DNA of 63,195 nucleotides, the filler included, from Trichomonas gallinae (Eukaryota): NCBI GenBank assembly GCA_008369845.1. It is 6 parts of 6 records of this genome, joined end to end, with 100 filler letters (N's around TTAATTAATTAA, not from the genome) between each part and the next. Parts side by side here need not be neighbours in the genome. Positions count along the whole stretch, not along the records: positions 50,989 to 63,195 come from MRSU01000595.1; 5 more parts are not named here. One strand, given 5' to 3'. The position numbers were made by a program, and so were the translations under genes. Below the pieces are notes generated by a model, which worked only from the letters and a program-made list of their open reading frames with translations, was not told the origin of the DNA and made no database searches. Numbering within the stretch: position 1 is the stretch's first letter; every line of letters starts with the position of its first letter. Below, in pieces: positions 1-63,195 of the stretch.

Positions 1-8
1 AAAAGTTA

Positions 9-80
9 TGCACTGCCCGGGAATCGAACCCGGATCAAAAGCTTGGAAGGCTCTCATGATAACCACTACACTAGCAGTGC
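9..80 (-). tRNA. tRNA-Gly (anticodon TCC)
   Basis: Minus strand GCACTGC...GCAGTGC-A acceptor stem, anticodon arm AGAGC-CT-TCC-AA-GCTTT, T arm CCGGG-TTCGATT-CCCGG; TTTT follows at 4..1 (Pol III terminator-like). Confidence 0.95.
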
Positions 81-215
81 TTTATGTAAGTGATAATGCT
101 AGAGCTCTTCTGATAATAATAATGCATTTTTTGCTACTTTTTGAGTTATCTGATTTTCAACGAAAAAATTAAACAAATCAGAATAAAATTCTTTTTAGAA
201 ATAAATCATTAAGAA

Positions 216-2471
216 TTAGTCGGACTTAACGGAATAGTAGCCCGAGCTGTGTTCCTCATTAGCTGGATTTTCCGCCTTCTTCATTTCCTGTGAGCTCAAA
301 CTATAAGATTGCTCATCAGACTGACGCTTCTCCTCTTCAGCTGGCTTTAGTTCCTTATGGTTTTCCTTTGCTGATGAACGTGAAGACGAAGAAGACTCAG
401 ACTTTTCCTCTTCGACTGCTTTCTGCTCCTCTTTGACTTCTTCCTTAACTTCCGGTTCGACTTTGGAAGACTTCTTCGGCTGCTTCTTGCGGTGAACTTT
501 CTTTTTAACGATAGTCTTCTTCTTTCCATCGGCTCCAATGACTTCCTCCCTCTGAACAGAGATGACCTGGTCTGTTTCGCTTGGTGCGCCTTTGACGACA
601 CTTTTAACAGACTTCTTCATCCTGACGTAGAACTTTCCTGTGTTGCAGACCTCCTGAGGGATCTTGTCTGGTGAGGTGCACATGTGTGGCTCCATCTTAT
701 CATCGAAAACTGTTGCGTGCGGTGCGACTTTCATCTCGTCTGGTCTCTCGTCTTCGTAATATGTCTTGAAGAAGACAATCTCGACTGCTGCGAAGCTCCA
801 GCCGATTGTTGATGTAGCGAAGCACTGCTCGGATGTCTGGTACTTGACAACTGGTGAGATTGTCGCTGTGTTAGCCTGGATGACCTTGTAGAGCGATTCT
901 GAGGCTTTGACTGCAGTTTCCGGTGTTCCTGGAGTGTAAGTTGGTGCGTTGTTGCTGATTTCGCCATCGACGACGTTGAAGATGACAGCGAGCTCGATGA
1001 TGAAGTTCTGGATTGTCTTGCTAAGCTTAGAAAGTCTCTTGTCGAATGATGCATAATCTGGATTGACAGCTTCGAACTTTCCGAGTGTGAGGGCTGTCTG
1101 GACAAGGCGGTTGAGGTTGTGGAGAGTCTCCTGATCAACAACAGTGAGTTCTTTGATGAATTCAGTTGGATTTTCTAAGATTAAGCCGAGAACGTACTTA
1201 GCGAAGAATGTAGACAAGACTCTGAAGACTGCTCCGTATGAATTGAACTTGATTGTTGTATAAGCCTTGAGCATTGCGCAGAAATGCTGAATCTTCGGTG
1301 GAATGAACTGAATACTGGCCAAGACATACTTCATTATTGTGAAGACGATCTTTTCGACCTCAGCTGGCTCCTTTTCAGCGAAATTGATTGGAGATTTAGT
1401 ATTGATATAATTAACTAAGTTTCTAACGAATGTTTGGCCATAAGAAACAGCGAAGTTCTTAGCGAAGTATGTGAAAAGACCCTTCATGAGTGGATCCTCG
1501 TTGACCATATATTCAACAGAAGAATGTGGCTGCTCAAAGATGGCTGTGAGGATGGTATTGAGATTTAATGTGACTTTCTGTGTGAACTGTGAGACTGTCA
1601 TGATTCCTTCGATCATCATTGGAATATCTTCTTCTTTAACTGTGTTTGGTGTGAAGAGAGCGCGAATTGCGTTGCCGCTGGCTGCGCTGAAGCTTTCGAT
1701 GATAGCTCTGCTGAGTGTGTTTGGAATCTTGGCCTCTTTAACTTGTGTAAAGAATTGCATAAGATTTGGCTTGTTTTCTGTGAACATTTGGACCCAAAGT
1801 TCAGCAACAGAGGCATCTAATGGCTTGCAAGTAAAGATTTCCTTGCCTTTCTCGTCGAAGAATTTAATTTCGTTTGCTTCAGTTTTTTCGGCTTTTGTTG
1901 GTTTTCCTTTGCCTTTTTCATCGAACAAACCTTTCTTGTTCTCTGAGCAGAGGATCAAGGTGCCTTCTGCATCCAAGAAGAGCCACTGTGGTGTTTTAGC
2001 CGTTATTTGGCAAGCAGCCTGAAGAATGACAGACTTTGAGCCGAAGTGGCGTGGTGCGACGCATGCCATGAGCCAGGACATGATCTTGATTGGATCTTTC
2101 GACATATGAATCATTTTCTTGATTAAGTCAACCATTGGCTTAACTGTTGGAGCTGCCTGGGAAATGGCTGGTGGCCATGTATTTAAGAGTGTGAAGAAGA
2201 CTTTTTGTGGGATTTTTTCGATGAAGAAATTCTTGAATTCGACAATAATCCTTGTTGGCTTGAAAATGAGGACATCGAATGGTGTATTTTCGATCTGATC
2301 GATAACTTCGTTGAGAGATTCAACAACTGGCTTTCCCATGAATTCTCCGAGCTCGCTGAAGTCTGGTTCTTGTTCCTCAGCATCCCCTGAAGTGAAGAGC
2401 TGGTCGAAAGAGACTAAAGAGATCTTGTTGGCCTTTTCGAGAGCTTCAGATGGCGAAAAAACTTCGGTCAT
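216..2471 (-). CDS. PH-like + RasGAP-like domain protein (751 aa), probably catalytically degenerate, with a charged low-complexity tail
   Basis: Long ORF with strong codon bias. ASIQFIPPKIQHFCAMLK...KF...VLSTFFAKYVLGLILENP resembles the RasGAP core; WLFLD...AELWVQMF resembles a PH domain. By-eye match only. Confidence 0.6.
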   Translation of the reverse strand: MTEVFSPSEALEKANKISLVSFDQLFTSGDAEEQEPDFSELGEFMGKPVVESLNEVIDQIENTPFDVLIFKPTRIIVEFKNFFIEKIPQKVFFTLLNTWPPAISQAAPTVKPMVDLIKKMIHMSKDPIKIMSWLMACVAPRHFGSKSVILQAACQITAKTPQWLFLDAEGTLILCSENKKGLFDEKGKGKPTKAEKTEANEIKFFDEKGKEIFTCKPLDASVAELWVQMFTENKPNLMQFFTQVKEAKIPNTLSRAIIESFSAASGNAIRALFTPNTVKEEDIPMMIEGIMTVSQFTQKVTLNLNTILTAIFEQPHSSVEYMVNEDPLMKGLFTYFAKNFAVSYGQTFVRNLVNYINTKSPINFAEKEPAEVEKIVFTIMKYVLASIQFIPPKIQHFCAMLKAYTTIKFNSYGAVFRVLSTFFAKYVLGLILENPTEFIKELTVVDQETLHNLNRLVQTALTLGKFEAVNPDYASFDKRLSKLSKTIQNFIIELAVIFNVVDGEISNNAPTYTPGTPETAVKASESLYKVIQANTATISPVVKYQTSEQCFATSTIGWSFAAVEIVFFKTYYEDERPDEMKVAPHATVFDDKMEPHMCTSPDKIPQEVCNTGKFYVRMKKSVKSVVKGAPSETDQVISVQREEVIGADGKKKTIVKKKVHRKKQPKKSSKVEPEVKEEVKEEQKAVEEEKSESSSSSRSSAKENHKELKPAEEEKRQSDEQSYSLSSQEMKKAENPANEEHSSGYYSVKSD

Positions 2472-2859
2472 TTTTTCTGATAAAAAAAATCTTTTTTTTG
2501 CGTTAGTTTACAAAAATCGCGATTTTACACTTTAACGAGATAACAACAGATTTGGATTCTTTATGACCATATCACCTCTAATTCATCTCCATTTCGCTAC
2601 TATTCATTGCATTTTAAGAAATTCGATCGGTATAGATTACATGACATATTTAATTTTTACATGTCAAAATATTTACATGACAAAAATAAAGCTTCAATTG
2701 CAAATGATATTTTTGCTGATTATTTTTTAATTCAGAGGTGTGATAATCCATTGAAAATCGAATTTTTATCTCAAGATTTTGCCTGCACTGTATTTGGCGT
2801 CCTTGAGAAACACATTCGTATTTTTCCACTGTTTGTAGAAGGCCTTACTGCACAAGTGA

Positions 2860-3440
2860 ATTGAATTAATCATTTAAACAATCAAACAATTATGTGTGGG
2901 GACTACAGACTGTGCTAAAAACTCCGTAGATGATTTTTATCACATAGTTATAGTTGTGACTGAAAATGATTCTGGAAGAGAAATAGAATTCATTGCGACC
3001 TGCTCCATTTCTTTTTCTGTTCCAATCTGTGAGAAAAGCAAATCAAATGAATCAGTGAATGCTTTGACCAAAATTGGATTGCAGGCTTCAAATTTATCAC
3101 CTATTTGCAACTTTAAAGATTTAAGGAATGCAAATATTTTGACAAATTTTGATCCAGATGATTTTCACTTGATTTCTTGATCAAATAAGCTTGATGCAAA
3201 TATCTTTAGCAGCTGAAATGATCGAGTCAATATTATCCAAAGATTTGATGCTATTCAAGGTGATTTCACTGAGACTTTCCGGATCGAAAATATTTTCGCC
3301 AAAATCAAAAACTGCTTTTTCTTCTGGTTTTTCGATTGTGTTTTTGGAATTATAATCAGAGATATTATCTGAAATCTTAAGAGCATCAAAAGTTATATCC
3401 TCATGAGATAGATTTCTTTGGTGTTCTTATTTTCATTGAC
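2860..3440 (-). pseudogene. Possible decayed coding sequence of unknown family
   Basis: Start-less minus-strand open stretches (NLSHEDITFDALK...; KSSGSKFVKIFAFLK...EMEQVAMN) separated by a frameshift and stops. Confidence 0.3.
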
Positions 3441-3715
3441 TTTTTAGCTATTGTTTGATTTTCGCGAAAGCAGAATTTGTAAAAACATATCTGTCGTTAA
3501 TTCTTTGTTGCGCTTTGAAGATTTCTTCGATTTTAACAGGAAGTCTTAATTGGAATCTGGTCTGCGATAATGTATGGAGTCTTTTGTCGAAGATGTTTTT
3601 AATTAAATTGATGAATTTTATTATGCATAAGATACTTGTATAAACCAAGAATTATAGTACAGTATTAATTATAAATTTAGTAATGAAATATTAACAAAAA
3701 AATATCATAAACAAA

Positions 3716-6244
3716 TTATTGGGATTCAATTCTATTAGGGAAAGCAGCATCTATAAGTTGTGACAAATCATTCGGTTTTCGACCCTCAATTAATGACTCA
3801 ACGAGCTCCTGGAACTCGTTCGAGCTCAATTGAGTTCCCTGGGCCATTAAACATCTGAACTCGTCTGGCCCTACGAATTGTATAAGTGACTGAATGTGAA
3901 CAAGCATTGGCGAAATATTGAAGCGTGTATAGACCTCATTTAATCCGCGCGCGATATTAAATATCGCGGCTCGAACAAAATCGGTGTCTAGAGGCGGCTG
4001 GCTTGTATCTTGGGCACGGTTAGTTATTGCTTGTGCAGCAGTAAGATAAACGGCCGTTCTGTCTTGAGTTTCCTCATGTGCAACTGTAAGCATATCAATA
4101 ATCATCTCAAGAGGCGTGCATGTCCATAATATTGGCATTTCCTTGAGATTTTGGGCCAAAACGTGAGTTTGATAGCATGATTTCTCATCTGATGCGCGAA
4201 CATTGATAGATGCGATTAGACTTTGCAGGCTCTGCATTGGCAAGAACTGTGCGACATATGGGGCAAGCCTATAATGGCAATCTTGGAAGACAGAATTTTG
4301 GATAACTGCATCAAGCCATTGTGCAAGCATTTCTGATATTGATGTACCTAGTATTTTAGCAACTGAGATTGCTAGTTCGACGAGACTCTCTTGAATATTG
4401 CTTAAATCTAATAATAAAACTTTTTCGAGGGCATTTCGAGCATCGACGACAATCTGTTGAGCGAAAGAGTTAAACCATTCGTTTTTAACAACTCTCGAGC
4501 ACTTATCAGCAACATCTTTCAATCTGGATAATGCTTTTTCAATATCTGACGGGCTTCCGCTTTCAACTACGCTTTCTAGGCCCTCTAAGATAATTCCATG
4601 AACACCTGTTCCAATATCGTCTGATTCGTATAACGAGAGCAGGTAAATAACTGAACATAAATTATATGGAACTTCGAGGTTGGAATCATATGGATCTAAG
4701 TTCTTTCCTTCGACCAAAAACTGGAATAGTTGTGGTCCAATTTCGAATTGAGCGTCTTTATGACGAGTTATAATTTGGAATAAAACTTTTTGCGAGAAAT
4801 TGTTAGTATCATCGTAGAATTCTTCTGCAATGATGTTAACGAACTGTGTTGTGAATTCTGGATACTTTCTGCCGACTTTTTTAATGAAAAATAATGTTGA
4901 CGGCGGATATTCTTCCATTTCGAGTAAAACATTGCAAGCATATAAGCCAAGCTGCTGTCTGTATTGGATATCTGTCTTCATCGGCGTCCAAAGATGAGCA
5001 ATTGTGCTGAATAAAACTGGAGATGGATTTTGTAGCATTTGTGCGATCATTTGGTTTAGCGATTCGCGGATCTGCAGCGCCTGCTTGACCATTTCCGGCG
5101 TCTGTTGGTTGGAATTGTTTACATCGCCAGGATTCCAAATTTCGTTGAAACAATTTATAACTTCTTTGTATATCCTTGATGTATCCTTTTCGAGTATTTT
5201 GACAAGTTGTGTGAAAACAATTTCGAGAACTTCTTTGATGAAAACATCATCATCTGTAAAAGCTTGAATGAATCGGTTCAACTGGTAAAGTAGTGAATCC
5301 CAGTTTTCGTTATCTATTGGGACTGTATCTATAACCTGGTTGAACTCTTCGAGTAATGACTGTAAAATGCCGCCAAATTCTGGACGAGTTAAATAATTTG
5401 TTTCTGTCTGTAAAACGTTATACCAAAGGTTCATTATTTGCGTAAAGTCCTGATCTTCTATATGTGCTTCGCGTAAATGAACTGATAACCGCAAAAATAA
5501 TCCGTATAAATTAAAATAAAATTCGGCGTCTACATCATTTTGATATGCAAAGCACGTTCCTATGATCTCTATTAGTATCTTTATTTGGTCTTCGTTGCCG
5601 AAGGCTTGATAAAAATGCTCGAAGGCCCAATTAAAATTGACAAAATCTTGTGTGCTCGGTAAAAACATTAGAAATGTATTCAGCCATGTATATGAGGTTG
5701 GATTCTGCATTAATACTTGCGGGCAAACGTATAAAAGCATTGCCTGAATTTCTTCGTTTAATTTGCTGTCGAAATACTTTTTAACGAAATCGTATGAATA
5801 CTCTTCGAGATAATAATTGAGAAATTCCAAGTAGTAGGACTCTGGGAAATTATTACCCATGAATCCCGGCATTTTGAATTGTGGTAAGGGTGAAAGAATC
5901 GAGATATCGATTAATGATAGTAAGGAATATCTGTAATATTTATGGTTTGTGTTGCCTCTGTATTCGTCGATGCATTGCAACAAAAGCTGAGCCAGATTAA
6001 CAATCATTTCCTCTGTAAAATCAGTCCAACTTTCAGTAATTTTTCGGCGAATAATAATCAAGCACTGGATGACAAGAGTCTCACGGTAACTGCCTCTATT
6101 CGCAAATACTTTGACCGAATATTCTAAACTCGCTGGACTGTTAAACCATTCGTATAATTTTGCGTTTATTTCGTTCATTTGATCAGCTGGCGCGGCTTGG
6201 TTATACATGTATTGAAGTAAACGCTCTATTTCAGCGTCATTCAT
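3716..6244 (-). CDS. Importin-beta/karyopherin-like HEAT-repeat protein (transportin-SR/importin-13-like)
   Basis: N-terminal IBN_N-like helices (EIERLLQYMY...INAKLYEW...IRRKITESWTDF); all-helical body. The track start at 6253 is TTG; the first ATG is at 6244, preceded by Inr-like TCATT. Confidence 0.75.
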   Translation of the reverse strand: MNDAEIERLLQYMYNQAAPADQMNEINAKLYEWFNSPASLEYSVKVFANRGSYRETLVIQCLIIIRRKITESWTDFTEEMIVNLAQLLLQCIDEYRGNTNHKYYRYSLLSLIDISILSPLPQFKMPGFMGNNFPESYYLEFLNYYLEEYSYDFVKKYFDSKLNEEIQAMLLYVCPQVLMQNPTSYTWLNTFLMFLPSTQDFVNFNWAFEHFYQAFGNEDQIKILIEIIGTCFAYQNDVDAEFYFNLYGLFLRLSVHLREAHIEDQDFTQIMNLWYNVLQTETNYLTRPEFGGILQSLLEEFNQVIDTVPIDNENWDSLLYQLNRFIQAFTDDDVFIKEVLEIVFTQLVKILEKDTSRIYKEVINCFNEIWNPGDVNNSNQQTPEMVKQALQIRESLNQMIAQMLQNPSPVLFSTIAHLWTPMKTDIQYRQQLGLYACNVLLEMEEYPPSTLFFIKKVGRKYPEFTTQFVNIIAEEFYDDTNNFSQKVLFQIITRHKDAQFEIGPQLFQFLVEGKNLDPYDSNLEVPYNLCSVIYLLSLYESDDIGTGVHGIILEGLESVVESGSPSDIEKALSRLKDVADKCSRVVKNEWFNSFAQQIVVDARNALEKVLLLDLSNIQESLVELAISVAKILGTSISEMLAQWLDAVIQNSVFQDCHYRLAPYVAQFLPMQSLQSLIASINVRASDEKSCYQTHVLAQNLKEMPILWTCTPLEMIIDMLTVAHEETQDRTAVYLTAAQAITNRAQDTSQPPLDTDFVRAAIFNIARGLNEVYTRFNISPMLVHIQSLIQFVGPDEFRCLMAQGTQLSSNEFQELVESLIEGRKPNDLSQLIDAAFPNRIESQ

Positions 6245-6251
6245 TTTTGCC

Positions 6252-6256
6252 AATGA
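6252..6256 (-). promoter_or_regulatory. Trichomonad initiator (Inr)-like TCATT
   Basis: TCATT 7 nt upstream of ATG 6244. TCAYT also sits shortly before ATGs at 9177 (9185-9189), 19830 (19823-19827), 25887 (25868-25872) and 54473 (54484-54488). Confidence 0.6.
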
Positions 6257-6280
6257 AAAAAAAAAAAATATTGTAAATAT

Positions 6281-6475
6281 TTTTGAATAGCTCTGTTTGA
6301 AATATTTTAATTATATATTTTGGTTATATAATAACAAACATTTTTGATTTTTTTTAATTTTTTTGAATTTTGAATAACTCTGTTTGAAATATTTAAATTA
6401 TATTTTTGGATTCTATTATAATAACTATTTTTAATTTTTCAATTTTTTGGATTTTGAAAAACTCTGTTTGAAAAA
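6281..6475. repeat. Imperfect tandem repeat, ~85-bp unit, ~2.3 copies
   Basis: TTTTGAAWARCTCTGTTTGAAA recurs at 6281, 6368 and 6452 with similar AT-rich spacers. Confidence 0.8.
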
Positions 6476-7092
6476 TAAAAAAATTGTCATCATTCGAATA
6501 ATATCATTTTCGATTTTTAAATTTTTGTGAAGAATAAATTTTCTCGATTTTTTCAGTCGAATCTTTTTTGTTTTGTAATTATGGAGCTTTTCTTTTGGAT
6601 TCTTACTATCTGTTTGTTAATCTACGAGTTCTTGGGTTTAATTTTGCTCGATTGCGATTTCAATATTGAAATTTATTTATCGTATCTTTAATTTCGGTAT
6701 ATTTGGATTTATTGCTTTGTGTTTATGAATATTTCTCGGTTAAATTTCATTTTTATGATTATTTCTCGGCTCTGACACTTTACATGGCATTTTTCCAAAT
6801 ATCATGTTTGCTATATTATTGAACTGAATATATATATACCAATCTCAATAGAGGAGTGGCTAGTTAACTATTATATGAATTGAAATGTATCAAAAACGTG
6901 CTACCAGTCAACACTTATTAGTTTTAGGCATTATTCGAATGAAAATCATTCATAAAAACTCAGTATTCATGCAACTAATAATCGATATCAACTTTTTTCG
7001 CTTAAAATTCTATAAGACTTAAGTAAGTAATATAAAGAAAGTTAGTGATATTTACAACAATTTCAAAATCTATTGAATATAAAATAATAAAA

Positions 7093-9177
7093 TTATACAC
7101 CTCCAAATTTGGTAATCAAATCCTTCATTTCTTGTGATTTTGCAATAGATTTAGGTGTGCCAACATGTTTGGAGGCAGGATTCATATAAGCGCCTTTCTG
7201 TTTGAGACTTTTGACGATTGAAAATAAATCATTTTCAGCGGCGTAGTGTAGAGCTGTTCTATTTGACTTATTCTTTGCGTCAACATCAGCACCTCTCTGT
7301 ATCAAGTAGTTTGCGACATCTTCGTGTTTGTTCATCGTGGCAATTATCAATGGTGTGCATCCATTACAGTCTTTTGCGTTGATGTCCGATCTATCCTTGA
7401 TAAGTTGCGTCACTTCATCTAATTGTCCGCATTCACATGCATTCATCAAAAGTGTTCTGCCATAATGATCATGACCTTTTGCATCATAAGGTGGCTTGAG
7501 AACGACTTTGTCAGCTGGAGGGATGATGATTGTGCCGTCTTTCTCTTTATTAGGCAAGTCAAGAGCTCCGTGACTTTTCAAGTAAGTGATAAGTTCTTGG
7601 TTATCAAGCTGAACAGCTAAGGCAAGAGGTGAGGTGATGTCTGCCCTGGTGTTGACGTCCGCACCGAGCTCTACCATCCTCTTTGCTAGCTGCACTTGAT
7701 TCTTTGAGATCGCAACTGTCAGAGGAGTCCTGTCTCTTCCATCTGTTGACTTCGTGTTCGGGTTCGCTTTGAAGTCTAAAAGGCAGTTAGCGACTTGGAA
7801 GCAGTTGTTTAGCAAAGAAATGTGGAGCACGCTGTGGCCAGTAATCGTTGACGCATTGACGTCTGCGCCATTCTCGATGAATAATTTGACAACATCAACG
7901 TTGTCGTTACGTGCAGCATTATGTAATGGTGTCCATCCTTTTGGATTTGCCAAAGTGGCTGAACAGCCTTTGTCTAATAGATAGCGGATCGTGTCTATGT
8001 GGCCGAGCTTGGCAGCAAGGTGGAGAGCACAATCGCCGTATTCGGTAACAACTGTTGGCGTACAACCATTTTCGACAAGTAATTTCAACATAAAGTCATG
8101 GCCTAATTCAGCAGCCCTGAGTAGAGGTGGGCGTCTGAAGTCTTCTCCTTGTTTTGGATCTCCTCCGCTGGAAAGATAGAGAATTGCGACCAAAATATTG
8201 CCAGATTTAGCAATTGACTCTAAAGATGGCATTTTATCGCGCAAACTGTCAATATTGGAAACAAGCCAGTCGAATACATGATTTTGATGGCAGCTGACAG
8301 CGATTTCAAGGCCGTTTTCAAAAGTTCCACCATATTGTTTGCAAAGCTCAAGAATATCTATGTTTCCACCACGAATAGCGCATTTGCATACGATCTCATC
8401 AACAGTGGCGTTAAGTTTGAGGAGCTGCTTAAAGAAGGAGTAATTTCCGAAAAATGCAGCAATAGCAAGTAACGTGAACTTCCTTCTTTCTGGGAAGAAA
8501 TTGTCTTTGTAGCCTGTAAATGGGCAAAATGGTGTGTCGGTGAATGTCTCGTCTATAGAAAAGCCCGGCGAATTTATGAATTCTTGAAAGAACGCTTGAT
8601 TTCTAGTTTGAACGGCATATTGGATTGAATCATATGCAAATCCATATCGATGCCACTCTCTGTATAGTTGAAAATCGTTCTGAGCGAAAAATTTGATATG
8701 TTTTTCGAAATTGATGACGGACGGTTGATGTGCAACGTTTTTTGGCATCTGTATTTCAGGAATAAAGAACAAATACTGATAATTATTTCTCTCGCATTTC
8801 GTTTGAATTTGTTCTAAAGTGAATAAACCCTTTTCAAACAGTCTTCTAAGTAGCAGTCCATGGCTTTCATCGTAAAGGAACAAGGAAAATGTAGGATCAT
8901 TAACGGCAAGTTGATATGCAAGTTCGGAAATTACATCTTGCTGAGTAAATCTATTAACTGAGAAGATATTTATCATGTGTGCAAGTGATCTGTAGTGTTG
9001 AGGGTCTTTAAATAGATTTTTGATCTTCATAACTGTAGATTCGAGAGTTAGATGATCTAAATCTTGAAGAAGCTTTTGTAAATCGATGATTTTATCGGTA
9101 CCATCGGGAATAACTATTTGAGGCTTCTCTTGTTGTGGTGGATTTGGCTGCTCTGTCACTTCATTTTCCTGTTCCAT
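7093..9177 (-). CDS. Ankyrin-repeat protein with DUF3447-type region (694 aa)
   Basis: Many GxTPLHxAA repeats; LLAIAAFFG...CAIRGGNIDIL...AVSCHQNHVFDWL matches the trichomonad DUF3447-ankyrin architecture. Confidence 0.9.
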   Translation of the reverse strand: MEQENEVTEQPNPPQQEKPQIVIPDGTDKIIDLQKLLQDLDHLTLESTVMKIKNLFKDPQHYRSLAHMINIFSVNRFTQQDVISELAYQLAVNDPTFSLFLYDESHGLLLRRLFEKGLFTLEQIQTKCERNNYQYLFFIPEIQMPKNVAHQPSVINFEKHIKFFAQNDFQLYREWHRYGFAYDSIQYAVQTRNQAFFQEFINSPGFSIDETFTDTPFCPFTGYKDNFFPERRKFTLLAIAAFFGNYSFFKQLLKLNATVDEIVCKCAIRGGNIDILELCKQYGGTFENGLEIAVSCHQNHVFDWLVSNIDSLRDKMPSLESIAKSGNILVAILYLSSGGDPKQGEDFRRPPLLRAAELGHDFMLKLLVENGCTPTVVTEYGDCALHLAAKLGHIDTIRYLLDKGCSATLANPKGWTPLHNAARNDNVDVVKLFIENGADVNASTITGHSVLHISLLNNCFQVANCLLDFKANPNTKSTDGRDRTPLTVAISKNQVQLAKRMVELGADVNTRADITSPLALAVQLDNQELITYLKSHGALDLPNKEKDGTIIIPPADKVVLKPPYDAKGHDHYGRTLLMNACECGQLDEVTQLIKDRSDINAKDCNGCTPLIIATMNKHEDVANYLIQRGADVDAKNKSNRTALHYAAENDLFSIVKSLKQKGAYMNPASKHVGTPKSIAKSQEMKDLITKFGGV

Positions 9178-9262
9178 TTTGAAAAATGAAATAAATCATG
9201 AATTGATTGGAGCTGATTTGAAAATATTATCATAGATGCTAAATATAAATGCTTTTCGTGAA

Positions 9263-9335
9263 GGCCCTGTAGCGAAATGGATATCGCGTGTCCCTCCTAA
9301 GGATAAGACTGTGGGTTCGAGTCCCACCTGGGCCT
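9263..9335 (+). tRNA. tRNA-Arg (anticodon CCT)
   Basis: GGCCCTG...CTGGGCC acceptor (one T:T mismatch), anticodon arm TGTCC-CT-CCT-AA-GGATA, T arm GTGGG-TTCGAGT-CCCAC, followed by a T run. Confidence 0.93.
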
Positions 9336-9910
9336 TTTTAATTTTTCTATTTTTATTATTTTTCCTTTTTTTGAAGTTCTAACGTGCGATTTATCTTGTT
9401 GCTAGATCTAATTTTTCATTCATAGGAAATTTATTTATGTTGAAAATTCGTCGAATTTAGCAAAATTTAGTATAAGCTAATAATAATTTTGAAATAGTTC
9501 ATAATTGTTAAAAAAAATATATAAGGAAACTAATACTGAAGATGAAAATACCAATGTAATTCGTAGGAAGACACTCAGTGTTGTTTGAACACATAAACAT
9601 ATTTATTCGATCAAATGTTACACAGACAAAATCATCCATGCTAATACTTATTTTCATAAGAATCCACTACATGCAAATAACTAGTTATTTTATTGCAATT
9701 TCGAACTATTTTTAGAAACCAGTGCAATTTTCGTTTTGAGTTCGATCGATACACAATTAAATTCTCGGCGTTTTTCCTCGGCTCAGTTTAGTCTATCGTT
9801 TACATCTATAGTTGACATGTAAAACCTTTCTTTTTAATAAGATTTTCTCCGTTATTAGCAATAATGCTAATTGTTTTTTTTTTTATTTTTATTGATTTTG
9901 ATAACTTATA

Positions 9911-9986
9911 AAGAGTGTCCGGCTAAGTGTGAGCATCTCAAGTTAGGGGTGTGCTAGGTTCGATCTGAAAACAGATATAGATAGCC
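9911..9986 (+). mobile_element. Dispersed repeat; probable decayed Tc1/mariner-type terminus
   Basis: 63/75 ungapped identity between 9912-9986 and 63121-63195; follows TA and begins AAGAGTGTCC (other copy TAGGGTGTCC). The right boundary is unknown. Confidence 0.6.
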
Positions 9987-10199
9987 TATGGACTAACACT
10001 GAATATCCTGAACTATTTGGTTTTGAATCACATTCTAATATGGTTTTTCCCCGTATTTTTTAGAGTAGAGGGGTTTTATAGCACCTTTTTTTTCAAAAAG
10101 CTCTTGCTCTGTGTCATGAGTTGCGCTTTTCGATGGTATTTTGATGCAGATGAATAAAGTGAACTCTAATGATGTTAAATCTGTTGAGAAAACAAGATG

Positions 10200-11270
10200 A
10201 TCAATGATAATCAAGGGTTTGTACTTCGTTTTTGACGCAACAATTATTCCAAATTTTTGCTTTTATTCATGCGATGAATTAATATTAATATCTGTCAAAA
10301 TCGATGATAGCATAAAAATTATTTCCTGCTTCTTTGATATCAATCGGAAATTATTCATTCAAAGAAACTAAATTATCTTTTGAGAAAATTCCAGAAAATG
10401 TTAAATATAATGAGGAAAACTATTTTGATTAAAGGTCCATTGCTATGCAAGAAAGTTATCATTATGTAATACTTCCTGTCACTCTTAAGATGATAAATGC
10501 TTATGCTTTTTATGATTGTCAATACCTTTACAGTATCGCTTTGCCTCCATATTTAGAATTTCCTGGAGAATATACAACACGCAAGTAACAGATCTTATTA
10601 TTCCGGACTTTGTTGCTTTCTTAGGCCGTCAAGATTACGTTTTAAATTGCATCAAATTACCACGAAATCAGAAAGATTATGAATTTCAGATTTAGCAGGC
10701 TAAAAACTATATATTACCTTCAGAGCTTGAAATTATCGATGAAAAAGGATTGTTTTATTCTTTTAATTTGGAGTCAGTTATTATTCCAAAAAAAGTCAAA
10801 CGAATGGGCAATAGTGCTTTTGAACATTGTGGATGACTGACTAATATTACTTTTGAATAATATGTTGAATAATTTGGGATTTTCTGCATTGCATCGAGCA
10901 ACATCACAGTAATTATTATCCCCAATTCAGCAACTTTTAATCATGATCTTCAACAATGTTATAATCTTCAAAAAATTGTTTTTGGTGTTGTTAAATTAGT
11001 TGTTGGTGCGATTATATTACCGTTATTATTATCAGGATCCGAACAATGAAACTATTGTCCAATATATTTGAAATGCAAATACGGATCACGAAGTGAGTGT
11101 TGCTTTTTAGTATTTGGTTAGTAAATAGGTTAAATATGTTCCGGAAACATATCGAATGAATACTTTTTGTGCGAAGCCTGTCATAAGATAATTTAATGGA
11201 GCTATCATTCGATTCACACTTTAATCGAAGATTCAAATGTTTTTCGAGCAAATTCATGCTCATATATGAG
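10200..11270 (+). pseudogene. BspA-like (TpLRR) surface-protein pseudogene
   Basis: Fragments YVILPVTLKMINAYAFYDCQYLYSIALP and ILPSELEII...LESVIIPKKVKRMGNSAFEHCG*LTNITFE*YVE* carry stops and frameshifts; boundaries approximate. Confidence 0.8.
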
Positions 11271-11276
11271 AATTAA

Positions 11277-11350
11277 GGGTCCGCTCCGGCCAAATAGCGG
11301 TCTATCGTCGTGTTTTTATTTTTCATGATTTTAACCTATTTTGGTTCAAC
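11277..11350 (+). mobile_element. Putative TTAA-target DNA transposon tip (Kolobok-like)
   Basis: TTAA (11273-11276) then an abruptly GC-rich GGGTCCGCTCCGGCC; the contig ends 74 bp later. Confidence 0.45.
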
Positions 11351-11450
11351 NNNNNNNNNNNNNNNNNNNNNNNNNNNNNNNNNNNNNNNNNNNNTTAATT
11401 AATTAANNNNNNNNNNNNNNNNNNNNNNNNNNNNNNNNNNNNNNNNNNNN
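11351..11450. other. Artificial scaffold linker N44-TTAATTAATTAA-N44
   Basis: Identical 100-bp pattern at all five gaps; the core gives stop codons in all six frames. Confidence 0.98.
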
Positions 11451-11526
11451 CAACTATCTGTGCTGTGCAAAACTTTTGCACCATCAACATTCGTCCGTTA
11501 AAATAAGGTTATTAGTTTCCATACCT
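11451..11526 (-). mobile_element. Putative transposon tip (Kolobok-like, terminus AGGTATGGAAACT)
   Basis: AGTTTCCATACCT-TTA at 11514-11529 is identical to 51053-51068; the two termini lie 76 and 77 bp from contig starts. Confidence 0.6.
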
Positions 11527-12085
11527 TTATGATAATTGAATATCAAACATATGACTTCGAATTTAAAATTGCAATATCATCTTCAATTTTAGAAGTATGT
11601 GAGTAACTTAAGCTTATCATATGTACAACTGGTTGTTGTAAACATGATGGAATTAGTCTTATGTCTTGATATTCAAGTGAGAAGATTTTCCCTCGTGCAT
11701 CATTCGTCCGTTAAAGGTTCTAAGCATCAACATCTTTCAAGTGATTGAAATTTCAACCAAACTTTAAGAATCATGCCCCTATGACCATTTCTAGAAATGA
11801 ATTGTCATGCTTTACATATATATACATATTAGAAAATACTTGAATAGCAAACAATATTCAAATATTTGAAATTGAAACACAACAGAAATGAATCAATCGT
11901 ATTATAGTTATAGATATTGGAAGAGTCATAACTATATACATATATAATAGGTCTAAATTGAATATTCAAGAGATTGAGATAAATCTGACATGTAAACCTG
12001 TTGAAATTTGACTAAAAATTGACAAAAATTGAGTGCAGAAATAACAGGCTTTTTCAATTGAAATTTCTGAGATATTATCAAAAAA

Positions 12086-13078
12086 ATGAATTATTGGCCT
12101 GTTATACAGACAGGTATTGGCATTCTTCTGTTGATTGCCATTGGCTTCATCATCGTCAAGGTGAAGCTTATATCCTACCAGACAATTACGTCAACAAACA
12201 GGTTCTTGCTCACATTATGTTATCCTCCATTGATATTTAGGTCAGTTGCGAAGTCAAAATTCTCCCAACTCGACTTCTCTCCGATGCTCATTGGCGCCTT
12301 GATAGTCGTTTCGAACTACTTTATATGTTTAGTTGTTACATTTTTTACAAAGAAGAAGAAATTCTTTTATTTCCTCAGTACAGCATTGCCTGTATGCTAT
12401 ACAAACTACCTTATCATTGGCGTGCCATTCTTCCATGTTTTGTGGGGAACTGATGATGCAATGGTTACGATCATCAATTTGACCAATGATATCATATGCG
12501 TTCCAATCTACTTGATATTAGCAAACATTTTCCAGATCAAAGAACGAAACAAAATTCACAAAGAAAAGAATGATGGGTTATACGAAAAATTCGATTTTAT
12601 GTTGATTTTACGCATCATTAAGAACATCATATTGAATCCTATTATGTTTGGTAACATTATTTCGTTCATTTGGGCCGGAATTGGTTGGAAAATTCCAGTA
12701 TTCGTTCTTGGCGTCGCAAATCTAGCAGCAGATGGTGTTTTAGGACTTTGCCTGATATGTGTTGGTGGTTTCCTTTCGCAATTCGCACTTATTGCTTGTC
12801 CATGGGGACAATTTATTTTCTGTTGCCTTGGAAGACATGTTTTTATGTCCCTTATGGCTGCTATATTCTGCTATGCATTTAAAATAGAGCACTTGCTTGC
12901 AAGACAATGCACATTACTTGCTGCCCTTCCTTCAGCAACAGCGAGCTTCTTACTATCACATACGAATGGAACAGGTCCAGGAGCATCATCCACTATGATT
13001 TTCTTCTCTACACTTTTATGTGTTCCAGCAATGATCATGTGGCTATCGATTTTAGATGCTTTGCACATCTTCGAATAA
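12086..13078 (+). CDS. Auxin efflux carrier (AEC/Mem_trans) family transporter (330 aa)
   Basis: About 10 TM segments; LCYPPLIFRSVA, YTNYLIIGVP, NPIMFGNI and LAALPSATASF motifs. Confidence 0.85.
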   Translation: MNYWPVIQTGIGILLLIAIGFIIVKVKLISYQTITSTNRFLLTLCYPPLIFRSVAKSKFSQLDFSPMLIGALIVVSNYFICLVVTFFTKKKKFFYFLSTALPVCYTNYLIIGVPFFHVLWGTDDAMVTIINLTNDIICVPIYLILANIFQIKERNKIHKEKNDGLYEKFDFMLILRIIKNIILNPIMFGNIISFIWAGIGWKIPVFVLGVANLAADGVLGLCLICVGGFLSQFALIACPWGQFIFCCLGRHVFMSLMAAIFCYAFKIEHLLARQCTLLAALPSATASFLLSHTNGTGPGASSTMIFFSTLLCVPAMIMWLSILDALHIFE

Positions 13079-13399
13079 CTCTTTTTTACGTATTGTTTGT
13101 AATAATAAACTAATATACTTTACTTTCCAAATTGAATATTTTATAAAATTAGGAATTATATTAGAAAATCAGAGATTGATATCAAACCATTCTCCTCGTG
13201 ACTGTATTTAAAAAAAATACTTCAAATACATGTTTTGCCTTTTAATAAGGTTATATGTAAAATATTTTACATGTCAGAATTTGCAAAAAATGTCTTCATA
13301 AAAAATATCTATAATGTTTGAATGCATTCAGCTTTCTAATTCTGAACATTTAATGCCTTATGGATTTCGTTCGACTCGATTTGCTATAGTTAAACTGAG

Positions 13400-15037
13400 T
13401 TGTCATCCGTAAGATATTCAGATGATCAAAAAACATTATATCAAGTAAAATCTCTTTCGTCAAATGAATTTACCTTACCTAATACTGTTGAAATTATTGG
13501 ACATTCTGCATTATTCTTTGTTAATCACGATTTATTTACATTTTCGTTTGAAGAAAATTCAAAATTAAAGCAAATTCTCAGTAATGCATTTGCTTTTTGT
13601 AACAAATTAAGTAGTATTGATTTCACTAAATGCCCAAACTTAGAATTAATTGGAAATTGTGCATTTGAGGATTCAGGTTTAGAAATAGCAGATCTGAGAA
13701 ATTGCATTCATTTAAATAAAATTGGTAATACAGCATTCGGGAATTCAAAATTAACAGAAATATATTTGCCATCTTCTGTAACTGACATTGGAATTGCTTG
13801 CTTTAATGGATGCGAAAACCTTGTTACATTAGACATCCCACGAGATTCAAAACTTAAAAATTTTGGAATAAAAGCGATTGAAAATACAAGTCTTCAATTT
13901 AACTTCATCCCACGAGATTTGAATCTTAAAGCTTATTCTTATTTTGTGAATTATCAGACAGTGAATAATTTGAATTTAAATATTCATCCAGAATCGCAAT
14001 ATATATCGGAATCAAATATGATTTTTGACAAACAAAAAACAACTTTATTTTATTCATTTGGTTCCACAGATTTGAGCAATATTCCAAACAGTATCACAAC
14101 AATTAACAATGGTGCTTTCATCCATAATACATGTGAAATTATCCAAATTCCAAGACAAATCACGATTCTTAAAGATCAGGCATTTTCGAAAAGCCAAATT
14201 CGTCAAATCAATTTTATTGATAGTCAAATTAAAGAAATACCATCAAAATGCTTTGCATTAATGCCAAATTTACAAAATGTCAATTTGCCAGAATCTATTG
14301 AGTTTATTTATAATGCTGCTTTCAGCGATTCTCCACAATTAACTCAGCTAATAATTCCAAAAAATGTCAAACTATTTTCTGGAGTTGGTGATGTTAAATG
14401 TGATATTACAATCTTAAATAAAGATATTTTGATCTCCAATGCATTTTTCAATCTTAATCTTATATTATTCGATACTAGAATTGTATTAACTGATGATAAT
14501 ACATATGATAATGGATTAATAGTAAATTATGATGTAATTGTAAGTTATGCAGGAAACTTTTGGGATGAATTCACTATTCCTAATCATATTACAACAATTA
14601 AAGAAAATGCATTTAAGAATTTCAACGGCACATATATTAACTGTCCAAAAGATTCACAGTTAACAACAATTGGAAATGATGCTTTTTATAATTGCATCAA
14701 TTTATTAAATATACCAAATTCAACATCATTAACATGTATTGGTGAGAATGCTTTTCATTCATGCAAAAATCTCACCTGTGTAATAGTTCCGCATAAGTTA
14801 TCTTATATCGGCAAAAACGCATTCGCTGGTTGTCAAATCAATTGCTTTGAATATCGTGGTAAAAACTCGTCATTGTTTCAGCAAATACTAAACAGTGGAA
14901 TCAACGAATATGTGATAAACTCATGCCATTCTTGCGGCAAATATAAAACACATCAAGAGGAAATACCTCGCGAATTTGGAAATTACATTTTTTTTACAAT
15001 ATTTTCTGCAGCTATTTTTTTATATCATTCTTTTTGA
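13400..15037 (+). CDS. BspA-like LRR surface protein with a disrupted 5' end (possible young pseudogene)
   Basis: TpLRR units (LPSSVTDIGIACF, IPNSITTINNGAF); Cys-containing C-terminus and hydrophobic tail. The frame opens with TTG just after in-frame TAA (13391-13393); no ATG for ~200 codons. Confidence 0.8.
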   Translation: MSSVRYSDDQKTLYQVKSLSSNEFTLPNTVEIIGHSALFFVNHDLFTFSFEENSKLKQILSNAFAFCNKLSSIDFTKCPNLELIGNCAFEDSGLEIADLRNCIHLNKIGNTAFGNSKLTEIYLPSSVTDIGIACFNGCENLVTLDIPRDSKLKNFGIKAIENTSLQFNFIPRDLNLKAYSYFVNYQTVNNLNLNIHPESQYISESNMIFDKQKTTLFYSFGSTDLSNIPNSITTINNGAFIHNTCEIIQIPRQITILKDQAFSKSQIRQINFIDSQIKEIPSKCFALMPNLQNVNLPESIEFIYNAAFSDSPQLTQLIIPKNVKLFSGVGDVKCDITILNKDILISNAFFNLNLILFDTRIVLTDDNTYDNGLIVNYDVIVSYAGNFWDEFTIPNHITTIKENAFKNFNGTYINCPKDSQLTTIGNDAFYNCINLLNIPNSTSLTCIGENAFHSCKNLTCVIVPHKLSYIGKNAFAGCQINCFEYRGKNSSLFQQILNSGINEYVINSCHSCGKYKTHQEEIPREFGNYIFFTIFSAAIFLYHSF

Positions 15038-15697
15038 TATCAAACATGAAATTTTACTAATTTGGAATCAAACATAATTTCATAACTAAATAGTACTGTC
15101 GAACGAACCTTATCATTCTGAAATCGGCTGATGCAGAGCTCTGAATCGGTAATAAATTTTTAGCTGTGAACTTTTTTTAATATAGATTGTGTTATATCTA
15201 AGGCTGAATAACTAATACAGATCAGATGAGTTAAATATATATATATATTAAGTAACATATATTAATAATTAAGATACAGAAAAGAATATTTGTAAAAAAA
15301 ACAAAATCATTGCGAAAGTTTCGATGTTAATATATAAATGTAATAAGGAAAAAGTTAACATTTGTGCAGAGAGTTTATAAATAAAAAGAATGAAAAATAT
15401 GCATATGATATTTAAATTATTGAAAATATTAAATGATGAATCACGATTTGTTTCAAGAAAAAGCATCTTTGTAAATAGTCGAATACGACCTATTATTTTA
15501 ATTCAATTTAATTTTTTATTTCAAAAAATAATCCAAAAATAAAGGAAAAAAATATCATTTTTACAATGCCAAAAAATTTTGTTGGCAAATTGACAAAATC
15601 CGGAATTTGGGAATAGGAGTGAAATAACAGAACTGTAAGGCCTGCACCAGCTATAAAATTCATATTCTAATGATTTCAGTTCATTTTTATTATTGTA

Positions 15698-16984
15698 ATG
15701 AGTCATGAGGATAACTCAATGGCTTTTTTGCAGATAGAAGATCATATGGGAAAGGAAACACTTATGAACATCGATATATTGACGAAAACCGAAACATGGT
15801 GCTATTTCTCTTTGATTTCGTTCCTTTTCGTATTTGCATTTATCGCAGGATTGTTTTCTCCTCCGAAAGACAACACATACGAATTATCTAACGACTTTGT
15901 AGGCAATTCTACCAGATCAATTTACAGAATATCAAATATTTCGAGATGGAATCAATTTATTAGTACATATTTATCTTTTGACGCTTTTGAGGACGTAAAA
16001 GACAAATATATCACTACAGAATTCCGTGTTATAATAGCATTTTATCAGAACGGCGTAGAAATGATAGATGATCGATTTTCCAAAGATTATAAAAGAACTT
16101 TGGTTCTAAATCAGAAAAAAGCATCAACAGAGCCAATACAAATCTTTTTCGCTAATTTTCCAGTTTATGACTCAATCAAAATTGCAATTTACCTAGAAAA
16201 CAACAAAGAAATGTTTTACGGAACTTATTTCCAGTGGAAAGTTGGTAACCAAAGATATCATATCTTCCAGATCATCCTTAGAAGTTTATTTGCAGGAATT
16301 TGCATTTTTATTTCGATAATTTATTTAAATTTATTAAGAAAGGCATCATATTCTACCTGGCATTTAGAACAGAAGCTTACAACATTTTTGCTTATTTTGT
16401 GTTTCGCAGCTGATGATCCTTTGTTTATTTTACAAATTATTGATCCAACACAAATTGGTATAATTATATCAATGTTCACATCATCATTGTTCTTTGCATT
16501 TCTTAGGTACTTTATTTTAGTACTTTTTGGATCAATTGTTTATAGAAATCGAGGATTAGGAAAATGTTTTTATCTCAAGCGAATTCTGTTGATTATTCTA
16601 GATTTTTCACTAGATTTGTTCAATCTGATGATCAATTCAAATGAAATATCCCTGAAATTCCTTCATTTTGCAATCACATTAAATTTCAAACAATTGTTTT
16701 TCATTGTTAGAGCCATTATTTTCGGTCTAATATGCATATGGATTGGTGTTAGCATATTTAAAGCTAGTGTTTCCTGTGATTCAACTGAAGAATACAAATT
16801 TAATTCATATATTGCTGTTTCTGTTGTGTATTTGTTTGTTCATCTTATTGCTTTGCTTGGTCAATACCTTCCTTATATTAGAGATTCATCAGTTTTATTT
16901 GTTTTGGAATTTACTTGTCAAAACTTCTTCGTTTACATTATGGCAATGTTCCATTGGCCATATGAGTACAGTTCTAGTTCGTAA
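15698..16984 (+). CDS. TMEM181/Wntless-like multi-pass membrane protein (428 aa)
   Basis: TM1, a lumenal domain, then ~7 TMs; WHLEQKLTTFLLILCFAADDPLF resembles the TMEM181 W-x-x-EQK...NDP motif. Confidence 0.7.
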   Translation: MSHEDNSMAFLQIEDHMGKETLMNIDILTKTETWCYFSLISFLFVFAFIAGLFSPPKDNTYELSNDFVGNSTRSIYRISNISRWNQFISTYLSFDAFEDVKDKYITTEFRVIIAFYQNGVEMIDDRFSKDYKRTLVLNQKKASTEPIQIFFANFPVYDSIKIAIYLENNKEMFYGTYFQWKVGNQRYHIFQIILRSLFAGICIFISIIYLNLLRKASYSTWHLEQKLTTFLLILCFAADDPLFILQIIDPTQIGIIISMFTSSLFFAFLRYFILVLFGSIVYRNRGLGKCFYLKRILLIILDFSLDLFNLMINSNEISLKFLHFAITLNFKQLFFIVRAIIFGLICIWIGVSIFKASVSCDSTEEYKFNSYIAVSVVYLFVHLIALLGQYLPYIRDSSVLFVLEFTCQNFFVYIMAMFHWPYEYSSSS

Positions 16985-17170
16985 TTTTTATCTTTCTTGT
17001 TTTGTATATATTGAAATTTTTAATAAAGGTTTTTAAAGGAAAAATTTTATTATTTTACTTATTTAATACTCTTATGGTATTAATTTAAATGATTTTTAGC
17101 TAATATGATTTGAATTTAAATTTTAGATAGAAAAACTAATAACAATAACATCAATTTTCTAATTCATACT

Positions 17171-18433
17171 CTAATCTCCTGGGTTAAGGGCATCGAGGAC
17201 AGCTTGATATGTTGCAATTCCGCAAGAAACAAGTCCGAATATTGCAACAAACGCCATAAGGCAGCACCAAAGTGTCTTTTTGTTCTCATATGAGAAGAAT
17301 TCAAGTACAGGAGGGATGAAAAAGTTAGCCATGCAGCCTCCAAAGGCACCACCAACTTCAAAGATCGGTCTGATCTCTGGAAGAAGCATACTAACGAGAA
17401 CAGGAGGTATATTTGTAATCAACAATACAATCATACGCTTCAAACCTGGTAAAGTTCCAGGTGTATCAATATGATATATCAAAGATGAAACATCTTGAAC
17501 TACATTGACGGAAATAGCAGCATATGAGGCATTAACAACAAGGAAGAAGCCGATTTTAACGATTTGCATGATAAAATCATTATGATCAAATGAAAGAATC
17601 GAAATTTGCTGAGTTTTAACTCCAAATATGAGATACACAATTGCACCTGGTATAGCTACAATAATATAACTGACGAAAACTGCTAAACCAATTAAATGAT
17701 ATCTCTTCTTCATTATTGGAGAATAAGGCCTGATAATCGGTAAAATGACTGCTGGTAGTGAGAATAGTAGTGAATATATGGCGAATGCGTTAAATAAACC
17801 AAGATCAATTTTGTATGTTTCGACTGTTGGATCTATACCTTGTGGTAAGTATCTAAATGATTCGTACACGACGCTAGCGAAGTATGCTAGCTGTACAGCC
17901 AGCGCTAAGCCGGAGATGAGTCCTAGAATGTTCATTTTTCGCGGTAATGTTGTTGGAATGGGAACGAGCAAAGAATAGACTAAAACAACAAGCTTTCGCT
18001 TATATCCTGTATCCAATCCTTTGATTCCTGTGAGTGAGAGCCATTGAATCACAGTTTCGGATCCAATGAAAATATATGAAGTTAAACAACAATAAGTAAA
18101 GCATAAACCTAATATCGAACAGGTATTTCCGAACCATCTACCAATAATCTTCGTAGCTAATTCATTTACACTCTCCGCTTGGACTCTTTCGGAAAGATTT
18201 AATATAACAATTGTGCAAAAATAAGATAAGGTGGTCGTAAAAAACATCAGGAACATGCTTACAGTGAAGCCCGTGAAGCACATTGAGTTTGCAATACTTA
18301 AAACTTCAGCGCCAGTAATTACGCTTAATGTTGTGAAAAATGTCGGAAGAAATGGCTGTGAGTGTTCCGGTTGGGTCATTTCTTGGAATGGGTCGAGAAG
18401 ACTCATCTCGGAAACAGACCTTTCGCTCGTCAT
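17171..18433 (-). CDS. Amino acid transporter, AAAP/Aa_trans (SLC38-like) family (420 aa)
   Basis: About 11 TMs; ITGAEVLSIANSM, YLIFG and GGAFGGCMANFFIPP motifs. Confidence 0.88.
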   Translation of the reverse strand: MTSERSVSEMSLLDPFQEMTQPEHSQPFLPTFFTTLSVITGAEVLSIANSMCFTGFTVSMFLMFFTTTLSYFCTIVILNLSERVQAESVNELATKIIGRWFGNTCSILGLCFTYCCLTSYIFIGSETVIQWLSLTGIKGLDTGYKRKLVVLVYSLLVPIPTTLPRKMNILGLISGLALAVQLAYFASVVYESFRYLPQGIDPTVETYKIDLGLFNAFAIYSLLFSLPAVILPIIRPYSPIMKKRYHLIGLAVFVSYIIVAIPGAIVYLIFGVKTQQISILSFDHNDFIMQIVKIGFFLVVNASYAAISVNVVQDVSSLIYHIDTPGTLPGLKRMIVLLITNIPPVLVSMLLPEIRPIFEVGGAFGGCMANFFIPPVLEFFSYENKKTLWCCLMAFVAIFGLVSCGIATYQAVLDALNPGD

Positions 18434-19829
18434 GTCGCCTAATAACTGATAATTTGTTATGGCTTCTTTGAAAGGAGATTTATTTTTTTTATCGTCAAAA
18501 TGGAGATTTTATCACATATCTTTGTATTATACCAGATTTTTAATTTTTTTAATTTTTTAGAATTTTTTTTACATTGTTTAAAAATCATTTTTTTATAACC
18601 TATTAAAGCAATGCTACAATTCTGATTTAAAAAAATCAATATTTTAATCAACAGTATTTTTTCTCTAAATAATTTAACTTATTCCAACGAGATTCAATAA
18701 TTTTTACATAATATTAAGATAGCGTTATAATAATACTATTATTGTGATTGGGTTGCTTGGCAGATGTGCTTTCCAATGGGCTAAATTTGATTCATTTTCT
18801 TTTCCGTGGATTTGGAAAAGTTTCCAGGTATTTCATCATTTTTTTTTTGGGCTAAATATATGATATTGAACATCTTATTCTAAATAAATATGATAAATAA
18901 CTTGTGTAATAGTATTATATCTTTTATAATTTCATCTATATCGGTTATTTGATGAACAATTTTTGATGTTTTCATGACGACATTTTGCCCCCTCAATAAA
19001 AAGGGTCTGCTTCCAAAGAAAAGATTCATTTTTCGTTTTCTCCCAAATTTAGAATGTATTGTCGCTTACAAATACCAAATTTTAAAATAAAATCCACTCT
19101 TATTTTCGTATTGTAAATCTTTGAAAATTTCACGTAGTGTGAGTTATCATCGGACAAATAATATAATAGTGAGTATAATATATGACAGAAAATCATGCTT
19201 ATAGCTATGTTATTTAATGTTTTATTTTCATTAGCGGAAAACATAATAGAAATCAAGTATTTATGCTTTAGCAGGGTTTTACAGTCTGTATATACAATTG
19301 ATATGTAGGCTACTCTGTGATTTAACTATTCTCTATTACCTCTTGGATAAAATTATGACATGTAAAATATAAAATAAACGAGTAATTTATTTATATGACA
19401 AAATTCATTTATGTCAGATTCAAAATGAAATGTATACATTTATTTATATCGATTTTTTTTTCGTTCGAAAAATAATATTTGAATGTAAACAATGACATTA
19501 TATATTTACTTTTTTGAATTATTATTAATATTGTATACATGATTTAGTTTGATAGTCTTGAAAAAAACTATAAAAGTAAATTTTCGTTAAATATTACGTA
19601 AATATATAGTTAAGCGTTTCCTACCAAGAATCGTTGCATTCAATTTATTTAAATAAATTCAGAGTCGTCTCAATATTTGATAACTGTTAAGAAATGGTCT
19701 TTGTCGTATTTCAAAGAAAAATGGATTAACTCATATATTATATAAAAATATTATTGAAAAGATATTGTTTAACTTCTCTAAATTTAAAGGGCCGTTGCAA
19801 ATACTTTTCATATTTGTTGATTTCATTTT

Positions 19830-20318
19830 ATGCTTGCAACAGATTTCCCAGTTGAAGAGGTTATCGAGCTGGTGCTCAATAAGAAGAAAAGAAAACATTT
19901 TACAACTCGTCGTCATTACACCAATATGAAATCAAAATCCAAAAAACCATTGTCAAAATCGGAAAAAATAATAGTAGGTGTTATAATAGGCTTAGCTCTA
20001 CTCGGGTCTATTATTGGATGGTGTTTAAAACATTTCGGCTTCTGCTGTTGTTCTTCCAAAAAAGATAATGATGAAGAAGAGGTTGAAGAGAATCCTGGCG
20101 ATCCAACACCAAGCTCCCCACAGCCAACAGCCTACGACCAGCAACAAACTAACCAACAGCCAGCAACTTACGATCAGCAACCAGCCTACCAACAACAACC
20201 AAACTATCAACAACAACCACCAGTCTACCAACAGCAACCAACCTACCCACAGCCAGCTTACCCACAGCCACCAGCCTACCAATACCAATATGGTCCAGGA
20301 AGTCCTGCTAACATCTAA
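19830..20318 (+). CDS. Single-pass membrane protein with juxtamembrane Cys cluster and Gln/Pro/Tyr-rich tail (162 aa)
   Basis: Inr-like TCATT before the ATG; TM IIVGVIIGLALLGSIIGWCL; FCCC; QQPxY repeats; stop within TAAA. Confidence 0.8.
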   Translation: MLATDFPVEEVIELVLNKKKRKHFTTRRHYTNMKSKSKKPLSKSEKIIVGVIIGLALLGSIIGWCLKHFGFCCCSSKKDNDEEEVEENPGDPTPSSPQPTAYDQQQTNQQPATYDQQPAYQQQPNYQQQPPVYQQQPTYPQPAYPQPPAYQYQYGPGSPANI

Positions 20319-20345
20319 ACTTAAGACATTGTTTATTTTGATTAA

Positions 20346-20421
20346 GGATGCCCTAACCCCCCCTCATTTTTTGTTGCCCTCATAACTCTGAATTGGCTAT
20401 ACTTACATGCTTTAAACTTAC
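20346..20421 (+). mobile_element. Putative TTAA-target DNA transposon tip (Kolobok-like)
   Basis: TTAA (20342-20345) then GGATGCCCTAACCCCCCCTC; the contig ends 76 bp later. Confidence 0.45.
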
Positions 20422-20521
20422 NNNNNNNNNNNNNNNNNNNNNNNNNNNNNNNNNNNNNNNNNNNNTTAATTAATTAANNNNNNNNNNNNNNNNNNNNNNN
20501 NNNNNNNNNNNNNNNNNNNNN
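20422..20521. other. Artificial scaffold linker
   Basis: N44-TTAATTAATTAA-N44. Confidence 0.98.
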
Positions 20522-23143
20522 GACGTCAACGACCAGACGACCGATGTTCTTCATGTTGAAGTCTTTGACCACGATGACAACAACAGCGACGACATCATTG
20601 GGACTGTTGACATTCCAATCAAGGACTTGAGTGTTGAATCTCCAGTTGAGCAAGACTACGAACTTCACAAGGAGGGTGGCCATCGCAATAACCGCGGCAC
20701 CATCCACCTCAAACTCAAACTTCATCTTGATCGTGAAGCTGAGTCATCAGAAGACGAAAAGGCTCCAGAAATGATCCCAACAGCTTCAGTCGTTGTCGTT
20801 TCATCTTCTTCATCTGATGATGACGAAGAAAAGGAAGTCGCACCAGCAATGACACGTGCTGTCGACAGCATCGAAGAAGAGGAAGAGGAGGGCGAGCTCC
20901 ACCTCGAAGTCACAGTCGTCTCCGCAGAAGATCTTCCTGTCATGGATGCCACATTCGCATGCGATCCATATGTTATCTTGAAAGTCAACGAAGACGGCGA
21001 AGAGTTCAAGACAGACGTTGTCAAGAGGAACAAGAATCCAGTTTGGAACGCCAAGTTCTCTTTCCCGATGAAGGACTACCAGACAGATGTCTTATACATC
21101 AAGTGCATGGACTACGACGAGAAGGGCGAGCACGATGAAATCGGCGCAGCTACAATCGACCTCAAGGAAATCGACATCGACCAGCAGACAGAGAAGAAGG
21201 TCAAGCTCCAGAGAAAGGCCTTCATCCAGAAAGACAGAGGCGATGTTTTGCTTAAATTATTGGTCACATGGAGAGAAGAGAAGAAGGACATCAAGGAGGA
21301 GATGAGCGAGAGTGTCATCATTCCTCAGAAGCCTAAAGAGAAGAACTACATTGTCATCAACGGCAAAGTCTTCGAGTTCAACGAGCCGGACGAGGAAGAA
21401 GAGCTCAAGGAATATTCAGCACCAGTCACAAACGAAGATTTGGAATCTAATGAAGAAAAGAAAATAGTTTTGGTTTCTGTTACAAAGACAGTCAAGAAGG
21501 AGGTCGACGTTTACGACTACGAAGGCGAAGACCCAGCAGCCAGAATCCAGGGCTACAAGATGACAAAGCGCGAAATCGAGTTCGTCCAAGAGACAATGGA
21601 AGAAGTCCCAGAGGACGAAGCCAAGGAGAAGAACATGCCAATCGTCGACACAACAGCAATGAAGTCATGGCAGACACCAGCTCCTCCGATCGAGATCAAC
21701 GAGGCAAGACGCCAGAAGCTCTTCGAAAGCGACGAAGAGGAGGAAGAAGAGGAAGAGAAGCCGCTCGCAATACAGTGGTTCATGCACCTCGACGTCATCA
21801 AGGCTGATGGTTTGCCAACAACTGACATCCTCGGAGGCTCAGATCCATACTGCTGCGTTTACGTCACAGAGCAGGAGGAAAAGAAGCAGAAGACCCAGGT
21901 CATCACGAACAACAAGTCGCCGCAGTGGGACGAACACTTGGCTTTTGATTTGAATCTCCCAGACAAGTACGATAACGAACCAACAGGCAGAAAGGTTATC
22001 GTTGAGCTTTGGGACTACGATCACACAGGCAACGACGACTTGATCGGCCACAACGAGATTGATCTCGGCGAATACCTCGACGAGCAGGACCACGAGATAG
22101 AGTTGCATATGTACAAAGACCTCGAAAACCAAGAGAAAGATGAAGGAAAGGTTTATCTCAACCTCAGACTTGTCCGCAAGGAAGTTTTGCCATCTTCTGA
22201 CAAGAAGAAGCGCGATCCTAACCAGCCACACAAGTTCCTCGCACAGGATAACGACGACACAGTCGAGGAGGTGAAGCCGAAGTTGTTAGAGAAAAAGTCA
22301 TCGACTGCTACAAAGCGCGATCTTACGTTAGACCCCGATGAAGAGCTCAATGACGATAAGCAGCCAAAGAAGAAGTCCAAATATCTTATATCATCATCTT
22401 CATCATCATCAGACGAAGAGGACAGCAACAGGAGGAATAAGAAGAGCTGGGCTGATAACCACAAGAAGAACGTCAAGCTCAACAAGAAGTACATCCCAAT
22501 CAGAGATGAAGAGAAGAAGAAGAACAACGAAGAGAGCGAAATCCCAGACGAGCTCTTCTCCGCCAACGAACTTAAGTCACCACGCAAGCTCAGAGACATC
22601 CGCAGGAAGCAGGAAGAGATCCTCGAGACGAAGCGCATAGAGCGCGCAAAGAAGCAGAAGCTTGCTTCACCATACACACCGAAGAAGCGCAGGATGGACG
22701 ACTCCGTTTCTTCATCCGAATCAGGATCAGAAGAAGAGAAGAAGCCAAAGTCAAAGTGGCTCGATCTTCCAGAGGATGACCCAGCATACGAAGATAAGAA
22801 TGCGCGCGTCATCGATGTTCCTATGAACCACACAGTGAGAAACTCTCCAAAGCGCCGCAAAGTTCCAAAGAAAGTCATCAAGGATGAAGACTCAAGGTCT
22901 CAGTCTAAGAAGCAGGAGGTGGCACCTAAGCAGAACGAAGAGGAGGATATCTTCGTCATGACACGCGAGGCAAACATCTCCATCAAGTCTGAGTCGAAGA
23001 AGAATGAGAAGTCACAATCAAAGAAAGAAGAAAAGTCTCAGTCAAAGAAGGAAGAAAAATCCCATAAATCTAAGAAGTCATCATCTTCTTCATCATCTGA
23101 TGACGAAAACAAAGCTCGCACAGTTCCAAAGCGTGATGATTAG
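20522..23143 (+). CDS. Multi-C2-domain protein, 5' end lost in the gap
   Basis: Frame is open from the first base after the gap (DVNDQTTDVLHVEVFDHDDNNSDDIIG = end of a C2 domain). Two more C2 domains keep their Ca2+-binding Asp residues (DPY...DYD...D); acidic/Ser-rich tail. Confidence 0.9.
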   Translation, partial: DVNDQTTDVLHVEVFDHDDNNSDDIIGTVDIPIKDLSVESPVEQDYELHKEGGHRNNRGTIHLKLKLHLDREAESSEDEKAPEMIPTASVVVVSSSSSDDDEEKEVAPAMTRAVDSIEEEEEEGELHLEVTVVSAEDLPVMDATFACDPYVILKVNEDGEEFKTDVVKRNKNPVWNAKFSFPMKDYQTDVLYIKCMDYDEKGEHDEIGAATIDLKEIDIDQQTEKKVKLQRKAFIQKDRGDVLLKLLVTWREEKKDIKEEMSESVIIPQKPKEKNYIVINGKVFEFNEPDEEEELKEYSAPVTNEDLESNEEKKIVLVSVTKTVKKEVDVYDYEGEDPAARIQGYKMTKREIEFVQETMEEVPEDEAKEKNMPIVDTTAMKSWQTPAPPIEINEARRQKLFESDEEEEEEEEKPLAIQWFMHLDVIKADGLPTTDILGGSDPYCCVYVTEQEEKKQKTQVITNNKSPQWDEHLAFDLNLPDKYDNEPTGRKVIVELWDYDHTGNDDLIGHNEIDLGEYLDEQDHEIELHMYKDLENQEKDEGKVYLNLRLVRKEVLPSSDKKKRDPNQPHKFLAQDNDDTVEEVKPKLLEKKSSTATKRDLTLDPDEELNDDKQPKKKSKYLISSSSSSSDEEDSNRRNKKSWADNHKKNVKLNKKYIPIRDEEKKKNNEESEIPDELFSANELKSPRKLRDIRRKQEEILETKRIERAKKQKLASPYTPKKRRMDDSVSSSESGSEEEKKPKSKWLDLPEDDPAYEDKNARVIDVPMNHTVRNSPKRRKVPKKVIKDEDSRSQSKKQEVAPKQNEEEDIFVMTREANISIKSESKKNEKSQSKKEEKSQSKKEEKSHKSKKSSSSSSSDDENKARTVPKRDD

Positions 23144-23704
23144 TTTTTTGTGTTATATTAGCTTCTCTTGTTGAATAAAAATCCAAAATTATATTCTTTA
23201 AAATTATAACTTTACTGTTAATTATATCCATTTTGTCACATATATATAGATAGAATGTTTTTATCTAGTTTTCATAGGAATACTAACCAGATCTCGAAAT
23301 TCGAATCGATTTTCGAAGGTGTGCAAATTCACATCATATTCATATAGGAGACCCCTATGGACATAAGGAAACATACTATGCTATTTTTATTTCGAAAAAA
23401 TAACTCTTTTGCCTCTGTTGACAGGTTTTTCCCTGGACTATATTTGAGACAATAATATTGATATAATGCTACAAAATTAAAATTCTGACGCAGTATTGAT
23501 ACTTAAAAAAAAAAAAAAAAAACCGTGAATTAATGGCAACTCCTCCAACGGTATCATGAGCAGTGACAGAATCTACAATAAAAAAAGATATTCAAAATTT
23601 TACCCCAAAATTAACAACAGCTCCACCAATGATATGATAAAAAGGAACTTAATATACTTTCAAATACATTGGTAGACGATTACATAGTCAAAAAACAATT
23701 TTTT

Positions 23705-24505
23705 TTAGTGGAAAATCTTGTTGAGAGGAACTGCAAGAAGTTTGACAACTTCTTTATGATCTTCTTCTAAAGCAACAGTCAAAGCATTTTCACTATCTTC
23801 ATCTTCATAGCCTACATTTATTTCAGGAACTGAGAGAAGTAGTTTGACAACTTCATGATTACCATATGCTGAAGCAAGAATCAAAGATGAATAAGTGGCA
23901 ATATCTGTTGCATTGACATTTATACTAGGAACTGTAAGAAGGAGATTGACAATGTCAGGATATCCATTACGTGAAGCCCACATCAGAGCTGATCTGTTGT
24001 ATTTGCCTTGTGCATTGATATCAATTTTAGGAATTGTGAGAATGAGTTTGATAACTTCGATATGACCTTTGTTTGAAGCATTTATCAAAGATTTATTAGC
24101 ATCAAAATGTGGAATTTTTTGGATAAATCTAAGAAACTCAGTATCATTGCAGAATCCATAGATATTATTGCTGTTTCCACTAAATTCTATTATGAGACGA
24201 GCAAGCTGGGTATTGGATTCCTTGATTGCACGATCAAAGACTGTTTCACCAATTTTGTTTTTAACTTCGCAAAATTTCTCTTTCACACCAAAATTCATGG
24301 CGTCGAAATCGTTTTCTACTGCGATTACATTGAATGTATTATAGATTTTGTCAAACATTTCTTTGGTTTTATTTAGTTTTTTCAGAATCTCAATATTTTT
24401 ATTCATAGTTTGGCCTTGTATTTCTGTGGAAACCAACTGCGTCTCAGAAGGTGAAAATTGCCTGGATTGTAAGTTATCGACGACTTTTCTTTCGAAAGAT
24501 TCCAT
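23705..24505 (-). CDS. Ankyrin-repeat protein (266 aa)
   Basis: About four ankyrin repeats (SALMWASRNGYPDIVNLLL...INVNA). Confidence 0.88.
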   Translation of the reverse strand: MESFERKVVDNLQSRQFSPSETQLVSTEIQGQTMNKNIEILKKLNKTKEMFDKIYNTFNVIAVENDFDAMNFGVKEKFCEVKNKIGETVFDRAIKESNTQLARLIIEFSGNSNNIYGFCNDTEFLRFIQKIPHFDANKSLINASNKGHIEVIKLILTIPKIDINAQGKYNRSALMWASRNGYPDIVNLLLTVPSINVNATDIATYSSLILASAYGNHEVVKLLLSVPEINVGYEDEDSENALTVALEEDHKEVVKLLAVPLNKIFH

Positions 24506-24632
24506 TAATTGGTTAATAAAAAGTGAATCAAAGAAAAAAAAAGTCGTTTTGAAAAAATAGTCGTCATATAAATTATTGTTCAGAAAAAATCTCCATCAAA
24601 TCCTATTTATTTAAATTCTATCATTGCTTTAT

Positions 24633-24734
24633 TCAGGAATAAAAGATGCTTGAAATGACTCAAAATTGAAGGAGCAAGAATAAAAATATACTGCCAATTT
24701 TTGAACTTCACTCAAAAATTGGCGTATATTTTTT
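24633..24734 (+). repeat. Dispersed ~102-bp hairpin element, copy A
   Basis: About 87/102 ungapped identity to 61819-61920; stem-loop at 24682-24733. Confidence 0.9.
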
Positions 24735-24801
24735 TATATGTGTTCACCAAAGGTGCCGATTCCCAAAATGTGACACTTATCAAAAATCCACAATGTTAAT
24801 A

Positions 24802-24877
24802 CTGTCCCCCGTTTTTCTGATGTCAGACAGCTTTTTCGATACGTATTCAATTTCTTGGGACCCAAAGTGGCAGGACA
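24802..24877 (+). mobile_element. Putative TA-target (Tc1/mariner/pogo-type) transposon tip
   Basis: TA (24800-24801) then CTGTCCCCCG...; the contig ends 76 bp later. Confidence 0.4.
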
Positions 24878-24977
24878 NNNNNNNNNNNNNNNNNNNNNNN
24901 NNNNNNNNNNNNNNNNNNNNNTTAATTAATTAANNNNNNNNNNNNNNNNNNNNNNNNNNNNNNNNNNNNNNNNNNNN
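24878..24977. other. Artificial scaffold linker
   Basis: N44-TTAATTAATTAA-N44. Confidence 0.98.
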
Positions 24978-25140
24978 CCAACACAAACACCAAAATTACC
25001 AGACCCAACACAAACACCAAAATTACCAGACCCAACACAAACACCAAAATTACCAGATCCAACACAAACACCAAATTTACCAGACCCAACACAAACACCA
25101 AATTTACCAAAACAAACACCAAATTTACCAAAACAAACAG
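24978..25140 (+). repeat. Coding minisatellite, 27-bp unit (PTQTPKLPD) decaying to 21-bp units
   Basis: CCAACACAAACACCAAAWTTACCAGAY repeated about five times and running into the gap. Confidence 0.92.
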
Positions 25141-25427
25141 AAAAACCACAACTACCAGAAGCAACGAATAAACCAGAGGAACCAGAAAAACCAAGCGAAA
25201 AACCTGATGAAAATCAGCCAACACCAGAGAATACTGAGAAGCCAGATGATAGTTCGAAAGAAGGAAAAAGCAATACAACTAAAGTTGTTGGGATTTCAGT
25301 AGGTGCTGTTTTAGGAGTTGTTGCAGTTGCTGCAATTATTGCTGTTTCTGTTTATATTATCAAGAAGTCAAATAGAATGTATGCAAATGATGAGATATCT
25401 GTTGATCTTAACAATCAAGTTCCATGA
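24978..25427 (+). CDS. 3' part of a type I surface protein (Pro/Thr repeat stalk, TM, short tail); absent from the ORF track
   Basis: 149 sense codons from the gap to TGA: (PTQTP[K/N]LPD)n, then VVGISVGAVLGVVAVAAIIAVSVYII-KKSNRMYANDEISVDLNNQVP*. Confidence 0.88.
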   Translation, partial: PTQTPKLPDPTQTPKLPDPTQTPKLPDPTQTPNLPDPTQTPNLPKQTPNLPKQTEKPQLPEATNKPEEPEKPSEKPDENQPTPENTEKPDDSSKEGKSNTTKVVGISVGAVLGVVAVAAIIAVSVYIIKKSNRMYANDEISVDLNNQVP

Positions 25428-25886
25428 AAAAACATTATTGTTTTTAATAAAAATCGCGTTATTAGTCTATTATATAATTCACATTTAATATTAAATCTCG
25501 CAATTGTAATAAAACATTGTATCAAACTCTATAAATATGCACAGTGATACATAGAGGATCTATAAATAAATTGCCTTGATTGTGTATCAATAGGATATTT
25601 TCATAACAATGTTTTTTTTTATCAACAACTATTTTAATTATTGGATTGAGCAAAATAGATGGATTATATTTTAATGATATATAATAAAAGCACGAAATTG
25701 CAATTTTTTATTAATGAAAATTTGAAATCTTGTTATTTGGTTGTAAAAATTTGATAAATAGATATATAATAGAGAATATATTACAAAAAGCAAATAAATG
25801 AATTTTCCCGCGAAATCCAGTTTACAAAATAATCGTGCAAAAAAAGTAAAATGGAAGGACAGCGATTTCACTTTTTCCTTTCTCCG

Positions 25887-26741
25887 ATGAAAGACGACGA
25901 AGAATGCCAAAATAACTTTATAGACGAGAATAGACAGTTCATTCCTGAATTGGAAAAGAACTTATACGAGCAATCTCTTCATAACCTGTTGCTCGGCGTC
26001 CAAACACACAAAACACAAATGCAAAGTAATTTACAACAAGGTCACCTCAAAAATCTTGGCTTTTTGATCTCAATTTTCAATGATCCAAGATTCGATTTAT
26101 TAAATCTCCCGAGAATGCTATATGACGAGTTTAACGTATCATTCAGCTTCGAATTCCATCAAAAAGCTTTCACTTTATCACTCGCTGATGGCTCGCAAAC
26201 GAAAACTTTTCAATATACACCTAAATCTCGCGAATTAATCAGATGCCTTGAAACGGGACGAATTTCTCAAGAACTTCTCGAATTATTTAAGACATACGGA
26301 AAGATACAATGGGCTGATGGCTCAATAATTGTCAGAATAACAGATTATCGCTTTGATCCTCCGAGATCATATGCATATCCACTCACTATTGGTGCTGATA
26401 TTATTTTATCATACGGGGAACGCGAAATGTCGGAAGAAGCACATCTTGAAGTGCAACGAAATATTTTATTGACAGCAAATCCAGATTTGGCACTTGATCC
26501 ATCACCAGATGTGTCAAGGATTAACTCAGTGCTTGATGAAAGAATCAAAATGTGGGATTCTGGACCAGAACGAAGAGAAACATTTCCAAATACATTACAG
26601 CCTCCAACACAGTCACAGCAAAGCTCAGCGCCTAAGAAGCCAATCAATACTATCAAGCTCAAGAAGAGCACACAGCCTCTTTACTTCCCGCAGGCGATTT
26701 ACACAATATTCTCTAATAGCCTTCCTCCACCACCAAAGTAA
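25887..26741 (+). CDS. Spt20-family (SAGA subunit-like) protein
   Basis: YTPKSRELIRCLETGRISQELLELF...DGSIIVRITDYR...ILLTANPDLALDPS matches the Spt20 domain pattern. Inr-like TCACT at 25868 favours ATG 25887 over 25851. Confidence 0.75.
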   Translation: MKDDEECQNNFIDENRQFIPELEKNLYEQSLHNLLLGVQTHKTQMQSNLQQGHLKNLGFLISIFNDPRFDLLNLPRMLYDEFNVSFSFEFHQKAFTLSLADGSQTKTFQYTPKSRELIRCLETGRISQELLELFKTYGKIQWADGSIIVRITDYRFDPPRSYAYPLTIGADIILSYGEREMSEEAHLEVQRNILLTANPDLALDPSPDVSRINSVLDERIKMWDSGPERRETFPNTLQPPTQSQQSSAPKKPINTIKLKKSTQPLYFPQAIYTIFSNSLPPPPK

Positions 26742-26869
26742 TGCTGTTCGTTGTTGTTTAATAGATATAAATTTGCTTTTATGTAATTAACTTCGAAATT
26801 TCATATTTCATTTCTTTAATTATTATGATTATGCAAAATCTATCATATGAAACCATTATTAACATCGTA

Positions 26870-27340
26870 TATATCTTTATGTGATGTATATTTTGCGCAA
26901 TTTTCAAATTTTTTTTTGGAATTCCAAATATATCATTTTACATCAAGACTTGCATTAACAGAAGCATAATTCAAAGCTGTTTTGTTTAAAATGTCTTTTG
27001 CATTGATATCTATCTCAGGAATATTGAAAAAAATATTGACGATTTCATTATAGCCAAAAAATGAAGCAAAACTCAAAGGAGTAAAGCCGATATTATCTCT
27101 AGATTTAATGTCAATTCCTGATTTGACCATAAGACTAATCTAGTTTTCTCTGTATCTGCAAATTCCTTTAATTTTTTTTGAAGTTGAAGTTTACTATTTG
27201 AGTTCACTTCAATGATGCAGATTCGTATTGCAAATGTATTTGTTGTGCTTGCATCATAAATATGCGATCGTTGAGTGTTTATCGAGTTGAATTTTCGTTC
27301 ATTTTTTCTGACTTGAATATTACGAAAATAGTTTTTATTA
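26870..27340 (-). pseudogene. Ankyrin-repeat pseudogene fragment
   Basis: GFTPLSFASFFGYNEIVNIF...IDINAKDILNKTALNYAS ends at an early TGA; the upstream part is in another frame. Confidence 0.7.
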
Positions 27341-27354
27341 CAATACAAAAATGA

Positions 27355-29256
27355 TTAATTTGGTCTCATTCTTCTGTCCAATTTTGCAGCAACTGCATCA
27401 TAGTCTAATCCCATTTCATTGGCAAGCTGCCTTAGTTCTGGTTCGCTCTTTCCCTTGAACTCATCCTTTGCACTCACCGCAGACATGTCATGGAACTGGA
27501 AAGAAGTCTGCATTCTCTCTCTGTCCGCGATTTGCCGCATTTTCTGTTTCTCTCTTTCCATTTTTTCAGCTCTTTTCTCTCTTTTAGCGCTTATTTCTTC
27601 TAGTTCTCTCAGTGTGCTTAATCTCTTCTTTTCCTGCCTCTCAGCCGCAAGTTTAACATCCTCCGCTTTAAGTTTTTCTATTGCGTGAGAAATTTGAATT
27701 TGCTTCATTTTCTGTTCGTTTACTTGAATCAAGTTCTTCTCCGCTCTTCCTTCGTTTTCTTCCAATGCTTTCTCTTTGAGCATCTGCTTCTCGGCCGCTT
27801 TTCTTTCCCTCTCGAGTTTGGCTTCTGCTGCTTTCTTTTCATTCATTTCGCGCTTCTTTTGGAGATAATTTATCCTTTCTTCTCTGTTTCTGTTGAATGC
27901 TTCTTCTTTCTTCTGCATTTCTTTGATCGTCTCGTTCCTCCTTCTTTCCATTTCGCTTTCGCGCGCTGCTTTTATCTCTCCTGTTCTTCGCTCTTTTTCT
28001 TGTTCTTCTTTCAGGTTTTTCTCGGCCAATTCTCTCTGCTTTATTGTTCTTTCCATTTGCAGTTGCTCTGCGTGTTCTGCTGCTCTCTGTTCATTCTTTG
28101 CTATCTTAGCTTTTGCTGCTTTTATCTTTCTGGTTTGGATTCTTTCTGCGTTTGCTAATTTTCGATTTACGTCCATTTCGTCTTCAAGCGATTTCTGATG
28201 TCTGGCTTCTTCATTCTCAGCCCTCATATCAGCAATATGCTGCTCTTTTCGCTCTTGCGTTAAGAAATAATTATTTATAAATTCTTTTCTATCTTTTTCG
28301 CGAGCTGCGAAGCGCATTGTTCTTATTTTCTTCTTTTCATTTTCAATTCTACGCTTTTCTTCTAGTTCTCTCATTCTTTGTTCTTCTTTTTCGATTGCTT
28401 TCTGTAAATCGATTTGTTTTTGCTTTTGATCGCGTAAATCAGCAATTGCTTGCATCAGTCTATCTTCAGCAGCATCACGTGCAATCTTTTGTGCACCTTT
28501 TGCTGCTGCAATTGAAAGATTTGTGTATAATTCTCTCGCTTTTTCAGTATCAAGTTGTATTTGAGTATCTTGGTATTCTCTAAGCCTTATTAAAGCTTCT
28601 CGTTCCTCTATAACCGTCTGAATCGTTGAATCAACTCTGCGATTTAATCTTTCGATTGCAACATCAAGCAAACTGTCGTCTGCCGCATATTGCACCAGTT
28701 CCTCATTCGATGGATAACACAATTCACTCTGTTGAATATCAAGTCTCTGCATAGCAATCAGAGATAAATCTTCATTTATCGGTTTTGGATCGCTAGGATC
28801 GAAATCTAGGATCGATACGATAACCTTCGTTTTAGAGCGCACAGATGGAGTCTTCGGCTGAAGCGAAGGAAGATTTGGTAAAGAGTCGTCGCACGTTATT
28901 TCATCGAATAGTGGAATTTCTTCAGGATCCGATTTTTTAGTCTTTGGTTTGGTAAATGGCGCGGATTTCGAGTAATTGTTGTTTACTGTTTTGGCTGGAA
29001 TCGTTAATTCGGTGATGAAAGATTTTTTCTGCATGCTTGAGTAATTAAGAGAATGCATTTGCTTGATTTCACGCTTTCTACTCGACGAATTCGGGTTATT
29101 TCCGAGATTTGCTCGAATCATTGGTATTTTTGGGACGCAAAACAAGCTGTTGTTTCTTGTTTGAGCCCTGCTGTATATCTTGATTTCGTTCTCTGGTGGA
29201 CCAATCGAAGTCTCAGTGTTCTTCCGAACATCACTAACATGGTTATATGTGCTCAT
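27355..29256 (-). CDS. Long charged coiled-coil protein of unknown function (633 aa)
   Basis: E/K/R-rich helical C-terminal two-thirds; disordered N-terminus. Confidence 0.85.
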   Translation of the reverse strand: MSTYNHVSDVRKNTETSIGPPENEIKIYSRAQTRNNSLFCVPKIPMIRANLGNNPNSSSRKREIKQMHSLNYSSMQKKSFITELTIPAKTVNNNYSKSAPFTKPKTKKSDPEEIPLFDEITCDDSLPNLPSLQPKTPSVRSKTKVIVSILDFDPSDPKPINEDLSLIAMQRLDIQQSELCYPSNEELVQYAADDSLLDVAIERLNRRVDSTIQTVIEEREALIRLREYQDTQIQLDTEKARELYTNLSIAAAKGAQKIARDAAEDRLMQAIADLRDQKQKQIDLQKAIEKEEQRMRELEEKRRIENEKKKIRTMRFAAREKDRKEFINNYFLTQERKEQHIADMRAENEEARHQKSLEDEMDVNRKLANAERIQTRKIKAAKAKIAKNEQRAAEHAEQLQMERTIKQRELAEKNLKEEQEKERRTGEIKAARESEMERRRNETIKEMQKKEEAFNRNREERINYLQKKREMNEKKAAEAKLERERKAAEKQMLKEKALEENEGRAEKNLIQVNEQKMKQIQISHAIEKLKAEDVKLAAERQEKKRLSTLRELEEISAKREKRAEKMEREKQKMRQIADRERMQTSFQFHDMSAVSAKDEFKGKSEPELRQLANEMGLDYDAVAAKLDRRMRPN

Positions 29257-29364
29257 TTTTTTTTAAATTTTTGGGACGTTTTTTTGAATTTTTGAAAATT
29301 TTGATCAAATCGGATCATTTATTCATTTTAACAGTCAATATTATCAAATAAAATATTTTACATA

Positions 29365-29565
29365 ATTTTTGTCAAGTAAATTATAACTATTGTCAAATAA
29401 TCAATACTTATGTCATGTAAATCATATTTTTTGTTAAAAAATATGTTGTGTAAATCAATTTTATTGTCATGTAAATAAATTTTATTGTCAAATATTGAAT
29501 TTTTGTCGCGTAAATTATTTTTATTGTCAAAATTCAATGATTCCCTTATAAAATATTGTCATTAT
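29365..29565. repeat. Degenerate ~20-bp-period TGTCA array
   Basis: TGTCA or a near match at 29370, 29391, 29411, 29432, 29465, 29486, 29504, 29525 and 29557. Confidence 0.7.
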
Positions 29566-29815
29566 GATTTGTTTATTGTTCACTCAGCGTGGAATAATGT
29601 TACCGTTTCCCAACACCAATATAATTTTCGGTCTCCACGACCCTCAATATGTGAACCATAGTATATTGCATCATTGTCAGAAAACCGTTTTGCAACTCTT
29701 TATATATGACGTGTAAACATTCCCTTTTTTGCCAGGTATTATTTTTTGACGCGTAAACTTTACATTCAAGAAAAACGACACTTTTTTTGTCTAAAAAATC
29801 ATATTTATTTCTTAA

Positions 29816-30511
29816 ATGCTTCCCTTCCCAGCAGATCACGCGATCAAAATCATGAATAAATTGTCAGAAAAACAGACATCTGTTCTTTTTTCTCGTCCTG
29901 TTGATCCACAAGAAGACGATTGCCCGGATTATTACAAAGTAATCAAGAAGCCAATGGATTTGGGAACAATAAGACAGAAAATTGACTTGGGGCAGTATAA
30001 AACAGTCCACGAGTGGCGCCAAGACATGGAACTAATCTGGTCAAACTCATTAAAGTATAACGCTAAGCTGCCATTCATGGTTGCAATTACTAAAGATCTT
30101 CGCGAAAACTTCAGAGAATTGTCAAACGAGTTGAGTGATTTCCCAGAAACCGATTGGTACACGAGATTGAAAAGATTAGAAAACGATCTACACAAGTTAA
30201 TGGAAAGTGCACCAGAGAAATACAAAGCTCGAGAGAGACATACAAAGAAACAGCCGCCACTTTCTGAAGAACAGAAGTCAAAGCGAAAAGTTAAACCACC
30301 AACACAAGAAGAAATACAGAGACTCACACGCGATATACATAACATAAATAACGAAGAACATTTACGTCAAATAGTACAAGTCATTTGTGATAACGAAAAC
30401 AATTATAATGATAAGAAAGAATTACTTGAGGTCAACATGAATAACATTCATATTCAAACGTTCTACGACCTCAGAGTCAAAGTTGATGCTTTTCTAGAAA
30501 ATTGTAAATAG
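29816..30511 (+). CDS. Bromodomain + ET-domain (BET/GTE-like) protein (231 aa)
   Basis: FSRPVDP...DYYKVIKKPMDLGTI...NSLKYN with the conserved Asn; C-terminal TQEEIQRLTRDI...LEVNMNNI is ET-like. Confidence 0.9.
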   Translation: MLPFPADHAIKIMNKLSEKQTSVLFSRPVDPQEDDCPDYYKVIKKPMDLGTIRQKIDLGQYKTVHEWRQDMELIWSNSLKYNAKLPFMVAITKDLRENFRELSNELSDFPETDWYTRLKRLENDLHKLMESAPEKYKARERHTKKQPPLSEEQKSKRKVKPPTQEEIQRLTRDIHNINNEEHLRQIVQVICDNENNYNDKKELLEVNMNNIHIQTFYDLRVKVDAFLENCK

Positions 30512-30646
30512 ATGTTTAATTATGCGTTTTCATCTCATTGTTATTGATTGCTCACTATACAGTAGTATTTTATATATAATAAAGGTTGATATTATTTCAA
30601 AAAAATGATTCAATTTTCATTATGATATACAAAATTTACCACTGTA

Positions 30647-30723
30647 AGTAGGGGAAATTACTATGAATTATGTATTCATTTGATATGACAATTTAGAATC
30701 TGTGATTAAACGAGGAATTTTCG
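30647..30723 (+). mobile_element. Putative repeat tip beginning AGTAG (Maverick/Polinton-like terminus?)
   Basis: AGTAGGGGAAATTAC starts 77 bp before the contig end; only position and the first bases support this call. Confidence 0.3.
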
Positions 30724-30823
30724 NNNNNNNNNNNNNNNNNNNNNNNNNNNNNNNNNNNNNNNNNNNNTTAATTAATTAANNNNNNNNNNNNNNNNNNNNN
30801 NNNNNNNNNNNNNNNNNNNNNNN
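30724..30823. other. Artificial scaffold linker
   Basis: N44-TTAATTAATTAA-N44. Confidence 0.98.
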
Positions 30824-30825
30824 GA

Positions 30826-30881
30826 GCACGACGCGATAGCGTCGTGCGAGGATTTTTTTTGCGTAGTTTTTTACGCAAAAA
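30826..30881. repeat. Double hairpin at a contig start
   Basis: GCACGACGC-GATA-GCGTCGTGC (30826-30847) and TTTTTGCGTA-GTTTTT-TACGCAAAAA (30856-30881). Confidence 0.85.
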
Positions 30882-31167
30882 GTGAGCCTTTTAGCATCGT
30901 TATGAGTACACTTCTGGTGTCAGAAAGGTGAGAACTTATTTAGGAAGCCTTAGTTTAATAACCCTGCAATAAAGGGTAAAAAGGGTAAAAAATACACTTT
31001 TGTTGACGGTACAAAGACATGATATTTTCATATTTTTGCAAAAAAATTATTAATATTTATTAAAGTTACACTCTTCATCTGCTGATCGTTTAAGATATCT
31101 CGTTTTTTTTTAAAATATTATTTATCCATTAAAAAAAGAAAAACGTTATTTAAAAAAAAAATTTAAA

Positions 31168-31175
31168 AAAGTGAC
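31168..31175 (+). promoter_or_regulatory. AAAGTGAC upstream motif (recalled as a Trichomonas core-promoter motif)
   Basis: About 30 nt before ATG 31205; also at 48896-48903 and twice, inverted, at 44207-44237. Confidence 0.5.
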
Positions 31176-31204
31176 GATTATAAACTACGGAAAAATAAAT
31201 TTGA

Positions 31205-33361
31205 ATGGGTTGTTATCCATCAACCCCTCGAATTTCTAATAAACCTGACCGGAATGTCAAGAGAACACATAATATTGACTCAAGGGCAGCTTCGTCCAAC
31301 GACATTCACGTTAAAGTTTTAACAGATAAGCAAGTTTTTCAACAAATTACTACAGGAATTAAGCAAATATCGAATCCTGCCGATTTAGTACCTCAGGTAT
31401 GTGTTGGTGAGGGTGCTTTTCCTATCGCTACAGCCGTTTTCAAGCTTGAAGAGCCAGATGGGAATGAAATCAGGCTTCCTATCATCTCCTGTAGCGTTAA
31501 GGGTAATGGATACTGTCTATGTATATCATCAATAGACTATTTAATCCAACAAAACTTCCAAAACTACGACACAACGTTGCTTTTTAAACAAATAACGAGA
31601 GCGATCTCAGGGCAACAGAAAACTTTCATTCAGACATTCTGCCTTGGATTCACTAGGTCCGATATTCGCGTCTATAAAAGTTCATTTGAAAGTATGAACC
31701 TATTTATCGAAGGTGGAGTTGATTTTCCGCAAAACTTGCAGAATTACTCAGTAGTCGTTCTAAATACGAGCTATGTATTAACGCCGGAGCAGATGGACAT
31801 ACTTTACTCGTATATTACTGAAGATGGAAACGGCTTATTAACATTTTATAATCCAGCGGACGAGAGCCCTAACATCAACGATTTTCTCATGAGGTTCGGA
31901 ATAAGGTTCACTAATTTGGTAACCGGAGATGAAAATGATACAATAGAAGTTGGCCAAAGTTATGAACTGGCCCACGACTTAACTTTCAAGGAAATCAGCG
32001 ACAAATACGAAAAACTCATAGAGTCGGACAACATAAATCATATACAATTGAACGATTTAGTGTCGAGCTTGAGGATTTACGTTTTAGCATGCGGCGATGA
32101 AAACACGCCACGGCTATCTCACCTATTGGACTGCTCCTGGGAGTACTTGAAGAGGACGAACTATATTGTCGGAAACACGTTATTCCAAACGCAGCAGCAA
32201 TCTACTGTTTCATTATTGATTTTGGACCTTCTTCAGAAACTTCCGCTGGAACTTTTGAAGCCTGTGGATGGATTCGAGATATTCCCTGGCGTCACGGGCA
32301 ACGTTGAGCTTCGAGATTTCGAAATTGATTTGACGATCAACAGCCAGGAGTGGACTTCGACAGGTTTGTGGCTTCCAGCAGGTGTAATGGGTGAAGTCAT
32401 AATAGAGAACGTGCCGCCAAGCACTTTTATTCAGATTGGTTGCCATAATGAGAAAAATTTGCCGAAAAAGCTTCCGTGGGGCAGATGGCCTTCGACATTG
32501 GTCACTGAGCCAGTTATAACAGAAGAAACAAAGGTTGGTTCTCCTTACGGCGGAATTGTTTATTTAATGAACGGAGAAGAGGAAGAACTCATCAGCTACG
32601 ACATACATGCTAAGTTCTGTAACTTCTGCGAGTTCCCGCGCTACGTCATGGATACAGTTACATGGGAGAGAACGAAAGATATCGAAGTTCCATGGGGAGA
32701 AATCGAGACATCGAATGTTATACTCACGATGCCGAGTGACAGCCTCAGGAGGGTTGATGTAGATATGATAGCGAAGAGATTGGACTCTTTAGTTGCAAAT
32801 ATCAAAGATTATCTCAACATCGAGTGGGATTACAAGTTCCGCATCATCTTTGATGTAATGGTGGATCCAGGAGAGCCATCAATTTCCTATCCAATTGCTT
32901 TTTCAACGAAAGATATCGATAATGTTGTTGAAGGCTTTAAATTCCCGAACAAATACTTGTTTGACCTCTTGGTTGGTGTGGCGGCCAGTATCCTACAGAC
33001 AGCTTGGGTCGATGACGTCACAAAAATGGCAATTTCATCTGTTGCAGCTTCTGCGGCTCTTTCAAAGGTCTATGATGGCTTCAGTCCAATGCTGCTTGAA
33101 GATGTCGAGTTGCCGCCGCTTTTCCACGAATTATGGGAAATTCATGTTAAATGCGACATGACACTCTTCGCGAAGGTCCTCGCTGCCATCAGGGAGTCAG
33201 CACTTCAACAGAGTGACGTCCCAGAAGACATGTGGATCTCTTTTGTTAGAACATTGAGTACTATTGGAAATATTGACTTTTCCAACTTACTCAGCAGAAC
33301 CAAACCAATTCCTCTCTCTGTTATTAACTCTCTTAGAACCCTTCATCCATACAAAATGTAA
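31205..33361 (+). CDS. M60-like/TCAF (FAM115)-family protein lacking HExxH; N-terminal MGC acylation motif (718 aa)
   Basis: WTSTGLWLPAG, IQIGCH, RWP, SPYGGIVY, VPWGEIE and SYPI motifs of the M60-like family. Confidence 0.8.
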   Translation: MGCYPSTPRISNKPDRNVKRTHNIDSRAASSNDIHVKVLTDKQVFQQITTGIKQISNPADLVPQVCVGEGAFPIATAVFKLEEPDGNEIRLPIISCSVKGNGYCLCISSIDYLIQQNFQNYDTTLLFKQITRAISGQQKTFIQTFCLGFTRSDIRVYKSSFESMNLFIEGGVDFPQNLQNYSVVVLNTSYVLTPEQMDILYSYITEDGNGLLTFYNPADESPNINDFLMRFGIRFTNLVTGDENDTIEVGQSYELAHDLTFKEISDKYEKLIESDNINHIQLNDLVSSLRIYVLACGDENTPRLSHLLDCSWEYLKRTNYIVGNTLFQTQQQSTVSLLILDLLQKLPLELLKPVDGFEIFPGVTGNVELRDFEIDLTINSQEWTSTGLWLPAGVMGEVIIENVPPSTFIQIGCHNEKNLPKKLPWGRWPSTLVTEPVITEETKVGSPYGGIVYLMNGEEEELISYDIHAKFCNFCEFPRYVMDTVTWERTKDIEVPWGEIETSNVILTMPSDSLRRVDVDMIAKRLDSLVANIKDYLNIEWDYKFRIIFDVMVDPGEPSISYPIAFSTKDIDNVVEGFKFPNKYLFDLLVGVAASILQTAWVDDVTKMAISSVAASAALSKVYDGFSPMLLEDVELPPLFHELWEIHVKCDMTLFAKVLAAIRESALQQSDVPEDMWISFVRTLSTIGNIDFSNLLSRTKPIPLSVINSLRTLHPYKM

Positions 33362-33941
33362 TTTCTATGTTTTATTTTAATATATTTGTGTATAAACTGT
33401 TTATTATTCCATTATATATGAAATTGCACCATCTTTCCTCATATAAATACTACTTCAAATATAAAATTGAAGAATTGACAAAAGAAAAATATGAAAATTT
33501 CAAAAATTTATAATTTAGCATTTGATAATGATTTGATATAGAAACTAATGTAAAATTCAGCGCTTAAGACTATTCAAAGCTTAATACATTGATATAAAAT
33601 TGATAATAATAAAATAAAGAAAAAAAAAACTAATTTTTATTAGTTCATATGATTTATTCAAAGCTATAAACGTGGTTATTTCATTGTGATGCATCAAAAT
33701 ATGTTTTCAATATCGAAAATAAAATTTATTTAACAAACAAACAAAAATATATGGAGATTTGCAATAATAGTGGTAATATCATTATCTGCTAAAATTTTTC
33801 GTCACGTTTTTGAAGAAATAAATTTTGCAAAAATATTTTGGTTATTGATGAAATTTGAGTGCTTATATGAGTTAATATGGTATTTGATAATAAAATGAAA
33901 TGAATTACAATTCCATAATGTTGAAATAAAAATATAAAATG

Positions 33942-35711
33942 TTAAGCATGGACTAAATGATATTTTTCTGCTTTCAATATAGTTTTTTGGTTATATATCT
34001 TGCGTAATGACTGCTTCCAGGCCATCAAATGATATATCCCATTTGGTAAACTGTGAAGAACAGGAAAATAAAAGATTCCGAAGCATAGAACTATGAGACA
34101 AAGTGTAAAACATATAGCATTCATGTGAGATTTTCTCATAGGAACAGTGCTTATTGCGAAACAAAAGCCAATTACACCAATCATTAAAGGAACTGCGTAA
34201 TGATACTGATAAGTTGTTCTGGGGACTAAAATGAACGGAAAAAGACTTGCTGAATATGTAATAGTCCATGAAATTAAGGAAATATTTTTCAAATTAAATA
34301 TTGGAAGAATTAAACATAAAACGACACCGGTAACAGAGAAATAATAAGTAAAAGGGTTTGGAAGTGGCCAAACTATTTCTCTTGAGTTCTTTGGAAATAT
34401 TAATGAATTAAAACGAACTAATGGCCACTCATACCACTTAGATTCAAATCCTCCATGTTTAGTACATTGATTATTAATCTTGTGCATCGATATAAATGAA
34501 ACCCAAACTCTTTTGAATAATCCCATCTGAACAAAACGACTTTGATCTTGTTTTTCCCAGTGCCACAGAAGAGAGCGCTCATAGTCACGGTTAAATCCAT
34601 CCTCTGAGTAGCTCTTAAACCTGCAAATAATGACATGAACAGTAAATGAGAAAATTAGAACAGAAAGAGCACATAAGCCTAAAATAAATCCCCTACCAAG
34701 CAAAATGACGAATTTTGTTGCTAAAATTCTTGAAAATAAAATTTCAAATTTTGTTTTTTCCATGTTACTCGCATTATCTTTATCCTTTTCCGCTGGAAGC
34801 CTGAACAGTTCTATAAAAGAGCTTCCTGTTAGCTTGAAAAATTGTTGAAATGCTGGAAGTGCGAGTAATCCACCAGCTGTGTATTTAATAGAGCAAGCGC
34901 AGCCCACTGATAGTCCACATGTAACTATTGCAATGATAGAATCATCAACTGCTAAATAACAAGTTGAACAAATTGCAATCATCGACAATGCATGAAGAAT
35001 TCCATCAGTTAGGATTATTTTGCCTTCAGCAGCAATGCTGTTATCGCAGAGAAGTAAAAATGCGCCTAATAAAGAAGTTCCTAAAGGAATTCCTAAAAAT
35101 CGACAAGATAAATAGGCAAGACTAGGTACGAACGACGAAAAACTTGTAATGCCAAATCTTAATAAAACGTAATTAATTTCGTTATAATCTGAAGTAAAAT
35201 TTGTTGTTGCATTGTAGCTTTGAAGTCTTGAAAATAAGCCCAAATACAGCTTAGCAAGTGGAGGATGTATATCTACGAAGTATTCTTGTCTAATGTAACA
35301 GTTTGTGAAATTTCCAAAATGAGTTTCGTCGAAAGTGCAAGAATTTGGTAAATCTGTTGTAAAAGTACGCGAAAGGATGCCTAAAAAGATACATAATAGA
35401 AAAAGAAATGCATCAAGCTGAGAAAAATCTTTTGGTGAATCATTTATCTCGTTTTCATGAAAAACTTCTTGAATTTCTTCTTCCTCTGTGTCACTGTATT
35501 CGACAAATAGGCTATTTGGTTTGACTAATGAGTTAAAATTGTGCAATAATTTTATTTTTAAAGTTTTGATGGATAATTTACCAAAATAAGACTTTATAAA
35601 GCTAAAACTAGTATAGTGCGATGATTTCTTCTTGCTCTTTTTTCTTCGAATTTCATTGCTTTCATCCAACATATTTTGATCTTGTATTAAAATTACAACA
35701 TATTTATTCAT
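33942..35711 (-). CDS. Protein O-mannosyltransferase (PMT/GT39)-family glycosyltransferase without MIR domains
   Basis: FDETHFG...FVDIHPPLAK, ILTDG, SIKYT, SKWYEWP and RTTYQYHY motifs; alternative start ATG at 35672. Confidence 0.9.
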   Translation of the reverse strand: MNKYVVILIQDQNMLDESNEIRRKKSKKKSSHYTSFSFIKSYFGKLSIKTLKIKLLHNFNSLVKPNSLFVEYSDTEEEEIQEVFHENEINDSPKDFSQLDAFLFLLCIFLGILSRTFTTDLPNSCTFDETHFGNFTNCYIRQEYFVDIHPPLAKLYLGLFSRLQSYNATTNFTSDYNEINYVLLRFGITSFSSFVPSLAYLSCRFLGIPLGTSLLGAFLLLCDNSIAAEGKIILTDGILHALSMIAICSTCYLAVDDSIIAIVTCGLSVGCACSIKYTAGGLLALPAFQQFFKLTGSSFIELFRLPAEKDKDNASNMEKTKFEILFSRILATKFVILLGRGFILGLCALSVLIFSFTVHVIICRFKSYSEDGFNRDYERSLLWHWEKQDQSRFVQMGLFKRVWVSFISMHKINNQCTKHGGFESKWYEWPLVRFNSLIFPKNSREIVWPLPNPFTYYFSVTGVVLCLILPIFNLKNISLISWTITYSASLFPFILVPRTTYQYHYAVPLMIGVIGFCFAISTVPMRKSHMNAICFTLCLIVLCFGIFYFPVLHSLPNGIYHLMAWKQSLRKIYNQKTILKAEKYHLVHA

Positions 35712-35949
35712 GACAATATACTACAAGTAAAAGAAATTTTTAATGATTCATATATAAACAAAACTCAAAAAAAAATTTGATTTTTTGAATTTTATTGAAA
35801 TACACAATTGTAATTGATATACTTAAATATATCGCTTAAAAGTATTAAAATTTCATATTATCAAATGATAAAGGAGTGTTATTAAATAAATATCTTTATA
35901 TTACTAATTATTATTCATTTAAAGTATGAACAAAGGTTCATAGAGAAAA

Positions 35950-36640
35950 CATTGTTTAAGGATGATAAAATCCGATAGATTTCTATCGTAACTTTCCCTT
36001 TGACATTTTTCACATATTATTGTTTGCTTGTTCGCAAACCCAAATATTTTGTATAGCGGTGTATTTCTCTTCGTTTATATTTAATTCAAATGTGGAATTC
36101 TCAGCCTCTTCATTTGTTGTTTCAATAATGCAGCTAATAACCTTAATTTTTTTGCATTAGAGTTTGAAAAAGTTGGACAACTTGCAGAATTTCCACGGAT
36201 GGTACAGTATTGGATTACTGATGATCCATAATTGCAATAAAAACATCAATCTGATTGAGATTCCAATTGAATGTAATTAACTCCCATTTTGTTGTATACA
36301 CATTTTTCGCAAAGAATCGACGTTGTACTTCTGGACCTTCACTATTAAAGAGTATCGCACCTCCTTGATCAGGTCTCGATAAATTTTCAAATGTTCATGA
36401 AGTGGGAAGAAATTTTGTATCTCCGATATTACTAACAACAGCACCATTGTCGCTATTCTTAAAGATACATTCAGATACATACAGAGAATAAGGATAAAGT
36501 GGAAAATCGCAACTATTTTGTTGAAAAAATCTTTCGACTGGGTTGGGGGACCCGTAGATGTACCGCCAAAGGTCAAGATCGATTCCATCCTCGTGTATCA
36601 CAAAAACAAATCATCAAGATGATACAGATTCTTAAATTTC
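35950..36640 (-). pseudogene. Decayed Cys-rich GGAI-motif surface-protein gene
   Basis: LYVSECIFKN...TS*TFENLSRPDQGGAILFNSEG has an in-frame TGA; a later frameshift leads to CNYGSSVIQYCTIRGNSA. Confidence 0.65.
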
Positions 36641-37502
36641 ACTTTTATATGCAGAAATAAATATTAGGGGGAGAATCCAAAATCAAAAAGTAGGGATGCA
36701 ACTTTGGAAGATTGTTTTCTTCTTCTTCCTATTTTTCGTATGATTGTTTTCTTGATAACTGTCATCGAAACTTAGCCTTTACATTCTTTGATGTTATAAC
36801 AAAATCATCATATGACACACAAGTTAGAAACATGTTGGAGAGGAAAAAAAAAATTATTCTATAAATTTGATTGCAATCTACTGAGAAGATGCAAATATGA
36901 TCGGGTGTTTGAATGCATCGAATGCGTTTGTTTTTCAATATATTCAAACTGATGTTTTTTGAATAATCTCATCAAGAAGTAATAATTCAACGTACAATCT
37001 GCAATAATATTGCCTTAAAATACGTAAACTAAATGTATATGATAAGATTATAAATATAAAAGAATTTTGATTCACAGAAATAGATCCATTCATGCTAAAC
37101 TCGCATGATATTGTATAGAAATACTTCTATATATAAATTTGATAAATGACTTAGCATATTCTTTTGATATATGAAAAGATTAAAATTATTCATAATTTTG
37201 ATAATTTAAATGATTTAATCTCAGAAAATGGCTGTAGTAGTCTGATAATTTCTTTTGTAATCATTCAGATAATAAAGATATCATTCAATAATTTTCATGA
37301 TTTGTGTTTTTCTTTATGATTTCCTATTATATATGTGTACAAAACTGAAAAATAGGGAAATTATTCGATTTTATGAAATGAAAATTTCAAATATATTTTT
37401 TTTAATCGGTATTAGCGGCCGAAATTCAAAATATAGATCTATTACAGGTTCATCAATCCAAAACCGCCAGGAAAACAGGCAAGACGATATAAAGATTTAT
37501 AA

Positions 37503-39797
37503 ATGGGAATTAATGATTTTATTGCGAATGTCAGATCAGCAGAAACAATCGAGAAAATGAAATTCGTCATCAACACAGAGATGGCATATGTCAGAGCAAA
37601 GCTTAAGGAATCAGGAGCAGCCAAAGACCCGTATTTGATCGCCGAACTCGTTTTCCTTGATACAATCGGCGAAAACGTTGGCTGGGGGCAAATGTATGCC
37701 GTACAGTTGATGGCTCACAAAACATTGAGCGTCAAAAGAATGGGTTACTTAGCAACAGGTCAATTATTAGATGGATCATCGGAACTCTCTGTTTTAGTTA
37801 CACAAACTCTTATCGGTGATATACAGAGTGGCGATTTTTACTTCCAAACGTTGGCTTTGTCTTTCATAGCAAATTACGGAAATAAAGAGATCTGCACAGA
37901 AACGGCAATGCCAGTCCAGAAGCTCATAGAAAGATCTTCCAACACGAAATTAATCAAACGAGCAGCAATGGCTCTATATAAATCGATGATTCAATTGCCT
38001 GAATTAATTCAATCATTCAAAAACAGTTTTCAGAAGCTTCTCAATGCCAATGATAATGGTTGTATCATGGCTGGAACAAATTGCATCATTAAAGGACTGG
38101 AATTGTTCCCTAGAATGCAAGAATTGTGGAAAATTTTCATCGCTCCTTACACTCAGATACTCAGAGCACTTGTTCGCACACGCCCGCCATCACAATATGC
38201 TTTTGGTGTTACTTTTGACCCGTTTTTGCAATGTAAAATTATCAAAGTTTTATCTTTGCTTAATTGCGAGTCAGAAGAGTTCCAATCCATTCTCCAAGAA
38301 ATTATCACAACAACAGATGCCCGCAAAAATGCTCAAAGGGCCATTTTATATCAAGCAGTCGAAGCTGTAGTCAAGATTCGGCAAAACCAATCATTAAGAG
38401 GATTAAGTTTCAATCAAACAGGCAGACTTTTATCTTATAAGGATCCAAACATCCTCTACAGTGCTCTTTCGCTTTTTGATAGAGTTTTGTACCGAGATAA
38501 TCATATTATCAATCATGGATCAAGCGATGCTGTTGCTTTGCAGCGCTACAAGAAACATATCGTCAGATGCATTGATAATCCTGATGCGCACTTAAGACGC
38601 GTCGCTCTTTCTGTAATTCTCGCATTAATCGATGAAACAAACGTAGAATCGTTTGTTCCTGAGATGCTTCAATACATAAGACTCGCAAACTCAGATTTCA
38701 GGTCTGAACTCATCAATCGTCTTTATTATGCGATTTTGAGATTTTCGAAAGATCCGAATTTCGTCAGGAAATCAGTTGCAGACATAGTTTTTGATAACGG
38801 TGACTACGTAAGCACTGAGCTTATCACTGCATTCGTTGATTATACTATGAAACACCCTGAAATTCACAAAGATCTTCTTTTACAGCTTCCTCCATTCTTC
38901 ATGAAGCCTGACAACCAGGCCGCCATACAGTTAGGAAGCTTCTTATATGGAGAACTTGCGAATAGCTATGATGAATCAGTTATGGAAAATATGATTCAGC
39001 TTCTAAGCATGCCGCAGGTCAAAGATCAGAGCAGGATGATGCTTATATCATCACTCTCTAAAATCTGCGCCAGATTCAGGCAATACGAGAAAGTTGTTCC
39101 TGTGATGCAGAATCTAACAAACAGTAACAACATAGAAATTCAACAGAGAGCAGGCGAAATGGTCACATTATTGACAATGCCTGAGCTTGCTGAAGTAATT
39201 CTCGCTCCATCAGCTCTTGATGACAAACAGCCAACGACTTCGCCTGTGAAAATGGAAACAGCAAACGAGTCGAAGGAGAACAGCCCAGACAACCTGCTGA
39301 ACTTATTGTTGGATGTGTCTCCTGCACCACAGCAGCAGCCTCAGCAGCAGAAACAAAACGATGCGCTAAGTGAATTATTAAGTGCTCCACCGATTCAGCA
39401 GAATGTTGTCAAAGCGCCACAAGTTATACCTGATGGTCCACTTCCTCCACCACCAAACTCATTCCCTGTGATGAAGACAGTAGATTTCGCTGTTTACGGA
39501 CAAACACAAGTAAACCAGCAGAATCCGAACCAGATCGCTTTAATGCTTACTACTGTCCCATTAACAGACAAGCCACTGGTCAATTTCGTCATGGAATTTA
39601 GAGCATCTCCTGGATGGAAGCTTTTAGCGAAGGATCCTTCAGAGAAGATGCTTAGGCCGATGAAGGAAAGGAAGCCAGTCACTCAGATTGTATATCTGAT
39701 GTCTTCTGGCACACCTTTCACACTCAACATCGCTGTTTCGTTTATGATAGGCGCACAGCCAATTAGAGAGGTCGGTGTTCTTCAGAAGTTGAATTGA
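37503..39797 (+). CDS. AP-1 gamma-adaptin-like large subunit (Adaptin_N + hinge + GAE ear; 764 aa)
   Basis: FIANVRSAET, KRMGYLA, DPFLQCKII and ALQRYKKHIVRC motifs; hinge LLNLLLD; ear FRASPGWKL...VTQIVYL. Confidence 0.88.
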   Translation: MGINDFIANVRSAETIEKMKFVINTEMAYVRAKLKESGAAKDPYLIAELVFLDTIGENVGWGQMYAVQLMAHKTLSVKRMGYLATGQLLDGSSELSVLVTQTLIGDIQSGDFYFQTLALSFIANYGNKEICTETAMPVQKLIERSSNTKLIKRAAMALYKSMIQLPELIQSFKNSFQKLLNANDNGCIMAGTNCIIKGLELFPRMQELWKIFIAPYTQILRALVRTRPPSQYAFGVTFDPFLQCKIIKVLSLLNCESEEFQSILQEIITTTDARKNAQRAILYQAVEAVVKIRQNQSLRGLSFNQTGRLLSYKDPNILYSALSLFDRVLYRDNHIINHGSSDAVALQRYKKHIVRCIDNPDAHLRRVALSVILALIDETNVESFVPEMLQYIRLANSDFRSELINRLYYAILRFSKDPNFVRKSVADIVFDNGDYVSTELITAFVDYTMKHPEIHKDLLLQLPPFFMKPDNQAAIQLGSFLYGELANSYDESVMENMIQLLSMPQVKDQSRMMLISSLSKICARFRQYEKVVPVMQNLTNSNNIEIQQRAGEMVTLLTMPELAEVILAPSALDDKQPTTSPVKMETANESKENSPDNLLNLLLDVSPAPQQQPQQQKQNDALSELLSAPPIQQNVVKAPQVIPDGPLPPPPNSFPVMKTVDFAVYGQTQVNQQNPNQIALMLTTVPLTDKPLVNFVMEFRASPGWKLLAKDPSEKMLRPMKERKPVTQIVYLMSSGTPFTLNIAVSFMIGAQPIREVGVLQKLN

Positions 39798-40404
39798 GTA
39801 CCACTATTTATATAATATTCTATCTTTTGTAATTAAACATATATTTTTGTCAAATAAATTAAATTTATATGTCATATTTCATAAAATCAGACAAAAATAA
39901 ATTTTACATTATAAATTATATTTCGATTTTTTCGTGCAAATTCCATACATAAGAACACGGAACTCACATATATAATCCTTTAAATAGGCACATGTAATCA
40001 TTTCACATATATTGCAACACAATTCTTATCAAATCAATCTTGATTTGCAAAAAATAATTTTTGTTTCATTGTTTTCGAAATGGTTTCAACGATTTCAGGT
40101 TATTTTGTAGGTATATCTTGCTTGAAAATGATTCTTCTCGATGGCTTGTAAATTTAGATTATGAATTATGGTATTTTCTTATTCTAATCTATTGTTTATG
40201 CTATAACTAGTCAAGATCTGCTATGTGTGATATCATGATAAAGATTTTGACATTGCAAAATTTTTTTATGGACAATATGTCTTTATGTATATAAACATAG
40301 TATTTATTCGTACTATGAAATCGCAATAATAACATTACACATAGTAAAAACGCGTTTTTTGATTTGAAAATTGAAAAAATGTCAGAATGCTCTGAATCTA
40401 TTCA

Positions 40405-40956
40405 TTAACAGCAGGTTAACTTCCTTTTCTTAGTCTTGGTTAAGTCAATACCTTCAATTGGCTTGCCAATATTCCGAATTAAATTAATAAGTTGAGTGAA
40501 AACATCTTCTATATTTATAGCTGTAACTACTGAGGATTCAATAAACGGAATATTGTTCGAATCTGCGAATTTCTTGCCTTCTTCGTATGCTACATCTCTA
40601 TCGTCTGCCAAATCGAGTTTATTTCCGCATAACAACATAACTTTGGTTGGATCGATCATATCATGGTATTTCTTCATCGCAATGAATGATTCTTTAGATG
40701 TGATGTCATAAACCAGCAAGATTCCTGGAACTGTGTGTGTCACTTGTATTGCCATGGTCGAATACACCTCTTGACCCGCTGTATCCCATACACGGACTGT
40801 TATTTCTTCCCCATCGATTTCAATTCTTCTCTCTTCAACGACTGCGTTCAGTGTCGATTTCTCAAATTCATCGTGATGGCCATCGAAGAACTTCTTGATC
40901 AATGACGTTTTGCCAACACCTACACTGCCAATAACAGCAAAACTTATTATCACCAT
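40405..40956 (-). CDS. Divergent Rab-family small GTPase (183 aa)
   Basis: GSVGVGKTS, WDTAGQE, NKLD and a C-terminal CC prenylation motif. Confidence 0.92.
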   Translation of the reverse strand: MVIISFAVIGSVGVGKTSLIKKFFDGHHDEFEKSTLNAVVEERRIEIDGEEITVRVWDTAGQEVYSTMAIQVTHTVPGILLVYDITSKESFIAMKKYHDMIDPTKVMLLCGNKLDLADDRDVAYEEGKKFADSNNIPFIESSVVTAINIEDVFTQLINLIRNIGKPIEGIDLTKTKKRKLTCC

Positions 40957-40973
40957 TATTTAAATTTTTTGTC

Positions 40974-40978
40974 AAAGG
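40974..40978 (-). promoter_or_regulatory. CCTTT (M5-like) alternative initiator
   Basis: CCTTT 17 nt upstream of the Rab ATG; same arrangement 16 nt upstream of ATG 46530 (46547-46551). Confidence 0.55.
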
Positions 40979-41622
40979 ACTTTTTGTCCATTCAAAATAT
41001 TTGACATGTCAAAAATATCTATGAATTTTGTAAAAAATGTAAAAATTAAATAACCTGAATAAAAACAATCGATATGCACTTGATTCATCCTCGTAATACG
41101 AACAGGGTATCCGATAAACAGTGATTTTATAGGAGTTTTGCCGTGAAAGTAGCAGAATTTTATTGTAATAGATTTTTGATTCACAAAAATGTTTTGATTT
41201 AGGCTTATTGTGAATGTAAAACTATTTCTTAGACATATAATTTTTAATTTATCATCAAATAATGCTAATAAACGCAAAAAATATCAATTTTTTGAAAATT
41301 GGTCTTCTCGAACTTGAGGAAATGATAAATATTAATATTTTTGCACACTTATTCATTATTTTAAATCAACAGCTAATTTTGTTGAAAAATTTTATATTTT
41401 GACTTAAAAATTCGATTTTGTGCATTTTTATTAAATGAATTACAATATAATCATCTTATTGAGTAAATCTATCACCATTACTATTAATAATTTCAATTTT
41501 TTAATTTTCGAATTATATTCTTGAACAAACACTCATAATTCAAGTTTTATACATCAGATAAACTCTATCTTGTTGTAAAAATCAGGTCAATTTTGTACAA
41601 AAAGAAAAAAATATAATTATAT

Positions 41623-44181
41623 TTATTCAGACTTTGAAAATTGGCCGGAGGCAAGTCTCGCCAATGGCAAAAGTTCGCATGTGCAACAAATTCCACAAAC
41701 ACCAACATCACACAAGAATTTGATAGAAGCAGGACACATGATTTGAGACCCGCAAACAATGACTTTCTTCTTTGACTTCTCGACTGACTTACGAATTATG
41801 TCTCCAGCTCCATCGATATCCAAAGTCTTGAATGGACTTGTTTTAAGGATATTCCATGAATTGTATTCGTTGAGGAATGAATGTGTGGCATCCTCTTTGC
41901 ACATGCCGAACAGTGTTTGCGTCAATCCTTCAGCATCGATATAAATAAAATCTGCTTCTTGACTAATTGAATCAGAAGTCAAACAAGCTCTTGCGCATTC
42001 AAGACTAGCGCCTATTTCTATGTTTTCAATACCTTCTTCCTTAACAATTTCAGAAATTCTTTCTTTAATCTTAGAAACTTCGCGAGATTCAGTCACCAAA
42101 GGAACTAAGAACTTCAAAGAATTCCTTCCAGCTGCCTTTGCCGCCTGGCAAGCTGCTCTAATCAAAACTTCTAATAATGGTTTGCATGTTAAAAGCATTC
42201 TAGCTCCACGTGTGCCCATCAATGGGTTGCTTTCGTTGTGCTTTCTTGTTTTCTCAATGAGTCTTTCCTTCTCTTCAAGTTGTTTGGCTTTTTCTTCGTC
42301 GAAATCTTTATTTTGCTCTTTCATGACGCGAAGCTTAGCAATTTCTTCGGTCAACGTCTTAAGTGATGGCAAGAATGAACCGAGAGCGAGTGAAAGAAGC
42401 CTAATTGTTGCATTTTTGTCTGATGGAAGAGATTTGAGCGATTCTGTTAATGGTGGAGTAATGGATTTGATTATTTCAGCCTTTACATCTTCATCTTCTC
42501 GGTTATCAACAAGTTTTACGATTAAATCTTTTGCATGATTTAAAACAACTGCGTCCATGCATAAAATTCCGACGCCATCAGCTCCATTTTCCATAGAGCG
42601 GCTGATCTGTGATGCATTTGTGCATGTAGCTAAAACTTCGAATTTTCCATTTCGAATTTCATCAGCTTTCTTTAAGATTTCGAGGACAATTCCTTCTGGG
42701 TTCTTCTCTTTGATTGGAACTGCTCCTTGGTACAAAAATCCGCCAGCAATTGTTACAATTTCGCCTTCTTTGATTGTTATGTCCGAAATCTTAAGGGAAT
42801 TGTCTGTGTGATCGATGATGGATCCTTCGATGCCGAAAACGCCTGGTTTTCCAAGAGTTCTTGCGAGAAATGCACCATTTGAAAATTCTGCGCCGTGGAG
42901 AGAGATAACACCTGTTGCAGCGTTGACAGCTTCAATGTCTGCGCCTGTGATTGTGGATTTAACGAGAATTACTTGTTCTCCGTTCTTTGATTTTTCGATG
43001 CATTTTGCATTTGTAAAAACGATTGGTCCTGATGCAGCGCCAAGTGAACCTTCGGCTCCTTGTGCCAAAGCTTCGCTTGGAGCTTCAACCAGTTGATTTC
43101 TGTTTGCATTAATTGCAGAAATTGCGCTGATGAGATTAATTGCTTCTTTAGCTGGGCGACCGGTTTCAATAGCTTCCTTGACGATGTTGAATGGTCTTTC
43201 ATCACCGAAAATCGCTGTATGAATGTGTGTAACGAAAATCTTGTTTGAACGATTAACTACGCCAGCAACGAATGGAATTTCGATTCTCTGTTCAATCTTA
43301 GAGACAATTTCAGCAGCAGCCGGGTCTGCTTCAGCTCCTGGAGAAAGTGGACGATATCCGTTCTCAATATCGTCTAATGAGCTCTTTGCACAGAAGTATC
43401 CGGATATTGCCTTCTTTCCGCTCTCGAAATCGTAGTTTGTAAGCAAAGCACTGAATGATTTCTCATCATAATCTCCAAAAACGTGTTGCTGGATGAAAAT
43501 CGAGAAACCAGACGAGAATTTCGTTTCTAATGTTGTATAGGCCTTGAAAATGGCTTCTATTGCGATTTTGAGCTGATCTAAAGCATTTTGTGGAAACATT
43601 TTTCCTGTCTTTCTAATTACGATAGATTTGTAGATCTTCGTGAGATGGATCCAGTCGTATGCTTTGAAGTTCGTTACGTGAATTGAACCAGTGTAATCGA
43701 GCAATTGATCGAAAATGAACGAAAACTCATCGCGATCAATTCCGTATGCAAGAGAGGAAAGACTTGCGATGAGTCTTGGATATAATTGATAAGGCAAATC
43801 GCGTAATGTTGATGCTGTCGCGAGCTCATTTGCAGTAAAGTCATTCATTCCTATTCCATCGATTCCTGGGAGAGGAGATGGTCCAGTTGCTGTCAAAAAC
43901 AGCGGCCTCTTCTGTCCGAAAAATTTGGCTACACGCGATTCCAACGAGTGTAAATGTTTCTGGATCTCTTCCCACAGCGAATCTGGAATTGTGTTGTTGT
44001 TTTTGACGTATTTCTTATAGGCAGCATCGGTAATAATGAAACCATCAGCAATGTTGATATTTGTTCCAATGATTTTCGCGAGATTTACGGCCTTTTCGCC
44101 GCACAGCTCCTCAACTTTCTCCCAAGAACCGAGTTTTCGAAGCAGAGACGGGACATCAGATAGAGATATTACTGCGTCCAT
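41623..44181 (-). CDS. Pyruvate phosphate dikinase (PPDK)-like protein, predicted inactive
   Basis: PPDK three-domain order: GEKAVNL, GFIIT, FPQNALDQLKIAIEAIF, SLGAASGPIVF, GADGVG, ESNPLMGTRGAR, LTQTLFG. First ATG at 44181; the track start is TTG. Confidence 0.88.
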   Translation of the reverse strand: MDAVISLSDVPSLLRKLGSWEKVEELCGEKAVNLAKIIGTNINIADGFIITDAAYKKYVKNNNTIPDSLWEEIQKHLHSLESRVAKFFGQKRPLFLTATGPSPLPGIDGIGMNDFTANELATASTLRDLPYQLYPRLIASLSSLAYGIDRDEFSFIFDQLLDYTGSIHVTNFKAYDWIHLTKIYKSIVIRKTGKMFPQNALDQLKIAIEAIFKAYTTLETKFSSGFSIFIQQHVFGDYDEKSFSALLTNYDFESGKKAISGYFCAKSSLDDIENGYRPLSPGAEADPAAAEIVSKIEQRIEIPFVAGVVNRSNKIFVTHIHTAIFGDERPFNIVKEAIETGRPAKEAINLISAISAINANRNQLVEAPSEALAQGAEGSLGAASGPIVFTNAKCIEKSKNGEQVILVKSTITGADIEAVNAATGVISLHGAEFSNGAFLARTLGKPGVFGIEGSIIDHTDNSLKISDITIKEGEIVTIAGGFLYQGAVPIKEKNPEGIVLEILKKADEIRNGKFEVLATCTNASQISRSMENGADGVGILCMDAVVLNHAKDLIVKLVDNREDEDVKAEIIKSITPPLTESLKSLPSDKNATIRLLSLALGSFLPSLKTLTEEIAKLRVMKEQNKDFDEEKAKQLEEKERLIEKTRKHNESNPLMGTRGARMLLTCKPLLEVLIRAACQAAKAAGRNSLKFLVPLVTESREVSKIKERISEIVKEEGIENIEIGASLECARACLTSDSISQEADFIYIDAEGLTQTLFGMCKEDATHSFLNEYNSWNILKTSPFKTLDIDGAGDIIRKSVEKSKKKVIVCGSQIMCPASIKFLCDVGVCGICCTCELLPLARLASGQFSKSE

Positions 44182-44653
44182 TCTCTTAATGTAATAACGT
44201 TCTTCGAAAAGTGACAAAGAAGAAGATTGTCACTTTTATTGACTTTCTCCATCAAACATTTCATAACGAAATCTTTTGCGTCCAAATTAATTAATTTCAA
44301 ACAACCCTAAATCTTGAATATAATCCACAAAATACGCGATTTTAACTTTCATTCAATTTAAAATAAAAAAAATTTCTTTATTCAATCATCAATTAATGCA
44401 AAATCTAAAATTGCATTTTGAGGCCTAAATATGAGTATATTGTATCTAAATAGTCCATTTATGATTGATCCGCAGTAAAAAAATATAAAGAATTCTCTAA
44501 TCAAGAATTTTGCAATCTAATATATTTACATAATTCCTGATCACATTAAAGCTATTTTGGGAAGTTTAAAGGCTATTGTTAGGAAGTAACAGTTGCGAAA
44601 GATTATTTATTAGCTCAAAATACATGTTAATTTAATTGAACAGTAAAATTTCC

Positions 44654-45250
44654 ATGCTTTTTTGTAAACTTTATTATGCACCAATTCTCATTTTTCATTT
44701 CGATGAGGCAATCACAGACCCATGGGAAAACTCCCATGGATACAGGTATTGCGGCAAAGCTATATCTGGTGAATGTGCGTCATTTCCCACAAACATTGAT
44801 GAAATATACCAATTCCATGATTACAGCAAAAAATCAAATTCAGATTCAGCATATATGATACTTCGAAATATGCCAGCAAAACAAATTTCTCAACATTTAA
44901 AGGAAACAAATGAGAATGTAAAGGTTATTATGATACTGCAACTGCTCACCATGATGGCCATAAACAATACTATTTCGAGTTTTGCAATGTGTAAAAAACT
45001 CTCAAAACAGCAGTGGCTTTGGAACTTTTTGCTGCTATTTTCCGGAAGATGCTTTAGTGAATAAATGTTGTTTCTTCAATCCTCTATGGAAGTATTATCA
45101 TCAAATAGACAGCTTTTGGATCACAGGACAAAGCAAATAATATGATATTATGCATTGTTAAGATTAATATCATCTATATTTGAAAAACATTCATCGGAGT
45201 CTTAATTATAACGGAATACTTCAGAAATTCGCATGTATGTTTAATATATC
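44654..45250 (+). pseudogene. Decayed Cys-rich surface-protein family gene
   Basis: Hydrophobic start MLFCKLYY...DPWEN, then fragments in shifting frames (QYYFEFCNV*, SGFGTFCCYF...VNKCCFFN). Confidence 0.45.
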
Positions 45251-45378
45251 CTGCAAAACAAGTGAGCTACAAAAAGAATGGTTTTTCTAACACATGAAAC
45301 AAATAAATTAATTAATATATAGTTAGCATGAGTGAGAAAATATATGTTTATTGTTAAAACATCTTATAAAGAAATAAT

Positions 45379-46530
45379 TTACGCTTGCATCCAGTTGATG
45401 ATCATATCAATGACATCATCCTGGTAAACAATCATCTGGTGGTTATACAACTGGCTGACGTTAGCAACATCCTTGCATTGGATATTCTTCCAGTGCTTGC
45501 AGGCATACTCTGGGCCTTCGGCGTTGACAATTAAGTCACCTGGGCCGTTGATTGGCTCTGCACCGCCATTTCTGAAATCAATTCCCTGAAGTGTTCCGAT
45601 ACCTGAGTTGTAGATCATGAAGATCTTAGCCTTTGGCTGTGGTGGAGCTGTCTCATATAGGTTTCTGGCTAACTCGTTGATCTTCAAGTAATCGCCGGAT
45701 AATTTGCCTTCTTGGATGAGGAAGTTTGTGATGTCCTTGGAGTAGATTGGCTCACCGTTCCTCTTGTAGCCCATTGTTGTGTTCTCGAAAGCAACCTTGT
45801 TTGGAATGTGAACGTGTAAACCAAGGATTGAGCTGACGAATTCGTGCTCATCACCGATGAATTCGAAGAATGGGATCTTCTGGGAGTAGAGGGCCTCATA
45901 AGCGATGGAAGAGCCGCCGAAAGATGGTGTAATCATGATACCAGAATCGATGTACTTGTCAACCCATTCCTGAGACATTCTAACGGACAAGAGCTGGTCA
46001 ATGATGAATCCACCCATGGAGTGACCGATCAAAAAGACCTTTTCGTGGTTCTTATTGTAAGCATTTTCGATTAACTTTGTTAAGTTTGTCCAGAACTGCT
46101 CAACCTGAAGAACACCACGTCTCCAGTCATTTGGAGCACCAAATAAATCTGTTCCGACGATGTAGCCGATCTTTTCTAATCTTTCGATGATGTGTTCATA
46201 GTATGGGACTAAATGGATGCCGATGACTGATGTATCGACGTTGTTGAAACCTGTAACTCCACCAAAATCGATTGTTGTCAAATTGACATAATCTGGCTGC
46301 TTTACGTTCTTGTTCTTTTCATCCCATTCCATTCTCATGTCATCGAACATGCAGTAGTATGTTGGTGGGATCAAGTATCTCTCGTTAAACCAGATTTCAT
46401 CATCATGAACAATTGGGCAGTACCAATATCTCTTCTTTGTGACGTCACCTCTAAGTCTAGAGCCGAATAAGCCTGGAATAAGAACAACAGGCTTCTTGCA
46501 CGAAGCAAGGCTGAATAATGAGCAGAGCAT
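45379..46530 (-). CDS. LCAT / lysosomal phospholipase A2-family acyltransferase (383 aa)
   Basis: Short signal peptide; PVVLIPGLFGSRL, GAPNDWR, nucleophile GHSMGG, GDLIV and C-terminal His (NHQ). Confidence 0.92.
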   Translation of the reverse strand: MLCSLFSLASCKKPVVLIPGLFGSRLRGDVTKKRYWYCPIVHDDEIWFNERYLIPPTYYCMFDDMRMEWDEKNKNVKQPDYVNLTTIDFGGVTGFNNVDTSVIGIHLVPYYEHIIERLEKIGYIVGTDLFGAPNDWRRGVLQVEQFWTNLTKLIENAYNKNHEKVFLIGHSMGGFIIDQLLSVRMSQEWVDKYIDSGIMITPSFGGSSIAYEALYSQKIPFFEFIGDEHEFVSSILGLHVHIPNKVAFENTTMGYKRNGEPIYSKDITNFLIQEGKLSGDYLKINELARNLYETAPPQPKAKIFMIYNSGIGTLQGIDFRNGGAEPINGPGDLIVNAEGPEYACKHWKNIQCKDVANVSQLYNHQMIVYQDDVIDMIINWMQA

Positions 46531-47520
46531 TAAAAATATTTATTTCAAAGGATTTTTGGTTTAGTTCTCAATTTTTATGAGAAAACAAAAAAATTATACG
46601 AAAATATACAGCAAAATCATTAATACTATATTATTTTTTAACTTATGTAAAAAAATGTCAGAAATTTAATATTTTTGGCTAAAACTATAATAATAGGCAA
46701 TAATATAATAATGTACATATTAATTTAAAGAGATTTAGCAAAAATATTTTTGTATACGATAACATCATTCAATTTTTTTAATCGTATTCAAACAATATTT
46801 TTTAATTAGTATCGCTTTTTAATAATCTATATTAATATTAGGTTTTAGTTGAGGATTCGGACGATTATTTTGGATTCAAAAATTATCTTACATTAAGGAA
46901 ATTATATATTTTAGTATTATAAAACGATTTTTCGAGAAAAAGATTATTTCGTAAACTTCACAAAAACTTCAAAATAATATTTTAAAAATTCATAATATGT
47001 ACATAAATAATATTTTTGATTTTATAATTTTTATGATGATTTTTTCCATCATTTGAAAAATTGCTCATATCCCTCACATATATGGGACTTAACTAATATA
47101 CAATCTGTATATGGGCTTTTTGATTCAAAACATTTTGATTCTCCCCTTTCTTGTTTATTAAACATGATGAACTTCGAAAGGCTCAAGGAAATTGATTTAA
47201 ACTTCGTATATATTATATAGACATGTTGAAGATGGTATACATAAGATATTTAAGGATTTAAACAATTTAGAATCGAGTTTGATATTCATCTTTTGATTCA
47301 GCCTATGTAACTGTGTTTTTTTTAAATAGCATAAAAAAGCATGCTAATAACTTAATATATTTTCTTTCTGTTTCATTTTAATTAGATCGCAATTCTAATT
47401 TGATTTTTAGACAATAATTTTTTTAAGATTATAATATACAAGTCCTGCTCATATAATTTTGATCAAATTCTAGCTATTATTTAAAGTTTTATATTTATCA
47501 AAATAGAACAAATATATTTA

Positions 47521-48321
47521 TTACTGATCATAATATATCTTACATGAAAAGTGTGGAACAAGGTCGTTATCCAATTGCATTTGCATGCAGAATTTGTATA
47601 CTTGATATCTATATTTTGCGCCAATTGTTGTAACCGAGTCTTTACAAAAGCATATCTTTTGTTTAAGTGTTAATTCATTTAAGTTCTCAATTGCTCCAAT
47701 AGAATATTTAGCATCTGTTTGTCTTAATTTATAATTAAATGTATTATCATAACAAATTCCAACACGTAAGGCCGAATTTACTTCTCTTTCGAAGCCATAA
47801 TGTACTTTCAAGTGCTTAAGATCTTTGTTTTGCTCAAAAGAAATATCATGTTTTTGATACTTGAGAGAAATTGATTGTTGCATTGCGCTTAAGAATATTC
47901 TACTCTTGTATTTATCATGCTCAGAGAATTTTGTCTCTAATTCTAATTTTTCGCGATTGACTAAAGCTGGAGTTAAATGAAGATCAATTTTACGATCAAA
48001 AATCATAAGTGGGTATTTAAAGTGTAATCCAAGCCTGTAATTATTGTTCAAAACTTGCGCGCAGAATGAAATAACTTTTGTTTCGTTACCATGATAGAGT
48101 TCTAGCTGGTTTTGAATTGGGAAAAATTTCGCTTTTGTGTTTCCATCTGGTGATTTATAAGTAATACCGAATTTAATTGGATTTAGCAAGAAACTTAATT
48201 TATATGGTCCTGCAGTCTTCGATAATTGGACCCAGAGTTTTTCCATGTTGTATAGTTTAATTTTCTTGTCATTTCCTTTCAGAGTAAAAATCGTTGTTTC
48301 AATCTCCTGAGGAATCTTCAT
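47521..48321 (-). CDS. Beta-strand-rich hypothetical protein; candidate organellar beta-barrel
   Basis: 266-aa ORF (ATG 48321) with many alternating hydrophobic/polar segments and no TM helix. The function is inference only. Confidence 0.6.
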   Translation of the reverse strand: MKIPQEIETTIFTLKGNDKKIKLYNMEKLWVQLSKTAGPYKLSFLLNPIKFGITYKSPDGNTKAKFFPIQNQLELYHGNETKVISFCAQVLNNNYRLGLHFKYPLMIFDRKIDLHLTPALVNREKLELETKFSEHDKYKSRIFLSAMQQSISLKYQKHDISFEQNKDLKHLKVHYGFEREVNSALRVGICYDNTFNYKLRQTDAKYSIGAIENLNELTLKQKICFCKDSVTTIGAKYRYQVYKFCMQMQLDNDLVPHFSCKIYYDQ

Positions 48322-48904
48322 CAATTAATTTAAATTAATCGTTTTCACTCAAACAATAACTTTAAATATAAAACATATTCTTCAAATAGAGCATTTTTGC
48401 CGTTGAGATCCTTTTAACAACTTAATTTTGAAAATATAAGATTATATCTTTTTTATATAATCATTCAATAAGCCCCATTCTTCATTAAAAGGCATAGACT
48501 TTTATATTTAACAGTTGCTATTACATGATTATTTTTTATATAAAATGAATATGATAATATAACAGATTAGGTCCAAATTTCAACATTTATAGCCAATATA
48601 GGTATGTGTGGATCAATTATTCGCGCTCTTTAAATATAAAAAACAGAATATTCGGAAGAATGCTAATCGATATAATTTCTTCTACAATATAGATATAGTA
48701 TAGATTGCTTCTCCATAATATGCATTACTAGTGAATGACTATATTTAGCTAATACATAATAGACAGACACATAATATATTTAAGAATTATCTTAAAGTTT
48801 TAGCAATAATATCCAAATTGACTTGTTTTAGAGAAATCAAAGTTTATCAATTTATATGCATATTATTATGATTTTGGGAATTTTTCTAATAATAAAAAGT
48901 GACA

Positions 48905-49555
48905 ATGCTTTTTTGTTTTTCGATATTTGCTTCTGCTGGACAAGATGGAATTTTCAGCAGACACTTCAGTCAAAAATTAATTAACATTGAGGTGAGTGGC
49001 TCATCAAAACAGAGTATAAACGGAACTATACAGATGACTCTTCCTGAATATGCTATCACTCCATGGCAGAAGATATACGATTGGTGCTCAAACTGTGGTC
49101 GTTCCTACGACGTTCATCCTTGGATCTCATTTAATATTAAAGATAAATTGTTTAAATTTTCAAGCTATTTGCTCCGTGCTGGCTGCTGCTACCAGGATTG
49201 CTGCTGTGATGATGGATACTACTACTGTGTTGAATGTGCAGTTTACAGCTGGTCCCTGCAGATTTCAAATGATAACAAAACTTGGACTGTAATCCATAGG
49301 GTAGCTAAAGACAGAGAAATGAGGAGATGCAATGAAAAGATTTTCAACCTCGATAAGGAATACACAGCCAAGTACGTCAGAGTGATACAGAACGAGCCAT
49401 GCCCAGGAGATCCACCGTGCATGGCGATAAACCGAATAGATTTGATCGGTGTTGTTATAGACGACACAAATCAAGAAGAAAGTGTTTCTTTTCACGATGA
49501 TGACGAAGATGTTAGTATAATAGGTCACATTTCTAAGAATTCTAATACTGATTAG
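48905..49555 (+). CDS. Secreted Cys-rich F5/8 type C (discoidin)-like protein
   Basis: Signal-like MLFCFSIFASAG; WCS...PWISF...SWSLQISNDNKTWTVIH...KYVRVIQ. Confidence 0.75.
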   Translation: MLFCFSIFASAGQDGIFSRHFSQKLINIEVSGSSKQSINGTIQMTLPEYAITPWQKIYDWCSNCGRSYDVHPWISFNIKDKLFKFSSYLLRAGCCYQDCCCDDGYYYCVECAVYSWSLQISNDNKTWTVIHRVAKDREMRRCNEKIFNLDKEYTAKYVRVIQNEPCPGDPPCMAINRIDLIGVVIDDTNQEESVSFHDDDEDVSIIGHISKNSNTD

Positions 49556-49702
49556 TAAAATTTTAATGTTGTTTCTTAATTTTCCATCACAAAATATAAA
49601 TAAACATTGAAAAAATCTTGAACATATATCATGATAGAATAAGATCAATAAATTACAAATCACAATAAATTTTTTTATTTTCAGCAAAGCTTTTTTTCAA
49701 AT

Positions 49703-49772
49703 TAGCATCACTAAAACAAAAGCAATATTGAAAATAGCATCACTAAAACAAAAGCAATATTGAAAATAGCAT
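49703..49772. repeat. Perfect 32-bp tandem duplication (2.2 copies)
   Basis: TAGCATCACTAAAACAAAAGCAATATTGAAAA twice, plus TAGCAT. Confidence 0.95.
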
Positions 49773-50825
49773 TTAATTACTGACATCACTTGATGAGGAT
49801 GATTTTGAAGGTCCATTTTTTATGTCATTCAAAGCCATGCTGAGGAAAGGTACACTTTTCTCAATAACGTTTTCTTTCCACATGCAATTGCATTTCGTTT
49901 TAGTTTTTCCTGCTCCACAGCAACAAACTACGTTTTCCACCTGCATGGGTCCAGAAACATTATGTTCCTTGTGGCAATCCCGTTTGCACGCTTCGCAAAT
50001 GTACTGATTTTGGCCACAACAATCATGGCATTTGTAAACTCTTCCTGTTACATGCGGATTTTTTACAATACAATATGAGCAGTCGTCTTCTGCATCGAAT
50101 TTCAACATCGATTGACCTGCTGCTAATCTTTTTAGCTTTTCTATTTTAAGAGCTTGAGCCACTTGAACAAGTAATAGTTTTTTAATAGTGTCATTGTTAC
50201 TATCATCGTCGTCGCTCTTTTTATTATGCTTTTCTAATTTTTCAAGAGTTTCGGTAAGTTCATATTTAAGAGTATCTATTTCTTGTTGCTGCTTTTTAGT
50301 CGTATTTGTCAATTCTTTTATGACATTTTGATTATCAGGTTTTGCCATTGCAGATTTTTGAAGAGAAAGTAACTCATTGTCTTTCACTAGAACTTCATTC
50401 TTCAGATTTTGAACCTTTTTCTTTATATTCAAAACACGCTGTTTTGCTTTAGCTTTTCTTTCTTCGTAAAATTGGATAGATTCTTCGAGATTATTGATGT
50501 GATCGATGACTACTCTGAGTATATTGAAGTGTAAGTTTCTACGAACCGAAGCTATTAAATCGAAAATATCATCAGCTGTAAATTCTCGATCAATAGTGGT
50601 TTTCTTTGCTACATCAAACAAGTCTAAGATGTTTAGAGATTTTCTACCAAGCTCTAACAACGAAATGTAGTGTTTTATGTCAATCGTAGATTTTTGAATA
50701 ATCTTTTTCAATGTATCTAGATCGTAGCTTTCGAATAAAGTCTCATCATCGATAAGAACATTAATTCCATCTGCGATATCCTGAATATCCGCGTCATCTA
50801 ATTCATTTTTCCTTCTTCTACTCAT
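49773..50825 (-). CDS. Coiled-coil protein with C-terminal UBR-type zinc finger (350 aa)
   Basis: CSY...YKCHDC...ICEACKRDCHKEH...CCCGAG...C matches the UBR-box pattern. Confidence 0.8.
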   Translation of the reverse strand: MSRRRKNELDDADIQDIADGINVLIDDETLFESYDLDTLKKIIQKSTIDIKHYISLLELGRKSLNILDLFDVAKKTTIDREFTADDIFDLIASVRRNLHFNILRVVIDHINNLEESIQFYEERKAKAKQRVLNIKKKVQNLKNEVLVKDNELLSLQKSAMAKPDNQNVIKELTNTTKKQQQEIDTLKYELTETLEKLEKHNKKSDDDDSNNDTIKKLLLVQVAQALKIEKLKRLAAGQSMLKFDAEDDCSYCIVKNPHVTGRVYKCHDCCGQNQYICEACKRDCHKEHNVSGPMQVENVVCCCGAGKTKTKCNCMWKENVIEKSVPFLSMALNDIKNGPSKSSSSSDVSN

Positions 50826-50888
50826 TAATTTTTTCTATTTTAGGTTGGCATTTTTTTTTACAAAAAAAAAAAAAAAAAAAAAAAAAAA

Positions 50889-50988
50889 NNNNNNNNNNNN
50901 NNNNNNNNNNNNNNNNNNNNNNNNNNNNNNNNTTAATTAATTAANNNNNNNNNNNNNNNNNNNNNNNNNNNNNNNNNNNNNNNNNNNN
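50889..50988. other. Artificial scaffold linker
   Basis: N44-TTAATTAATTAA-N44; preceded by a poly-A run. Confidence 0.98.
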
Positions 50989-51065
50989 TAGTATCTTTAA
51001 GGTGTCTATATAATACCTGCAAAGTTTAGGGCAATTTCCTAGATCCCTTCGAAGTTTCCATACCT
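50989..51065 (-). mobile_element. Putative transposon tip (same terminus as 11451-11526)
   Basis: AGTTTCCATACCT (51053-51065) followed by TTAC. Confidence 0.6.
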
Positions 51066-51218
51066 TTACTTATTGAGTTAATTATAAGCACAAAATTGCA
51101 AATATGTTGGTCCTGTTTAATTGTGATACGATCAAAATATATTTTTGATATTTATTATATTATGATATGTTTAAGCTAAATATAATTAAACACATGACAA
51201 TTTTTAAAACAAAACAAG

Positions 51219-54200
51219 TTAATACAAATATTCTTTGACTTCGTTTAAGTCATCATCAAGACCAAGTCTTTGGAACTCTTCGATGTTAGAATTATAGCTT
51301 TGATATTCATTTGTATAAGAATCTGACTTTGGAAAGTCTTTGTTTTTGGAACGATGCTTGATAACAAGATAAACAATAAAAGCAGATACTACTAGCAAAA
51401 CAAAGCAAGTAATTATAATAATAGACAACAAAATATTGTTCGGAATCCTATCTTTCACTTTGTTATCATTTAAGGCATAATTATTATCATCAGGACTCAA
51501 AGCAATAACTGTCCTTGCCGCACTTTGCGTTGCTGGAATTGTTGAAGGTAATGGCGTTATTCCTGGTGTTGATGAAGGAGTTTCTATTGGTGTTGTGTTT
51601 GGCGTTGTCTCTGGAGTTGCAACAGGACTCTTATCCGGAGTAGTTCCTGGTGTTGATGATGGAGTTTCCACTGGTGATCTATCTGGTGTTGTCTCCGGTG
51701 TTGCAATTGGACTCTTATCAGGAGTCGTTGCTGGAGTTTCAACTGGTGTTAAATCTGGTGTCATTGATGGAGTTTCTGATGGATAAGGAGTCATTGATGG
51801 TGTTTCAATTGGTGTTGTATTTGGTGTCATTGATGGTGTTTGGGTTGGCGCTGGTACATGTTTGTGAGAAACTCCAAGCCTAATATTTGCAGCGTCAGTA
51901 TCAAAACTCCAAACAACCATATAATGAGGACCAACTTTGTCGTAAAAATATGGTTCTGAATGATACAAACCATTATCATATGTTCCTGCGACTACTAATC
52001 TATAAAGAGCTTCCGCAATGCCTTTATTACCTACTCCAACATATATTGCAAAGAAATCAGGTTGCTGTGGAGGTTTACTCAGCATACGAAATATAGGCGA
52101 ATAATGCTGAGTGAGTGTAATGTGGAAAGTGAAATAAAGAGGATGATCATTATAAATCTGCATTGCTAAAATATTCCCTTCAATAGCAAAGGCTTGTATT
52201 TGACAGAAGTCACCAAACCTGTTATAAGGACATTGACATATTCCATTTTCATTGTGTGAATTACCAGAACATCTGTTGACAACTTGTGATTTGCTTGATT
52301 CTTCCAATTTAACTGCTTCATCATTTGTATCGAATCCTCCCATTATCGATAAAGAAAATTCAATTTTTGGATTCTTATCATTAATATATTCGTTTGAATA
52401 AATATGGATTGTTAAAGTTTGTGGCTCAAGATTATTGATCATAATTTTTTCAACAGTGGACAAAGCTTCGTGATAATCTTCTTCCATCATGTTTCCAAGA
52501 TAATGATTTCCATCCGCTCGAACAACAATCATATTCAAGTCCACATTCAATGGAATTCCGTTAAGTTCTGTGTTATTATTAGGAGTGTCTAAGTATGTCA
52601 TTGTTATTCTAAAATCGCTGTACTTTGTTGTTGTAAATGTAAAAACTTTGTGATCACTTCTATTGATTGGAATTCTATCATAAAATCTGACGCCGAAATT
52701 TCCAAAGCCTAAAGCATCATCAAGTTTTGGTACTCCATATCCAGTATATTTATCTCTTACCTTAGTAGATAAAGGGATTGCGCTGTTAATCAAAATTCCT
52801 TTGATCAAAGAAGAAGATGGCTTTAATGTATCAGTTTCATTTGGACTGAGAGAAGGATAATATCCATCAACAAAATATTGCCTGATTAATGCGCAAAAAC
52901 CAGCAGCTTGAGCAACACTGACTGAAGTTCCAGACATAGCTGATAAGGAATTCAATGATGTATCAGTAAAATTAACAGATGAATTTGCTGATATAATATT
53001 CGTTCCTGGTAATAATATGTCTGGTTTTTTAATTCCAAAATGACCAGGACCTCTTGCGCTTTTTTCAGATACAGATGGCTGAAATCCATAGTATGGATAA
53101 GTTACACTAGCAGTCTGCAATTTCAAAATATTTTCAAAATCAAATACAGTAACAATTAAAATAGTTACATCAGGTTTCTCACATGTTTCAGTAGTATCTT
53201 CACACGTCAAATTATTTGGATAAACTAAAAACTTTGAATTTGTGACTGTAAATACACATGTAGATGACATGAACAAACTATTTTCTTCATCATTGACTGT
53301 GACTTTAAGATTATTCATATTAACCAATTCTTGCTGTTGGTTGTAAGAACATGGATTTTTTGCATTAGCAATATAAACTTGCTCTAGACTTTGAATAATG
53401 TAATTTCCATTTAAGACTCTTGCATTAAATATTTTAGAAGGCCCCTCAACTGATCCAACTGTTAGTACATTATTAGAATCTCCAGGTGATTTAACTCTTG
53501 CTTCATCGCCTGCAGGAAAAATAAAAATTGTTTCATTATTTTCAAAAGCCAACTTTGAAATCTCAAAATCTGCTTCATAATTAATTGCATTATGAGACCA
53601 GCTGTTTGAAATAATATAAGAGCCAAGCTCATTCATTTCTTCAACTGCTACTTCAATATTTTCCCAATCTAATTCATCATCTTCAAAAATAAAAAGCTTA
53701 GAATCTGGTGCAACACCATTGTACATTGAATTCATCGCTTTGTCTTTATAGGACTTTCCTGCAATCAAACCAGCCATATGTGTTCCATGCGTACTTGGTG
53801 TTATGTCATCTTCTGCTTGATATTTAATGACTTTCCTGTGATTCTGATTTATTTCACCTTCTTTTATTTCAGGATAATTTGGATCGTAGAAAAAAGAATG
53901 ATTTATGTTAACCCCATGGTCAAATATTGTTACAATTTGTCCTTTACCTGTTAAACCTTGACTGTACAATGTTTGAGGTGTTCTATACATGTTTTGCTCA
54001 AAATATAAATTCGATTTTCCTGATTCAATAAAACCAACAGAAAATCTTGCTTGCAACTTAGATTTAATAGGATTTCTATCTAGATTATTGTATTCATCCA
54101 TTGAATTTCGATGATTAAAATTATCGATAGTTAAAATATCATTTTCTGATTTGTAGATACTATATTTTGAATTGTCATTCGTATAATAAAATGATTTAGA

Positions 54201-54473
54201 AGGTATTTGATGATTTTTTACGTAATTAAATTCATTGACAGGAATATATAAAGAAATACTTTCATTATCAACTGCATTTACATCATTATATTGATAAAAA
54301 TCCGTGATTTTATAAGCATTTGTGCTTTGTTGCGGCTTTTTCGAATTTGAATAATTTCCTAAAGATGAATCTGATGCTGTTAACCAGTTTAATAAGTTCC
54401 ATCCTGATCCTGTTGATTGTGTATTATTGATTTTTTTCCTGAATTTGAACTTTTTATCCAAAAATTTAAACAT
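51219..54473 (-). CDS. Membrane-anchored subtilisin (S8, KP-43/TagC-like) with EGF-like module, Thr/Pro stalk and TM (1084 aa)
   Basis: Catalytic triad D (IFDHG), H (HGTHMAG), S (SGTS); IRQYFVDGYYP; CQCPYNRFGDFC; TM near the C-terminus. Confidence 0.92.
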   Translation of the reverse strand: MFKFLDKKFKFRKKINNTQSTGSGWNLLNWLTASDSSLGNYSNSKKPQQSTNAYKITDFYQYNDVNAVDNESISLYIPVNEFNYVKNHQIPSKSFYYTNDNSKYSIYKSENDILTIDNFNHRNSMDEYNNLDRNPIKSKLQARFSVGFIESGKSNLYFEQNMYRTPQTLYSQGLTGKGQIVTIFDHGVNINHSFFYDPNYPEIKEGEINQNHRKVIKYQAEDDITPSTHGTHMAGLIAGKSYKDKAMNSMYNGVAPDSKLFIFEDDELDWENIEVAVEEMNELGSYIISNSWSHNAINYEADFEISKLAFENNETIFIFPAGDEARVKSPGDSNNVLTVGSVEGPSKIFNARVLNGNYIIQSLEQVYIANAKNPCSYNQQQELVNMNNLKVTVNDEENSLFMSSTCVFTVTNSKFLVYPNNLTCEDTTETCEKPDVTILIVTVFDFENILKLQTASVTYPYYGFQPSVSEKSARGPGHFGIKKPDILLPGTNIISANSSVNFTDTSLNSLSAMSGTSVSVAQAAGFCALIRQYFVDGYYPSLSPNETDTLKPSSSLIKGILINSAIPLSTKVRDKYTGYGVPKLDDALGFGNFGVRFYDRIPINRSDHKVFTFTTTKYSDFRITMTYLDTPNNNTELNGIPLNVDLNMIVVRADGNHYLGNMMEEDYHEALSTVEKIMINNLEPQTLTIHIYSNEYINDKNPKIEFSLSIMGGFDTNDEAVKLEESSKSQVVNRCSGNSHNENGICQCPYNRFGDFCQIQAFAIEGNILAMQIYNDHPLYFTFHITLTQHYSPIFRMLSKPPQQPDFFAIYVGVGNKGIAEALYRLVVAGTYDNGLYHSEPYFYDKVGPHYMVVWSFDTDAANIRLGVSHKHVPAPTQTPSMTPNTTPIETPSMTPYPSETPSMTPDLTPVETPATTPDKSPIATPETTPDRSPVETPSSTPGTTPDKSPVATPETTPNTTPIETPSSTPGITPLPSTIPATQSAARTVIALSPDDNNYALNDNKVKDRIPNNILLSIIIITCFVLLVVSAFIVYLVIKHRSKNKDFPKSDSYTNEYQSYNSNIEEFQRLGLDDDLNEVKEYLY
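51545..51855 (-). repeat. Coding Thr/Pro repeat stalk (TPxx units)
   Basis: ETPSMTP, TPDKSPIATPET and TPNTTPIETPS recur. Confidence 0.85.
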
Positions 54474-55282
54474 TTGTCAACAGAATGACACTTTTCTGGT
54501 TTTCAATTAAAATTTTACGGGCTTAAAATGATTTTTAAATCATTTTTAAAATTCTATATTGATATTATAATTTTGACTCAATTTTAATATTGAATTGAAA
54601 ATAATCGTAAATTCGAGTTGACTTTTGATGATCACTCACAGAATCATTTTTATTTGACAAAGAGACATAACTAAACATTTATACACAAATCATATCAAAG
54701 ATAACAAATTTTTTACTTATTATCAACTAAATAACGATGGTTGATTTAAATTTTGAGTTTTATTATAATATATATCATATACTGCACATATTATTGAAAT
54801 TTGCATTATTTTTTTTTCATTTTGCAGCGTACCAACTTGATACTTCTGCCATATAAGTCTCATGCATTAAACTAACCTATTGTTATTGGTTATGTATTTA
54901 ACATGACACACGAATGGCAAAAAATTAAAATGTAAAAAAAAATTTTGTTAAATTCCATTTTGCTATTTGTATTATATAATATAAACTAATATGGAATGAA
55001 TACATAAGGTCAAAATATGGATAATCGATCATAAATTTAATGTTGAATTTTAAATCCATTGTATCAGCAAAAATTTATGTCTAGACTTTTTCTAATCTCT
55101 ACACAGACTGACAAGCACATGGAAAAACTTCGAAATAATTCAAGTTTACATTTCTCAACATCAAATAGTGATTTACAAATCAGATGCTTTATATATAATA
55201 ATTTACTTCAAACAACTAATAAATATTTATTCTAAAAAAGTGTAGTTTTCCATTAAAATGAAAAACTCATATAAATTAAATT

Positions 55283-56830
55283 TCAAACATCAATGGATTG
55301 AAGTTTCTTCAACATTTCAGATTTGAAAGGCGGAGGCTTTATGATCTTTCTGTGAAGAAACAGCCAAGGTTCCTGCTCTTTTCTTTGAGAAAAATCATCG
55401 AAAATTTCTTCAGCAACTCTTAGAACTTTGATAGGGTCGATTTTTTCGATTCCTCTGTCCATTGCTGTCATTACTTCGCCTATCTCGTTGGCATTGACAC
55501 TTACAAAGAAAGGAAAAGTATTGATAACAATAGAAGCAGTGAAGAAAATGATAAATATATAAGGATCTGAGCACGAATAAAAAGAATCCCATAATCTAAA
55601 TGATTCGTCTTTGTATTCTCTTCTGTATTGGAGCAAGAAAAATCGATAAATAAATATCATTTCTTTCTGTTTGTAATAAGACAAATAATGCCTTATTCCT
55701 ATGTGAACGTTCGATACTAAGTAAGCCACTCTTTCTGCCATATGTGATTCTTGTTCATAAATTTCGCCAAAGATTTCATCGTGATGACTCTTGTGCATAC
55801 AGTCAACAAATATCCAGAAAATCATGCTTTGACCTTCTAAATTCGATATTTCTGAATTATCAAATAAAATTATTTTATCTGCTGCAATTTCTTTAAAAAA
55901 TACGTGCATGAATGTTGCTGCGAAGTCACCCATCCCCTGCACGTATCCAGTGTCTCTATTATAAACTGTCCAGCATCTTAAAACGTTTTCAAGTAATTTA
56001 TGGGCTTCTGAGTCTTTCTTTGAAAACATTATGTAATTTGAGTCAGTTCTTTGGACATCATTGCTAATAATCATGAAAATTGTCCAAAATTGTTTTTGTT
56101 CAGGAATCAAACTCGTTTGTTTTAGCAAAATAGAATATTCCTCAGCCATTTTAGCCTTTCTTTTATTGTTATCTTCAGTTGTTAGGCTTGGATCTATATA
56201 TCCAAAAAGATATTTCCAAAAAACTGGTCTTGCTTCATCTGTTAGCCCATATTTGTAAATATTTGCTTTCAATTCATCAAAATTTTCTATTTTACCTTCA
56301 TTTGTAATTAAATTTCGGATCTCATCTAGTGTATATGCGCTTCTATCGAATTTTTGCTTTATATGTGTTTCCATTCTCGTACAATAATTCCGATGCACTA
56401 TATAAGAAAATATAGTAATCAAGTTATTTAAAGTTGCAGTCCGATTTTTTAAAATTTTATAGGAAAAATCTGTACTTTGTTGTATTGCTTTAATTTGCAT
56501 AAGTTTTTGTAAGGAATCCATCAGTGTCTGAAGACACTCGCCGCTTACATGAAAAGTTATATTATAATTTGCAAAAGGAACGTCGAATAATAAATAATGT
56601 ATATCATCGCTGTTCTTTTTGATAGTAATTATTGATGATTCTATTAGATCGAATGAAAATTCGGAATATTCGATGTTGCATTCTATTAAATTTAATGTCT
56701 GCATATAAGATGAGACCCAATTAACAATAATTCCATTTCCGCGGCGAAAAATATTAAGATTTCCGCAAGTTCCATAATCTTTCCTTAATTGGAAAATTAC
56801 CAACAAATTATCTAAATAAATATCATCCAT
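55283..56830 (-). CDS. TBC-domain Rab-GAP (Gyp7/TBC1D15-like; 515 aa)
   Basis: RPVFWKYLFG, IxxDxxR (ISNDVQRT), YxQ (GYVQGM) and RLWD; both catalytic fingers intact. Confidence 0.92.
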   Translation of the reverse strand: MDDIYLDNLLVIFQLRKDYGTCGNLNIFRRGNGIIVNWVSSYMQTLNLIECNIEYSEFSFDLIESSIITIKKNSDDIHYLLFDVPFANYNITFHVSGECLQTLMDSLQKLMQIKAIQQSTDFSYKILKNRTATLNNLITIFSYIVHRNYCTRMETHIKQKFDRSAYTLDEIRNLITNEGKIENFDELKANIYKYGLTDEARPVFWKYLFGYIDPSLTTEDNNKRKAKMAEEYSILLKQTSLIPEQKQFWTIFMIISNDVQRTDSNYIMFSKKDSEAHKLLENVLRCWTVYNRDTGYVQGMGDFAATFMHVFFKEIAADKIILFDNSEISNLEGQSMIFWIFVDCMHKSHHDEIFGEIYEQESHMAERVAYLVSNVHIGIRHYLSYYKQKEMIFIYRFFLLQYRREYKDESFRLWDSFYSCSDPYIFIIFFTASIVINTFPFFVSVNANEIGEVMTAMDRGIEKIDPIKVLRVAEEIFDDFSQRKEQEPWLFLHRKIIKPPPFKSEMLKKLQSIDV

Positions 56831-57019
56831 TTTTATGTTTTTTTTAGAAATTATTACAAAATTATTCGAGAAAATTATGAATATTATTCATAATTGGATA
56901 TGCATAACATCGGTAAAAGAATTAATATACCTTATATTAATGTTAAACAAATTTGATTGATAAATTTCTTAAAATAATGAAAAACAAATGAGATACATGA
57001 ATGTTTTATAATAATGATA

Positions 57020-57330
57020 AACACATGTGATTGATGGAATTTCAATTAATGGCATTCCTTCAAATTTATGATAGATGTCAATTGATTCTTTTTCAAATTC
57101 AATTATAAAGTCATCAAGCTTATCCCAAGCAACTAAATATTTAATACTTTGTGCTGGAAAAATTTCATCGCATGGCTGAAATCATAACAGCTGTAGTAAG
57201 ATTTAATTGATTCATAATGAAGTCAATTGAAAATATCTGAATCTAAACAATAAGCTCTATATTATTTCTACGATGTATTCTGAAACTATTCCATAACGCA
57301 AATATTAAATGAATGTTTAGATGATATGCC
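57020..57330 (-). pseudogene. Remnant of a DUF3447/ankyrin-associated family gene
   Basis: Start-less frame CDEIFPAQSIKYLVAWDKLDDF...MPLIE resembles a recalled trichomonad 'YIAWDKVDDL' family; flanked by stops. Confidence 0.45.
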
Positions 57331-57406
57331 GAAAATATAAAAAATCTCTAATTTTGTAAACGATAGAAATACAAACAATTTATGATTACATGGATAAAAA
57401 ATAACA

Positions 57407-60400
57407 TTAATCCAACAGATAGGCTGGATTGATCCTTTTGGTTTTTGTTGTGACGCTTGAGCGACGAGAGTTATTATGACGTATTGGCTTCTCTATCTTC
57501 TTTGAGCGTGCAGAATGACATGATTTACGATTTCGTTGGCCATAATCGAAAATATGAGACAAGTCATTCAAATTCTGTTTGCGGAAACCAAAGTCAACAA
57601 AAGGAGGCTTTGATTCATTGGATTTAACTTCTCGATATATTGCTTCATTCTCTTTCATTTGATGCTGGAGAGAATAAAGTTTTGCTGACCGTTCTTGAAC
57701 AGTGATTCGACGAGGATGATGGTTGACAACATCTGTGCTGCGATCATAGCAGTAATACATTTCATCTTCATTCTGATAAGGAACTCTGAAAACTTTTGGT
57801 TTGTGTGTTGTCTGTCTTAGAAATTCGCGAAGTGACTCAATTACATTTCGATATTTTTGATTTTGATTTTCATCATCATTTAACATTTTTTCATCAATCA
57901 ATATATTATCTTCATCATCTATATCGAACTGTGCGCCATGGAAACATGCAAGTCTACCAAGAATCTGCTGAATAGATTCGTCTTCAATATCAACAAAGTT
58001 CTTCAGGAAATTCTTGTCGAAGTAAAGTTTTGCTGGAATTTCGTCTCTGATATCTACGTCAGGATCTGGATGACTTTGTTTAATCAATTTAACTTTTCTC
58101 GGATTTAATGCCTTAACTGGCGCAAATTCTCTAGGAACTTCATATTGCTGAGATGGCTCTTTTACACGAATGTCTTGACCTAAAATTGAGTTCTTCAATG
58201 TTTGTGAAGAAATTCCTTTATTTTTATGTGCAACTACACATTTTTCTTCTTCATTAGCATAAAATTTGGCTTTTTGATTATTTTCTTTTTCCTCTTCAAT
58301 ATTATCTTTAACAGATGACATTTTTATTTTTGGATCTTTCCTTATGCTGCTTCTTGAACTGTGTGGTGAATAATTTTCATCTGAAGAATCAAGAAATTCT
58401 TTGATAGTTTTTGAACTTTTACGTGAATCATCTAATATGACAATATCGGATTTAGTTTTGTTGCTCCCACGCATTCCAATATCTTTTGTATGTAAGATCG
58501 GATTAGGTTTGTAATCAGATTTCGGTGACTTTTTATGTTTCTTTGATTTAACTTTTGTATCAATCTCAATGAATTCATTCGTTTCTTTGTCCACAGGTAC
58601 ATCTGACTCAACTACCTCTTTGGAGCCCATTGATTTTCCGAATCTTGCTGAAGGCAATTCTAATTTGACTGTAGATGAAGAGAAATCACTTTGAATGTTT
58701 TCATTATTAACAATTATTGATTCTCTTAGAACATTTTTGTTCTTTTGTTTTAGTCTTGGATTTGGGATAGATTTGTTAGCATTTTGTTTGAATCTTGTCG
58801 ATGCAGGTTGTTTTACATCAATTTTCTCCGAAGTTCTTGAACTCAAGGACTTTTGTGATATGGAAAGACTATTTATAGTCTTTGGTGACATTGATATTTG
58901 TTTTGTTGGAGATTCATTCGGATTTGATTCGCTTTTCATTGACATTTTTGATGATGGAGAAGACATCTTTGAAATTGGAGTAGAAAGTTTCGAAGATGGA
59001 GAAGAAATCTTTGATGATGATTTCATCGGAATATTACTTGTGTTTTCGTTTTCAATGTGGCTTAATGATGAATTATTTCTCATTGATTTTGTTGACAAAG
59101 ATGATGATTTTCCAGATTTTGGAGATATTTCGTCTACAATAAATTTTGGAGACATTGATGACTTAGGAGAATTCAATTCTGATTTCTTATCAGATGATGC
59201 TTCTTCAATCTTATTATTATTCTCATTTTCAGTTGCAATTTTAACTTTCTTTGCTTTTAGCTGTTTAGCCTTCAATTGTTTCGGTTTCTCGAGCTTTTCT
59301 TCTTCTTCTTCGACGTATTCATATTGATCTTCTTCTTCAACTTGTTTCTGATTGTTTTTAGTTTCTTCTTCTTTATCTTGTTTTTCTTTAATTTCTTTCT
59401 TTCTGTCTGCTTCTTCCATTAGCATTTCCATCTCACGCAAATCCATTAATTCTCTCATAGATCTACCCATAATTTTCTTCTCTTCATCTTCTGATTTATT
59501 TTCCTTTTCTTTCTCTTTTTCTTTATTGTTTTTCTTTCCTTTGTTTTTGTTGTTTTTAGTATTTGATGGTTGAGTTTTCTGGAAAGCAGGGACCCATCTT
59601 TTAGCCGGATCAATTTCATATTCCCAGTCACTGTCAGATTCTTCTTCGAGAGGAACTGGTTCAGGAGCATTATAGTTTGGATCTAAAAGGAAATTCATGT
59701 CTTCTTCTTCGCAATTGTCGAAATCATCAAACAATTGGAATCTGCCGTTCATTTTTTCTTTAAGTCTATCAAAGTTGTCGAAAATTGGATCTTCTGGATC
59801 AACTTGAATTCCGAACAAAGAAGAACCATTGACAATCATTATTTCATAAGGTGTGCCAATTAGTAAACCTCTTTTACCGTTTAGAAACGCAACAGAAAGA
59901 ATTGGAAGAGGAAGAGAAATATTAACTAAAATCTCGCATTCATTCGACCAAACTAAAATTGTTCCATCGTAACCAGAAGTAACAAAAAATGATCTTCCTG
60001 GTGTGATTCCTGTTATTCTTCCTTTATGCAGTGGCTTTTCTCTTGAATGTATCCTGACAATGATTTTCTCGTGAACTCTTGCAATGTTGAATGATCCATC
60101 TTCATAACCAATAACAATATTACTTCCACACATGCATGAAATTATTCCATGAGAGAAATCAATGACATCAACATCTTCTCCAGTATCTGTATTATATCTA
60201 ACAATGCAGTCCTCATAGAAAACAAAGAAAGAATGTGTTTCATCGTGATGAAGAATTTGGAAGATTTTATCTCTTCTTTTTCCAATTCTCTTCCAAAATC
60301 TTAGTTTTTTGTATTCATAGACTATGATGTCACCTTTTTCTGTGCCAATCAACAAGCACCATTTACCGCAGAACATGCTCAATACACAACATGTTGCCTT

Positions 60401-61756
60401 GAGATCAACAGTCAAAACTGGTTCCATGAGTTGTCCATTCGTTCCAAAAACAGCAATCATTCCAGTATCAAATGTAACGAAAAGCTGATCTCTGCTTGTT
60501 GCAATATTGTGCATGCCACGATCGACAAGAACAGAGACGGGAAAGCCAGTAATTCTAGCGTGGCATATTGACAGCAATCTTCTGGACACAGGGGAAAATA
60601 GTTGAATAGAAGCGTCAGCGAGTAATACAGCAATTCTTGCTGCACCGTTTGCTTTTGGACATCTTTCGATTTTCAGTGGATGTGTTGAGACTTTTCTCCA
60701 CAAGGACCAAGGTATGACGACTCTGTACGCTTTCGCTCTATTTCTGTACATGATAAACAAGAGAGTAGCATGGCCGCGTTCTCTTTCGAAGAAAATGTGT
60801 AAAGGAGGAGCTTCTGCTTTAATTATTGGGAAAACACGGTCGGTTTTGATATCAAATATGCTAATGAAAGTGGAGCTGTCGTAAATAATATAGAATTCAT
60901 CAGTCATTCGAAATGCAATATAGATTGGCTTATTTACTGATGTATAATGAAACTTCAGACGGCCGTATTTGTTCCATAAGCACACACCTTGGTCACCATC
61001 ACTTGTTAAAGACTTTTTTGTTGATTCGTTGTATTGAAATAAAGTAAATGTTTTCGAATTGTATGAAATTGGGCATTTCAGCATATTTCCATCGACGTCA
61101 AATGCAACAATGCCATCTTTTGTAGGTAAAACTAGTTGGTCTTTTGATTCTATAAAGCAAGGATTAGATAACATCGGCGCCATGTATCCCAAAGCAAAAT
61201 GTTTTAGGAATTTTACGCTAAAACCCGTAGTAATTTTTTGATTTTTATCGCGAGAATAGTCCTTTTCCAGTTGCCATGATTTGATTCCGATTCCTAAAGT
61301 GAAAAATATTTGATGTTTCTCAGAAAATATGATGTGACAAATGCCTACTTGATCGATTGGTTCACTCGTATATACTGGTTGATATAGATTGTTTATATGA
61401 TAAATTTGTATTCTTGACGGATTTGGAATAATGTTGATAATAATGTGATGAGATTTAATATATTTCGCGCAACATGATGAAACATTGTATGATTTTACAA
61501 ATCGGCCTCCGTTGAACAGATTAAATTGCTTTGAACTCACTGCTATTTGTTCAAACTGGCCAATTTTTAACATGGAATGATAACAGGATGAACCACGAGT
61601 AAGGTCATATTCATCAATGATTCCAAACTTAATCATTCGGGTCCGCCCTGATTCATCCATCCAAAAATTTATAACGAAAATCTTTTCAAAATTTTCGCCA
61701 TTAATTGTCATGTAAATTAGTTTATTGTCAAAAATCATTTCAAAATTAAGCATCAT
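57407..61756 (-). CDS. WD40-repeat protein with a long charged/Ser-rich C-terminus (up to 1449 aa)
   Basis: HKGRITGI...FVTSGYDGTILVW and LTSDGDQGVCLWN. The true start may be the downstream ATG at 61660. Confidence 0.85.
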   Translation of the reverse strand: MMLNFEMIFDNKLIYMTINGENFEKIFVINFWMDESGRTRMIKFGIIDEYDLTRGSSCYHSMLKIGQFEQIAVSSKQFNLFNGGRFVKSYNVSSCCAKYIKSHHIIINIIPNPSRIQIYHINNLYQPVYTSEPIDQVGICHIIFSEKHQIFFTLGIGIKSWQLEKDYSRDKNQKITTGFSVKFLKHFALGYMAPMLSNPCFIESKDQLVLPTKDGIVAFDVDGNMLKCPISYNSKTFTLFQYNESTKKSLTSDGDQGVCLWNKYGRLKFHYTSVNKPIYIAFRMTDEFYIIYDSSTFISIFDIKTDRVFPIIKAEAPPLHIFFERERGHATLLFIMYRNRAKAYRVVIPWSLWRKVSTHPLKIERCPKANGAARIAVLLADASIQLFSPVSRRLLSICHARITGFPVSVLVDRGMHNIATSRDQLFVTFDTGMIAVFGTNGQLMEPVLTVDLKATCCVLSMFCGKWCLLIGTEKGDIIVYEYKKLRFWKRIGKRRDKIFQILHHDETHSFFVFYEDCIVRYNTDTGEDVDVIDFSHGIISCMCGSNIVIGYEDGSFNIARVHEKIIVRIHSREKPLHKGRITGITPGRSFFVTSGYDGTILVWSNECEILVNISLPLPILSVAFLNGKRGLLIGTPYEIMIVNGSSLFGIQVDPEDPIFDNFDRLKEKMNGRFQLFDDFDNCEEEDMNFLLDPNYNAPEPVPLEEESDSDWEYEIDPAKRWVPAFQKTQPSNTKNNKNKGKKNNKEKEKEKENKSEDEEKKIMGRSMRELMDLREMEMLMEEADRKKEIKEKQDKEEETKNNQKQVEEEDQYEYVEEEEEKLEKPKQLKAKQLKAKKVKIATENENNNKIEEASSDKKSELNSPKSSMSPKFIVDEISPKSGKSSSLSTKSMRNNSSLSHIENENTSNIPMKSSSKISSPSSKLSTPISKMSSPSSKMSMKSESNPNESPTKQISMSPKTINSLSISQKSLSSRTSEKIDVKQPASTRFKQNANKSIPNPRLKQKNKNVLRESIIVNNENIQSDFSSSTVKLELPSARFGKSMGSKEVVESDVPVDKETNEFIEIDTKVKSKKHKKSPKSDYKPNPILHTKDIGMRGSNKTKSDIVILDDSRKSSKTIKEFLDSSDENYSPHSSRSSIRKDPKIKMSSVKDNIEEEKENNQKAKFYANEEEKCVVAHKNKGISSQTLKNSILGQDIRVKEPSQQYEVPREFAPVKALNPRKVKLIKQSHPDPDVDIRDEIPAKLYFDKNFLKNFVDIEDESIQQILGRLACFHGAQFDIDDEDNILIDEKMLNDDENQNQKYRNVIESLREFLRQTTHKPKVFRVPYQNEDEMYYCYDRSTDVVNHHPRRITVQERSAKLYSLQHQMKENEAIYREVKSNESKPPFVDFGFRKQNLNDLSHIFDYGQRNRKSCHSARSKKIEKPIRHNNSRRSSVTTKTKRINPAYLLD

Positions 61757-61818
61757 ATGAAAAGTAAATAATATTATTCTTGAACATTCAATTTTGAATC
61801 GAAACGGTTATAATTAAA

Positions 61819-61920
61819 TCATGAATAAAAGATGCTTAAAATGATTCAAAATTGAAAGCACAAGAATAAAAATATACAGCCACTTTTTGAGCGAAGCTCA
61901 AAAAGTGGCGTCTATTTTTT
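61819..61920 (+). repeat. Dispersed ~102-bp hairpin element, copy B
   Basis: Perfect GCCACTTTTTGAGC-GAA-GCTCAAAAAGTGGC stem-loop; homologous to 24633-24734. Confidence 0.9.
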
Positions 61921-61922
61921 AA

Positions 61923-62357
61923 TTATTTCGAGTTTTTTATTCATCAATAAAAAATAACAGTGCTGTTGGATCATTAACATCTATTATTTGTTTTGGTAGC
62001 CTTAAAGTAGGTGATTACAATTTTATCGAGAATCCAAAATGTACCTATGTTCTCGGCTTTGAATATCCTGCAACAGCTGATCATTGCATAGTTAAAGATA
62101 CTGGTGATCCAAGTACCTGTGCTTTTTACGTATATCTTAATGATGATGATCAAGAAGTCAGAGTTACTAATTTATATTTTGATATTACGTCAAAAACACC
62201 TTGTTCATATGGAAATGTAATTATATAATCTGTCATCCCATTACCAGATATTCAGCCTATTGAAATGATGACATACAGTTATAATTCAATTGAGGCGGTA
62301 AAAGAAGTAACATTATTAGCTTCTTCATTTTCAGAGTTAAGGACATCATTTTCTTAG
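61923..62357 (+). pseudogene. 5'-truncated Cys-rich surface-protein gene fragment
   Basis: About 100 open codons without a start (FYSSIKNNSAVG...YNFIENPKC...DHCIVKD), an in-frame TAA, then more coding-like codons to TAG. Similar debris lies near 62850-62970. Confidence 0.55.
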
Positions 62358-63119
62358 CATCGGGATTTGATTAACTACATAATATGAATTTTTTGATGTT
62401 GGCTTTAAACTGCGACATGATATTTTTTTTAATCAACATTTTATTTAATACAGTATTTTAATATATTGCAAAATCATTTGAGGGTTCTAAGAAATAGTTA
62501 CCTTATGTTGAAAAAATTTTTGTAATGAAAATTTATCGATAAAATTTTACAAAGGTTATTAAATTATAAACGTTCGCAGATTTTACAATTTCGATAATTG
62601 TGTTAATAATATATAGTGCTTTTTATTTTAAATTGAATGTGCTTTGAAAATAATTTTACGTACGGGTGTGGCAATTGTTATTTTTATTGGCTGCTCACCA
62701 CTATCGCGATTTACTATATTCCTAATAACTTTTTGGACTTGTTATCCAAATCATGAGATGAGTTCTTCTACGATGAAAATAATCCAAATCTAGATACTTC
62801 GAATTGCAAAGACGGTTATTTCGGTCAATCCCACTCCTTACCAAAAAGCAAAGTTGTAGCAGAATGTTCTTTTGTTAACCACAAGCAGAAGGAATGCACA
62901 ATATTTGAAGTAAAGCATGACGATTCTTCCATTTGAATATTAAACAATACGACATTTGGCAAAAATTATCATGTCATCGTTGCAAATTACATGTCATTTT
63001 CCCCTCAAATAACCGTTTTTTCCATGGAGAGGCTTAATCATACTTTGATTCTGAAACAATTAACCAAGAATATATGCGAGATTTTGTGAATTTTTTGAAT
63101 CATGCAGATCAGCCTAATA

Positions 63120-63195
63120 TAGGGTGTCCGGACTTTCGTGAGCATCTCAAGTTAGAAGTGTGCTAGATTCGATCTGAACACTGATATAGATAGCC
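63120..63195 (+). mobile_element. Tc1/mariner-type terminus running off the window
   Basis: TA then TAGGGTGTCCGG; homologous to 9911-9986; the sequence ends 76 bp in. Confidence 0.65.

Follow-up and report, generated by a model that had tools for sequence, protein, structure and literature searches.

Canonical HLE2 elements carry short inverted repeats at both ends and a stem-loop after the right-hand repeat, and insert between T and T (HELIANO, PMC11417382; this paper and the others given here by PMC number are cited from the accessible parts of their text). The described ranges are 8–18 bp for the repeats and 5–10 bp for the palindromes (PMC4067079, PMC3627910, PMC11417382). In HINE-Mo, palindromic subTIRs are found 38–60 bp and a palindrome 8–35 bp from the 3′-end, and the termini bear T-runs (PMC4067079). 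FoHeli1/2 start with TC after TNAT, end in ATTTT and have a repeat 38–51 bp upstream (PMC5148889), while left-truncated copies with an overabundance of 3′-ends have been described for Helitron2 (PMC3627910). The left end of Helraiser is essential and its hairpin acts as a terminator; changing the loop and the closing pair together reduces activity to a level as low as that seen after hairpin deletion (PMC4778049). Helitrons are present in all seven trichomonad genomes tabulated in PMC12289875 (Table 2), with counts of 2, 27, 9, 1, 1, 67 and 9. The single mention of Trichomonas in the accessible text of the HELIANO paper concerns T. stableri, which was removed (PMC11417382). Our literature search, which covered neither Repbase nor most subscription journals, found no Helentron/HLE2-type ends described in any parabasalid; a relative of the element presented here could already stand in Repbase, in the supplements of the Helentron papers or in the rest of the T. 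vaginalis library.

The stretch of Trichomonas gallinae DNA analysed here (GCA_008369845.1; 63,195 nucleotides, hereafter the window) consists of six contigs joined by N-linkers. It contains a dispersed repeat of about 145 bases, and the best explanation that we can offer, one on which we are evenly divided, is that of a non-autonomous rolling-circle transposon working in the manner of Helitron2/Helentron HINEs. If this is true, HLE2-like elements would extend to the Parabasalia in an unusually small form, and the end motifs would become available for finding the autonomous partner.

Two copies of a hairpin-bearing repeat

The repeat was first noticed as two ungapped copies, about 85% identical, on different contigs. 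BLASTN within the window reproduces this match: copy A (24633–24737) and copy B (61819–61923) align over 105 nt without gaps at 84.8% identity (89/105, E = 4e-29), and N-linkers at 24878, 30724 and 50889 separate their contigs. The two hairpin copies are therefore a real observation, and their status as a dispersed repeat is confirmed. Five of the 16 differences are concentrated in the 7-nt centre, the remaining 11 being spread over the other 98 nt.

The hairpin of B (61868–61919, plus strand) comprises an outer stem, a bulge at 61878, a perfect inner stem of 14 bp (61879–61892/61896–61909) and a GAA loop at 61893–61895; the perfect 14-bp stem around GAA reported in the first-pass annotation was thus recovered. 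It is followed by a terminal run of six T residues (61915–61920, plus strand). Copy A corresponds to only the right-hand 103 nt of the element (24633–24735, plus strand, by BLASTN). Its hairpin (24682–24733, plus strand) has an inner stem of 12 bp (24693–24704/24712–24723) enclosing a 7-nt inverted centre (24705–24711), with TTC on the plus strand and GAA on the minus strand, and its right end is a run of seven T residues (24729–24735, plus strand). The stems of both copies continue for about 10 bp beyond a 1-nt bulge, as had been claimed, with one mismatch in that part of B. When the 24-pair structure is compared between the copies, 20 pairs are constant, one has changed on both sides and three are broken in one copy. 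Folding of the A and B hairpins on either strand gives z-scores of −6.3 to −7.6, which none of 200 shuffles equalled.

Upstream inverted repeat, boundaries and further copies

The extent originally assigned to B was 61819–61920, but the true unit is longer: it starts near 61776 and includes an inverted repeat that had been overlooked. Positions 61768–61800 pair with 61843–61875 at 28/33, and the core of this pairing (61776–61800/61843–61867) at 22/25. This inverted repeat is the best among 139 AT-rich windows and was reached by none of 300 shuffles. The proposed complete element of 145 nt accordingly occupies 61776–61920 (plus strand), its left boundary being that common to the metagenomic contigs described below and its right boundary the end of the A/B match. 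The left arm (61776–61800, loosely from 61768, plus strand) is bipartite, TTCTTG-n5-TTCAATTTTGAATC, such that two conserved blocks lie on either side of a variable 5 nt. The 14-nt core of the arm is palindromic (12/14 in the left arm, at 61786–61799, and 10/14 in the right arm) and begins 10–11 nt inside the boundary. The arms are 42 nt apart; within this internal spacer (61801–61842, plus strand) lies the counterpart of the first base of copy A, at 61819. The right arm of B (61843–61867, plus strand) directly adjoins the hairpin and ends 53 nt from the last T, while the inner stem lies 11 nt from the last T. The hairpin also abuts the right arm of A (24657–24681, plus strand), which is complementary to the left arm of B at 21/25. 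The window was searched for a left arm of A without success, no further match to one of the arms exceeding 19/25. Two stems that abut each other form when the region 61776–61922 is folded (z = −8.96).

The left end of B reads TTAT followed by TC, with TT at 61777–61778. The right ends of the copies read CTATTTTTT and ATATTTTTTT, and both finish in ATTTT. Flanking direct repeats of 6 nt and 5 nt are present; since repeats of at least 6 nt occurred in 52/300 random placements, neither stands above chance. On the left-hand side of A, a 19-bp inverted repeat (84%) at 24479–24566 spans the start of the neighbouring ankyrin gene, and part of it (24552–24566) resembles the right end of the element read backwards (12/15 with A), which may be due to chance or may represent an alternative left end of A.

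Further copies were found in run X1, a single DNA run from one study, a bird metagenome by its record, available as Logan contigs. X1 contains 0.14 of the words sampled from 55200–63195. Alignment of its contigs to 61400–62300 at 80% likeness gave 11 records, and the details given here rest on the eight that are listed; the run has no cover at 61927–62300 and is uninformative there. Record 1 represents the gene beside B in orthologous form, with 13 differences in 318 nt (about 96% alike), from which it follows that the source of X1 is a related strain or a sister species. At 61717 this record departs from the sequence of the window, and it ends after 34 more letters, too soon to show an empty site. 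Records 5, 6 and 7 begin to match at 61776, 61777 and 61785, respectively, with 82–89% identity and unlike flanks. The matches of records 5 and 7 extend only to 61856, so that the hairpin lies outside them, whereas that of record 6 runs to 61896; record 8 spans 61861–61906. Three further records appear to match about 61879–61909 near-exactly (99%-plus class), as calculated by arithmetic from leftover depth (70 and 73 per base, in two bins) rather than by alignment; the eight listed records account for the 95–99% and below-90% identity classes, which leaves the 99%-plus class for these three. Contigs break at palindromes, and several of these records may therefore be one locus. Records 2–4 (61705–61743) match a separate common motif and were dropped as copies. 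The common left boundary and the unlike flanks point to a dispersed family whose left boundary is the left arm, and the case of only two copies lying within a larger segmental duplication does not apply.

Alternatively, the arms and spacer (61777–61866) might be a cut-and-paste MITE that has terminal repeats of a bipartite kind and duplicates TA; the hairpin would then be a separate module that became linked to it. As in Tc1/mariner MITEs, the short inverted repeats of B are bordered by TA on both sides (TA-TTCTTG...CAAGAA-TA). The arms, with their two conserved blocks and variable 5-nt middle, would suit such an element, as would records 5 and 7, which match only 61776/61785–61856, and the three further records that seem to contain the hairpin alone. 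Mariner and other DDE families are also common in trichomonads (PMC12289875). However, the flanks of a MITE should vary by locus, whereas the right arm continues into the hairpin in B, in A and in X1 records 6 and 8. In addition, copy A starts within the spacer, and the base preceding 61776 in record 5 is not T, so that the TA is not conserved there. We consider this explanation rather unlikely.

Both copies lie less than 160 nt upstream of minus-strand genes, as initially reported, and an ORF was found at each. The gene facing the left end of B (57407–61756, minus strand, ATG at 61756 or 61711) has weak beta-propeller hits of the WD40 type, and at A an ankyrin-repeat gene (23705–24505, minus strand) starts at a distance of 128 nt from the left end. 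This placement could potentially be accounted for if the repeat were a regulatory module in dispersed form, or an RNA gene of small size that forms two hairpins and ends in a T-run, with its structure under selection, although we regard this as unlikely. The left ends of A and B are at most 160 nt from a start codon in the same orientation, an arrangement with a chance of about 0.11 for one copy placed at random and 0.012 for both (a post hoc figure); as RNA, the hairpins give strong folds (z = −7.8 to −9.3). Against this, the genes beside A and B show no relationship to each other, the contig that carries the WD40-type gene in X1 differs from 61718 onward, and the inverted loop described below alters the RNA loop, which argues for a symmetry at the DNA level. 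Nor does the element match any Rfam 15 family at the gathering threshold: all 12 E-value hits, H/ACA, miRNA and other families among them, fall far below it, and the window as a whole yields only two tRNAs. No RNA run appeared among those containing the sequence, and the RNA runs X2 and X3 gave no contig for this region, results that carry no information on expression.

The truncation of A at the left, with its right end intact, could also be expected of a SINE-like retroposed unit with 5′ truncation, or the repeat could be a fragment of a larger unrelated one. NeSL retrotransposons do occur in trichomonads (PMC12289875), and the other readings leave 58 nt, from the break in X1 (61717) to the boundary (61776), without an explanation. 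Yet the element ends in a T-run and has no A-rich tail, no target duplication was found, and the left arm is where three of the X1 contigs begin. Of six 11–12-mers from the element, five are absent from the visible text of the T. vaginalis TE library (PMC12289875, supplement 5) and the sixth gave an isolated hit; this is a weak negative, because the visible text of long entries comprises their first 400 letters and the ends of the library's two Helitrons lie outside it. We judge an origin of either kind quite improbable.

Comparison with rolling-circle elements

The closest described counterparts are the HINEs/DINE-1 elements (Thomas et al. 2014, PMC4067079). Like them, the repeat has no coding capacity, a palindromic repeat core, T-rich ends and no evident target duplication. 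In HINEs, an inverted repeat at the 5′-end recurs 38–60 bp from the 3′-end; here, the arm starts at the X1-defined position 61776 and its partner ends 53 nt from the last T. The 3′ palindrome of HINEs lies 8–35 bp from the end, compared with 11 nt for the inner stem. A stem-loop follows the right repeat near the 3′-end in both A and B, its stem of 14–24 bp being longer than the 5–10 bp described. The arms differ from those of HINEs in being bipartite and 25 bp long (12–15 bp in HINEs); for HINEs and other non-autonomous Helentrons, repeats of 12–18 nt, often palindromic, are also given, and here the whole arm measures 25 bp and its conserved core 14 bp. Other differences are the interior of only 42 nt, the parabasalid host, and that neither a partner Helentron nor an empty site was found. 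As regards insertion at TT or a T-rich site, the element has TT at its left end and T-runs of six and seven at the right ends of its copies, with no duplication above chance.

Helitron2/HLE2 elements (PMC3627910, PMC5148889, PMC11417382) likewise have asymmetric inverted repeats, of which the right one stands directly before the 3′ hairpin, a hairpin with a GAA loop and left-truncated copies. FoHeli1/2 (PMC5148889) further share the TC start after TNAT and the ATTTT end. The short terminal motifs (TNAT, TC and ATTTT) weigh little, as they are cheap at about 20% G+C. The GAA loop of the present element is in the 3′ hairpin rather than the 5′ hairpin, and no RepHel was found in the window. Two features of the strict Helitron2 definition of Bao and Jurka are lacking, and the element is not filed as a member: the 5′ repeat takes part in no stable 5′-terminal hairpin, and the 3′ repeat, placed 20–30 bp from the end and 8–15 bp long by that definition, has a length of 25 bp here and lies 53 nt away from the end. 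The left end folds at only −1.5 kcal/mol (z = +0.49 and +1.45; 129 and 190 of 200 shuffles as good), and no stable 5′ hairpin was found there. With Helitron1 (Helraiser, PMC4778049), the repeat shares a TC near the left end and, at the right, a hairpin separated from the end by about 11 nt, but not the CTRR between A and T at the 3′-end, which is absent from the right ends given above; the inverted repeats, conversely, have no equivalent in Helitron1. Terminal direct repeats of the Replitron type (PMC10288648) were not seen at the element boundaries.

The initial guess of a small non-autonomous Helitron/Helentron thus gains from the upstream inverted repeat and from the X1 copies with a common left boundary, while the arguments first brought forward for it are weak. 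Beside the observed anatomy and dispersal, we infer mobility, an enzyme and a strand. By analogy with Helraiser, the left arm would be nicked by a RepHel transposase whose gene lies elsewhere, one strand would be peeled off as far as the right arm and hairpin, and the copy would be inserted at a T-rich site without target duplication. Copy B would then be a complete copy, and copy A a right end whose left end is lost or different. Several observations count against this reading: A lacks a left arm, although the left end is essential in Helraiser; the arms and stem are longer than those described; no stable 5′ hairpin was found; the hairpin lies outside the matches of X1 records 5 and 7; and TA borders the arms of B on both sides. 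No RepHel or other transposase was detected in the window by Pfam searches of 25 long ORFs and 71 frames, 68 of them short (0 hits).

Wider searches returned few matches. Two pattern scans of viral contigs gave 0 and 0 matches, as did a pattern scan of JGI metagenomes with the repeat cores (0 matches), and BLASTN against plasmids and phages produced no match to the element. Scans with the hairpin arms gave one match in JGI metagenomes and two in bacterial and archaeal genomes; these three were rejected as relatives, since they match only the hairpin and the adjoining A/T-rich letters and have other loops.

Loop inversion, pair swap and neighbouring features

The centre of A, read as its reverse complement, is GTGAAGT, compared with GCGAAGC in B, the two differing by two C>T changes. 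The reading of the A centre as an inverted B centre with two transitions was upheld: compared with three point changes, inversion together with two C>T changes is the more likely, by a ratio that depends on the rate assumed for the loop (about 13,000 if it equals the background rate, 91 if it is 0.4 and 8 if it is 0.6). The oligonucleotide d(GCGAAGC) forms a very stable DNA mini-hairpin. As an argument of the first-pass annotation it is weak: the mini-hairpin is lost in A, and the 7-mer occurs nine times in the window. The C:G to A:T change on both arms is likewise real and involves the two sides of a single pair (61883/61905), but it is weak evidence of mechanism and has no statistical power: a covariation check on the two sequences (24 pairs) was equalled by 257 of 500 shuffles.

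The flipped loop is a weak argument as well, since template switching between short inverted repeats homogenises their arms and inverts their spacers in ordinary DNA (PMC8604942). Ten spacer inversions have been described in yeast coding genes, every one at arms exceeding 9 bp and GAA/TTC swaps among them, these flips being reported at arms of 10–11 bp (PMC8604942), and hairpin inversions in plastids are described as common (PMC9653739). The present case shares the perfect arms of more than 9 bp, the inverted 3-nt GAA/TTC and the homogenised arms with these inversions. It differs in its location, which is a dispersed repeat and not a single-copy locus, and template switching would account for the loop but not for the dispersal. 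As template switching yields both the flip and the pair swap, neither needs a special replication mode or selection, and the reversed loop is likely an ordinary replication slip involving no new mode of replication. The polymerase would have switched templates between the perfect arms, either during transposition or in normal chromosome replication; the closing pairs of A would afterwards have been eroded by two C>T changes. The repeat offers a clean example of how template switching, and not selection, can produce both a flipped loop and a compensatory change.

A different origin for the two loops would be true flip and flop by hairpin transfer, if the repeat were an end, now integrated, of a replicon primed by hairpins (like a parvovirus, or a linear DNA with hairpin ends). 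The well-supported flip, the unusually long stem and the GCGAAGC loop of B are in keeping with such an end. One X1 record leaving the hairpin at 61909 gives a weak hint of what may be another flipped copy, as nine of its letters fit the left flank of A, reversed, at 6/9 and the right flanks at 1/9. The window itself contains one copy per orientation, such that a single flipped copy has been demonstrated, and A has no stable loop. Flips of this size are known from plain chromosomal DNA (PMC8604942, PMC9653739), and the viral-contig, phage and plasmid searches above gave no match. We hold this origin to be highly improbable.

A combined proposal is very doubtful in our view: a 145-base parabasalid single-strand element might generate flip and flop isomers of its 3′ hairpin through its own replication, and inversion would move the GAA loop between strands, switching termination on or off and thereby controlling read-through and the capture of host DNA. 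If true, hairpin transfer of the parvovirus-like kind would be combined with ends of the Helentron type in the chromosome of a eukaryote. The repeat itself would be a surprise only with flip and flop common in young copies and with an effect of both on termination.

The genes of the window encode DUF3447 ankyrin, BspA-type LRR, M60-like, pyruvate phosphate dikinase and adaptin proteins. A search with the adaptin gave 22 hits: the three that bear a species name belong to Histomonas or Tritrichomonas (35–38%), and the matches at 99% and 68% are Logan proteins. Together with the gene set, this suggests a parabasalid. Directly to the right of B, protein-like frames with stops are found at 61923–62357 and 62757–63089 (plus strand). 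They likely represent a decayed gene; for this broken ORF, Pfam gave no hit, a comparison with 50 longer candidates revealed no homolog, and the one lead, to a beta-helix, is weak. A short ankyrin-repeat fragment lies between genes at 26936–27139 (minus strand) and is similar to the ankyrin gene beside A.

The motif TGWCRYGTAAA, a pattern picked post hoc, occurs 12 times in the window compared with 0.44 expected, and 11 of the 12 sites lie outside long ORFs. The sites are at 2656–2682, 9813, 11986, 13266, 19356, 29366–29757 and 61706, with a tandem-like cluster at 29366–29536. At the gene beside B, one site coincides in part with the likely start codon, which is where the orthologue in X1 diverges. 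The motif may serve as a binding site for a transcription factor or be the unit of a repeat.

Two other dispersed repeats are present. The first (9905–9986 and 63114–63195) is 82 nt long at 83% identity and has no significant fold; its start resembles a Tc1/mariner terminal repeat. The second (47170–47233 and, inverted, 50993–51056) is 64 nt long at 80%, with one copy at a contig start. Other short A/T-rich repeats are found near the copies and were not relied on. At another contig start (30825–30881), two adjacent hairpins, with a G+C-rich stem of 9 bp followed by one of 10 bp (z = −7.2), are possibly the end of another mobile element. Finally, a perfect 11-bp inverted repeat with TGACAA/TTGTCA arms is found at 44207–44237, just upstream of the pyruvate phosphate dikinase gene.
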